Assembly (NCBI GenBank): GCA_025201805.1
Contig: MU619262.1
Location: 65,978 to 129,977, forward strand
DNA length: 64,000 nucleotides
Direction: 5' to 3'
DNA from: Parasitella parasitica NRRL 2501
Taxonomy: Eukaryota; Fungi; Mucoromycota
Shown here one piece after another: positions 1 through 64,000 of this stretch; the first letter of the stretch is position 1, and each line of letters starts with the position of its first letter. The notes beneath the pieces were generated by a model that was not told where the DNA came from, searched no databases, and was given only the letters and a program-made list of their open reading frames with translations. A program made the position numbers and the translations under genes.

Positions 1-645
1 TCTTCTAGTAAACATCTATTTTCGGCAAAGCCAATGGGAAAATATTGTTCAAATTGGATATCAGCCATTTTTTTTTTCGATGTAGTTGTAAATGTATGGC
101 AAAATACAATTCCACTTTTATATGCATACACATTGTTTTTGCTGCGGTCTGCTATGTATACCACAACGATGGCCGCAGCACATGGTTGCATGATTTTCGT
201 TTTCTTACAAACCCTTTTTTGAAGTAAAAAAACAAAATAGAATTTAATAAATTTCATAAGTTTATGTATAGATATATTGAAAGATGCTATGATATAGTGT
301 ACTGATCCTTTGTTTTTTTGTTTTATTTTTTTCATTGTCGGCATTGCCAAAAACGCATAATAATATAAATATCTATGCTTATTAACACGGTAATCGGTTA
401 TACCGTCTTCATTTCAGTTCATGCCCTCATTGAACATGGACAGATAATTTTTAATAGAGTTTTTCCGTGTGGCCAGTTAGTCAATCTCAAGTGCAACATT
501 TTGAAGCAACAACAATTATCTTTATTTAAAGACGTACACATGAAAATTTGTATTAAAAAAGATAGTTTCTTGTAGAATGCATATCGTGCATATAGGTTGC
601 TAACAGACTTTTTCCCGTGTTGCTAGGAAATAATATAAATGAAAG

Positions 646-1932
646 TTAAGTGTTATTACTTTGATCACCCGTAACCTTGATATCCAAAATTTTCCACATA
701 AGCCATGAGCCTACAGTCCTGTAAGGCCTCCAAATATCTGTCATCTCAACCATATGATGGGGTAATGGAAATGATTTCTTCTTGTCAGAAGGCATTGCAA
801 GATTAAAATGCTGAGCAACCCCTCTACGAACCCCCAAATCACCTAAAGGCAAAACATCTGAATGTTTCAGGTTGAGCATGAGGAACATGTCTACAGTCCA
901 CTATGCGTTACAAAAATGTAAACTCTCACTTTTCAAACAAGATGCAACCGAGAAATTACCTGCCCAATGCCTTTGACTTGGGTCAATTGTTCACCGATTT
1001 CGGTACCAGACATATTGACAAAATTTTCAGGAGTGATAGTCTTGTCATTAAACTTTTGGGCAAGACATTGGATGTACTCAGCCTGCGCCATTAATATCCA
1101 TATTCAGCTACACTAGCTCCTAAAATATAATATACCTTTCTGGCAGATAGCCCTGCACTTCGTAATTCATCTGTTGATTTCTTCAAAACATCAGCAGGAG
1201 AAGGATACCAATCTTTACCTTCCTGGGAACCAAACAGCTGGATAAATCTGGCCTCAATGGAGGCAGCGGCCTTTCCATGTATTTGCTGGTAGATGATGCC
1301 ACTTGCAAGAGATCTGAAAGGGTCACTCTTTCTGTCTCTAGACATCCGTTCCTTAAAACTAGCCAGGACTTCATCGTTTATGTAAGACGCTAATTTGGGA
1401 TCATGCTTTTTGAAATGCTCAATGGCATTGTCAATATGGGTTTCCTCCGAAAGAATATACAAAGCAGACGGGGCATTTGACTAGTAGGAGGGAACTAAGC
1501 ATTTTTTGTTTATAAATGTGGGTTTGATACCCAACCAAAATCCTCTTACAAATTCAATGACCTTGGTCTTCTCAACCTTGGTTTTTTCAACCCTGATCCT
1601 TTCGACCTTGGACTTTTCAATGTTTCCCTTTTTGCTTTGTATCCTTAGAGCACTCAAAGCTTTCTGATCCTATAAACTAGTCGTTGAATTTAAAAACATA
1701 ATGGCCAATTAATCGCTTGAAATGCATTACCTTTTGGACAACAGATTTTTTCGAAATTCGACTGCGCAATTCAACCATGAGAAGCAATATGCATTTAGAC
1801 GTTTTCAAATCAAAAAGAGATTAAGAATACCTACATTTTTGATAACTTGGGGATCTTCTTTTCCTTGTAAGGTATTGCCGTCTTGTTAGCGAGTCTTCCG
1901 CTTTTACGAATGGTTGTAGTAACATTGGACAT
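646..1932 (-). CDS. MAG1: DNA-3-methyladenine glycosylase (AlkA/HhH-GPD family), multi-exon
   Basis: Exons encode DPFRSLASGIIYQQIHGKAA, LRSAGLSARK, VKGIG-WTVDMFLM and DVLPLGDLGVRRG...WRPYRTVGSWLMW (HhH-GPD motifs). Hand-spliced from ATG at 1932 using GT-AG introns. Confidence 0.9.
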
Positions 1933-2068
1933 AATGATGAGGTAGGAAAAGAGAAGTGTTTAGTTGACCTCTATCGAGTGACGGTGCGACATTTAATTTA
2001 TTCGCCTTTGAATTATAGCACTTGGTTCTTTTTCTTCTTTTCCCTTTTTAAAAATTCTTTATAGAATT

Positions 2069-5000
2069 ATGACAGTGCCAACATCTGAGGGTGTGCCCTC
2101 TTCCACGCCACCCTCTCTCGCTGAGCTCTCGAGAAGAGCAACAGTAGACAAAACAGATATGTCTAAATACTCTATTAGAAGTTGGATAGTAACTGTATCC
2201 AAATTATACGAGCAGGTAATTTTATTGATGGAAAAATGCCAAGCAAAATCCATGCCTAAAAAAAAATGAATCAGGGCGATTTCGAGTATCTCCAAAATTC
2301 TTTGGACGGGGCTTATGTTCATTATATGAAAGGTTGCAGGTAAATCTTGTTTGTAGAGTCTTGATAAACATCGATATTCAAGCCTTTATATCCGCAAGTA
2401 TTATGGTTGAAGTGATTGCCAAGCATAGCGATTACAAAGAAGCTAAAAAGGACTCTACGTATCGTCAGCTCAAAGCAGTAAGTTTAGATTTGGAGCGTCA
2501 GGTAGACCTTGTATTTAATAAGCATGATAGCGCACCAATGATGATATTCTGATGCGATTAGAAGAAATTAGCATAAAACTCCAGCACAGCAATCATGAAC
2601 GACCAGAAGACGGTTTTGTTCAGAAAGCGATGACTAGATACCCGCCTATAGATGATATGCCAATGCCCAGTCCGACCCATATCGATACGAGCAGTGTTTT
2701 GGATAGTCTTCCTTCCGTGCCCAAGCATATACCCAGAAACAATGGCGCACAAGCCAAATCAACGCGGAGAAACGACAGTAGCAGCAGCAGCAGCAGCAGC
2801 AGTAGCATCTCGAGTCCATCTGCTAATTTTATGAAAATGCCAGAACCTGAGCATCAACCTCAACCTCAACTTCAACATCCACAATCTTCTCCACCGCCCG
2901 TAAAAGCAAATCGATTGCAACTACCCACTCCTTCTTCAGAATTTTCAATCCCACCTACTGCAATTGTCGATCCAAGGCAACTTGCCTCATGGATTGTAAA
3001 GAAAAATGACGTCAAGCAACCGAGTGTATTGATTTTAGATGTTCGACCGCGACACACCTTTGACCAGGGATCTATCAAGCATAGATGGATTGCTCAAATT
3101 GAGCCATTAGTATTGAAGCAAGAGTAAGTCTATTGCATAAAGCCAAGAATATAATGCTCAAAGAAGATCTCTTTTTTTTCCAGTGTTTCGTCACAGAAAA
3201 TAGAAGAATCTATGGTCATGAACCCTGATGCAGAGCAGCAGATTTTTGCTGGTCGAAACCAATTTGACCTTGTTGTCTACTATGATCAAAACTCACAAGC
3301 GCTACAAAACGAAGCTCTTACTCATTTGCGAGCAGCTATTTACGAGCTTGAATTTAAAAAGGTATTGCAACGAGCTCCTGTGATGCTATCAGGTGGATTT
3401 GACGCTTGGAGACAAGTGATTGGAGAAAAGGGCATATACAAGTATAATGTCAATAATGACTTGCCCTCATCGAGTGCTCCAGATTCAGCTCACCAACAGA
3501 AACCACACTGGTTAAAGGATTGTGTAAGCAGAGGGTCAGATCAAAACCCGGCATTGACGCCAATAAAAGTGCATCACACATTCTATGATTATTTCAGCAG
3601 TTCTGGATCTTCTGGGGCCAAAGAATCGATGACAAAGTACACTGGCCGAAATGTAGCAACTCCTCCATTGAGAGGTGTATTTAGCAATACACTCCACCAG
3701 CCGTCCAATGCTACAACAACTACTTGCGCAATGCCTATACCCCGGCCTGCAGTACCCACTGCGTCTAAAGTGGAAACATTCAGAACCAAATACCCAGAGA
3801 TCCAACCCAATATGTCTAATTTGCAAAGAAAGAAAACATTTATCGACAACCCATTCCATGGATTCACATCTACAACTAATCAGCAGTTTGATGTACCTCC
3901 CTTGCCACCCAAACCTCAGCGGCCCTTGCCTGCAGTACCTGATTTAGCTGCAGTGCCTTCCGCACCTCCTTTACCGCCCAAAGTGCCGTATGCGTCTTCC
4001 CCCATCAATAATGCTTATCGCACTGCACCCGTATCAGACAATTCATTTTCTCAAATGGGCACTGTCCTGATTGGCACAACTGGCTTGAAGAATTTAGGCA
4101 ACACTTGTTTCATGAACTCGATTATTCAGTGTCTTAGTGGTACCATTCCTTTTGCTCGTTACTTTATCTCTGGTGTTTTCCGCCAACATATCAACAAGGA
4201 AAACTTCCTGGGTACGGGCGGTGTGTTGGTAGAAAACTTTGCTAGCCTACTGCGCACCATGTGGAGCGAAAATTACAATTTCATCTCACCAGTGCTGTTT
4301 CGAGAAGCACTGATCAAATTTGCGCCTCAATTCCGTGGCAGCGAGCAGCATGATTCTCAAGAATTTTTGAATTTCTTGCTGGATGGTATTCATGAAGACT
4401 GCAACTTGGTGAGAAAACGACCTAGTCCTCCTCCTGATTCTGCTGAACAAGAGGCGATGTTTGAACAGTTGCCTGATTGGAGAGCAAGTGCAATTGCTTG
4501 GGAAAGATATTTAGAACGTAACTCGAGTGTTGTCGTCAGTTTATTTCAGGGTCAATATCGTAGCAGATTGACATGCTTGACATGTCATGCAGTAAGTAGC
4601 AACCCCCTCCCCCTTTTTACCAGTAAAATATATGTATATGTCATTAACATGCGAAAATGTAGACTTCAACCACGTATAACTCATTCATGTCACTATCTTT
4701 ACCTATTCCTGCTAAACGAAGTGGCCCTCCTAGTGTCTCCATCTATCAATGCTTAGATTATTTTGTAAAAGAAGAAATCTTGGATAACAATGATGCGTGG
4801 CAATGTCCTAAATGTAAAACTCTACGACGAGCAAGTAAATCCCTAACACTATCAAAGCTGCCGGATGTTCTATTGATTCATTTGAAGCGTTTCTCTTTTG
4901 ATGGCCCTTTCAAAGATAAATTAGAAACAATAGTAGAATCTCCCTTGAGGTAAGTATGTGTAGTTCTTTGGTGAATTAATGCATATTAATGTCTCTTGTG

Positions 5001-5338
5001 TGTAGTGGCCTGGATCTATCTCATTATGTGCCATCGACAATGTTTCCCCCTGATCAATCATTTGAAAAATCGGTATTCAATTATGATTTATATGCTGTTT
5101 CTGTAAGTACTTTTTTTGTGTGTGTGTGTGTGTGTGTTTTATCATCAACTACTGACGTGCGGGATTACAGAACCATTTTGGTTCACTGACAGGTGGCCAT
5201 TATACTGCTTGTGTTCGTAATGGCTATAAAAACGAGTGGCATAATTTTGATGACTCTCGTTTCTCGGTTTGTGATGAGTCTAAGGTGTTAAGTAGGGCTG
5301 CTTACAACTTGTTCTATGTTCGATCCACTGTAAAATAA
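2069..5338 (+). CDS. DOA4: Ubiquitin C-terminal hydrolase, Doa4/USP8 type (N-terminal USP8 dimerisation region, rhodanese, USP catalytic domain)
   Basis: Rhodanese-like LILDVRPR and VVYYDQ. Cys box GLKNLGNTCFMNSIIQCL, QHDSQEFL, LLIHLKRF. His box NHFGSLTGGHYTA in the last exon, which ends TAA at 5338. Confidence 0.9.
5118..5137. repeat. (GT)n microsatellite in the last DOA4 intron
   Basis: Direct reading of gtgtgtgt tract. Confidence 0.9.
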
Positions 5339-5562
5339 CTGCCCTGAATTTTATCCACGTGATGTTTTATCGTTTCCTTGACAACCATGCATACATTTTA
5401 ATCTTTCATGTTTCAAGCAGAGAAATTTCACGTCCCCTTTCATCTCAACTTTTTTTTTCTTTCTTTATATAACATAAAAACGAAATGTAAGAACTAAGCT
5501 ATAATTTTATTCATTATCCACAAGAGTATTTAAATACTTACTGATAGATATCCTCGATAAAA

Positions 5563-6374
5563 ATGTCTGAATATTGGTAAATCAGGAGAAAGATCATGTT
5601 TCATGAAGATGACATACATTAACACAAATATCTAGTCCTGTCTATGCCCCTTTCTTTGGTACTATGGGCTGTGCTGCAGCCATTGTATTCAGTTGTAAGT
5701 GTTGATACGCGTTTATAAGTTTTGGTACCTGGAAATTGATGATGAATGATGGGTAGGCCTAGGTGCTGCTTACGGTACTGCCAAATCTGGCGTTGGCCTT
5801 TCTGCCATGGGTGTTTTGCGCCCTGATTTAGTATTGAAGTGTATTGTCCCTGTTGTTATGGCTGGTATCTTGGGTATCTACGGCGTCGTTGTATCTGTTC
5901 TTTTGTCGGGCGGCCGTAAGTTACTCTTTATATAGTGTATTTATGATCGACTCCCCAAAAAAAAAAGTCTTACAAATGTATTTCAGTTGCCATGAAGCAA
6001 ACTCTTTTTAGTGGTTTTATTCAAATGGCTGCTGGCCTTAGTGTCGGACTCTCATGCCTTGCTGGTAAGATAAAGGATTGGATGCATTCTTATTCTCATC
6101 AAAAATTGACATGTCTTGTTGTAAAATGTAGCTGGTATTGCAATTGGTATTACTGGTGATGCCGGTGTTCGTGCAACCGCACAACAGCCTAGAATGTTTG
6201 TTGGCATGGTATTTAGACAGATGATTGAAAGAGCAGAATGAAATATCGATTAACCCTTAATTTTTGGCATAGATTTTGATCCTGATTTTCGCCGAAGTTT
6301 TGGGTCTTTATGGCCTTATCGTTGCCCTGATTCTTAACACCAAGGCATCGGGCCAAGAAAACGTCTGCAACTAA
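5563..6374 (+). CDS. VMA3: V-type H+-ATPase 16 kDa proteolipid subunit c (6 exons; absent from the ORF track)
   Basis: Spliced translation [96 protein letters not shown], including the conserved proton-binding Glu. Confidence 0.95.
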
Positions 6375-7128
6375 AAAAGTAATAACCACGACATCTCCAT
6401 CAGCAAAATGTATCGCCAAACTATTGTGCTTTCACTCTCAATGCCCAAGAGAAGGAGACTAATTTAGCCCAGCGTTTGAATTTTAAGTTGCCCAGCTTTT
6501 CGTAATTAAATTGCCTTTTTTTTTTTTTTTTTAGTAATAATCGGACCAATTTTCTTATTTTACACTTGTAGCCTTCATTTCTTTCAATAATTAGCTTAAT
6601 TAACCAAATACCCTCTTTGGTTATTTGAATGAATAAGCGCTCTATCTATGACAACGTAGAATCCTTTCATCTCTTAATTATTGCCTGTAATATCAATATC
6701 CAAAGTTTTCTGTTGAAAACGTAAACATTGCTCAGTTGTAGTTCGCTTTGTTCTGCTTCTGCAGAGGTCGTATTAGGAGGTTTTGTTTTTTACCACTTTG
6801 GGTTTCCCTAGATGTTGTTCTGCACGCGAATGCTCATGTTTTACGACCTCTAGGGACGACATGGTTGTCATCAATGTCATAGTCATCTGGTAAATTGAGA
6901 GTGGAAGCATTATCAGTATAAATTCGACAAATACGTATCAATTTCATTTCTATAAATACAACGAGATGTTGCACCAATAAAAGATGCAAATTTATATATA
7001 AAACTCCCTCCCCTCGACTCCTGCTTGTATTGCGTCCCTGGAGATGTCCATATAGACAATGTCAAAAGAAGTATAAAACAACCTGCTCGATTCTTCTTTC
7101 TTTCTTCTTTTCTTTTTCTTTTACAACA

Positions 7129-8203
7129 ATGTCCTCTTTTGAAAATTTTACTGCTAATTTCTCCCACCTATCCTTTGATTTGCCAAAACCAGTCAATGGT
7201 ATCCAAGATGAACGACGTCAAAAGGGTACGTATACATTACTACTGATTGGTATTGCAAAACGTTGATTGCCCATAAATTTCATTAGAATCTGAACGCCCC
7301 AATATGACCCCTAGATCAAGAAGTCGGAATAAACAATGTATGCCTAGTGACGATGAAGAGGAAGAGGACGATGAAGAGGAGGAGGGAGACGATCAAGATT
7401 CTGATAATGAAATGAAGACACCTCGTGGTGTCCAAAACCTGGCCCAAAACCTGGCCTTTTCGACGGCTTCTGCCGTCAAAAAGCCAATTAGAAAGAGCCG
7501 GCCATTGCCCAGTGATGATGAAGACTCAGAAAATGAAGAACAAGGAGAATACCAAACAAGTTTTGTAGGAGAGAACAAGCTGCATCCGAATGGAAATCAT
7601 GCATATCAAGAGCACGCTAAACCCATGCAATACCATGTTAGTGGATTGCACCAAGAGAATGATAATAATGACGATGATGATAGAGCCCTGGTTACAAATC
7701 CTAATGCAGGACCCATTCTAACATTAGTTGAAGGCAGCCATCTTCAGCATCTGCATCACAAACGGCAGCAGCATCAAGCCCAATTGGATCGATTTCAATA
7801 CCTGCAACAGCAGCAATCGTCACAGCAGCATTACTATTATCAGCAGCAACAACACAGTAAAAGTAGAAGCAACGTAAGTATGTCTGGCATGGATTTATTA
7901 AAACAATTGGAGCAAGAAAAAGCAGATGCAAAAAGAGTAAAACCAAAACTAAACACGTCCAAAGTAAAGATTGAAGGTTTACTTGGCAAGTTGCCTGAGC
8001 CTGGATCCCACAATATCAGCTTTCAGCAAATCCAGCAACAACAACAACAACAGCAACAGCAACAGCAACAACACCACCATAACAATCATAGAAGAAAGAA
8101 TCAGTACCTTGACCCGTCTACTCTTGAAAAGCCAAGATCCCTTTCGCCCAATAGATTTAATAACCACCGCATTAGTAATAGCAACACTATTAATCATAAA
8201 TAA
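7129..8203 (+). CDS. Hypothetical low-complexity (acidic / poly-Q) protein, 2 exons
   Basis: ATG 7129 (MSSFENFTANFSHLSFDLP), GT-AG intron about 7226-7287, then a 300-codon ORF with D/E and Q runs. Confidence 0.65.
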
Positions 8204-8220
8204 AATTCAGGAGCAAAGAT

Positions 8221-9446
8221 CTAATTGAAATCATAGCCATCGCACAATTCACTGAAACAGCCTGGACAATCTACAAAGGCCCTAGAACATCCACATCCAC
8301 ATAACACTGTACCGTCTTCTGCCAAAATCGATGTTGGATGATCCATGATGGTCTGTGGCTGCGGCTGTGGCTGTGGCTGTAGTTGTGGCTGCGGTAGCGT
8401 TTTTGTTGAAGTGGTCGATGACGGTGCTGTAGCACAGATGGCTGCAATTGAGAGACGTCGTTTACTACTCGTTGAGCTATCAAATCCAATGTAAACATCA
8501 TTTTTTCCCTCTTTCATTGCTCGCAAAGGGTGTGCATCACATCCAATACAGGCGCACGAATCACCACATCGACATGTTACTATTCGGATCGTTTCGCCCT
8601 GCTGATTTTTTGAAGGCGGCCCACAGCAGGAAGTTGGTGGGGGAATATCGGGTATTGGAACAGGTTCTGCCGTTAGTGCATTGGAAGACGAAATTTCTGA
8701 TGCAGTAATTGGAAGACTGGCAATAGCTGTTGATGATTTGCTGCTACAGCAGCTACTGACAGGTTCTTTTCCAGCAGCAGTAGCAGCAGCAGCAGCAGCA
8801 GTAATCGGCGTAGTCGGCGTGGATGGGGTAGGCGTTGAGGGCGATGTCGAAGACTTACTACAGCAGCTTTTTGCTTCTAATTTTGGTGCAAGAAGTCGTA
8901 GGGATTCAATCTTCTTTTTCTTTTTAGGCACTGTTTCAAATAATGTCAGGGTCAGGCCAATACTGTATCAACACAATACATTACTTAATGGTGTGCTGGT
9001 CCTGTTACTATTATTACTGTTCTTCTTTGTCGCAGCAAGGCCTTTGTAGACATACATGTGTATAAAAGAAACCAAGGTGAATATTGTTGTCTGGACATAA
9101 CAACGGAAATAATGTGCACATGTATACCTGAATCATCGCAATCGCATTTGACGTGGAGCTGTCGAAGCACTCGCAAATCTCTACATCGCTTGCATTGCGT
9201 TGCAGGTCTACCTTTCCTTTTTATTGATATTAATTTGCGGTCTGTGTGCTTACAATGTGTAGCTCGGTGGCCCTGTTTCCATACAATTAAATAAGCATTT
9301 GCAAACGAACATTCAAACATTTTAGACCCTTACTTTAATACATGTCTCTGTGTTAAATGTCGGTTTGAACTAAATTATTGACTCGATTTATTAAATGCAT
9401 AAATATTAGACTTACCACAGGCCCACTTTTCGCCATTTATTAACAT
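8221..9446 (-). CDS. Copper-fist DNA-binding transcription factor (Ace1/Mac1/Cuf1 family)
   Basis: Spliced N-terminus MLINGEKWACETCIKGHRATHCKHTDRKLISIKRKGRPATQCKRCR matches the copper-fist domain. C-terminal Cys clusters (SCC x3, CRCGDSCACIGCDAH, CGCGC). Confidence 0.9.
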
Positions 9447-10386
9447 TTTTCACAGCTGAAATAACAAAAAAAAAGCTTTTTTTTTTTTATATATATATAT
9501 AGAAAGATTAAAAATATAAACAGGATTTGGAAGAGACTTGGGTGTTATTACAGTTGGTGATTGGATGAAACTAGCCAATAAATTCTCTGGACAAGCAGAA
9601 CTTGTCCAGCAACAGACTGTGGTGTGTCGTAAGCCCCTGGATGCATTGATGATGATGGCAAAGCTGGAGGCACAAATTGATCTGCATGATTACAAGCAAT
9701 TGATGATAAATAATAATACAAAAAGCTAATGTCTCAAGATAACCGAAGCTTTTACCCAAAGATGGTACGGTTTCACATCTAGGGTTACGAGAAAAAGCAT
9801 GACTACTACTACATATCAATCACAACAAAAGAAGAGCTATGGATATAGCGTTGATAGAGTTCTCGTCATTAGTATCAAAATTTATAGCGCTGACAAGAAG
9901 ACGTCAAACTGACTTTATTAGGTATAGCTTGTCCAAATAGTTTTCTGTTCCTGAGCTCCCTGTTTGGAGACCCTGGAACTTGGTGACTAATTTGTAAAGT
10001 TGCATGTCCCCCAGATATGTCAACCCAAACTAAAAATATTGGGAAAAAGTCGGAGTATTGTCAAGTTTGCATAAATGGAATGCTTATTCTGCAAGTCGGC
10101 CCCATGTTTATGATGAGTACAGTAGAATTTCAAGTTTTCAAGACAGTCTCCCGAGCCTGTATGTTGTTATATAGTCGAGCGATGTTTACAATTCATTATT
10201 ATCTCTTGCAAAAGACGCAAACAACTGCCTGCTAGCTAATGAGCAATCTAAAGAGCTGCAAGAACCGATAAAGCTTTAAACTTCAGCGTCAATTGTCACC
10301 ATTTGAAAGCACAGCCTATACACTGAACACAACAACTTTAAGGCTTCCGTGTTTTATTTTAATGCTATCACTAAACTCTGCATCCT

Positions 10387-11784
<1,398 letters not shown>

Positions 11785-12208
11785 TTTGCTGTTTGTTTTT
11801 AAAAACTGTGGAAAAAGTAGAAGAGGGAAAAGGAGGGATTGGCTAGATAAAATCTATTTTAAAAGGGGAATTGACGGAGACTCTATTCGTAATACAACAT
11901 TTGACGATGCTACTAGTACGGTACTCTTTTGGGCGAGTCAAAATTCAACTTTGGCAAAGCCAAGGTCATTCTGTAAGCATCGCGTGAGAGGATAGACGAG
12001 TTAGGCCTCTCTGCAAAATCAAGAAACAACATGATTTTAATTACACTTTTATTCATTATTCTTTTAAAACAAATATAATATTTCTCTTTTTTTTTCTTTT
12101 CTGTTTTTTCTGTTTTTTCTGTTTTTTGTTTTTGTTTTTTTTTTTACAATTGTACCGTAATGCCTCGCAGATGTAGCAACATCTCTTGAAACTTTTTTTC
12201 AAATATTT

Positions 12209-13724
12209 TTACAAACCTCGTTTTGTCTTGAGAATTTTTCTCGGTTTATCCACCTCTTGTTCTTCAAAGTCTCGCTTTCTTTTTCCAAGCATTGACTTTG
12301 TAGCAAAGAAATTTTCTTTGTCGATTGGTATGGGAAGCTTAGCGGAAGCAACCTCTTCTTGAGTGTTGGCAGCACCTGCTTGAGCGTTGGCAGCTTTGCT
12401 AGCTGAATTTTGGACAGCATCTGCTTGAGTGTTGGCAGTGGTGACAGCTGAATTTTGAGCAACATGATCAAGAGAAGTAACAAGAGTTCCGTTGTAACAA
12501 GTCTTCTTCCTCGACTTCGGGCTCAAGAGCAGACCACCATTGCAATCTAAGCCATCCTCACCCTCATCTTCTTCGAGTGAAGCTGCGGAACGCTTCTTGC
12601 CCTTTGCTGCTACAGTCAAAGCGTTCAAAGGTGATTCGCCACCGGATCGTGACAATGCAGCTAATGAGGCGTGTTCCGTTGCAGCCAAGGTAGGTAATTG
12701 GGATCCATGGTCTGGGGTAAGAGTGCTGCAAGATGCTTCCAAATTGTTGGCATTGCCGTATTTCTCTTTGCTGACTTCGTTGTTCTTGGCGACCGAAACG
12801 CTGACCGCTGAATTCGAAGCATTGCTATTTTTTTGATCCGAGTGGGCATTGCATAATTCTTTGTCTTCATTGTCGTCGCTGTCGTCACTGTCATCACTGT
12901 CATCAAAGAATGGATAATTGAACACTTCAGTTGGTGGCTCTTCATAATCAAAGATTTCGAAAGGAATATTTGAAAGAGCATCCAAATGTTTATCATTACT
13001 GGCATAGCCAGATTTTTCTTGATGGTTGTCTTGATTTTTGTTGACGTCTGAGATAGCTTCAAATGTAATCGGCGATTGTGGTCCAGCCTGATTAGCTTCT
13101 TGATCTGAGGAATGTGTATCATCAGCGGCGTCGATGAGGGCTTTAGAGTCATTATCGTTATCAATGGCTGTAGTACTGGCTACTGAAGATGACGATGATG
13201 AAGTTCGCGAGTCATCATTTGCATTTGCGAAATGATTTCCCAAATCTTTATCTTCATCATCTTCGTCATCTTCATCACTATGGAAATCTTCGTCGTCATT
13301 GTTTTCAAACCACCAGTCATTGTTATGATCAACATTAGCTGTGTCGTGGGTATCTGGTCCTTGATCTTGATCAGGCACATTGAGAGGAACTGCTGGCTGA
13401 TCTTGGCTGGATATGTTGAGAACGTCTGCGGCATGATCTTCATTTTCTGCCGGTGACGGAGTTTCAGGTTGGGGTGTGTTTTGTCTGGATTCTATGTAGC
13501 GCTTAACTCGCACAGCAGACTGGTAGAGGCTGGAAAAAGAGGAAAAAGGATTTAGTATGCTACTTGCTATAGATTGAATTCAATTCAAATTACCTATTGA
13601 TAAAAATATCTTTTATAAGAGGAATTTCAGGTGCATTTCTCGGTAGATCGAATTTCTGGCGGCTTGATGACAAAATGCGATCAACTATGTCTTCGGTGAT
13701 AAGAGGTTCTCCACTTGGATCCAT
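12209..13724 (-). CDS. Hypothetical acidic, disordered protein with basic NLS-like motifs, probably 2 exons
   Basis: 434-codon ORF 12209-13513 joined through a GT-AG intron to an upstream exon MDPSGEPLITEDIVDRIL. No recognisable domain. Confidence 0.55.
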
Positions 13725-16389
13725 TTTAGGTTGTTCTTGATATGTTTTTTTTTTCAGAATTTGTACGGGTTTCAATTGAGTGCGTTCTCTGGATATCAAT
13801 CAAATAACAGAGAATCAAATAAATAAGGGTATAAAGAGAAAAAGAAAGGAAGAAAGAGAAAAAAAATGCTTTGAAAAAAAGTAGGCCTTTTATACCCTTT
13901 TTCTGCCTGACTCGCGCTTTTAAATGGGGGCGTTGTGTGTTGTGCCTTCAGGCACTCGCAGCAAACGCGCCGAGAACAAAAAAAACTGCCTATTGCTTGT
14001 ATATTGTGCCAATCAACCATATTTTTTGCATCAAGATAAAGATAGAACTGCAATATATGGCAAATTTAACACACTGATCTATTATATACACGAAAAGAAT
14101 ACTTTTTCTCAGAGTTAAAGCGGGTGAATTCTCGCATAAAAAATGCTTTGTACCCATAACTGGTGGGATTAGGCCCTATGGTAAATCCATGAAAACAAGA
14201 CAAAAGGCTTTTAACAAACTCACTACATAGAACAGAATACTAATACTCTCTGCAGTTGGTGCATTCAATCTAATCTGATCTTACAAAAAGATATATTTAT
14301 TAATAAGGTAGATATGAAGGAAAGAAATATTTATCACTTTGCAGCAAGACCAACGCGTTCGTCTTTTCAGGAAGCTGAAACTCTCATCCATTGTTAATAG
14401 AAAGCAATCAGACAGTAGACAGTCTAAAACCATGCGACAAAAATTTGGCAGTTAGCGTATCCTCTTTCTGGCGTACTGGTCGGTTGGCAACGTGAAGTTT
14501 TATGAGCTGACACGAGAAAAAGATACGCGAAAAGTGCTTATCTAGCAGAGCTTTTCTGTTTATTTTATTGACGCGCACAAGGTACCATCTATATTCTCTT
14601 AATGTAAAAACGGGAACCTAGAAATTTTCTGAAGACCTAAAATCCATGGCCATATGTGTATTAGATGAGCCAAATATCTCATGGTCAAACATCATGGACT
14701 GTTTAGGCAGGCCCCTTTTTACCGGATGAAAAAATCAAAGATATTTGATGCCGTCTCGCAGATTATGAAACAGAGAATTGGCAACAGTGTTGAGTTCTCG
14801 TGTTTTCAACAGCTATATATAAGGCCCTGAAAGAGTTTATCTACGCGTATTGCTGTCTCCCCAAGAAGACTAAATACTACTCTATGCCTGCCGATCGCGA
14901 CTGCACTTCTACGTGAGAGATTATTGATAGGATAAACGATACACTTGAATTTCTTGCTTTGTTAAATTTAGTTGTACTTTTGAAGTAGAACTACTGTGTA
15001 ATAGTTGTGCGTTCCTTTATTACTTCTACTAACTCTTAGCTGGAGTTAATTGGCGGCATTGGGCGCTTATGATACAGTATCTCAGTGTAAATGTTGAGCT
15101 TGTTCCTTCGACTTGGACTATTCCCGTGCACCTCAATTCAGATTGAGAGCCATCATTGGATTTAGCGAACCTTGGGTCATCTCCGAACATTAATCAAAAT
15201 GCTCAATAACTGCAGCGGTGAGCAGCGTTTTGCAAGTGGAGCACTGCAGGATAAGTCCTCTGATTCACTGAATAACACAGCCGGGGATGATATCATCGGA
15301 CCTTCGGCCCGACGAATCTTGAGAATCTAGCCAGAATATAAGTTATAATTGAACGACCGTCTCAGAATATTAACTTGAATGTTCTCTCACTGTACCGTAT
15401 TCAGGTTTTTTAGCAGCTATAAAGTAAACAAGAATATGTACACGCTTAACAATCAATTGTCATTATCATAAAATAATTTTTAGTGTTTATTATTATAAGT
15501 GATTACATTGTCTCGGAAAGGATGATAAACACAGCTTCAAAATAATAAAAAATATTGCATTCTTCGATCAAGTACATAAAAACAATATTCGTTGATAGCG
15601 AACTCCTCCATATTATTATATCCTCATTGTTATTTGTCAATCAATTAGTTTATGCAGCCACAAGTAATCATATCTCATGAGAGGACTCCATTCCTAAACT
15701 TATAAGTAAAATCTTTGGCAGTGAATGTAATACTATTATGAAAGAAGGGAACTAGGACAAGTAAACAAGAGCTTCTTTTTTTTTTTTTTGGATTCCACAC
15801 CACTAACAAAAGTGGGAGGGGAAAAAGATACTACTGAAGGGATCGAAGATTACAGAAGAGGAACAATCTTGATTACCATTCATTGTCTGTACCGTAATAT
15901 TAATGAAGACGTTCAAATCATGAGCCTCTTGAGATCCAGTGTGTCTGCTACTGTGAGCAAACTTAGAAGTGTAGAAGCCATGACTAGCAAAGAACTTAAG
16001 CTCTACTTCGGGTCTGATGAGCCTCGAATCATTTTCCAATATTGCCATCTCTTTTTCTATTGAAAAAAGGAGCGCCACTCTGTTGTCAAATACAACAAAA
16101 AAGTTAAATATTGCTTGCTCCTTCTAGATCTCGACCTTATTCACCAACCTGAAACAAGCTAAACAGGAAGAATGCCAATACACCTACAAAGTAACGAAAA
16201 ATGTTTTCATGGCGCTTTTGCACAAGCGAATTAAAGTAGCAGTACTTGAAAGTTTTCGCTTGTCCATTTAGAATGAGAGTTATTTTGATATGAGAGACAA
16301 CAAGCGATTATATCACGGAGAAGGTTGAGTCTTTATTGATGATTGAAAAAGGAAGCCAGGATTGCTCTGTTCCTGATTTCTTAAGGTCT

Positions 16390-17040
16390 TTATACAATTC
16401 TATTTGAATGTCTGCCAATGTTGGAATTGTGATGAGATTCATCATTTAATAGGCAAGAACCGACATAGAAGACCACAGCGATAGCTTCTTGAATCACGCG
16501 ATACTGATTTGCAGGAAGAACTGCTGAGAAACAATCAGCGAAATTTAGGTACCGTAAGTCTTCATCACGAAGAAGCAAATGGTGTCGAAGAGATATAGAG
16601 ACTAACTCTCAAATACTGGTCTTGCGGTTGAATAATAAAAAGAACGTTTACGCTAAATTACAGTGCTACCTCCACATTTGCGAATATTTTTTTCTTATTT
16701 TGAGTCAGGGTAGAAGAAGGAATCGAAGTTTCCTCAGTTACCAATGCAATTTGGATACCTGCATCAGTATTTAATAATGTTTGCTTTGGAATGACACGTT
16801 AAAAAACGAACTCGGTAAAGTAAGCAAACACTATCTCAGGAGGGCCAGCAGTATACAGATACTCAGAATCAATAGGAGATCTCGAACGAGTAGTATCGCA
16901 GTAATTCTGTAGTAATAGATATAAACATAGATATTTAGAAATATAGGCTGGTATGCCGCAGTCAGAGTTGTTGCTCACCTTTCAGTCAAGCAATGTGGGA
17001 GTATAATTTCTTACAGTCGCTTCTCGCAATCCCTCAAATT
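16390..17040 (-). mobile_element. Degenerate Crypton-like (tyrosine-recombinase / Ndc10-related) transposon remnant
   Basis: Stop-interrupted frame REATVRNYTPTLLD*K | intron 16907-16978 | NYCD...YLYTAGPPEIVFAYFTEFVF*R, then *ELVSISLRHHLLLRDEDLRYLNFADCF. These resemble fungal Crypton N-terminal and catalytic-Arg motifs as recalled from family knowledge. Confidence 0.6.
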
Positions 17041-19556
17041 GGAATAGGCAGTACAAAGCTCAACTTGCATCTTTGGTGTTGCAGAATTTACAGACGACCT
17101 GCACTATTACCAAGCCCAGAACCAGTTATATCAACATGCGATGAAGTGGATGGACCAGCACTTGAAGAGTTTAATGTCTCGGAATGTTTATAATCTCCCA
17201 ATTTTCTTTGGGTACGAGTAACGTCATGCTTTCTGCAGTAGCTATGAGAAGAACGCTTGGGCCTTTTCAATAACGCAAGTGGGTTTCATAATTTATTGAT
17301 ATTGACATAAAAAAAAGTAGCAGATTAGAGAAAAGTGGTTGTAAATGTTACTGTTTTGGAATTCTCCTTTATATAATGAGAGGGCTTGATTTGTAAGTGA
17401 ATTAAAACAGTTGTTAAAATTTTATTAGCTTTTGAACATAGAGACATATTATATTCACATAATTGATCGGTTTATTACATGTGTATACAATTGAGCGAAG
17501 CAGGAAAAAGCTTGCGTAAACCAGCCAACAAATTATGTACATATACAGTTTGCTGAGTAGAACCGTTGTTTCTTTAGACACAACACGCTCAAGTTGGAAC
17601 CCAATATTGTAGAATTTGAGCAACATGTTTTGGCTCACAACCGATTGTTCAAATGCCATAAAACGGTGGTCATAGAGTTCAAAAAACAAGACTGCGTGGA
17701 AGCCATGTGTTTATTTGCGAACGATTTGTCATTCGGTACTGTTGGATTTCCAGATAAGCATGAAGTTCTATTTGTGTACTTGGGATGACACTTTGTACAA
17801 GCGGTAGTATTAACGCCAGTTCACAATTGGCGCCATTCCCACTTTACCCGTTATTGTCATTTTGATAGTTAGAAGGAAACAAAGAGCAAGGATAGCCAGT
17901 TGCAATTTAGCTAATTTGGAAGGGTAGAATGTGAAATTACTGGTCGTGATGTGGTCGCTATATGGAAGCCATCACTTATTTGCCTCGTTTTCATCTCTTC
18001 ATCATACTCTTTATAGCTAATCGCTTGTTGTTGTTGTTGTCTGAAACCACAATAAAATAACAGTACTCTGGTATGCATCTCAGACACCACCTAATTTACT
18101 ATAGCTGCTCCAACGTTCATACAACTTGATAAGATAAAATTTAACATTTTCAAGTATATCTGACATAAGAAACAATGCAATAATGTGCGCATAATATCAA
18201 ATGCGTTGATATATCTTTGAGACCAACGATCATGCCTGTTTTGAACCCTTCTGATGCAGAAAAATTACATCAAATTAGGGAGAGGATATCTGCTAGCATA
18301 ACAAACTTCATCAACGAATAAGTATTGTAAGCATTCCTTGACTTTGATGGTACGCCAGACATTGTACAATCTGCTCTATAAGCAGTACAGATTATTGGCT
18401 TCTCTCTCTCTACTATAGCAAATTGTATCGTTAGTAAGATGAAAGTCGCATCAACACCTGTGGCAAAACGTAGTCCAAGTAATTTCAGCCTTGCCAATGC
18501 CAAGTTACTTACTATATTCTATCTTAATAAAGATTAAAGCGCTGCATGTTCAATGGAATTATAATAAAACTAATTCGGGTGGCCGGACAGAATTCTTGTG
18601 TTTTAACCATTACTTTAAGGAGTAGTGCTACAGCACCAGCTTTGTATAGTGGCAGTAGCCGATCAAGCAGTTTTAGTGCTACTACTCACGTCGAAGATGA
18701 TTCTCTCGTTGCCCCTTCCATCAAAATTTAGGATAACTATCGTACTGAAAAAAAAATTTTTTTTTAGTGAATATAACTCTATTTGCACATGTGTATATTG
18801 CTGAGAGCATTGGACAAACAAGGCTTCCTTTTTTTATGATACTTTTTAATATCAAATAACTAATGACAACAAAACTCTTCCAATATTTGAAGCATTCTTC
18901 GCATACGTTATCCGCTGCAATTAAAGAATGCTTCAACACTTTGAACGCCCAGCTCAAATCGAAAATGTATGTTTCGCTGAAATGCAGGCATTTTTTTCTT
19001 CTCACATAAGCAGTTTAAATCAAAATGATTGAAAAAGACAGCATGCTATGTTATACATGGAGAGACACACATACACGCACTCACTTGTATATATGGTCTC
19101 TCGGTATATACTGCACCGTTTGCATCGCTGTTTCCATGTTTTGGAACAATAATATTTACAACGTACATATAACAAAACCCCGTGAAATAGCCATGCCCAT
19201 GGCATTTTGTAATGAGATGGACAATAGTATTACGGCAGTAGGGGAACATTTCTCACCAAGTAAGATAAGGGACATATAGTAGACACATTACCAGTCTAAC
19301 CTGCAAAGAAAGTAAGTTGAACCGGGACCAATCTTGCTTGTTTTTCCTAAATTTCCTGTTGCTCCCTCTGTTATTGTTGCACGATGATGATCATAATTCT
19401 CCTGTTGTACCATCTCGTGATAATACCCTGTCATACTATTTTATTTTTATTTTTATTTTGCTTTTTTCTCTGGATATATGTGCGCATTAGGCTGAGATGC
19501 GCAGCAAGAGAGAGGAACTAATACAGAGTATTCAAAGGAACTACAGAAGACAGGAC

Positions 19557-19577
19557 GAGAGAGAGAGAGAGAGAGAG
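19557..19577. repeat. (GA)n microsatellite
   Basis: Direct reading. Confidence 0.9.
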
Positions 19578-20146
19578 TGATCAAGAGAGCTTGGCCAGAT
19601 TCCGGTCTAAAAATGGTTATACTGTTCAGGAACAAATAAACAAGCCCATACAAACATCAGATCTCGCCACAGCAAGCTGCTCCATCAGGTGTCACTTTTT
19701 TGCACGCATTTACCACGTATTTGTTTCGAATCAACCACTTTTTCCCGGGCAATTACTACAGTAGTCGATCACTCATATGAAGTAATAATAGAACAAGGAG
19801 CTACAACCCTTTGTAACCATATTCTGTTGTCATAATAGTAGCAAAATTTTACAATTAAGTGTATATTGTGCTATTGTTTACAATCCTTTCATCCAATTCT
19901 TCCAATTAAAGTTAAATTCTTTTTTTATTTTTTTATTTTATTTCCATTGATCATGCATTGAAAATATAGGAATAATATAGTGATGAGAGTAGTTTTGTGT
20001 GTTCTGATGCGTGAGTGAGTGAGTGTGTGAGTGAGTGTGTTTGTGTGTGAATGTACTGGGGATTATATGCGATGAAAGAGTGAGATAGAGTTGTTGATGT
20101 GCAAAAAAGAAAAATAATACAATAAGAATAATAAATAGCTATGCCT

Positions 20147-21580
20147 TCAATCCCAACAGATAGTGAACTCTTGGTGACCGACAATAACTTTAGATGGGAT
20201 AGCCGAAGATTCAAGTCGTTTAAAAGGCCTGGCTCCATCGTCTTGAGATAGTCTTTGTAATAGGATGGTTGCACTAATTGTGTCTATGATATCCTGAGCT
20301 ACATGTGTGGGTGCCACAGGAGACATCACGGGTGACGAAGACCAGACAAGCGATGGCGAAGATGATACGGACGATGCCGACGATGAATCCATCATCATCA
20401 TAGGCGAACTAATCGTGGTATCGATAGAAGGTAACTTTTGTCGCTGATGCTTTTGCTGTCGCTCAAGAGAATTGCAGATAGGAGGCAATAAGGGGCCGTT
20501 GTTGTGGTTGTTATTATTAGTATTGCCACATTGATTTGTCCACTCATCGGGTGGGTATGTTTGAATGACACGGAAGGTCGGAAAAGATGTTGCTGAAGCA
20601 GACTCAAACGAAGATAATGATGATTCATCAGACAGTGTCATTAAATCGTCCTCGTCCTCCTCATAGCCAACCTCCTCGTCTAGCACCACTTGTTCATTCA
20701 AAAGACGCGTTACAGCCATGCTGGATGCCACTTTGCTGATCTTCTTTTTTTGTTGTTGTTTGAGCGATGAGGGATTTTTAGCCTTCAAGGGCTTTGGTGT
20801 GGTATTACGGAGACTGTTTCTCTTGTTGCTTTGTTGCTTTGTGTAAGGTTTTTGACGCATTGTTGTATTACGCTTCTGATGGTAGCTAGTTGCCTTCTTA
20901 AAGACATGTGATTTGCTCTTAGGATCCAACAAGAGACAGCCAAAGTCTTCGTGGCCCGGATGCAGCGCTTCAATCGGAAATCTTTGCCCAAATATGGGGA
21001 CCAATTCCTTTCTAATATGCCATGCAGTGCGCTTACACAGCAAATGAGCGTAATCATACGGAATCCTGTCGAGTGTGTTAGCAAACCATGCATGTAGACA
21101 CAAGTTAAAATGTCGCTTTACCATGTGCCTTGTATGCGCAAGAAACCGCCTCTGATCTTCTTTGTGCCCAATTCAGGATTTGAATCAACCATCTTCACAA
21201 TATCAGACTTTGAATTGCCCAATGCCTTCCAAATACCAGTAAAGTGAACATAGCCTAGAACAAGATGGCATGTGTCAGAGTGCTGTTCTCGCTCAAATGT
21301 ATGTTTATATGTATGTTTGCATCATACCTGTCTCTCTGTCCCACATGATGGGTGTCCCATTGATAATATATTCATATACTATACGTGTCATGTCAATATA
21401 GTCTGTCCGTCTGTATACATACACACAGAAAATATGCTTACCAGGAATGTAACCCCGAGGATCAAGCGAAGTTGAATAATGATCTCTCTTGATGTATATA
21501 TTGCTGTCGCTCTCTGGTTGAAATGGGCGATACATCAAGCAATCATTATCACCAAGATTTTTTCTGTTTTCGAGCATCAT
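20147..21580 (-). CDS. APSES/KilA-N domain transcription factor (Xbp1-like), multi-exon
   Basis: YSTSLDPRGYIP|VYEYIINGTPIMWDRETG|YVHFTGIWKALGNSKSDIVK..KKIRGGFLRIQGTW|IPYDYAHLLCKRTAWHIRKELVPIFG. Confidence 0.88.
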
Positions 21581-22017
21581 GTTCTTTTCTTTTTTATTTA
21601 TAATAAAAAAATGAAAGTGAAAAAAAAAAAAGTAAAAAAAAAAAAAGAGCCTGAAAAAAGGTTATATATATACTCTTCATTTTATGATGATTTAAGGGGG
21701 TGTGTTGTGGGTGGGGAAAAATAAGGGGCACAAATTTAACCTCTTTATTTTTTTTTTTTTTTTTTCTACAAGGTAGGATAGAGAAGAAAAAGATACTTTG
21801 GGAAAAGGTTGAATTTATGACAAGCAACTCCCTTTCTCCATGATTTCGGCATGTTTGTTTACAATAAAATCCAATGTGAAAGGGGATTGTTGTCAGCATA
21901 ATATTTGAATATAACCATTTTGAAAAAAGTGTATTGTTATATACTCGCAAAGCTTAATTTTCTCGGGATACATTCCCTTTTATCTTTTTAATAAATGCAA
22001 TCTTTAATCTGTCCATT

Positions 22018-23124
22018 TTAAGACTTCTTCTTGTACCATTTGAGCCTACCTCTGCCACCAGCGCGGCCAGCTCGACCACCACGATTTGATGTTGGCTTTC
22101 TTGTGCCTCTGGCTGCTCGGGGTTTTTTAGGCTTGGGCTGCAATTGCTCGAAATATGGATCAAACGCTTCGTTTTCTCCGTTTTGGATGCTGGTAAATCC
22201 TTCGAGGGGTGACAGATAGCCATCATCATCCTCTTTTTGTGCCTCTTCTGTGTATATTTGTTTGCTTATGCTATTATTTGCAGGATTAATTAAATCAATA
22301 ACATCACAATCAGAATCCGAACCCGTATCTGATATCATATTATTACATTTGGCTGCATGCTCTTGAATTACTTTCCCTTGTTGAAAAGGTCGTTGACATA
22401 AAGGGCATGCCACCAATTGTTGTTTGTTCGATGTAGTCGTTCGCAGTTCTCCTTGCGTATCATTATCAATTGTGACAATATGTTGTGATTCTTGTTCGGC
22501 TTGATCCAGAAAAGCATCTATATCCGTGATTTCAACCATACCCGATTCCTCCGTTTTTTCAACCTTTGCATCCAGCCACTTATCAACATTGTCAATTTCC
22601 AGCAACATATCATCGTTTTCTCGTTTGACAGTAGTGTTCGTGGTATATTTGTTTATTGAAACCGAAGCCGGAGTCGATGCAGGCGCTCTAGTTGATTTAT
22701 ATGGTATATTCTTTTTCTTTTGTACTTGGGCTTCCTTTAGTTTAGATTTTGTCTTTGGTGTTGGCTTTGACTTTGGTTGCGCCTTTTTCACTGGTAGCTG
22801 TGGCCTTGTTGAAACTGTTTGGAACCACTGGTTATCATCATCGTCTGTGGAACCTTCTATTCCATCATCATATTCCTCTGGGTCAGGTTTAATAAACCTC
22901 CTCTTTTCGCTAGAATGAGAAGGGGCACTTTCAAAGTGCTTCTGGCTTAATAAAGCGTATTGCTCAAACATCCGCTTTTGTTCATTCACATGCTCTTGTT
23001 GGCTCAGTTGTATTGCGAGTAATAGATCCTTGTCTTCAGTCCTAGGGTTTGCTGGTGTTGGTCTTCTGAATAGTTCATCAATGGTGAGGTTTGCTTTCTT
23101 GGTTTGCTTGTTTGGTAACGCCAT
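22018..23124 (-). CDS. Uncharacterised intronless protein with UIM-like motif, UBZ4-like C2HC zinc finger and RG-rich tail
   Basis: 368-codon ORF containing EDKDLLLAIQLSQQE, CPLCQRPFQQGKVIQEHAAKC and a C-terminal RGGRAGRAGGRGR. Confidence 0.75.
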   Translation of the reverse strand: MALPNKQTKKANLTIDELFRRPTPANPRTEDKDLLLAIQLSQQEHVNEQKRMFEQYALLSQKHFESAPSHSSEKRRFIKPDPEEYDDGIEGSTDDDDNQWFQTVSTRPQLPVKKAQPKSKPTPKTKSKLKEAQVQKKKNIPYKSTRAPASTPASVSINKYTTNTTVKRENDDMLLEIDNVDKWLDAKVEKTEESGMVEITDIDAFLDQAEQESQHIVTIDNDTQGELRTTTSNKQQLVACPLCQRPFQQGKVIQEHAAKCNNMISDTGSDSDCDVIDLINPANNSISKQIYTEEAQKEDDDGYLSPLEGFTSIQNGENEAFDPYFEQLQPKPKKPRAARGTRKPTSNRGGRAGRAGGRGRLKWYKKKS

Positions 23125-23281
23125 ACACTGTGAAACTGTCTGCTGAAGAAAAAAGATTTTCTTGGGCTACTGTAATTGCTGTTGTTTGTTACTAACCATA
23201 TTTTATCTACCGCTTCAAACTTTCTCTCCTCTCCTTGTTTTCTCGAGGAAAACAACAACCTTTTCACTTGTACAATTAAGA

Positions 23282-24377
23282 ATGGGCTGGGTTCTCTTAT
23301 TCATCTTGAGCAGAATATATCAAACACCTATACTGTTGTCGGTATACAAGGCTTTCAAGTATATTATTCGTGTTTCCACTGCAACATCTGAAATATACAG
23401 ATTATGCAATTCAACTATTGTTACAAGCACACAACTCGAGTACGAAGGCACAGAGGAAAAAGAAGATTTATTGACAGAAACATACTCTATATCAGTACCC
23501 AAAGACATTATATTCCGCATAGACAAATCTATTTTTTATTCAAAGCAACTTGTTGAAGAGAAATTTCATCTAACCCAAGCAGGTTGCCAAACGAATAGTA
23601 TATTGAAAGCAATCATAGAAAAGAAACGATTTCCTCGTCAATCTACCTCTTCACCAGCTGCTCATGTGCTTGCAAAAAGTTTAGAACAAATTTTCCAATC
23701 CAATATGTTGTTGAACACAGTCGAAGAGTTGGTATCGACTAAATATGACTCGAGTAATCATCTACACGAAGAGAAGTTATTGAAAGTATGCACTTTAAAT
23801 ATTCATGATACACCTTGCAAGTAATAACAGAACATAAATATAGCTATGGGAAGAAATGATGCCTGGTACAGAACTAGAGTCGCGATTGACCACGCAATGG
23901 GTTGAGATTGGCTTTCAAGGGAATGATCCCGCCACTGATTTCCGTGGAATGGGTTTGCAAGGACTCCATGATTTGCTCTACTTTATACAAAATCATGCTA
24001 ATCATGCACTGTCTTGTTTGCAACACGCTTCGCATCCTATCTATTGGTATCCGTATGCTATTGTTGGCATCAACATAACGAAATTCGCGTATCAAATGTT
24101 AGAGTCCAAAAAACTTCAATTGTATTTGTTTCAACATGGGACTGATGTGATTACCTTTCAAGAATTTTATTGCTATCTCTTTTATAAGTTTGATCAGTTT
24201 TGGGTTACTCATCAGCCTCAACTCACCGTCATGGATTTTGAAATCAAGTTTTCTGAATTCAAGATGCAAATTGAAAAAGAATTGGTTCAAGAAAAGGTCG
24301 TGCCATTATCTCAATTGTTGATACAAGAGGAACAGGAAAAACAAGTTTTTGTGCAGAAATTCAAAAAAAAAGAATAG
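23282..24377 (+). CDS. ELMO/CED-12 domain protein (ELMOD-type ARL/ARF GAP), 2 exons
   Basis: WVEIGFQGNDPATDFRGMGLQGL and YPYAIVGINIT are ELMO-domain signatures. Confidence 0.9.
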
Positions 24378-25904
24378 AATAAGTGATAATTCATAATAAA
24401 TCTCACAAGCACGTACATGAATCAGTCCTAAATTATTTTGTTGAGATCTGCAAGATCGAAATAAGAAAAGTATAAAATAAAACGTTGAATTAACGAGATA
24501 CGAAAACTTGAGATTACTTTATTACAGATTCAACTTTGCATCTGCTATTTATACTTTTTACAACTACATAAATTTTTGGTGACTTATTTAAAATACTAGT
24601 CGATATTAATCGATAAGAATAATTTGCAAGCAACATCATATCCTTAACAGGGTACGATGTATTATTATACTACAAGGTTATTGATCTTTGATCTGACAGT
24701 ACCTTATTGTTTGTCAATCATACAGATCTGTGTTACAGATAACCTTGTTATGCGCAGAGGATATATAAATATGATCTGCTCAAAAAAATGTATAACTTTA
24801 TAAAAATAAAATCAGACACAAAAACTTATGACTTAATTGATAAGAAAATGCCATCTTTTTATACTAGATTATATCTATTGTAACACTATTTGTCATCATG
24901 GTTAAACATTGAACTTGGTATGTAATACCAAGTTTATTACATGTTCTACTGTACATTAATAGCCTATTCCTTGTCATTGTATACAAAGAATTACCAATCT
25001 AATAATTGCTTAATCTCATGCCTTTCTGGCACAACAAACCTTCCTGATTTGAAACAAAGACTTTATTCTCCTGTTTCGACAAGTATAACAACACATCATT
25101 GGATAATTTTCAATCTTTAATTGAAGTACACTATCATGATCTCCTAACCTACATTATGGCAGATCAAGCACCAAAAAAGTTATCAGATGATATCAAAAAT
25201 TTACATATCCGAATTGAATATAATCGATGATAGGCTACTATAAAGAGCAACATAAAGCCTGTTTTATGCTTCATAAAAACAGGCATGGTCATCGCTATTT
25301 GAGCATAACTTGATTTCCACTGAGCAATGTCTCCATCAAACGTTTTTTTGTTTTTTTTTATGTGAGTTTGAAATATAATCACGTGGTTTCTTTTTTCTTT
25401 CTTTCTTGTTTGTGGAGGCACTTCCGCAATATCACTAAAACTGAACCCATAGTAAGTTTACTTTAGTATTGTTGATCATCATCGATCGTAAAACCTGATT
25501 TCAAATCAATACAAACTCATCTGAGGAGTTAAATATCATCAGTTCATTAAATACTTATATTTCAGCGCGTTGATATATTATATATGTTAAATGCATTTTT
25601 AATATGATTTGCACTCCATTATAGATTCATCCAGTCACCTTAAATTGATATAGACTACATATGTGCACAGCTAATAAGATATACAGTATAAATTTATATT
25701 ATATAAGATGTAGGCCAGAGACGGCACCATTAGGATGGATGACGCTTTAATAGACCTATATTGTATATATATCTTGACAAGAGCCTTGAACATTTACTAG
25801 AATTAGCATCTACTACGAGCTTATGCGATATAAGATCTATATGCTTTAAATGCGTATTCCCAGAAAAGGCATATTTATTAGTCTTCTATCGATTTGTTCA
25901 ATCT

Positions 25905-26901
25905 CTAATTATCATATTCAAACAGATGATCGAAACCTTCTCCACAGCCCTTTTCCTGAAGCCATGATTGCAGCTTGCTCAGGTCATTGTGGTTGGCAAA
26001 TTGGCCGTGAATATCAAATTTAACTTCTACCATATTCTCAAATACACGGTATGAGTTCAACTCGGCAATATTTGCGCAGTCTATATGCTGCCTCCAACGG
26101 GATGTCATTTTTCGACAACTTGGTGAAATACTTGCCCAAGATATAGTCTTGATATCGTTAACAAATTGAATCACTTTCGTTTCAGGTCCTTCTAGGCACA
26201 TGGCACCAGGCTTTCCAGGGCATAAGAAGCCGGTGATGTTGTATTTAGGTGCCCAGTCAATGATATCACCTCTCTACAGATAATTTTTGAATGGTGGCTT
26301 CTGATTATTGTAATAAGGAATGTACCTTTTCTCTTGTATATATCATGGGAAACCAGATCCAATCTCGCAAGAAACGCACAGGGCCATCCTTTTTTCCTGA
26401 CTTTTCCTTGTCTCTCTCTTCTCTCAACTTTTGTAGTTTGACAATGGCATATGGTTCCGCGATGCTTTGTAATTGCTGCATTTTTTCAATGATACAAGTT
26501 GAGCGATCTTCTGTAGATTCTACTCGTATCTCATTATTCAACATATGCACAAGCGATTCGTGATCCTCTCTCGACAGCCAAAAGTTGGCAGCAGATGGTA
26601 GCGTTAATTGATAATCAGCAATAGAATCAAGTGATATTTGCCCATTAAACGTCAAATATATGGGATCATCTTCATCTTGTAGTTCTTGCATTATTTCCAC
26701 AGGTGCCTTGATTGTAAATTCCAGATTGCTAGGCAAAGGAGGATCAAAGCAGGATGGCCAAGTGTCTGTTTCCCAGCATCCCTGCAATGATTTATATGCT
26801 ATCTCATCCTCATTTCGTTTAAATTCAAACTCTTTATCAAAGTATATAGACTGTAGCAAATCTATTGTATTGATTGCATCAGATAATGTCTCTTTTGACA
26901 T
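25905..26901 (-). CDS. RWD-domain protein with C-terminal DUF1115-type domain (RWDD2-like), 2 exons
   Basis: N-terminal IDLLQSIYF (RWD start), RDWIWFPMIYTREK, and downstream ITGFLCPGKPGAMCLEG. Confidence 0.8.
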
Positions 26902-27063
26902 GGTGAAATGTACAAGACAAAAGCCCTCTGTGACGTAGACGAAACAGCTGTTTTAGCAAAAGGTACCATAAAAACCCAGCTGAAACACTGAAGCTATTTA
27001 AACGCGGTTGCAACAGACTAGATTTTTCAGTCGTTTTCTACAAATACGCATACTTGGTAAACT

Positions 27064-29684
27064 ATGAGCAGTACAGGCACTCATCTTGGGAATACACCGT
27101 TGAATCTAGCAAAGCTAAGAGATATTTCAAGAAGAGAATTGCCAGAAATACTGGATAAAGTAACGAGTACAAATCATGAGGAAAAACTGATGCTTTAACT
27201 AGTCATTCATAATTTTTTGCCAGGTTCGAGGAAAGAAAGGGCTCGTACTCGACCCTACATTAACAGGGCCATTAAGTTTGATAGCAGAGTTTACCTTGCT
27301 AAAAGTAAGTACGTTGAAACGCATAAAAGGGATAATTTCTAACTGATTATGTCTACAGGATCATGGTGTAGAAAAGATATACCATTTGGAATCTGATATC
27401 CTTGAAACAGAATGTCCCGGGTTGATTTATATTTGTAGACCAAAGCTGAAATACATGCGCTATATTGCTAGTGAAGTGCTATTCATTGTATTATCTAAAC
27501 TTATTATTATTGACTCTTGGATACATAGATCACATAAAGAATTTCTCAAACACATCCAAGGTTGATTGCTGGTTATTTTTTGTTCCTGAACGTACCATGG
27601 TTTGCGAACGAGTGCTAGAGGAAGAGGGCGTCAAAGGAGATATAACAATCGGTGATTACGCTATGGATTGGATACCATGTGAAGACGATTTGATTTCAAT
27701 GGAATTAGACGCATCCACATGGAAAGAAATCTATTTGGTATGAATTGCATTTGTGGCCATAGCCTTCAGAAATACCTACCGACATTATTTATACTAGGAC
27801 GGAGATCAAACATCTATTTATTATGCAGCAAAATCATTGATGCGACTTCAATCAATCTACGGCTTATTTCCTCGAATTATTGGCAAAGGAGATGGCGCCA
27901 AGGTATAACAATTGCCTTTAGTGAGGACAATATATTTAAGCCACTCTTTCCTATAGCAACTGGCGGATATGTTACTACGCATGAGAAGAGAACAGTCTGT
28001 AGTGGATGAAGTTTCTAGCTCGACAGCAGCTAAAACACCCTCTTTATTGAATACAACATCAAATCACATAGATCAGTTCATTATCATTGATCGAAACGTC
28101 GATCTTGTCACACCATTATGTACCGAACTCACTTACGAAGGATTGATTGATGAAACTATAGGCATTAAGCATTGTTTTGTGGAGTTGGATGCCAACCTTG
28201 TTAATCCTGCCCCACCCGCTGCAGCACAAAAAGGATCTAGTGCCCCGCAAGTCGCGACTCCACCTCCACCCCCTACTAATACTGCAACGCCAATGAAAAA
28301 GAAAAAATATGTGCTGAATTCTTCTGATAAGTTGTTTAGTCAATTGCGAGATCAAAATTTTGCAGTTGTTGGCGGTATGTTGAATAAGATTGCTAAAAGA
28401 ATTAATGAAAATTATGAGGTAAGATTACTTGGAATTGAAGAGAATGGTATTTACCATCCTATAGGAGAGACATCAAGCCAAGACCGTTGCCCAAATACGA
28501 GATTTTGTCGGTAGATTGGGAGAACTTCAACAAGAGCATCAGTCATTGAAAATTCGTATGGCTTTATTTATGATTCTATCTGTTTAGTCTGCTGATGTTC
28601 TTTAATAGATACTGGAATTGCTGAAGAGATTATTGGACATACAGTGACAGATGAATTCAATAAAGTGTTAGAAGTGCAGCAAAGTAAGAAAAACAAGTGT
28701 GTTGCACATAAATTAGTCTCGACTGACAATATATCTCTTCAATGCTATTAATAGATGTTGTTGCAGGCATTGATGGAAACAGAGAGCCGGAATACATTGA
28801 GGAAATGATCAATAAGCAAAAACCACTCGTTCAAGTATTACGTTTACTGTGTCTCATGTCATTAGCGCAAGGAGGGCTGAAACAAAAAATGTTTGATCAT
28901 TTTGAAAGAGAAATTGTTCAAGTGAGTCGAAAATGCATTCAAATCTAACATCAACTAACAGAATGATTCCAGGCATACGGTTATGAACACATTGAAACGT
29001 TACACCGACTGGAAAAACTTGGACTTTGGACAAAAAGAACAAATTCAGCAGCTTCCCGGAGCACATTTGCGCAATGTAGACGTATGCTACGTCTTATCGT
29101 TGATGATGTTGATGAGCTACATCCAAACGATATCTCATACGTATACTCTGGCTATGCCCCTTTGAGCATTCGGCTTGTTCAATCTGCGATGCAGAAGTTA
29201 GGGCAGGGGTCTATTCAGAATACAGGTAGTAGTGCTGCTAGTCTTTTCTCATATGTAGGCAGCAGTACAGCCAATTTCATTCGAGATAATGAAAAACCCA
29301 ATAACACAACTGCAAACGGTGGCTGGCGTGGATCGGAGGATATACTGAAATTATTACCCGGGCAGGCATTTGACATTAAGCAAACTGTTGAGTACGGAGC
29401 TGAAACGAATGCAGCAATGGCACGAGCAAAAAGACATGGACTCCAGCATGGTAAAACGACCATTATCTTCTTTTTAGGCGGCTGTACTCATACGGAAGTA
29501 TCGGCTGTTCGGTTTCTGGCTCAGCATGATGAAGGTAAATGAAGGCACAACTTGGGCAAAAAATGTCCGAATAACATATACTTACAAAACCCATCAAATA
29601 GGTCGAGATTACTTGGTTGCAACAACTCAAATCATCAATGGCAATAGCTTCTTGGCTCCAATCATTCAGCATAGACATGAGTAA
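27064..29684 (+). CDS. VPS33: Vacuolar protein sorting Vps33 (Sec1/Munc18 family), multi-exon
   Basis: [92 protein letters not shown]. Confidence 0.93.
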
Positions 29685-29768
29685 TTGTATATATAGAAAC
29701 TTGTCATTTTCATAATATAAGCTTCCTAATAATGCACAGATCTGTGTGATTGGCTCGGGTATCTAAGC

Positions 29769-29771
29769 AAA

Positions 29772-29838
<67 letters not shown>
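29769..29838. repeat. About 70-nt poly(dA) tract with one G, between VPS33 and the GATA gene
   Basis: Direct reading. Confidence 0.9.
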
Positions 29839-29840
<2 letters not shown>

Positions 29841-29911
29841 TCGTTATGGCAACAAATTTTTTAATTACTGTTGATTACATTTTCCTCTTTTCTACAAATC
29901 AAACAATATAT

Positions 29912-30337
29912 ATGGCACCACTTGTGTTGAAAATCAAAGGCAACAAGACGTTTTCTCCATTTTCTACACTTGCTTCCGAAGATGACCTTTCAAAAACATG
30001 GAGAGTTTGCTCAAAAGTCAAGGATTCTTTAGAGAATGGCTCTCGACTTGAAAATTTATCCTGGAGACTTTGGTTTCGTCAGCATCTATTAACAGAAAAA
30101 TCTAATCGAAAATCGTTTCGAAAATTATCACTTTCAACTGCAAGAAGACTGAGTGCAAACAAAAATTTACCCTTGGGTAAAATAACTGTAAAATCTGAGA
30201 CAATTTCTGACCAGCAGCAACCATGTCAACAACAGCAAATGATGCAACAACAACAGCAATTACAGCATCAACAAATGATGCAACAACAGCAGCAGCAATT
30301 GCAGCAACATTTACAGCATCGACAAATGATACAACAA

Positions 30338-30369
<32 letters not shown>

Positions 30370-32071
30370 AAGTATGGTTATGCCTGTGGAAGATCAGACA
30401 TTGCTTGATGCAAACTTTTTTGGCGGTACTGGCACAACCACATCTGTAGAAGCAAATGCCAATAGTTTTACACTACCTCAATTTACCTCAGATCAAAGCA
30501 GTGGAAAAGTAGTTGAACTAAGCGATATATTCAACGTACTCAATGATAATAGCTTCAATGGCAATAGTTTTAATGTTACTACTTGCACTGATATGGGCAT
30601 GGCTGATGGATGGGACTTTGGCTACCCATCACCTTCCAACCCTTATTATTCCCCATCCCAGCAAATCGATACTAGCAATAACCATGATACTAGCTCAACA
30701 AGCCCCAATTTACTGGGCTCTTTTGAGAACAGCTTGATGCGCTCCCAACAACAGCAGCCTCTTCAACCACAAATAATACCCCCAAATGAAGGTGATGCCA
30801 TGTATGTTTCCGGGTCTGCTATGCCACCACCCCCGACTGCTACTCTGAGAAATAAGATTTTAGGAACGATGCAACAACAACAAATGAGGTTTAACAGCTC
30901 AAGTCAAAAAATGAATAGCAATAATTACCAAACACCTCCCATGTCAGCTTCTTCCAGCGCATCCACAATGAATTCTGTTCAAATGGGCTCACTTATGGAT
31001 GACAATGCGATTGGCACAAACATGTAAGTTTGCCTTCCTTTATTAGCTGTATTATTGGATGTTAAAAGTTTGTATTTAGCATGAACCAATCTCAGTACAG
31101 CCGATATGCAGAATTCTCGGATAATCTCCAACAGAGGAGATTTTCAGCTTCTGCTCCGAATTCACCTCCATCGCACACTTATGGTTCATTTGAAGCTGCC
31201 AAACTCAAAAAGACCACTACATTAACTTCCTGCATGTCAAGCAGCTTGGATAATCAACCAAAGCCTGTATGTACGAACTGTGCTGCTACGAGTACTCCCC
31301 TTTGGAGAAGATCAGCAGAGGATGAGTTATTATGTAATGCGTGTGGGTTATAGTAAGTTTGAGCGTATGTAAAGGAATTGGATCATGATTTATTTATGAA
31401 TTGATTTTGTTAGCCAAAAATTGCATAATGCTCCTAGACCCAAGACATTAAAGCCTCATAATGCTAGAAAAGATGCAAGAGACGATGAGGTTTCACAGCT
31501 TGTGTGTTCAAATTGCTCAACAACAACTACACCTCTGTGGAGAAGAGATGATGAAGGTGCTCCTCTGTGTAACGCATGCGGTTTATAGTAAGTTGGTTTG
31601 CAGATGAGCGATGGTGTAAGAAGTAATGAACTGATTGTTTCTAGTCTTAAATTGCATCATGAGCGTCGACCTCTGTCTATGAAGACTGACATAATCAAAA
31701 AAAGGCAAAGATATGAAAGTAACACAGCTGCGGCCAATACACAAGGCAGAAAGAGTGGGAAGAAATCAAAGGGGGATATCCCCGGTTCGCCAGGATCACA
31801 GCAAGAAGATTTGTCGCCGTCTGCTGTCAACACACCTTCATACGAACCATCAACGTACATGGTTACACCTACTCTCGGTACACCTACACTAGGGTTTCCT
31901 AGTTACAGTCCACCTTTTGGCAGCAATAATTCTGCGAATAACAACAATACACCCTCACAACATTTTCAAGGAGGATACCACAACCAACAACAACAGCAGC
32001 AGTTATTTAATACTAGTCCTAGTTCAGCAAACTCTCCAACGGATGAGATAATTACCAACAATTATTTCTGA
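29912..32071 (+). CDS. GATA transcription factor with AreA-type N-terminal motif (DUF1752), poly-Q and two C-X2-C-X17-C-X2-C fingers
   Basis: [15 protein letters not shown]; [28 protein letters not shown]; [50 protein letters not shown]. Confidence 0.92.
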
Positions 32072-34123
32072 TTCCAACTTCTCTATTTATTATACATAGC
32101 TGCATTATTCCTGTATTATCTTACCCTCAGTAACTGCCAAATTTTTGCATATTATTATCTATATATTATATTTTCATCCCTTTTTGTCCAGAAAAGAAAA
32201 ACTTGTACTATACACGTCTTGCAAAAATCACTTCCTTCTCTCTTTTTAATAAACAGCAAATTAGTTTCCTAATAGTTGAAGGTAACCCATCTTGGCGCCC
32301 AAGTAAAACATTCAAGAAAGACGTAAAGTGCTTTGAATAACATTTATTGTCTACTATATTCCCAAGACACTGTGTTATTTACCTGTAGTAGACAAAAGCT
32401 TTTGAAACTGGCAGTGAGCAATTAGATTTCGACATACAAGCATCTTGTACTTGATTGGAATTATGTTACCTGACTAATTATTCACAAATGAATCAAGATT
32501 CACGCTCTTGATAATGGCTAGCACAGATGCTACCAAAGTGCCTTTTTCACAGCCCAAATTTCTTTATTGACATTCGAGAAAACACTGACTGATGCGAGCA
32601 GTTAATAAGAAAGTAATGGCCGTTATTGGACATTCAGAAATTGTGAAAAATGCTCTATCTTATATCTTCAAATAAAATACTACAATATATCTGCATACGC
32701 CAGTTTATCTAATGTACAATAATCAATTACTGCGTCAAATACCTCAAAATTATATTATTTATTCAAGAGAATGTATATATTGCATCATCAAGTGTTTAAC
32801 ATGGCCCGTTTCTGTCTATCAGAAACTTGCTTCTTTCGGTACAACAATAATATCGTTATGTAAGCACTGTAAGATGCATTACTGAGTGATCATCACGCTT
32901 TGTATTTACAAATGTGCTTATTTTCATAATTGTATTACATAGATTTTTTACTCTTTTTAATCAATTCAAGTGCTTAGAACCACATCAAATGATTGGAGTG
33001 GCTATTTGATTCATTTCTACCAAAAAAATACATTTGTTTAAAGTCGAATCAAAATTTTCGTTTTTTTCGTTCGTCAGATCTAGCATAAAGCACAAGATCT
33101 GAAATTCAATTTCGTCATACTCAACTACTACACATTTTTGTATAAAAGGTTAGCTGGTAATTGGATAGCATATGTTTCATAAAAGAAGATTCAACAGAAT
33201 AAAAGAATAAAGTTACGATAAGCCTGTCATGTTGAGATATTATTCATACTTTTTAAAGTAGCTCCAACCATCAAAAAAGTTTAATATCGCTGTAAATTGT
33301 TGGTTATTCACAATCATAGCAAGCATTCAATATGATAATATTCTTTCACAATTTTGGTAATTTAAGAGTCAACGTGAGCCCCCCCAAGATTCACAAACTC
33401 CATTTATTTGTAAAAGTGGTTTGATAGGCATATATAACAAATTATGCTATACGAGTTTGTATCAAGGAGCAGCTACATATACGGATATTCTATTCTACCG
33501 CCAATTGCACTTTGAAAACCGGAAACTCTTCCGGAAATTGAAGAATGTAAACGAGATAAAGCTTACAAGTTGACTGTGATCAGAGACAGCATGCAGCAGA
33601 AGAGACAAAACAGGTGCTTGATTTGCAATGGATAATAGTTCTATGTATCCAAAGGATAAAAAAAACTATGAATGCACTCCATGATAAAGAGTCGCATTAC
33701 ATAAAATGATTTTCCGTGAAATATCATGCTGGGCTGCATGATTTGCTTTGTATTGCTTTGGCTGTGCATAGAAACAGTTGTTACCCGTTTCAAAAACGCC
33801 GTATACACCTGACTTGCTATAAAGATTTGATCTGATTAATGCCAAAATGCAAGTTGTGTTGTACAGAAAATGAGGAGATTACTGTTCTGTAAATCTTTCT
33901 ACCGTTTTTAATATATTTGTATATCCCTTGGCCAAGAAAGTTTCAGATTGAGCTGATATCTAGATTGCCTTAAATTTTTTATATCAGATCTTATAATCAA
34001 GAAACAGAAAGATTAACCGAATCATTGACATATCTGAAAACAGTAAAATTATCCAAGTCAATTGAAACACCAAAGTAGGTGATACAGAAAAAGGAAAAAA
34101 AAAAAACTAAATCAATAAACACA

Positions 34124-34131
34124 TATATAAA
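34124..34131 (+). promoter_or_regulatory. TATA box upstream of the NRPS-like gene
   Basis: TATATAAA about 65 nt upstream of ATG 34193. Confidence 0.5.
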
Positions 34132-34192
34132 GGTCGGATTCTCGACTCTAGCATTTTTTTACAAACCATTCTTTATCATCCTCATATAGACA

Positions 34193-37100
34193 ATGTCAAC
34201 TTTAAATGCTCCCGCTGATGTAAATTTTGCTTTGGGCCAATCTGTTGCCCATCACTTCAAGGCATTCACGAATTATGTCAACCAGCAAACTAAAATGCAT
34301 GCTAACAAAGTGTTTGCTCGTTATGATTCCAATGGTGTATTCAAGACCTTAACCTACGCAGATATCGATCGTCTTTCTATTAACCTAGCGTGTAAATGGG
34401 CCAAAGATGCTCAAGGTACCGAAGTTGTTTCTTTCATTAGTGACCATTCTATCAATTACATGATCGTCATGCTGGCTATAATGAAGCTGCGTATTACCTT
34501 GCTCGCTATTTCTCCTCGTAACTCTGAAGCTGCTAATGTCAACTTGCTGGAAAAAACCCAATCCAAGCTTCTTATTGCTAATGCCAAGTATGAATCCATC
34601 GCAAAGAAGGCTGTTTCTCAAGTACCAGGTGTTAAGCTTATTACAATCCCTCCTCTTGATATTGAGACTATGGTTGAAGAACCTCTTGATCCTGATTACA
34701 AGCAAATCCTGAGCCTTGAATTCTCTGACGATGATATTTTGAAGCCTGCTTTGATTATCCACAGGTAATACATATATCTTTTGATTGCATTCATAGTAGG
34801 CTTACAAACCCGACAGTTCTGGCTCAACAGCTTTCCCCAAGCCCATCTATCTCAGTAACCGCTACCTGTTTAATGTCATGAACAATTTTGAACTTTTAGT
34901 CAATGCCAACGATAAATTAGAGAACTTGACTGATAAAGACGTTTTTCTTCCTGCGGTCCCTCTGTAAGTAATCTACTCTATAATTTGCTGTTCATTTACT
35001 AAATTATTTTTACCATAGCTTCCACATCTTTGGATTTTTCGGCTACTTTTCTGTTACGGCATTTGGAGGTTCCTGTGTTTTCTTGGAGCAGTACCCTCCC
35101 TCTCAAGCTGAAATCAGCAAAGCTCTAGAAGCTAACAACGTTACCATGATGGCTGCTCCTCCTCTTATCCTCGAACAAATGATCCCTTACCTCGAAGAAA
35201 CTCAGGATTTTAATGCTGTTCAAAAACTCAAATATGTCATATTTGGTGGCGCACCTCTGAAGCATCAATCGGGAGCCTGGCTTCAAGCTCATGGTATCAA
35301 TATTCGTAACATGTATGGAAGCACGGAAACTGGTGCCATCATGACCTCTGAATTCGATCGCAAAAGTAACAACTGGAGTTCTCTTCGTCTGTTCCGCAGA
35401 GATTCTCAGGGCATGCCTTATGGTACTTTTGAGGTTAATGATCAAAGCGAACCCAACATTAAGCATCTTTACATCCACGCTGACAGCCCTTCTCTGGCAA
35501 ACAATGTTTCCAATCGTGCAGATGGAGGCTATGACACTCAAGATCTGTTTATTGAAAATCCCAACTTTCCTGGCTATTTTGATTATTTGGGTCGCCGAGA
35601 TGATACGCTGATTATGGAGAATGGTGAAAAGACTAATCCTGTCCCTATGGAAGCTACTATCCGTCAAAGCCCCATGATTGAGCAAGTCGCCGTTCTTGGT
35701 CAAAGCCGTCAATGTACGGCTGCTTTGGTTCAACTGAACAGAGATTTTGCCGAGCGTTTTGGTCCCGAAGAAATCATTGCTGCTGTCCATGCTGCCGTCA
35801 AGGAAGCTAATCTTGAATGTCCTGGACACAGTAGACTCCTCCCTCAAATGGTCAAGATTTTACCTTTCAACAAGGTCTTGCCCTCCACCGATAAGGGTAC
35901 TGTAATGCGTAAGAAGGCCGAATCCACCTATCAAGATGCAGTTGATAAACTCTACAAAGAATTCTTGGAAGGTCCTACCTCCCACACAAAGACCAATGCC
36001 GGTGATGACACTTCTTCCTGGACTCCTGAGGAAACTGAAGATTTCCTGATTACTTGTGCTTCTGAAGTTTTGGATGTTGTTCGATCTACTTTTAAGGATC
36101 GTACTCAATCTGTATTCGACTTTGGTCTTAATTCACTCCTTGCCATCCAACTTCGAAACCGTATTGCCGAATATTTTGATGATGTCCCTCAAAACTTTCT
36201 GTTCCAGCATCCCAGTATTGAGTCTATGCGCCAAGCTCTTACGAGCGGTCAAGGAAAAGATATCTCGGAGCAAATTGAGAAGCGTTATCAGCAAACCCAA
36301 AGGTTAGCTGAATCTTATCTTAAAAAGGCCAAGGTCGATTTCCCTCGTGCCCGTAACCACTACAATGAAAGGAAAGGCAAGATCGTTCTCTTGACTGGTG
36401 TCACTGGCTCTCTTGGTTCCTTCATGTTGCGTGATTTGCTGCAAGATCCTACAGTTCAAAAGGTATACTGTTGTGTTCGTGGCAAAAACAATGAGCTGCA
36501 GAGTCGTCTCTACGAAGCTTTTGAATCTCGTTCTCTTGATACTTGTCTTTTAGACACTGAACGTGTTGAGGTCTTACCCATGCGTTTCAGCGAACCTTTC
36601 CTCGGCTTTACTGAGGAACGTTACTACCAACTCAAGGAAGAAATCACCATTGTTCAACACTGTGCTTGGTTGCTCAACTTTAACATGCCTGTGGATCATT
36701 TTGACAAGGAATGCATTCAGCCCTTCTACAATCTCTTGCAGTTTGCTTACAAGGAGGTGAACCCTATGCATGTCCATTTTATCTCTAGCATCTCTGCCAG
36801 CGCTGGTGCTGGTGCTGAAATCGATGAAGAACCTTTGCCCCTTGATGCCCACGTTTCCATGCCAATGGGTTACGCTCAATCCAAATTTGTTGTTGAAATC
36901 CTCTTTAACTATCTGACTTCTGAAAAGAACTTTCCCTGTTACATTGAACGTCTTGGCCAAGTCTGTGGCGACTCTGTTAATGGTGTGTGGAACGTGTCTG
37001 AACAATATCCCCTCATGTTTATCGGCGGCGGCTCTGTAATGCATAAAATGCCCAACTTGGATACTGTTATTGACTGGATCACTGTCGACTATGCTGCAGC

Positions 37101-37479
37101 TTCCATTGCTGATATCATGCTTCGTACAGCCTATCTTCCTGCCAATGCTGAACTGTCTATTTACCACATTGTCAACCCTCGTCTTGTCATGTGGTCCGAT
37201 GTCCTTACCGCTATGAAAAAGTCTGGTATGAAGTTCAACACTGTGGAGCCTTTCGAATGGGTGGAAGATCTTGCCAAGGATGACACTAACCCCGCTTTCC
37301 GCCTCATGTCGTTTTATGAGGATAATTTTAAGGGATCCTTCAATATGCCCATCTGGAAGACAGTAAAGACAAGCGCCCTTACTCCCATCATATCTCAGGC
37401 CCCTGTTCTTGATGCCGATTTGTTTAGTAAATTCCTGACTCGCTGGCAATCAGTTGGTTTCTATAACCCTGCCGTTTAA
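34193..37479 (+). CDS. NRPS-like A-T-R enzyme (adenylation, PP-binding, NAD(P)H-dependent thioester reductase; carboxylic-acid-reductase-like), 3 exons
   Basis: IIHSSGSTAFPKP (A3), YGSTETG, TQDLF, GRRDD..NGEKTNP, STDKG. T domain FDFGLNSL. R domain VLLTGVTGSLG and GYAQSK. Confidence 0.93.
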
Positions 37480-37747
37480 ACATTCCTTTCAACTAGCATA
37501 CAATCATCATCATTCAAATAAAGAATTATTTTAATTATTTTAACCTATATATATATCAAATAAATAAATAAATAAAGGCATTGTATTATATAACCGTTCT
37601 CGAAGAAATTATAACGAGCAAGGCTTTATTACAGCTGAAGAAAATAGGATACCATAAAAGAAGATTGGAGCAAATTTTTAATGTTATATATGAGTAAAAA
37701 TGATTTTTATGATACATTGAGTGAGGTTGATACAGTTGTGTAAAATT

Positions 37748-39504
37748 CTAGTTGAAATGCATTTTGAATTCGCCTCCACCGGGGAAGCCACCACTTCCAA
37801 ATGGAAAGCCGTTTTGAAAGGTGAATCCCCCCTGTCTCTGTTGAAAGGGGAAGCCACCGTAGCCTGGTGGTGGTCCTCCACCATTGCCTTGCTCCGGATC
37901 GTACGGGTCAAATCCATTATCATATTGTTGTCTCATATCTGCGTAGCTCAAATCATAAGTCAAACAGTTTATACTACTTGGATGTCCACTTACCAGCGTC
38001 ACTCAGCACTTCATACGCTTGATTGATCTCTGCCATCTTTTTCTCAACTTGCTCTTTATCAAGATCGCCACTGTATTTATCAGGATGCCACTCATGAGCC
38101 TTCTTACGATACGCCTTCTTGATTTCACGGCTGTCAGCATTCGGTGATACATCCAGCATCTTGTAATAATCCTTCTTTTTCGACAACTTCAGCTGCTGCT
38201 GTGCTTTTTGGAGTAAATGTCGTAGTCGCTGATCACGGCCATCGGATATTTCATTGGCCTTTTCCAGATCATTGACAGCATTTTCATATTCCTTTCTATT
38301 CAACAAAACCTCTCCGCGGTAGATCAAGGCGTCCACATCATCACCTTGGATTTCCAGCGCCTTCGAGCACCAAGACTCAATCTTTTCTTCATCCTTATCC
38401 TTTTGTTCGCCATGTAACTTACAAGCCATTTGGTAGCATTTGAGATGCAAGCGTTTAGGCAATTCATCCACCTTCAATTCTTGCTTTAATGCTTCAAAAT
38501 CGGCGTCAACTTCTGAAAGAATACCTTGGCGATTAGGTGTCCCAATAAGACGGTTAGATGCAGTTGCATATTTCTTCAGCTCGATGTCCTTTTCGATGGA
38601 TGTAATGTCTTTGCTCAGTTTCTTCATTTTCTTGAATAATTGCTTGCACTGCTTTTGTTCGGGATCGTAATAAAGACATTGTTTGATGTGGGTTAATGCG
38701 CCCTGAGGTTCATAAAGCGAATAAAAGTTGATCTTGGATAAAAGCATAAGAATGTTGGGATCAGAAGGGTTGAGCTGTGCTACTCGGGCAAAATCTCCAG
38801 CGGCCTCATCGATTTCACCTTTTGCAACATGGCACTGAGCTCTCAAGACACGAGCCTTGGGAAACAAGGGCGCTACACGTGAAACTGAAGTTGCGAGACT
38901 GATGCAGTTATCGTAATTCCCTTTCTCCATTTCCACGCTGGCTTGTTTTATTGCGCTTTCGGCCATGTTTACTGTATTGAGCTGTGTAAAGCAAAAACGA
39001 AAATTAGCATGAACTTGCCATACAAAAAAACTTGTCTCCTCATACCAAATTTCCGGCTTCTTTATGATCAGGGTGGTTGGCCATGAAACCCTTTATATCT
39101 GCAATGGCCAGTATAAACTGTCCTTCTTTGGCATAGATTCGAGCTCTTTCCATCAAAGCCTTATCAAAATCAGGCTTCAAGCTCAAAATTGTCGTAAAAT
39201 CATCGGTGGCAGCACTGTTGCGGCCTAAAGAAAGGTAGGCAGCTGCTCTTTTAAAGTAGGTAAGGTAGTTGTCTGGTTCTTGGCCTGTATATAAAAGCAT
39301 GTATGAGTGATGTTTCGCTTTTGTAATGGCATTTTTACACTTACGAATAGCTGCATCAAAGCTAATTAAAGCGTCGTTGAATTTTCCACTTGTCAAAAGC
39401 TCATTCCCCTCAGACAAATGTTGCTGAATGGTTTTATCCCCGAGTACAGAATATGAAAATAGGAACGGAAGCACACAGGCAATAAGGTAGCGATGATGTC
39501 TCAT
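37748..39504 (-). CDS. DNAJC3: ER TPR-containing DnaJ co-chaperone (P58IPK/DNAJC3/Jem1-like)
   Basis: Signal peptide, TPR repeats, J-domain KDYYKMLDV..KAYRKKAHEWHPDK, C-terminal FDPYDPE and G/F-rich tail. Confidence 0.92.
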
Positions 39505-40572
39505 TGTGTAGAATATAAAAAAGAGAGGAGGAAAAAAAAGGAAGAGTGCTGCTCTGAGTAGTGGTATTTTATATCAGGCAGGTCTTTATGTGTATTTTTT
39601 TGATTGGTTTAGTTTGTGATACTCGATCACTTTCTCGCACGAAGTGTGACGCTACCAATGTGTCCCAACGTAAGTATGTGTTCTCTCTTTTATCTTATTG
39701 TTTCTAGAAGATACCAGCAAACAGAATGCCGAGACAAACCGCAGATCCTTTGAATAACTTATTAGCAAATATTCGATCAGAGCTGGAAAATGCAGACATG
39801 CTTGGCTCGTATGCAGAGCGTACGATCGATTTCTTCAATGCAGTAGTGTGGCAAGACATTTGTATTCATTAAGTGAAAATTAAATGCGTTGCATACGTAG
39901 GTAGACTGGACCCAGCCTTGGATAATGTGCATCATGGTATTCCATCTAACTTGCTTTATGTTTGCAGTGGGATTGAGGAACAAGCATAATGCGCTATCCG
40001 TTTACTTGTTCATCCTGTGCAAGTATAAATCAACATGAGTCGCCAAAGCAGCACAAGGCTAATGCATATGTTGTATAGTGGGATTGGCCGCATTGACTCA
40101 GCCTTTGAATAATCTCGGAATGAAACACTGGAAATCGTTCTCAAAGCAGCCCTATTTTGACGCATCTGGTATATTCATCGTGTCTGCATACTCGTTCCCG
40201 TTACTTTTTAATGGGTTTGTTACACTGGTAAATTAAATTTTATATTATCCTAGAATGTTATTTTTGATCCATCAATGTTGATTTTATAGGTATTCGTCCT
40301 CAGAGCAACAGTTTCCGCATTAATCAATGCAAAAAGAGGCCAATTGCAGCAAAAGATAAACAAATCAAAGCAGCAATCCCTACAAAAAGCAAAAAAAAAG
40401 GAATAAATCTGCTAGAAAACAGCAAACTATTTCGTATGCATTTTATATCGAATGCAGTAAATTAAAATTTTGTATTAATCATAAATTTGATTTGTACCAC
40501 ACGAAATTGTATAAATATTCAACATTTGATACTAGTAATTTTTGCAACATCAAACCTCTTCCGTTCCTTTAA

Positions 40573-41076
40573 ATGTTTTCCTTTCATATCGCTTTACTCT
40601 CGCTGGCCATTGTGTTGAGCAGCTTCACGTTGCAAGTCTCCGCCACTTCTGCTAAAAGTGCAAAGACTATTCTCAAGTTGCACAATAAACTTCGTGCGAA
40701 ACACCATTCGCCTGCTGTCAAATGGGACACTAAATTAGCTACCTATGCTCAAAAGTGGAGCAACAAGTGTGAATTCAAGCACAGTAGTGGCTCCTATGGG
40801 GAGAACTTGGCCTTGGGCTACCCCTCTTGGACAACTGTTATCAACGGTTGGTATAACGAAGTCAAGCAATACAATTACAAAAACCCTGGTGTCTCTGGTC
40901 AAACCGATCATTTTACTGCTATTGTTTGGAAGTCGACCACCAAGATTGGCTGTGGCGTCAAGACCTGCAATAACCGCGGCAAAGCTTACAAGTTATATAC
41001 CTGTTCGTACGCTCCTTTTGGTAACATTGTTGGCAATAATAACCAATACTTTGTTCAAAATGTACTTGAACCCTGA
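40573..41076 (+). CDS. Secreted CAP/SCP/PR-1 (Pry-like) protein, intronless
   Basis: Signal peptide, ILKLHNKLRAKH, YGENLALG, WYNEVKQY, HFTAIVWKSTTKIGCG, CSYAPFGN. Confidence 0.92.
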   Translation: MFSFHIALLSLAIVLSSFTLQVSATSAKSAKTILKLHNKLRAKHHSPAVKWDTKLATYAQKWSNKCEFKHSSGSYGENLALGYPSWTTVINGWYNEVKQYNYKNPGVSGQTDHFTAIVWKSTTKIGCGVKTCNNRGKAYKLYTCSYAPFGNIVGNNNQYFVQNVLEP

Positions 41077-41421
41077 TTAAATAAACATTCATCCGTATAA
41101 ACACATATACTTTGAATTGAATTTGTTATTGACGAGCCTGCTTTGTCATATCATTAACCTCCATGTAAAATTTTACCTCGCAAGCATACGGGTGTATCTA
41201 CAATAACCCTACTTAAATCCTAACGATTAGTGTTGGTCTGCTAAACAGGGACCACAGAAACTTCCAAAAAAAGGCTATCCTGAAAAACTGAACAATAAAA
41301 TCTTGTCCAAGTCAAGACGCTTCAGCAGCATGCGGGCAAATACATCTATTGAACAGGTGATGTATAGTAAACCAGCCTCATGGCTTTATGATCAAGAGAC
41401 GTCTGTGAAGCAAGAAGTTTA

Positions 41422-42780
41422 TTATGCAATAATGGGAGACACAGAGATAACCTTGGTTTCAATCTCAGGCTTAATATGTACAGAACGAGATTGCGATTGC
41501 TTGCCAACCAACAGAGTTTTTGCCAATGTATCCAACCGTGTAGTACTAGAAACAGAGGGGCTCTCTGTATGTTCAGCAGCTTCAGATAGTGAACGGGTGG
41601 CAAAAGCAACAAACTCTTCATCCGATGATGTCAAGATATGTTTATCTTGCGCTTTGACAAGCTCTCGAATAAAATACCAATCGTGCAGGCAATCCTCTTT
41701 TCTTATATAAACATTGCACGTTTTATCTTGCTTTACAGTGTGTGCTAATGTCAAAATATCATCACGCATTACTTCCTGTTCTCCTACGTAGACCATGACA
41801 TTTTTGGGGACAAATCTATCGAAATCCTTGCTGATGAGTGCTAGTTTCAATAGATGCAAGTCGTCGGTGTTGGTGGCTTCTGGTAGATTGAGATACTCTT
41901 TCAAAACACGAGATGCTAGTTCAGGCGTAATGATATCATTTCCAAACTGCCAAAGCCAAGACGATGTGTTGGCCGAAACTAACGGCGATACTAGCAAAAT
42001 ACCTGCCGGGATTTCGGCTGCATAGTTGGACCGTGAGGCACCAATATCTTTAAGGATGTCGGGTGCATATACTCGAATAAGCGTCTCCAAACAGAGTGCT
42101 CCGCCAGCACTATCACCTGAAAGAATGATTTTTGATCCGGGTATCTAGAAATATTATATCGGTAAAGAGGGTGCATTATCAAGGCCTTTTATGGAATTAC
42201 ATTCAATGTGTTAATCAGGTACTCATATGCAGCCACACACTCAAGGACTGGAACGGGATACATACTTTCCGGTGCTAAGCCTAACACTAGTTGTTAGCTT
42301 TTGTGAGGATCAACATTTTGATATGTGGCGCGCATACTATATTCAATTGATAAAATCAATGCATTGATATTATGGTTTTCTTTTAATAGATGAATCCAAT
42401 TCTGAAAGACATCCATATACATTGTACAATGGCCGACACGGAACGCACCACCTTCATTATTGTTAGTCATGGATCGTTCAATGAGTATATTTGAATAAAC
42501 ATATACCGTGGACTTTGTAGATGATCATATCAGCGTCCTTAATTCTTTGCAATAGCAGGTCATCATCTTGGTATTTGGCTATACTGGGACCAATCCAAGC
42601 CCCTTTCCATGTTGGTGTTTCCATCATTTTGATCCAGCTCATCTGCGACTTTTTTGGTGCCGTGAAGTCGGCAATCAAATATCGAGAGATAGAAGGCGGA
42701 AGGGACAAGATACATTGAATGATTGGAGCCATAATCGATGTGGGTATGTTGGCCTTGATTAATTGTCGAATAGTTTCCAT
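41422..42780 (-). CDS. Alpha/beta hydrolase of the hormone-sensitive-lipase class (steryl acetyl hydrolase Say1-like), multi-exon
   Basis: Spliced VHGGAF oxyanion motif, GDSAGG nucleophile motif, VGEQEVMRDDI and a C-terminal HDW. Confidence 0.8.
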
Positions 42781-42805
42781 GATGATACACAAAAAAAATG
42801 TGCAG

Positions 42806-42851
<46 letters not shown>
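42806..42851. repeat. 46-nt poly(dA:dT) tract just upstream of the hydrolase ATG
   Basis: Direct reading. Confidence 0.9.
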
Positions 42852-42856
<5 letters not shown>

Positions 42857-43174
42857 AGAAAGATGCACTGTTTATATACCTTTCCATAGATGCCGAGTAG
42901 CTATCCGACTAATCCGTACCTTTTGATATCTTTCTCCCCCAAACGATTTAGAATGAATAATTGATATTTTCCTCATTAGGAGCGGCAAAGCTCCTGCTGA
43001 TAGAAACACATTCACATGCGCTTAACAATTAACGGTAATTCTCTAGAGCTAGTATAGACGTATCTGAAAAAAACATAGCAGATATCAAACATAAACAACT
43101 AATCGAATCCTACATATAAGCGAGCAATCAAGGGGTGTGCAATATCTTTAGTAAAGCGCGTTTATTAGATGAAA

Positions 43175-45394
43175 TCAAACTCTGTCTGCGGATCTATCAT
43201 GCGAAGGCTCTATTTCATGAGTGGGAACTGCAGCATATTCCCCAAACACTTCATTTTCAATCGCAGTCTGGCCCTGATTTCGAATGGATTGATTATAAGA
43301 ATGACTAGGTGTATCCTTGATGACAATTTGATAATACTATACAATACTTGGTTAGCTACTAGAAAAAAAAAGCGCCATTTGTCTAGGTTACCCAAAATCC
43401 CGTGCATGCAACCATGGATAGTATAGCGGAGACGTATGGAACTAATAGTATTATGAATGTAAATGATGAGCTGTTTAGTCAATATATTAAGTTTGTCATA
43501 CTTACGCCAATAAGGGTAATATTGATTTTTAACGGGGATGAACACAAATATAAGTGCGTATGTAGTGAATGCCAGGAAGACATACACGCACACTAATGGT
43601 GCCTGGATAGGCCTGTTGCTCTTTGGCTCACGTCGTCTTAAAATCAGCACTGCCAATGCCATTAAAAAGTAGAATACCTATATAAAAATACAACATTAGA
43701 TTGCATCAGACAGCCATCGTGTACGCAATGAGTTTACATAGACCGGATAAGCGGCAAACGCAACAATAAATTGATAAACAGCACCTGGAGGTGGCCCTAC
43801 AATGAATACGATTGACAGTGCATATTGCAACAGATAAGCATAAACAGGACTTTCAACCCGCGTATCCACCTTGCCAAACACATGACCGTATGGTAATAAT
43901 CCTTGTCTAGCAACTTCCATGATAACTCTAGTAAACGAATAAATGAATTGATATGTCCCTAGTCCGAGTGCGTAAACCCACCTCCCGCCAGTAAAGTTCA
44001 TGGATGCAGCACATCCAAAAGAACTAAGGCCAATAAATACGGGGAGTACCTTTGTTGCAAAATTTTGGCCCAAAGATCGAGTAAAACTAAAGGAGGTTTG
44101 AGCTGGGCACAATACACTATCACGATTTATCCTGCTTACAATGCTGCTGCCACTATAAACTCGGAGCTCTTCATAGTATCCAGTGGTAGCACAACTAAGT
44201 AAGCAATATTTGTAAAGATATAAAGTGTTGCAGTAGTTAGTAAAGCAGCAGCTGATGCCTTTGGCAGACTTTTTATCGGGTCCTACGTCCTTTCTTTTTT
44301 AGTATTCAGTATATGCGGCTTGATATATGTGATTACCTCGACTTCGTCTATAATGTAGTTGAGATTGTGCCAACCGCTGTAGCTATTCATCACGTAATAC
44401 AGTGCCGACGCATAAGGCCCTACTGTAGTTGATGTCCCTAGGAAAGAGAGATTGAGGCCAGCCTCTACGTCGGACGGAATGGCCTTTACCAGGACTAAAA
44501 AACCGATACAAGCGATCAATAAAAGTACTGAGATCTTTATAACTGTGAGGAGTGTGATCATCTTCATCGTCGTCTTTGTAGATAATATGTTGACGGTCGT
44601 CAAGATAGTTGCACTAAGCACTATATAACCAACCGCTCAGCGCACTGATGAAAACAAAACCTAGTATAATGCAACCTACATGCCCAGCCCCGTTCAATCC
44701 AATGAGATTTATATGTCGGTCCAAATATCGTGTAATTCAAGTAGCCTCCAAACACAATACCTATCAGTGCATGTTACTATCGATTGATCCCGACTCAATC
44801 TCCCATCTACAAACCCTGAGATGCAACTCCACTAGATCTATTCATTAAGCTCCAGTATGTAAATAAATATGCCAAGAGATATTTTGGCTTTCTATAGCAA
44901 TATTCTAAATAGCCAACTTCTCCGCCACTAAAGGTATCATCAATCCTATTGCGTTTCCTATAAGCATCATACCGATAAATACCTGCGAGGAAGCTTAGAG
45001 ATACGTTAGAACCACACCAATATCTTTTATTGTAATATTTGCGGTTATATACGTGCCATTGTTCCTAGCTCCATAAACGTAAACGTGCCAGAAAGAGCAA
45101 TCAGCGCACCTATGAACCATATGATGAGGTTCATTCCTCCTGACCCCACTAATTGCAAGGTCAGTGCAGGCCCAACAAAAATGCCAGCACCGATGATATA
45201 GCTCACGTTTACCATCGCTCCTTGTATCCAGCCAATTTTTCGTTCAAGACGCTGGTCTACGATTACCGTTGTTATTGCTGTTGCTATAGCAAACAACTAG
45301 CAACATACGTACCTCCTACTGCTAATGGTTCCATATGCTCGATTTGATCTGCTAGCTCCGGATGTCTTAGCATGGGTTCATTTTCTGGATTCAT
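43175..45394 (-). CDS. APC-superfamily amino-acid permease (LAT/Mup1-like), multi-exon
   Basis: IIGAGIFVGP, ELGTMLPRSGGE, YSGWHNLNYIIDEVEDPIKSLPKA, ARQGLLPYG, RRREPKSNRPIQAP. The full frame can be spliced to a TGA at 43175. Confidence 0.88.
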
Positions 45395-46456
45395 TTTTCT
45401 GTTCCGTGGTTTGTTTTGCTAGAAAACCGAAAGAAAAGAAAAAAAATCTAAATTATGCCGCACCTACTCATTGTAGTGAAAGATGAGCAAATCACCTGCT
45501 CGCATACCTGCAGTTATGATTTGTTTTATGGGACAATTGCACATTTGGCAAAGACAAAAAAAATCGCTTCAGAAAATCTCATAAAAATGAATGTATTGAA
45601 GCAATGATGTGAGAAAGCTAAATAAGCAATAAGGGCAAAATATTTATCTCTATGGTCTGTTTGGTGAATAGTACAGATTTGCTTATTTAGGTCTATTCAT
45701 TGGGATGAGGCAATTGTTTTGTTCTCATCAAGTAACCGTTGTTCTGGGTCCCATTAGCTTTATCTCCTGGCAAGAGAGGTGATGTACCGTTTTACTTTAC
45801 GTGCATCAGTTTCAATAAAATATTGCCACACATATGTTGCAATTCCTCCATCCATATGTAGTCAGCGGCTTTTATGTTGGAAATGTAGCTTCCTTCGCGT
45901 TTAACTATTAGTAAATCTGGTTAGTTTTATAAAGTTGGATGATATAAATAGATCCTATTAAATAAAATCCCATCCAAATTAGATGGTGGATGGGGGTACT
46001 CCACAAATTTGCTTCTTGTCAATTTTACAAAACCAATGCCCACATCTATTGCATAATACTGTTCTGTATAATAGTCTTGCTTATTATTTGCCCAAAAAAG
46101 CCTTTTAAATTCTAAGAAAAACTCTTTTGCAGATTAGCAAGTATTAAAGTATGTTAACCTAATTTACGGAATTTGTATTAAAAAGGCAAATTTAATTGTG
46201 TGCCTGAGAAACTGACTTTTCTGACATGAAAGTTAAAAAAGTTTAATCCAAAGCCAAAAACAAGAGTCAATAGGTATGCTTTATGACTTCATGGGCACAC
46301 TTGAAACGCCAAAATCGATATAGCATAAGCAATTTTTTGAACCAAGACATCTTGATTTTCGGACGCAAAAAAAGTATAAATATAACGCATTCAAGTCTGT
46401 CTCCATCTTCATTTTCTTTTCTTCTTGCGTTTAGAAATATAATTTAACAAATCAAC

Positions 46457-46889
46457 ATGTAAGTAACACACGGGTTTGGGTAGAGCTTACAGAGCGTATA
46501 ATAATTGCAAAATGCCGTGTATAATAGGGGACTTTTTGACAAATTCAAGGAAGATAACGAAAAGGTTGAGAATGCTTCTCATGAGCACAAGGGTCATTTG
46601 AGTCACGAGCTCATTGCTGGCGCTGGTAAGTATTGATTCCTTCTCAAGTCGACAATGTATTAAAAGAACATTAGCTTCTTACGAGGCTGTTAAGGCTTAC
46701 AATGATCACTGCGAAAGAAACGGCAAGCCTAACGACCATGCTAAGGCTATGAGTATCTTTGCTGGTTTTGCTGGTGCTGCTATTGATAAACTTGTTGAAA
46801 CCAAAGGCCTTGATTTCATTGATAAGCAAAAGGCCAAGAGGCATGCTGAAGAACAAGCCAAGGAATACTACAATGCTGAGGGACTCTAA
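46457..46889 (+). CDS. cipC: CipC-like (DUF3759) small protein, 3 exons
   Basis: MGLFDKFK..HKGHLSHELIAGAASYEAVKAYNDH..FAGFAGAAIDKLVETKGLDFIDKQKAKRHA. TATAAATA at about 46374. Confidence 0.88.
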
Positions 46890-49787
46890 ATTCTCTATGT
46901 TCTTACATCGAATACAAGCCGTGTGTAATTGATTTTCCATATCATTACATCTTGGCGACGTACTGCATATCCATTTTCTCAATCCATTAATCTTTATAAA
47001 AAAGCATTCGAAATAAAATACTTTTTGAAGTGCTCTCATTTTTGAGCTTTTGTATAAAATATCGCGTTATGTTTTACTTTGTGTTTGCATGCTCCCGTTT
47101 TTCACAGCAATCATTTATTAACAAGAATTCGTGCTACCCTCATTTTAAGGGACACACGCATTTTCTCTTCAGGTTGCTATTATTATTACTATTATTAAAC
47201 ACATAAATCAAATTTTACCTAACTAGATGCGTTACGCTAAGCTAAAATAGACTGAACTGGTGCATTTCACGAAAGTAATGTATACACTTTTCAAGGAGAA
47301 AAGTAAACATGATATCTGTATGTGAACCTTTCACAACATAGCAAATCTAGTTGCTTCAGTACCATTCATGTCAGCAGAAATAAAATTGCGGCATTGTACA
47401 CTACTCTATAAGAAGATGTCTTCTTGCATTATCTGCTGTGAAGTTTAGTTGTGCATTTTCGCACGTTCATGCACCCTTCAAAACAAAGAAATTGGCGTTT
47501 AATGAACATTAAAATAAGCTAAACAAAGGAAAAAACAACGGCTGCTCGAAGCTTCAATACATGTTATGTTAATATGTGATATTCTATGCCTTCGTACGTA
47601 AGGCATAGTGTGGTCTGCTTCTAAAGATTTTAGCATCTCAGTCGAGAGGCATTCTCAATTACATATGCAACTTAATCTTATGCCAATATTTGGTGTTACA
47701 AAATCAAGGCGCACTATAGTCAATAACAAACACCGCATTCTATGAGTAATATACAATAGTTACCAAAGTACTTTATACAAGTAGCCAGGCAAAATTCTTT
47801 CTTATGTACTTGCAGACGCTAGATGTTTACTCAAAGTATTCCTTTTTGATCAACAGTCGAAAGTATATTAGGCTTTTCTATCAACTACAGTGTTCCAGAT
47901 CTCAAATATCATATCTTAATACATAAAAAAGCCCAAGTTCAGAAAATTCTCTAAATAAAATGTTTTTGCAATTGATATTTAGCTTGATTTGTGTGCAAAT
48001 TCTCAAGACGTTATTTTTGATGCCGTATTTTCAATCTCGCCTTAAGGTATAAAGTAGTATTGGTCACGTGTAGAGTGATTTCTTTAACTTGTTTGCTGCC
48101 CAGCGAGTTTGTATACCATAATGCTAAATATGTAATTATAATATACTTGTAAATTTTAACTGTTCACATCTTGCGAGACAAACTTTAGCATCCAGATCAT
48201 GGCTGACGGGGATTCTTGGGCTACTGGATAAAAATTTAGCTCTAGGAAACTTGTGGATACATATCTCAAATACCTACATTACTTACCACACGACTAGTCT
48301 TGTTCTCTACAGCTTAATGAAAGTTTATGAAGAGGGGACGGACATATGATCCGTAGCAAGAAAACCATCAATGTATGATGAAATAATTTTTGTTTATTTA
48401 TCAGAATACAAGCTGTTATATGATTATATTAATTCAACATGGCGTATGCATGCATCAAGAATATTTCTTGATTTGTATAAATACGACAAAACTATTGTGC
48501 ATTTATTACACAGCATTTCTTGTTGTAGCTGTGAAACTTGAAATTGTGGACACATTAGAAATACATTTTCTTAGACCGAGCAAGAAAGCTTAGATATGAG
48601 GCTGGTTTATTCTCAAAGAGATAACTAAAGTATATTCATTGTTCATTTACCAAGTAAGGTTTTTTTTTTCTTGTACTTATATTGCTCAAAGTGGGTTACG
48701 ATAGAAGAAGGAATATACATCAAGGGAACGCCTCAAACTTGTTTATATTTGCAAAATATGTGTATAAAACAGCAATTTTATTGTATTACTAGTCAAAATT
48801 TTATCTATAAAACAATGAGTAATTTAGACTAGTGTTATGGGATATAATACGCTGAGAGTGTTGCATATACGCAAATATCAGATATACTAAAAAGTTCAAA
48901 AGTAAATTTTAAAGAAGTATAAAATGTATATGCAATGAAATTTCTTGCATTTCCAGCAAGGACCCAAATATATACAAAACGTTGGGCTTGAGCTCTAACG
49001 AAAGTACAATAAAAAAACGCTAACCATATACAATGATATGAACGGAATGAATTATAATATTGTACTCGCTAAACAAAAATGTTGGCCGAGAAATGATGAA
49101 CCGAATATGGTGATCTTAAGCATCTGAAACTGTCATGTACAAGTAGAATTTGAAAAGCATGTAATGGCCAAGCTTACTCAAGATTGCTTTGATTGAGGCA
49201 ATTTGAAAGATACATACATCAGAACAACAATGCATATATACAAATGACAGATTCACTATACACGGACAATATAAAAACTTTAAAATCCTGGCTACATTAA
49301 GTTTTTTGTTATTGATGTTATAATTAACTCGATTATAAAATCAGGGAAGACGTTCTATATATATGCCAGTTACACAAATAGTGGCGTCTCGAAAATAAAA
49401 AGGTGAATCTGTTAACAATCAGGGCTTAGCAAAAATAACAACAGATTCTATATCGTAGAATATTATCATCAGCTGTCTTCCTGTGTCTCTTCACCCAAAA
49501 AAACAAGCTTGTTTTTGGCTGAATATTCCACGTAAAATTTGCGAATATCTAGATATTTTATTACAGCGCAAAATACTATTTTTACTCCCAAGGGCTTTCA
49601 GAATAAAAAGGGTTATTCTGACATGAGGCTTGAACAAAGAGAACAGAGATTTTTCTCAGCCTTACTTTTGGTTAAACGTAAAGATGACATGTTGGACAGA
49701 TTGTTTGTATAAATACTCGACAATCTTATCTCTCCCTTTTTTGCATTTCTCTTTTATTCGACTCAATTGTATATTTCTACCAACAAC

Positions 49788-50261
49788 ATGTCCTACTGCC
49801 AAGAAGCAACACCAAACTATTATTATAATTCAGATATCCAAGATAAACAGAAAATTCAGTACATTCTAGATGATAATAATAACGAAGCCAATACCAAAAT
49901 ACCCCAAATTGTAAATAATACTCGATCCACTTCCACCTCATCATCATTACCATCCACAACCACAGTAAATAATAACTTTCAGATTTTACATTATAAAGAT
50001 CAAGAGAAAAGCCGGTTACTCACATCGTCGTACACTTTAAATCATGATGAACAACCAAATACGCCGCCGTTAGAAGACTCTCGACCACCACCCACAGCCA
50101 CTGAACTGCAATATATCAAACGAATTCATTCATTAATGAACCTGGTGGCAAATCAGACAAAAGAAATCAAATCTCTCAGATCTATTATTGAAGCTTATAG
50201 CCAAAATGAAAACAATGATTGCTGTAGTGTTAATAACAGAAAGCGCAATAAACATTTTTAG
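49788..50261 (+). CDS. Hypothetical small protein with C-terminal coiled-coil
   Basis: ATG in CAACATG context, 157 codons, heptad-like YIKRIHSLMNLVANQTKEIKSLRSII, upstream TATAAATA at about 49708. Confidence 0.5.
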   Translation: MSYCQEATPNYYYNSDIQDKQKIQYILDDNNNEANTKIPQIVNNTRSTSTSSSLPSTTTVNNNFQILHYKDQEKSRLLTSSYTLNHDEQPNTPPLEDSRPPPTATELQYIKRIHSLMNLVANQTKEIKSLRSIIEAYSQNENNDCCSVNNRKRNKHF

Positions 50262-50398
50262 TGCCTACATTACATGTTACTTCAGTTTTGTTTTTTTTAA
50301 AAAAAAAGCGGGATAATAAAGCCCTTTTTCTTCCTTCATTTAAAGAAGGAAAACTTTTCAGTCTCTCTTTCATTCCTGTTTCACTAATAATAATCATC

Positions 50399-51600
50399 AT
50401 GGCAGACCTTGATAGGTAACATTCTGATTGATTTTCCCAAGAAAAAGTTATTGGAATGTCCCTAAAAAAAACGCGATTTTAGACAACTTGAACAATTAAA
50501 ACGAGGTGAAATCATCACAGAGCAAGAAGTGAAAGAGCTGTGTACAAAAGCAAGAGAAATTTTAGTGGAAGAAAGCAATGTTCAAAGAGTCGATGCTCCA
50601 GTCACTGTAATTATTATTTCAAAGCTCTAGCTAGAGATGATTATTAATCAATTTGTATACTAGATTTGTGGAGATATTCATGGTAGATGGGATTATATAG
50701 ACTATAGCTGTTGGTCATGTATTGATGAAATTTCTAGGTCAATTTCATGATTTAAAAGAGCTTTTCAGAGTAGGAGGGGAATGTCCAGATACAAATTATT
50801 TGTTTATGGGTAAGCACTTCAATCTATCAACTTTACGTACTTTCTTTTGACAGGACCGTCGTCTAGGTGATTTCGTTGATCGTGGTTACTATTCTGTAGA
50901 AACATTCCTGTTATTATTAGCCCTCAAAGTTAGATACCCAGACAAAATTACACTGATTAGAGGAAACCATGAGAGTAGACAAATTACACAAGTGTATGGG
51001 TTTTACGACGAATGTACCCGTAAATTTGGATCAGCCAATGTTTGGAGATATTGCTGCGAAATTTTTGATTATCTTAGTCTAAGTGCCATAATCGATGATA
51101 AGGTGTTTTGCGTTCATGGCGGTCTTTCGCCTAGTATAAATACATTGGATCAAATTCGAACTATTGACAGAAAGCAAGAAGTACCTCATGATGGCGCTAT
51201 GTGTGATTTGCTCTGGTCAGATCCAGAAGAAATCGATGGTTGGGGCTACAGTCCTCGAGGCGCAGGATATTTATTTGGCGCGGACGTTGTAGAGCAATTT
51301 TTACACAAAAATGATTTGGATTTCATTGCACGCGCACATCAGTTAGTCATGGAGGGATATAAACCAATGTTTAATAATACAATTGTCACTGTGTGGTCTG
51401 CGCCCAACTACTGTTATCGCTGCGGAAATATTGCTGCAATACTGAAATTAGATGATTATTTGGAAAAGGAATATAAACTTTTTGAAGCAGCATCTCAGGT
51501 AAGACTTTGACAAGTGAATTTATGGGCTTATTTAACAAGTCTGCAGCAGGATTTCCGAGGAACACCTCAAAAGAAGGCTCTGCCCGATTACTTTTTATAG
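50399..51600 (+). CDS. PPH3: Ser/Thr protein phosphatase 4 catalytic subunit, multi-exon
   Basis: [35 protein letters not shown] (PP4-type), [12 protein letters not shown]-terminal DYFL. Confidence 0.92.
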
Positions 51601-51728
51601 TCATCCGTTTCTTTTATTTGTATTTTTACATCCATAAATATGTCGCATTCCCTTGTCTGTTTCCTTGATTAATAATAGCTATAATTTAAGGAACACACAT
51701 TTTACATGACTGTATATACTTTGATACA

Positions 51729-53832
51729 CTAAAGCCTGGAAGAGGATTCTAGTAAAAGTTGGCATCGCAATTGCATGCGGCATTCCCATTCTTTATCTTG
51801 AGAGTGGCCTTGGTAATAACTCTCTATGCACTGAATCCAATCAGCGATAGTGATCTGGTAATATTCGTTCTTAGCTGTTGCAGTACATTGTGTTGCAGCT
51901 AGCTCATACATTGCATATGGATTTATCCAACCAGCGTCGCTCTTCAGAACCAAGTTGAAATACTCCATAGCTAGCTGAACATTACCATCCAAATCTCTGT
52001 GCAAGACACCCATAATCAGGTGCAACATCGGATCATCCGTGGTTTGTTTCTTGATATCTTCAACAACCTTGCAGCTCCAATAACAGGTTCCGTTCCACAG
52101 ATAAACCAACTCCCATATTGGGTTTCTTACATTTTGCAGTGTCTCCTTTAATGTTGATGACCTCGTTTTTGACGTTTCTATCCAGGACTCAACCCTGGAC
52201 TCTGCATACTGTTCATTGCTAGAGATACGATGACCCAGTTTCCTCTTCTGTTCAAACATGCTTATCATCTGCCTTGACTCTAAAGCGGCTTTTTCGTACT
52301 TTCCCTCTGCAATCATACAGCAAGTGGCAATATAATGGTAAAATAACCGAGACCAGTTGCTGAGACTTTCCAAGCAAAAAAATGCTTCTGAAGCTTGAGA
52401 GTAGTTGCCAGCATAGATATGAGCCCTATTTAATCGTATTAAGCACATGCTCATCTTACAGGATCGTCTTTTATTTTGCAGTACCATCCCGTTTCATATA
52501 TTGCAAACGTTCGAAATTGGGTAAATTCGTTGATGGAAGCATTCCTGAAATAGTTTTCCTCATCTATCACAGTTTCTTTACTGTCATCGATCTGAACTGG
52601 TTCTTTGGCTTTTGTGAATAATAACACGGCATCACCAAGGTTTCCTTCCATGCGCTTAAACTTTCCTTGAATCAAGTGCCACAATCTCCCATTCGGATAC
52701 TTTGACTCCATATTTTCTAGTATAGATTTTGCGTCCTCAAACAAAAAGAAATGGTTGATTTTTGGCTGAATGTATATCGAGGTATTTGTGTAAAAAGTCA
52801 ACAAAATAAGTGCACTGAGCGAGGAGTACATTGTTTCGCCATTATACGACATTAACAACAGATGAATAGCTGTTGATCTTGACGAGTAGAATCCAATGTT
52901 GCTTAGCCTTTTTCCTACTGTGTGTACCAAAGGGTGATTCAGTACATAAGCGTAAATTATTCCTTCTGTATATACCTTTGGATGGTAGCAAGAAAAAAAT
53001 CATATGGAATAAGCCAATGCCAAAATATGCGCCGTGTTCTACAGTTTGATGGGAGACAGGCGTAGATTGCAGTAATACTATACTGTCATTACAGGATGCA
53101 CTTCTTTTGGTTGTTTTCATGTGCTGTGTTGCTGAATTTGGCAATGAAGGTGCCTGATAATCCAAAACGGTTGATCCAGTCAAGGTCTCGAAAATGCGTT
53201 CAAAAATCTTGTATGCTTTGCGTAAGTCGTAGGCAGCTTTTACATGATCTATCCAACTGTCGCGCATAAATTGCAGTGTTGCCAACATTAATATGCAATT
53301 GGCATACAGCAATTCAAATTGCAGTTCCAAATACTCTTCGTCGTATACAACTGGCTTGTGTTTATCAAACTGAGAATCCAACGGCACAGAACAGGATGAT
53401 GCTATTGATTTTGAGCAATCATTTGCTTTGTATCTCTTTTTGCTTAGAATCCTTTTGATGTGAGATTGAAGGCTGGATACACAATCAACTGCTTCTTCAA
53501 ACTTCGATTTTTCCATAGATAACATGGCTTTTGTGTATATCAGCAAGGCATAGCCAAATGCATGAAATGGCGACGCCTTGTTTAAAGAAAATGTATCTTC
53601 GGCTTCCAGGATTCGATCATCTAGCATAGCATCCTTTTTTCAAGACGTTTAGTAAAATGAATAAACATGGAAAAAAAAGCATGCATGAAAAATAGACACT
53701 CACTAGACCTGTCTGAACATCTTGCAGCCCTATTTCGACTGACTCTGATGTTATTGAATTATCACATTGCAAAAACAACGATGCTGTATATTTAATAGTA
53801 GTGGCAGTTATTTTGGAAAGATGGCGAAACAT
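51729..53832 (-). CDS. Iml2/TTC39-family TPR-like protein, multi-exon
   Basis: KAAYDLRKAYKIF, GAYFGIGLFHMIFFLLP, IYETGW, ESLSNWSRLFYHYIATCC, PYAMYELA. Confidence 0.78.
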
Positions 53833-54129
53833 TATCAAAGGAGAAGAACAAGTAAATAAAGAAGATCGCCAGGCTACCTTTTTCCGTTGCCTCTTTCCCT
53901 CACTCGCTCTTTCACTGACACTCTCGTTCTTTATGTTTTGCCTGCAAATCATATTAGAATGTGGAATTGAATATTTAGGGAGTTGATTTGCCTTTGGCAA
54001 ACCTTAAATATCAAAAATCATGTATACTATTGAGTAGAAAATATAGTTTATGAACAAAGCATGTAAATTAATTTATTAAGAATAAGTGAGTAATTAAGAT
54101 TAAAGTGTATAATATACAAAGAAATCACT

Positions 54130-57100
54130 TTAATTGATAATAGTAGTAGCGCTGTTGTTTTTCAAGTTGAGAAAACTTGCTGGTCGCATTAAGCTTAATC
54201 TATGTTTCCATTTGGCATCTTTCTGCTGTTGATGTCGTCTTAAAACTGGAGGCGGGGTAGAGGCATATACAAATGCAGTTAATGTTGTTTGTGGCTCTTG
54301 ATGCCCCTCTTCTTCCTCCTCCTCGTTGTCCTCCTCATTGTGCTTTTCTTTATTCTCATTTATTGTGATCGTATAAGACCGATCTGAAACCTTTGAATGG
54401 TTCAACTCCTCGTGTTTTTGCCTCGTCCACTTTATTTTGCTTCTTGTATCGACTGATGCTGACTTCTTAACCTACGGCGTTCGGATGTTAAGAGAATGAG
54501 TTAGGGCTAAGAGTTAAACTCGTTTTGCAGTATAAAAGTACCTCGTTAAACTCGTGTTCAAAAGATGGTGATGGCGATTTATGATGCAAACTGGCAATTC
54601 TTCTCAACACTTTGCCAACAAAAATTTGTTTTCTACTTGGACTTCTTTCTAGTCGCTTTTGGCTGTTTGAGAAACTGTACTCACTACTATAAGATTGAGG
54701 AGACTCTGGGAAACGGCCTCTGTTTTGTGAAATTTGTCTCAGTAGTTGGCTTGATTGTGATGGTCGTCTACTACTCGCGCTGTTCTTTGTCATTGGAGAA
54801 ATACAGCGATCGATAGAACTTGCACAAGAGCTTGAATTAATGGATTGACTATCTTCTTGTCCTTGCTGAAGCTGTAATCTTGAGTTGGATTGTCTGGAAT
54901 CACTTGCTCTCTTTGGTATAATAAGTGAAAAACTTGACGCAGGCGACCGCATAAACGAACTTGATTTACGTTTCTTTAGTAAATCATTGCTATCGCCCAC
55001 GACGGGTGAATTGCCACCGCTATTTGTATCGGCTGCCACTGAAGTCAGATCAAAGGAAGATTGAAAATTTTGGTCTCTGTCTCTCATATGCCACGCTCTT
55101 GACGACAGAAACTCTTGTGTACAGACATCACGCAATTTATGATCTACAGTAACACGAAGTGCATTCTGGTGGCTATTTTTAAGCTGAAATGACATTTTCC
55201 CAATCATGTTGCTTGTATTATTAGCAGCAGACAGCAGATCAAGTGAGCTTGGTCTTCTTTTGCTGCCTAATGCGTCAGGCTTGATGTACATTTCTGAGTG
55301 ATTTCTTGATTTCAGCGCAAATCCGCCATGAGTTTGTCTGTTACCGTTGTTGTTGCTGTAGTATGCTGATGAATAATCTGCAGAGTATCTCTTTTTCAGC
55401 TTAACATCGCTGCTTTTGGTCACGATAGGTAAAAGAGGGGTTGCTTGCTGTAGATGAGTTGGCCTTGTCATTTTCATAATATCTTCAAATTGAATACTAG
55501 TCGATGCTGATCTGCGCAAGGTTTTTCTATCGGGAGAGCTCATAGTTTGATCATTTATATCAGTGGTACCTGCAAGCGTCATGTCGAGTATATTCGTAAA
55601 TGACCGGGACAGACGTATACTTTGAGGGGACCTCTTGCTTGTTATTCCAGGGAGTGAGGAGACTATGAAATCTTGTGCTGAAAGATTCTCATCAGACGCT
55701 TCAATTTTTGCAGTGACAATAGCTTCTTGGATTTTCTTCACCCACAACTGCTTTTCTTGCGAGCAGCTAGCGCTAAATGCAAATGTATGCTTTTTGCATC
55801 TAACAACGAATGAATGCTCTTGCTGCCCTGTTTAGATGCAAATCATGTAATGCAATGTTAATGTGTCTGTCAATTTTTGTGTATATACACATTGTAGCCC
55901 GTTTTACCTTCAATGTCACCTAAATCTTCAAAATCTGCCATTCGAAGCGGAAACCAATGCTTAGGTTCATAGCTGTTGACTTTTTTAGGTCTCACCAAAA
56001 TGATGTAAGTTTGAAATATAAAGCAACCAAGATATCTTGGCTTAGATACGCTTTGGCCAAGAGCAGAATAAGTGATTTCGATAGCACCAGCAATTAGCAG
56101 ACTTCCCAATTGAGATACGTGCCTTTTATTGATTCTCCAATCGTCATCCAGTCTTTCAATGAACCGTTCTGTACGCTCTTTCATTTCACGCTGAAGCTTC
56201 ATATCGTCAATATCATTCACTATTTCCTGCAACTCGCTCAAAGCGCTACTCCATAGGTCATATTCTGCAGTTTGAGGAGATGTATATCGGACGATTTCCT
56301 TGATCAACAACTGATATCGACATATTCTCTGCACAGGCTACAATTGAATGAACAAAAAAGAATCATTTAGAAATAAACCAAGATTTTTTTTAGGGATAAT
56401 TTATGTACACGGCACTAACTTTAATAAGATAATCCTCAAAATGCAGTTTCTTTTGCTGCTGCTGCTGTTCTTCTGCTGCTGCTGCTGTTGCCAATATATT
56501 TAAATTCAATGGTATGGAATAAGAATCCTTTATTGTGCAGTCTTTCAAGAAACATGCCCACTCTGGACGATCTCGATACTCGGAAGTCAGGGCCCATGCT
56601 TCTGCGTGCAGATCACAGTAATGCTTATAGAGGGAAAACTGACCAATCTGATTTTACATGTTAGTAGGAAATCTTGTCTAACAAAGAATATACATGCACA
56701 TACCTGATCAAGAAAAGCCTTTGCAATGCAAGACCAATTGAAATCACAAACTGACAACGTATCATAGGAAATAATGAATTGCTTGTGAAATGATAGAATT
56801 TCATGAGAGTTTTGTATGATTATTGATTTGTGATCTGGTGTAATCCATTGTTGACGAGATAAAACGTCAAAGAAAATCTATGAGCAGGCTTTGTGAGCGA
56901 AAAAAAAAAAAACCTCATGTCGAGCAGTATTTCCTTACTTGTACAAGATAGCTCAAATCTTGAACGTAATCGCGCTCAGTCTGTAACAACTCTTCAATGG
57001 CATGCAATTTCTTTTTTCTTAGCTTATCGATATTGTCTGTGGTTTGTATGTTGAGATCAATTGGAGTTGTGCATCTAGTTGATACTTCGTCTTCTTCCTC

Positions 57101-57367
57101 GTCGTCTTCTTCTTCATTGGATATGCAGCTACAGCATGAGCAAGCAGATTCCATAGTCGGTTTCATGCTGCTGTTGGTTGTGGATGGAAACCATGGCGGA
57201 ATTCGTTGGTTGCTCCTACTGCCGCTGCTGGTGCTTTTCTGCTGTTCTGGTTGTTGTTGTAGTTGGTATTCAGCGCAGCAGCAACAGTAGCAACAACAGC
57301 AGCAGTTTTGTTCTACATTGTCATTAGTGTATTTTTGGTGATGTCGGTTATCAAAAGTTGATTTCAT
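54130..57367 (-). CDS. Rho guanine-nucleotide exchange factor (DH-PH), multi-exon
   Basis: AIEELLQTERDYVQDL, LHFEDYLIK|PVQRICRYQLLIKEI, PH-like YEPKHWFPL and FAFSASCSQEKQLWVKKI. Confidence 0.9.
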
Positions 57368-58728
57368 ATATTATGTAGATAGCCACTCTCTTTTTTTTAT
57401 TATGTGAGCGAAAAGAGATGTATAAGAAAACCCTGTGTAAAATATCTAGATTATCATCATATTAAGGAGAATGCAGCCACTATCTGGATACTTACGTACA
57501 AATAACGATCAATGAATAATGAGTCAAAGGAGGTAGATGAAATAGAAAAGGTGGCAAATTAATGTTTACGACAACAACAACACGACATACAACACTTTAT
57601 TATTATATACTGGAAAGGAAAAAGAGAAAAAAAAAGAGAGAAAAGAGAGGGGAAACCACACGCACACATAAATATAAATAAATAAGAGATATATAGACAT
57701 CTATTCACCCCCTTTTTCTCCTCATTCTTTCTCTTTCTTTGCATCCCGTCTTTCTCCTGTCTGTGTATAAGAAATTTCTATCAATTGGATTGTTCAAAAT
57801 GTCAAGCCAGTAATAATAGATACGAAGCTAATGTATATGCAATGATATACCAAGTACATTGCCCAATCCAACTCTCCATATTGATATGTCAGATCGTTTC
57901 ATATCTTTTACTTCTCAGTTACACACTACTCCCTCAATTATTATTATTTATATCCAATTCCGTCGTACAAACAATGCTAATAAACAACAGGATGATAATG
58001 TCGTATCCAGGATTGAAAGACTTCAAATGTCTAATAATAACTTTTTACACTTGTATGTATAATACGTTCTATACGATCATTCATATTAACAACTAATATC
58101 ACTTTTGATGAGAAGTTCCTTTTCAAATGCTGTGTAGGTATCTCAATGACCTGAACATATAATAACATAGCAAGGGGTGATTATACAGATACTGCGTATA
58201 TAGCAACGCAAAATTACGTGATTTGGAAGCTCCCTCTGTTGCTTTAGTAGCAAAGTATTTGATATACACTCGTTTTATGTTTACGGGATCGTTTAAATAT
58301 ATTAATTTCTAAACTTACCATTTTATAAACATAGTCCTAATACAAACACAACCTTACATTACATGAAAGCAGTGACTTGGAGGCAATCTCAAATTTATAG
58401 TAGAATGGAATAGTAAGATTAGGAATATCACTAAAACAGATATACATATGATCATCACTTTTATTTGTAATGCATTTCCAGCTACCGTATCATGCATACA
58501 AAGGTTTCAGGCAAAAGAATCATCATTGTTTTGAAAATCTGCATGGCTTTTTTGTGGCTATTTTGATATACTACCAAATGGTATGAGAAGCATCCAGTAC
58601 ATGTCGGCGATCATTTTTGTTGGCAGTGTACTAATGATATTCCTTTTGGCTCTACAAGCCATAATTTTGTAGTATATTATACATTTCATAAAGTATCCTA
58701 AAAAAGAGCTTATGTCTTCAAATTCACT

Positions 58729-59640
58729 TTACAGTATGCATTGAGGAAGCACCATCTGATCAATTAATGATGGACAAAGATCTAAACCAATAATTTGATC
58801 AGTTAATACATGTCTTGTATTATATGCATTTCTAAAATCGTTGGAGCTTTGTATTAACTTCCTAATATCATTGAATACTATGTCTCTACGTACGTCTAGA
58901 GAATAATTCAAGATTCAATGAAACGATATGATTCTTGGCATTGAATGGCAAAACGCTGAAACTATGAAAATCAAAGTCGGTTACATCTCCTTGCTTTTTC
59001 ATGTCGATCATTTATCACAGCCCAAAAGTGAACCATAAACATAACTTGTACAATACTTCCATTCGCACTTTTTCCGAAACAACTGTATCAACTACTGGTC
59101 AAATTGACATAAAAGTTCTATTTTAAACATTCAAGAAAACAATTAACTGGTTGTTGAATAGATACTCAAAAACGACGCCTTAGCTATCTTTCAACTGACT
59201 TATGAATTGTTCATTGGCTTCCAACTGTAGTTCATTTTGGTATAGCAGCTGCAATAAAAAAGTGCTTTTCGTGTAGTGACATTCACAATCTTTCTTTTCT
59301 TGACGTTTCTTGAATCTCTTACATTCATATTCATAATTATTGTGTGAAAGGTCGCTCACGCCTGGGAACTCCACTTTTGACCGAACTTTGGTGCGACACA
59401 TATTTGTGTCGAAGGGGGAATAATTGAGAAATACAAAAATTTTGCATATAGCCCAAGCTTTTTTGCACACCTTCCTTCACGAGACCAAAATTTTATAGAT
59501 TAGCAATGGTTGATAGACAAGGGGCTCTATGTGAACAGTTTCATCTTTCGCATGTTTATTCAATGTCTCTTAACAAATCTTTTAAAACACTATCCAGGAA
59601 TACAGTCTTTCCTTGTCCAGTAAGTTGTATTTTGCTTTTT
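58729..59640 (-). pseudogene. Heavily degraded coding remnant, probably transposon-derived (possibly Fanzor/TnpB-like)
   Basis: Stop- and frameshift-riddled frames VLYKLCLWFTFGL**MIDMKKQGDVTDFDFHSFSVLPFNAKNHIVSLNLELF and RHVLTDQIIGLDLC. Family assignment is tentative. Confidence 0.3.
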
Positions 59641-60723
59641 TGTAATCATTGATACTATACCTGGAAAAAACCATTTTCTTTTCCTGTTTAGCCATATCAC
59701 TTGAGTATTGACATATTTAACAACCTTATGGAGAATAGTAGCTTTGTAGGGCAATTTGCAATTTCAACATTGTAAGCCAATCCCAAAATACCTTCGAAGG
59801 ACGCCAAAACAACTTTTGATCAAACCTGAATAAATGATGTTAATGTGAACTTAAATGTTTAAGAAAAACCAAACTTCCGCGAAAAAAAAAACTGATCTAA
59901 AGACTTCATTGTTGGCGACTGTATCAACAGTAGGACAGCTGGAGAAGATGCAATAACAAGAAATATGCTACCACAAATCCAAAGCATTTGTCGGCACAAG
60001 GATAGCGCCCGAGTCTCCTCTCGCTCAAGTTCAGTTCTCAGCAGATGCCAGCTTGTTCAGTTTTTTTCTAAGCATCAGATTATAGAGAATAAATTTTCCA
60101 TCATTAAAAGAATTAAATAAACCAGGAACTCTCCATTTGATGCTGTAAAAATAAAACTAACTGTTTGTTCATATTAGCATAAAATGTTAAAATCGTTGCT
60201 TGTCAAATATTACCAAAACCCAAATGGTGGGATGTTGTTAAAGTAAAAGTAAGTAATATTATGAGCAATGGGAAAAGAGAGGTATGAATGTATTATGATA
60301 TTATATAGATCAGAGATTGTACTCGTGTGGTAAGTAATAACTAGTAATTGACTGTCCTCAAATCACTGGTGACAAAATACCGTGTACCTCATAAGGAAGA
60401 TCCAAGGAATAAAGATATGATAAGTTTAACATGTAAGGATGTTATGTAAGGCTTTTAAAATAGCCTCAACCATCAAAAATAGATGAATAAAAAGTTAAAT
60501 TTCTTACTCTGATCTAATTGTGATAAAAAAACCAATATGTAGCTTTATGTCTATAAATGGACGACACCAGGATGTTTTCTTAACGACCAAACAGATCGGT
60601 GATAACGAATGATTGAAAATTTATTTCATTATACAGTATTTATCAGGGTTATTATAGAGTTTTTCTACACATCTGGGATAGCATATAAAACTCAAATTGT
60701 AGTTATTGTTGGTTTAAGGAGCA

Positions 60724-62756
60724 TTAGTTGAGATACTTTGACAATACATCGACAACATGATTCATCGATGGTCTCTAAAAGGACAGTCGTCGAAAAAGTA
60801 TGCAATATTAGCTGATTAGAGTAAAAAACAGCATCAATTAATGGACTATACGTACAAATATAGAGTCTGACTCCCACATTTCCATGATTAACACCAAAAG
60901 TTGTTGAGGGTAAATTTTACTCAGTTTACCTAGTGGCGGTCTTATCTTATCGTCCCTTACAGCAGCATATAAGGCGTGCTCTGTTAAATCTGTTGTTTGA
61001 TATATATAATTATTAATGTTTTACATAATGCAATCGCTTTCTATGTCAAAGTACCTTGATAGGGATATCCATCCTCTCCCCAGGTCAAAATTTCCCAAAA
61101 TATGAGTCCACAGGCATATACCTAATAATGTGAAATTCAGCACAACTAGATGAAAGTCGTGATTAAAACCAACCTACATCAACCTACAATAAAATAAGTT
61201 AGTTTCCAGTTACGCCGTACATGTGTTGGGGGTTTGATATTTACTTTTTCTGAATAACATGGATCGGTTGACCAATACTCTGGAGCTAAGAATATGATAA
61301 GTTGTTGGCTCGTTGGAACAAATTCCAGCACGTAAAAAACAAATATATATACCTTGCCTAAGTAAACAAATGTTAGAAAATGTAAAATGTATTTTGCATT
61401 TGTAGGCAGTTCTTACCAATTTGGGGTTCCACAATGCGTGTGCATCATTATATTTGCTTTTGGGCGTATTCTAGCAAGCCCAAAATCATTCACTTTGGCT
61501 CTATCATCCCCTGAAATCTACAAAACTGTTATTCAATCTGTGATTTACAAAGAAACGTAATAGCACAAACCAAAATATTCATTGATTTCAAGTCCTAACA
61601 AAGTGAGTCATTTAGCTCTCGTTAAAAATTATGTATACAAAATATACAGTTTCTTACTCTATGTATGATGGACGGTCTGATGAATGATATATACAAGTAT
61701 TACTAAACTGTTGAGTTACAATATTTCAAATATAAATTTATATACCTTCTTGTGTGCAGATATGACACTCCCAGCGCTATATCATACATATACATGATCT
61801 ACATTTTGCTTTTGTGAATATCTACTGTTTGTTATTTGAAAAAAGAAACCTATGTATTACCAGTTGAGAAAAGTTGGGTTTTTTGTAGCATCTAATAACG
61901 TCAAACAAATCTCCCTTCGCACATAATTCAGTGATAATACACAAGTGTTGAGGGTGCGTGCACACGCCAATAAAGCGAATAACATTTTCATGTCGCAATT
62001 GCCTAGTATAAGGTATGACTATATATCTCTTTTTTTGATAAAAAATATTACAGTTTTGTCCTGTACTCACTTTAAAACGTTGATCTCGTGTCTAATCTCA
62101 TCAAGATCCACTTGGTTGAAATGTGTTAATCGCAATTCTCCTACCGCAACAGTTTTCTGATAAATCACATTTAATAAGCTCATAAGGCGCACACAATTAC
62201 AATTAAACACTCACTCCTTTATATATGCCTAACGATGCCGAAAAATTTTAGTATATATGTCAAATATATTGTTTATATAAACTATTTACCAGCATAACAA
62301 TCTTTAAACCCTCCACTTCCCAGTTTTTTCCCAATATCTAATGCATCAAATGGAATGTCAAAATCAGGGTTCTTGTCGTCCAAAAACAACATTGATAAAT
62401 CTCGAGAGTTTAATTCTAGTCGTTGCTGAGGAGGCAGGGTGGAAGACGAGTCTGGCAGTAGCTCTAATGCTGTATATAGCCTTGGTGTAGAAGGTGCAGG
62501 TACCAATCGAACGTTTTCTTTCTGTGAATGACAAATGTTTGAGAAGATGAATCTTGTCAGTGTCAAATACATGTATCCCTACCCAACTAAGCAAATCATC
62601 AATTAATTCTGTTTTTGCTCCCTCAGTTTTTAAGCCTAAAAGTACTATAGTTTAATATTCGTTTTCATGAACAATAGTCATGTTTATACCTCTTTCCTGA
62701 CAGTACTCAATAATATCTGCTAGCATTAATTTGTCCAGCGAATCTCGGTCAATCAT
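60724..62756 (-). CDS. Protein kinase with TKL-like core, WNK-type lysine placement and N-terminal SAP-like domain; about 16 exons, 5' end uncertain
   Basis: Hand-spliced: LDKLMLADIIEYCQERGLKTEGAKTELIDDLL; LGSGGFKDCYAGIYKGKTVAVGELR; HENVIRFIG; LHTRRPSIIHRDLKSMNIL; DFGLAR; CGTPNWQAPE; KVDVYACGLIFWEILT; RPSM..LN*. Confidence 0.88.
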
Positions 62757-63232
62757 CTGCAATTGAAGATACCGTTTGTCAATCATTCCACAAGGAACGT
62801 CAGTTGTAAATCATTAGTGTGCGTATTACCTCTAAAGATGGATCAACATGTCTGTTTAAAGTCTCGAATATCATTAAATTTGAAAAAGAAGCAAAATGGA
62901 GAAAAGACAGAAAGCATGTATCTTAAATGGCTTGCCATCAGCTGATAAAGGGTTCCCTGGCCGAGATACATCAAGATGGTGACACACCATGTGATTGCAT
63001 GATGATCCGTCCAGCCACAACTCACATATATTAAATGTTACCATGTAGAAGAGCCAATCTTTATTTTATCAAGCAAGCAGCAGCAACAACAGAAATAGCA
63101 ATAATTATTATATATGTAGTAGAAATAGTAGAATTCTTAGATGTAATTGTTGGATCTTGTCTTCTAAGCACTCAAAAATAGAAATGGAATTAGGCTCCTC
63201 GCTCTCCAAGATAAACTGTAGTATAAATGTAT

Positions 63233-64000
63233 TTACCTGTTATAAGCAGGCTCCTTGGCATGCAGTGTTTTCCAACTGTTACTAACAAAAAGTGTGTTGC
63301 TTTTCAAGCTGGACACAATCCAATCTCCAACAGTAAGACCACCAAATAAAGGTAAAACACCAGCACCTTGCTTTCTCCCAAAAGTAACAAACATGGCATC
63401 TGGAATCTTTTTGTATTCGGCCGTTGGTTTTTTCTTTTTGACAGCAATCTGCACAATATTCTCAACTACAACGGGCGCATGTGCACCGATACGATAAGCC
63501 AACTTGGTTTCGTTGAAATCAGCAGCATCCCCTAAAACAAACACATTGGGTAAACCAGCATGGTCTACTTGGAATGTCTTCTTGACCTTGATGTAACCAT
63601 TTGTGTTTACAATCTCGGCACCGAGGGAAGAGTTCTTTAACCAAGCTGTCTCAGGACGATTACCAAAAGCCAGCAACACAAGATCCACATTTTCAATCAT
63701 CTGTCCCTTGTTTGTTTTAACGATACCTGCTTCAGGGATGTAAAAATGTTCCTTGAGATCACTGGGTAAATTGACAGTATCGTTAAAGATGGTATCGATT
63801 TTGTTCTTTTGTGCCAAACTCAACAAGTTTTTTCGTAATTTAGCATTGGGGCTGCTCGCTTCGTCCAAAAAGTTATCCTTGCCATGTACAATTGTGATTT
63901 TCTTCTCAGCATAAACATCACGGATCTCACCGGCCAATTCGATACCAACAGGACCACCACCAACAATCACAATAGAGTTTGCAGATTTGACACTGGCACG
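63233..64000 (-). CDS. AIF/AMID(FSP1)-like FAD/NAD(P)H oxidoreductase, 5' truncated by the window edge
   Basis: SIVIVGGGPVGIELAGEI, KKITIVHG, GYIKVKKTFQV, NVFVLGDAA. Confidence 0.88.
   Translation of the reverse strand, partial: RASVKSANSIVIVGGGPVGIELAGEIRDVYAEKKITIVHGKDNFLDEASSPNAKLRKNLLSLAQKNKIDTIFNDTVNLPSDLKEHFYIPEAGIVKTNKGQMIENVDLVLLAFGNRPETAWLKNSSLGAEIVNTNGYIKVKKTFQVDHAGLPNVFVLGDAADFNETKLAYRIGAHAPVVVENIVQIAVKKKKPTAEYKKIPDAMFVTFGRKQGAGVLPLFGGLTVGDWIVSSLKSNTLFVSNSWKTLHAKEPAYNR

What the first reader, a model, noticed from the sequence alone, without database searches (positions are those of the whole stretch)
62130..62330. Fungal kinase with WNK-style displaced catalytic lysine on a TKL-like scaffold
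Seen: the beta-3 VAIK lysine is replaced by Gly (VAVGELR; GGA at 62139-62141), while a Lys sits at the end of the Gly-rich loop (GSGGFKDCY; AAA at 62303-62305). Established: this is the WNK arrangement (GRGSFKTVY...VAWCEL), and WNKs are absent from model yeasts. HRDLKSMN and DFG are intact. DFGLAR, GTPNWQAPE and IFWEILT look TKL/Raf-like and lack the WNK chloride-sensing DLG. Inference: an active, uncharacterised kinase that is either a divergent fungal WNK relative or a convergent 'with-no-K' kinase, not a pseudokinase.
Basis: partly seen in the sequence, partly recalled or inferred. Interest (0 to 1): 0.8.

Follow-up and report, generated by a model that had tools for sequence, protein, structure and literature searches.

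The report
Fungal SAP-domain kinase with relocated lysine
This mould gene encodes a DNA-tethering (SAP) domain joined to a Raf/CTR1-like protein kinase whose ATP-anchoring lysine sits in the glycine loop, as in human WNK kinases. About 250 fungal relatives share the arrangement, so a family that sequence surveys would score as dead kinases is probably active.

Summary
Codons AAA 62303-62305 (glycine-loop Lys) and GGA 62139-62141 (Gly where the beta-3 Lys should be) lie in one minus-strand gene of 17 exons and 379 aa in Parasitella parasitica.

This is not a private mutation. A paralogue in the same genome and 249 of 251 aligned family domains carry the loop Lys, and none has a beta-3 Lys (Gly, Ala, Cys or Ser instead). 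The alpha-C Glu, HRDLK..N and DFG are essentially invariant. The family (SAP motif plus kinase) spans Mucoromycota, Zoopagomycota, all three basidiomycete subphyla and an aphelid.

It is not the fungal WNK. The genome has four true WNK genes (the PkpA family) with CCT-like domains and DMG/DLG.

Sequence, fold, Pfam balance, indels and hallmark motifs all place it with TKL kinases, with CTR1 the best match. However, an AU test cannot reject a sister relationship with WNK (p 0.52), so independent origin is likely but not shown. Activity is inferred, not tested.

I found no paper describing the family. This scan earlier noted the same lysine arrangement in a different, bromodomain-linked kinase of this genome. 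I could not test whether the two are related.

The parts
60724..62874 (-). Whole coding region of the SAP-domain kinase gene: 17 exons, 379 codons plus stop
   Evidence: Exon model built from the window. It is gapless against the intronless orthologue ORF P0164/L007 and matches the public Parasitella annotation P0241 except for three micro-exons that the annotation skips.
62830..62874 (-). Exon 1 (MIFETLNRHVDPSLE), start codon at 62874-62872
   Evidence: Present in P0241 and P0164; donor GTAATA.
62690..62756 (-). Exon 2, first half of the SAP motif
   Evidence: acceptor ...TTGCAG, donor GTATAA.
62583..62635 (-). Exon 3, second half of the SAP motif
62583..62738 (-). SAP motif, residues 22-55 (LDKLMLADIIEYCQERGLKTEGAKTELIDDLLSW), split by one intron
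   Evidence: Pfam PF02037 scores 21.4 bits for P0241 and 23.5 for P0164, both just under the 23.9 cut-off, and 31.2 bits for the Basidiobolus member. About 45 of the 120 listed relatives have a precomputed PF02037 hit. The AF2 model shows helix 27-36, a loop, and helix 45-58.
62290..62521 (-). Exon 4: disordered linker, beta-1 and the glycine loop GSGGFKDCYA
   Evidence: The linker (residues 60-99) has pLDDT below 50.
62303..62305 (-). AAA, Lys128, at the third-glycine position of GxGxxG (beta-2): the proposed catalytic lysine
   Evidence: Lys in 249 of 251 family domains. Same alignment column as the WNK loop Lys.
62300..62302 (-). GAT, Asp129, directly after the loop Lys; a family-specific conserved residue
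   Evidence: Asp in 244 of 251 domains. WNKs have Val, Ile or Thr here.
62215..62228 (-). Exon 5, 14-nt micro-exon (G)IYKG
   Evidence: The segment is present in P0164 (GFYKG) and absent from the public annotation P0241.
62071..62156 (-). Exon 6: beta-3 (KTVAVGELR) and helix alpha-C
62139..62141 (-). GGA, Gly143, in place of the canonical beta-3 (VAIK) lysine
   Evidence: It aligns to the Lys of CTR1 VAVK. Family-wide the residue is Gly 108, Ala 74, Cys 34, Ser 33, and never Lys.
62085..62087 (-). GAG, Glu161, the alpha-C glutamate that partners the catalytic lysine
   Evidence: Glu in 256 of 257 domains.
61861..62002 (-). Exon 7: beta-4, beta-5 and the hinge
   Evidence: Pfam PK_Tyr_Ser-Thr E 1.7e-8 on this exon alone.
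61746..61798 (-). Exon 8 (helix alpha-E, YLHTR)
61658..61676 (-). Exon 9, 19-nt micro-exon (R)PSIIHR
   Evidence: junctions confirmed against P0164.
61571..61594 (-). Exon 10, 24 nt, DLKSMNIL: catalytic Asp238 (61592-61594), Lys240, Asn243
   Evidence: HRD in 252 of 255, Lys in 257 of 258, Asn in 258 of 258.
61417..61517 (-). Exon 11: DFG (Asp256 at 61485-61487) and the activation loop
   Evidence: DFG in 262 of 262.
61353..61357 (-). Exon 12, 5-nt micro-exon inside GTPNWQAPE
   Evidence: The segment is present in P0164 and missing from P0241.
61245..61285 (-). Exon 13 (APEYWSTDPCYSEK)
61178..61183 (-). Exon 14, 6-nt micro-exon (VD)
   Evidence: Present in P0164 and missing from P0241.
61055..61121 (-). 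Exon 15 (VYACGLIFWEILTWGEDGYPYQ), with the TKL-type 'WE' of helix alpha-F
60856..60989 (-). Exon 16 (alpha-G to alpha-H)
60724..60774 (-). Exon 17 (RPSMNHVVDVLSKYLN, stop TAA), with the TKL-type RPS[MF] of subdomain XI

Best explanation
The gene encodes a 379-aa protein made of an N-terminal SAP (helix-loop-helix, DNA/chromatin-tethering) motif, a disordered linker and a TKL-type (Raf/CTR1/MLK-like) Ser/Thr kinase domain. It belongs to an old family found across fungi outside the Ascomycota sampled here. In this family the lysine that normally sits in strand beta-3 (VAIK), holds the ATP phosphates and pairs with the alpha-C glutamate has been replaced by a small residue (Gly, Ala, Cys or Ser). 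A lysine is fixed instead at the third-glycine position of the glycine loop (strand beta-2), the exact position used by WNK kinases. Proposed mechanism (inferred): the beta-2 lysine reaches over the small beta-3 residue into the active site and does the job of the beta-3 lysine, so the enzyme is an active kinase and not a pseudokinase. The SAP motif would place it on DNA or chromatin. It is not the WNK orthologue and keeps DFG, so WNK-style chloride sensing is not expected. The lysine relocation most likely arose independently of the WNKs on a TKL scaffold in the fungal stem lineage. What is shown: gene structure, family membership, co-conservation, purifying selection and distinctness from the WNKs. 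What is inferred: catalytic activity, the role of Lys128, nuclear or chromatin localisation, and independent origin.
For: Gene model and splicing. A paralogue with the same two residues. Family-wide co-conservation (249 of 251 loop Lys; 0 beta-3 Lys; alpha-C Glu 256/257, HRD 252/255, Asn 258/258, DFG 262/262). Purifying selection against the orthologue (pN 0.071, pS 0.83, saturated). Taxonomic range (Mucorales, Mortierellomycotina, Glomeromycotina, Kickxellomycotina, Entomophthoromycotina, Paraphelidium; Puccinio-, Ustilagino- and Agaricomycotina). TKL affinity: the best solved sequences are CTR1 (156 bits), DLK, TNNI3K and B-Raf, with no WNK in the top 60; Foldseek's top hit is CTR1, with no WNK among the matches listed to rank 50; Pfam PF07714 scores about the same as PF00069, whereas the WNK favours PF00069 by 47 bits; the Atlas neighbours are plant TKL, RIPK2, MOS and STY46-like clusters; identity to TKLs exceeds identity to WNKs in both lobes; 10 indel blocks are shared with TKLs against 1 with WNKs, plus the WE and W..RP[ST][MF] hallmarks; sources label members 'TKL' or 'TKL/TKL-ccin protein kinase'. 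Distinct from WNK: four true WNK genes in the same genome have GKGAYK, EVAWN, DMG/DLG and CCT-like domains, score 258 bits to WNK3/WNK1, and are named pkpA or WNK by sources. Precedent that a beta-2 lysine can be catalytic: WNK1 and POMK, reviewed in PMC10211241 and PMC13686953. SAP.
Against: No activity data exist for any member. By the sequence definition it is a pseudokinase. Independent origin is not demonstrated. With the two trait columns removed, the maximum-likelihood tree groups the family with TKLs at only SH-aLRT 94, and a tree that forces the family and the WNKs into one clade is equally likely (delta lnL -0.18, p-AU 0.52). Within this genome the four WNKs are its nearest kinases (90-107 bits against 71 or less for the rest). 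Seven conserved residues, including the EKVDxYA motif, are shared with WNKs only. The SAP hit of this particular protein falls just below Pfam's cut-off. The reference set lacked non-fungal WNKs, NRBP and named TKL families.
Confidence: 0.72

Rival explanations
1. The family is a deep sister lineage of the WNKs, so the relocated lysine was inherited from a common ancestor (one origin), and the TKL-like features are either ancestral or secondarily acquired.
For: The AU test does not reject a SAP-kinase + WNK clade; the constrained tree is even 0.18 lnL better. WNKs are the nearest kinases within the genome. There is 35% identity over 195 residues, with a shared LHxxxPxIIHRD[LI]K and EKVD[IV]YA. 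SAP-kinase/WNK identity in the C-lobe (0.32) exceeds WNK/TKL identity (0.28). The lysine occupies the identical column.
Against: Every similarity measure puts TKLs ahead of WNKs. The indel count is 10 to 1 in favour of TKLs, including the short beta-2/beta-3 turn, where WNK matches the generic kinases. There is no CCT-like domain and no DLG/DMG. From general knowledge, WNKs occur in plants, animals and fungi, whereas this family was found only in fungi plus an aphelid. A sister lineage of equal age would therefore need to have been lost everywhere else.
Confidence: 0.22
2. It is a true pseudokinase. It may bind nucleotide but does not transfer phosphate, and acts as a SAP-tethered scaffold or allosteric regulator.
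For: The beta-3 lysine is absent in all members. Fungal TKLs are reported to contribute many sequence-defined pseudokinases (PMC10211241). There are no activity data.
Against: Pseudokinases normally let several catalytic motifs drift. Here the alpha-C Glu, HRD, the catalytic-loop Lys and Asn, and DFG are all invariant across some 250 sequences spanning the Mucoromycota-Basidiomycota split. In addition, a lysine is fixed at exactly the position that WNK1 and POMK use catalytically, paired with a small residue at beta-3.
Confidence: 0.1
3. It is a private mutation, a sequencing error or a mis-spliced gene model in this one assembly.
For: None found. The public annotation of this gene does contain splicing errors, but they lie elsewhere in the gene.
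Against: The paralogue, about 250 homologues and an intronless transcript-like contig all carry the same arrangement.
Confidence: 0.01

Closest known systems
WNK (with-no-lysine) kinases, including the fungal PkpA family
   Same: A lysine at the third-glycine position of the glycine loop (G-x-G-x-[FY]-K) and a non-lysine residue at beta-3, in the same alignment columns. Shared LHxxxPxIIHRD[LI]K and GTPxxxAPE motifs, with 35% identity.
   Different: There is no CCT-like/autoinhibitory domain (PF12202, PF24889). DFG is kept where WNKs have DLG or DMG. The C-lobe is TKL-type (WE, W..RP[ST][MF]), the beta-2/beta-3 turn is shorter, and there is a SAP motif at the N-terminus. True WNKs are present separately in the same genome in four copies.
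TKL group MAP3K-like kinases: Arabidopsis CTR1, B-Raf/C-Raf, DLK (MAP3K12), TNNI3K
   Same: These are the best sequence and fold matches. They share domain boundaries, most loop lengths and the hallmark motifs of subdomains IX and XI. The balance of Pfam PK_Tyr_Ser-Thr and Pkinase scores is comparable.
   Different: All of them keep the canonical VA[VI]K lysine and a glycine (or Ala/Ser) at the third G-loop position. None has a SAP motif. The family has its own insertions in the activation loop, after the APE motif and after helix alpha-F.
POMK (SGK196)
   Same: A second documented case in which the beta-3 lysine is missing and a beta-2 lysine is required for activity (PMC10211241).
   Different: POMK is a sugar kinase that has also displaced its HRD and DFG equivalents. 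Here every other motif is canonical.
'TKL-ccin' class of KinBase/Kinomer-based annotation, and the FslK lineage (PMC3937382)
   Same: Basidiomycete orthologues carry the automatic label 'TKL/TKL-ccin protein kinase'. Like FslK, it is a fungus-restricted TKL-like lineage absent from the Ascomycota sampled.
   Different: FslK is reported as lost in Ustilaginomycotina and Pucciniomycotina and strongly expanded in Agaricomycetes. This family is present in both of those subphyla, with only one or two copies seen in the genomes checked. No paper found mentions the lysine relocation or the SAP motif.
Bromodomain-linked kinase of the same genome (earlier scan note s1-703545)
   Same: It is reported to have Gln at beta-3 and a Lys in the glycine loop, to be conserved in zygomycete fungi, and to be joined to a chromatin-reading domain.
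   Different: It is a different gene with different accessory domains. I could not locate it, and its relationship to this family was not tested.

Membership tests
WNK kinase family | Catalytic lysine in beta-2 (the G-loop) and no lysine at beta-3 | tested here: met
   Lys128 and Gly143 fall in the same columns as the WNK K and N/A.
WNK kinase family | Kinase domain most similar to WNK1-4 among all kinases | tested here: not met
   P0010 and P0164 hit CTR1, DLK, TNNI3K, B-Raf and ABL, with no WNK in the top 60. The genome's real WNK scores 258 bits to WNK3/WNK1.
WNK kinase family | CCT-like/autoinhibitory domain (PF12202 or PF24889) directly after the kinase domain | tested here: not met
   There are no such hits in P0241, P0164, P0152 or P0110, and the protein ends about 10 residues after subdomain XI. 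The WNK P0274 has both domains.
WNK kinase family | DLG in place of DFG (the chloride-binding activation-loop start) | tested here: not met
   DFG in 262 of 262 family members. Fungal WNKs show DMG 107 and DLG 13.
WNK kinase family | Forms a clade with WNKs in a phylogeny | tested here: inconclusive
   The free tree puts it with TKLs (SH-aLRT 94), but the AU test does not reject a clade with WNK (p 0.52).
TKL (tyrosine-kinase-like) group | Best sequence and structure matches are TKL kinases | tested here: met
   CTR1 is top by phmmer and by Foldseek. The Atlas neighbours are TKL clusters.
TKL (tyrosine-kinase-like) group | TKL/TK hallmark motifs: W-E in helix alpha-F, [CM]W...RP[ST][FM] in subdomain XI, short beta-2/beta-3 turn; HRDLK..N (Ser/Thr type) in the catalytic loop | tested here: met
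   Alignment and character counts.
TKL (tyrosine-kinase-like) group | Monophyly with canonical TKLs to the exclusion of other groups | tested here: inconclusive
   SH-aLRT 94 in the quick tree, and the alternative is not rejected. No named reference TKL families were available.
SAP-domain proteins (PF02037) | Significant match to the SAP profile; helix-extended loop-helix of about 35 residues | tested here: met
   31.2 bits for the Basidiobolus member, above the 23.9 cut-off; 23.5 and 21.4 bits (E 4e-5 and 2e-4) for P0164 and P0241. About 45 of the 120 listed relatives have a precomputed hit. The AF2 helices at 27-36 and 45-58 have pLDDT 82-88. Borderline for this one protein, but clear for the family.
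Pseudokinase (sequence definition) | Lacks at least one of the beta-3 Lys, the HRD Asp or the DFG Asp | tested here: met
   The beta-3 Lys is absent. The definition is met formally, but the compensating loop Lys and the otherwise invariant catalytic residues argue that the label is misleading here.
Active protein kinase | Demonstrated phosphotransfer | not testable with these tools
   Requires a biochemical assay.
FslK lineage (PMC3937382) | Sister to tyrosine kinases; absent from Ustilagino- and Pucciniomycotina; expanded in Agaricomycetes | tested here: not met
   This family is present in Malassezia, Ustilago, Tilletia, Puccinia, Rhodotorula and Sporobolomyces. No FslK sequences were compared directly.

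The most novel reading that the evidence does not exclude
A fungus-wide, chromatin-tethered TKL kinase family independently re-invented the WNK solution of moving the catalytic lysine into the glycine loop. Together with WNK, POMK and the bromodomain-linked kinase of the same genome, this would make beta-2-lysine catalysis a recurrent evolutionary route rather than a WNK peculiarity. It would also mean that part of the large fungal 'TKL pseudokinase' count is really active enzyme, with an unusual ATP pocket that animals lack outside the WNKs.
Probability: 0.5. Interest if true: 0.7.

Novelty: new variant of a known kind. Interest (0 to 1): 0.6.

Why it matters
Relocation of the catalytic lysine is textbook-rare, with WNK as the defining case and POMK a second. 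A third, well-conserved family on a different (TKL) scaffold would show which features of the arrangement are mechanistically required: a lysine at the third-glycine position, a small residue at beta-3 and a retained alpha-C glutamate. It would also show which features are WNK-specific, namely DLG, chloride sensing and CCT domains. It warns that sequence-based pseudokinase censuses over-count in fungi. The family occurs in Mucorales, Malassezia, rusts and smuts, and no animal or ascomycete member appeared among the relatives listed. Its atypical ATP site and its SAP tether therefore make it a natural subject for ordinary functional work such as knock-out, localisation and inhibitor selectivity. 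The work also corrects the public gene model, which skips three micro-exons inside the kinase core.

Tried and rejected
(1) Searches failed on a minus-strand coordinate slip, which I corrected.

(2) Exon-by-exon Pfam scans were mostly too short to score; only exon 7 passed. Family-level tests therefore used the public orthologues P0164, P0241 and P0010.

(3) The idea that this is the fungal WNK or PkpA was rejected. PkpA-named proteins are the true WNKs of Mucorales, and four such genes lie elsewhere in the genome.

(4) The idea that the WNK resemblance is N-lobe convergence around the lysine was not supported. The N-lobe is the most TKL-like part, and the extra WNK similarity lies in the C-lobe.

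(5) Phylogenetic resolution of one origin against two failed. The AU test gave p 0.52, and I did not run a longer 'careful' search because the two topologies differ by only 0.18 lnL.

(6) FslK (PMC3937382) was considered as the known name for this family and rejected on taxonomic distribution.

(7) I tried to locate the bromodomain-linked kinase of note s1-703545.

(8) Literature searches for WNK-type lysine in fungi, 'TKL-ccin', SAP plus TKL, and pseudokinase surveys found no description of this family.

(9) The apparent exceptions (two 'Q' loops, K/T, K/Q, one K/K) turned out to be truncated or mis-spliced models, or an unrelated degenerate domain.
Full report
Observation. On the minus strand the window carries an intron-dense gene. 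I built an explicit model from the window sequence. It has 17 exons between 62874 and 60724, every intron is GT-AG, and the product is 379 aa. AAA 62303-62305 is Lys128 in GSGGFKDCY, and GGA 62139-62141 is Gly143 in VAVGELR. One correction is needed: a 14-nt micro-exon (62228-62215) lies between the two pieces, so the protein reads GSGGFKDCYAGIYKGKTVAVGELR. Micro-exons of 5 nt and 6 nt also lie inside GTPNWQAPE and KVDVY.

I searched exons by reference. For full-length work I used public proteins returned by the tools. The joined sequence was built only inside local scripts, from window.fa, for alignment, dN/dS and trees.

Is the gene model right? The public annotation of the same gene (P0241, Parasitella parasitica) is identical to my model except that it skips the three micro-exon segments (GIYK, CGTPNWQA, VD) and adds the 15-aa first exon that I then included. 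An 88%-identical orthologue, P0164, is encoded as an uninterrupted 379-aa ORF on a 1266-nt Logan contig (L007, run SRR3993924). That contig is too short to hold 16 introns, so it is transcript-derived. P0164 aligns to my model without a single gap and matches on both sides of all 16 junctions. Non-synonymous divergence is 0.071 while synonymous sites are saturated (pS 0.83), which means strong purifying selection.

Is the arrangement private? No. The 32.8-Mb genome has one paralogue (contig C115) that reads GSGGFKDCYEG...VAIGELR. An exhaustive profile-free search with the paralogue's 71-aa core exon and two word searches with full-length members returned a large family. Of 251 family domains with both positions aligned, 249 have Lys at the third-glycine position of the loop and none has Lys at beta-3, where the counts are Gly 108, Ala 74, Cys 34, Ser 33. 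The four deviants are N-terminally truncated or mis-spliced models, and the single K/K hit is an unrelated degenerate domain. The alpha-C Glu (256/257), HRD (252/255), the catalytic-loop Lys (257/258) and Asn (258/258), and DFG (262/262) are all retained. An Asp directly after the loop Lys is a family signature (244/251). The canonical-lysine relatives in the same hit lists almost all show G, A or S in the loop together with Lys at beta-3.

Who has it? Names supplied by the sources place members in the following groups:
- Mucorales, Mortierellomycotina and Glomeromycotina;
- Kickxellomycotina and Entomophthoromycotina (Basidiobolus, Massospora);
- the aphelid Paraphelidium;
- as longer proteins of 700-1250 aa, all three basidiomycete subphyla (Puccinia, Austropuccinia, Rhodotorula, Sporobolomyces, Microbotryum, Malassezia, Ustilago, Tilletia, Trametes, Mycena, Schizophyllum and many more).
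No ascomycete, animal or plant member appeared among the 240 listed hits. The one exception is a fern record that is 66% identical to the Malassezia protein, which looks like fungal contamination. Absence from groups that were not listed is not proven.

Architecture. Many relatives carry a precomputed SAP (PF02037) hit. A direct scan gives 31.2 bits for the Basidiobolus member (cut-off 23.9), 23.5 bits for P0164 and 21.4 bits for the window's own protein. An AlphaFold2 model of P0164 built with a 62-sequence family alignment shows helix 27-36, a loop and helix 45-58 at pLDDT 82-88. The linker at 60-99 is disordered, the kinase core is confident, and the activation loop has low confidence.

Is it a WNK? 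A search of the genome for the WNK/OSR1 CCT-like domain (PF12202) found three loci, each just downstream of a kinase. Their ORFs read GKGAYK...EVAWNTM...DMG followed by a CCT-like domain, and they score 258 bits to human WNK3 and WNK1. A fourth WNK gene lies on contig C2. Their relatives are named 'pkpA', 'WNK protein kinase' or 'WNK lysine deficient protein kinase' by the sources. This matches a 2023 paper that cites PkpA for three Phycomyces WNK sequences (PMC10301571). The published fungal WNK is therefore that family, not this one. The SAP-kinase has no CCT-like domain and keeps DFG.

Where does the kinase domain belong? Six lines of evidence point to TKL:
- The closest solved sequences are CTR1 (156-161 bits), DLK, TNNI3K, B-Raf and ABL, with no WNK in the top 60. 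The CTR1 alignment puts the family's Lys on the third glycine and its Gly on the VAVK lysine.
- Foldseek on the model again ranks CTR1 first, followed by Src-family kinases, B-Raf and TNNI3K.
- Pfam's PK_Tyr_Ser-Thr and Pkinase profiles score about equally for the family, whereas the WNK favours Pkinase by 47 bits.
- The language-model neighbours are plant TKL, RIPK2, MOS and STY46-like clusters.
- Mean identity to canonical TKLs exceeds identity to WNKs in both lobes, at 0.33 against 0.27 in the N-lobe and 0.34 against 0.32 in the C-lobe.
- Ten length differences group the family with TKLs against WNKs, and one groups it the other way. Two of the ten, including the short beta-2/beta-3 turn, are states where the WNKs agree with generic kinases. 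The TKL hallmarks WE (alpha-F) and W...RP[ST][MF] (subdomain XI) are present.

Against this, the four WNKs are the family's nearest kinases within the genome (90-107 bits, against 71 or less for the others). The two families share 35% identity and the LHxxxPxIIHRD[LI]K and EKVDxYA motifs.

I built a maximum-likelihood tree (LG+C20+F+G4) from 42 family members, 11 fungal WNKs, 27-32 canonical TKL-like hits and 8-10 generic kinases of the same genome, with the two trait columns removed. It recovers the family (99-100) and the WNKs (99-100) as clades, and puts the family with the TKLs at SH-aLRT 94. However, a tree that forces the family and the WNKs together is just as likely (delta lnL -0.18, p-AU 0.52).

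My reading is that the family is a TKL and the lysine moved independently. This rests on the discrete characters, and on the point that a sister lineage of the pan-eukaryotic WNKs should not be confined to fungi. It remains an inference at roughly 3 to 1, not a result. The reference set had no non-fungal WNKs, no NRBP and no named TKL families.

Mechanism. What is shown is a lysine fixed at the WNK position, a small residue fixed at beta-3, every other catalytic residue invariant, and purifying selection. Established knowledge adds that in WNK1 and in POMK the beta-2 lysine is required for activity (PMC10211241; PMC13686953). The inference is that Lys128 substitutes for the beta-3 lysine, so the protein is an active Ser/Thr kinase, and the SAP motif tethers it to DNA or chromatin. 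Because DFG is kept, the WNK chloride site that involves the DLG start of the activation loop is not expected here.

Novelty. Sources label members only as hypothetical, 'kinase-like', 'TKL protein kinase' or 'TKL/TKL-ccin protein kinase'. Searches of the paper library found no description of the lysine relocation or of the SAP fusion in this family. The fungal FslK lineage is a different group on taxonomic distribution. The same review notes that fungal TKLs supply many sequence-defined pseudokinases, and this family would be among them. This scan had already noted a WNK-style lysine in a different, bromodomain-linked kinase of this genome (s1-703545). I could not locate that gene to test kinship.

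Verdict. The refinements are that this is a conserved SAP-TKL family, distinct from the genome's four true WNKs, probably active, and probably an independent lysine relocation.

Noticed in passing
window 60724-62874 (minus strand): The public Parasitella parasitica protein for this gene (P0241, 366 aa) skips micro-exons of 14, 5 and 6 nt. It therefore lacks GIYK, CGTPNWQA and VD inside the kinase core, and its Pfam kinase score drops from about 170 to about 130 bits.
   Followed up: yes
G000 contigs C42 (~132.6-133.6 kb), C73 (~103.1-104.2 kb), C123 (~36.7-37.6 kb), C2 (~177.9-178.5 kb); loci L004-L006, L038: The genome has four true WNK genes (PkpA family). Most fungal WNKs in the hit set have DMG rather than the DLG of animal WNKs (107 against 13), and Asn or Ala rather than Cys at the beta-3 position. 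Whether they still sense chloride is an open question.
   Followed up: partly
window 63233-64000 (minus strand; runs off the window end): This is the 3' part of a neighbouring gene whose ORF starts with a GxGxxG Rossmann motif (IVGGGPVGIELAGE). By eye it looks like an AIF-like FAD/NAD(P)-dependent oxidoreductase. I ran no search on it.
   Followed up: no
P0429: A 1040-aa protein deposited under the fern Adiantum nelumboides is 66% identical to the Malassezia family member. This is most simply explained by fungal (basidiomycete) contamination of the plant assembly.
   Followed up: no
P0034, P0063 and similar: The nearest canonical-lysine relatives of the family's core exon are TKL kinases of protists (Fabomonas, the oomycete Aphanomyces) and of giant viruses (Moumouvirus, Pandoravirus). 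No close canonical-lysine fungal relative was seen.
   Followed up: partly
Alignment (columns before HRD): SAP-kinases, WNKs and canonical TKLs all share a two-residue insertion (LHxxxPxI[IV]HRD) that the generic Ser/Thr kinases of this genome lack. This fits the tree's grouping of WNK next to TKL plus SAP-kinase (SH-aLRT 92).
   Followed up: partly
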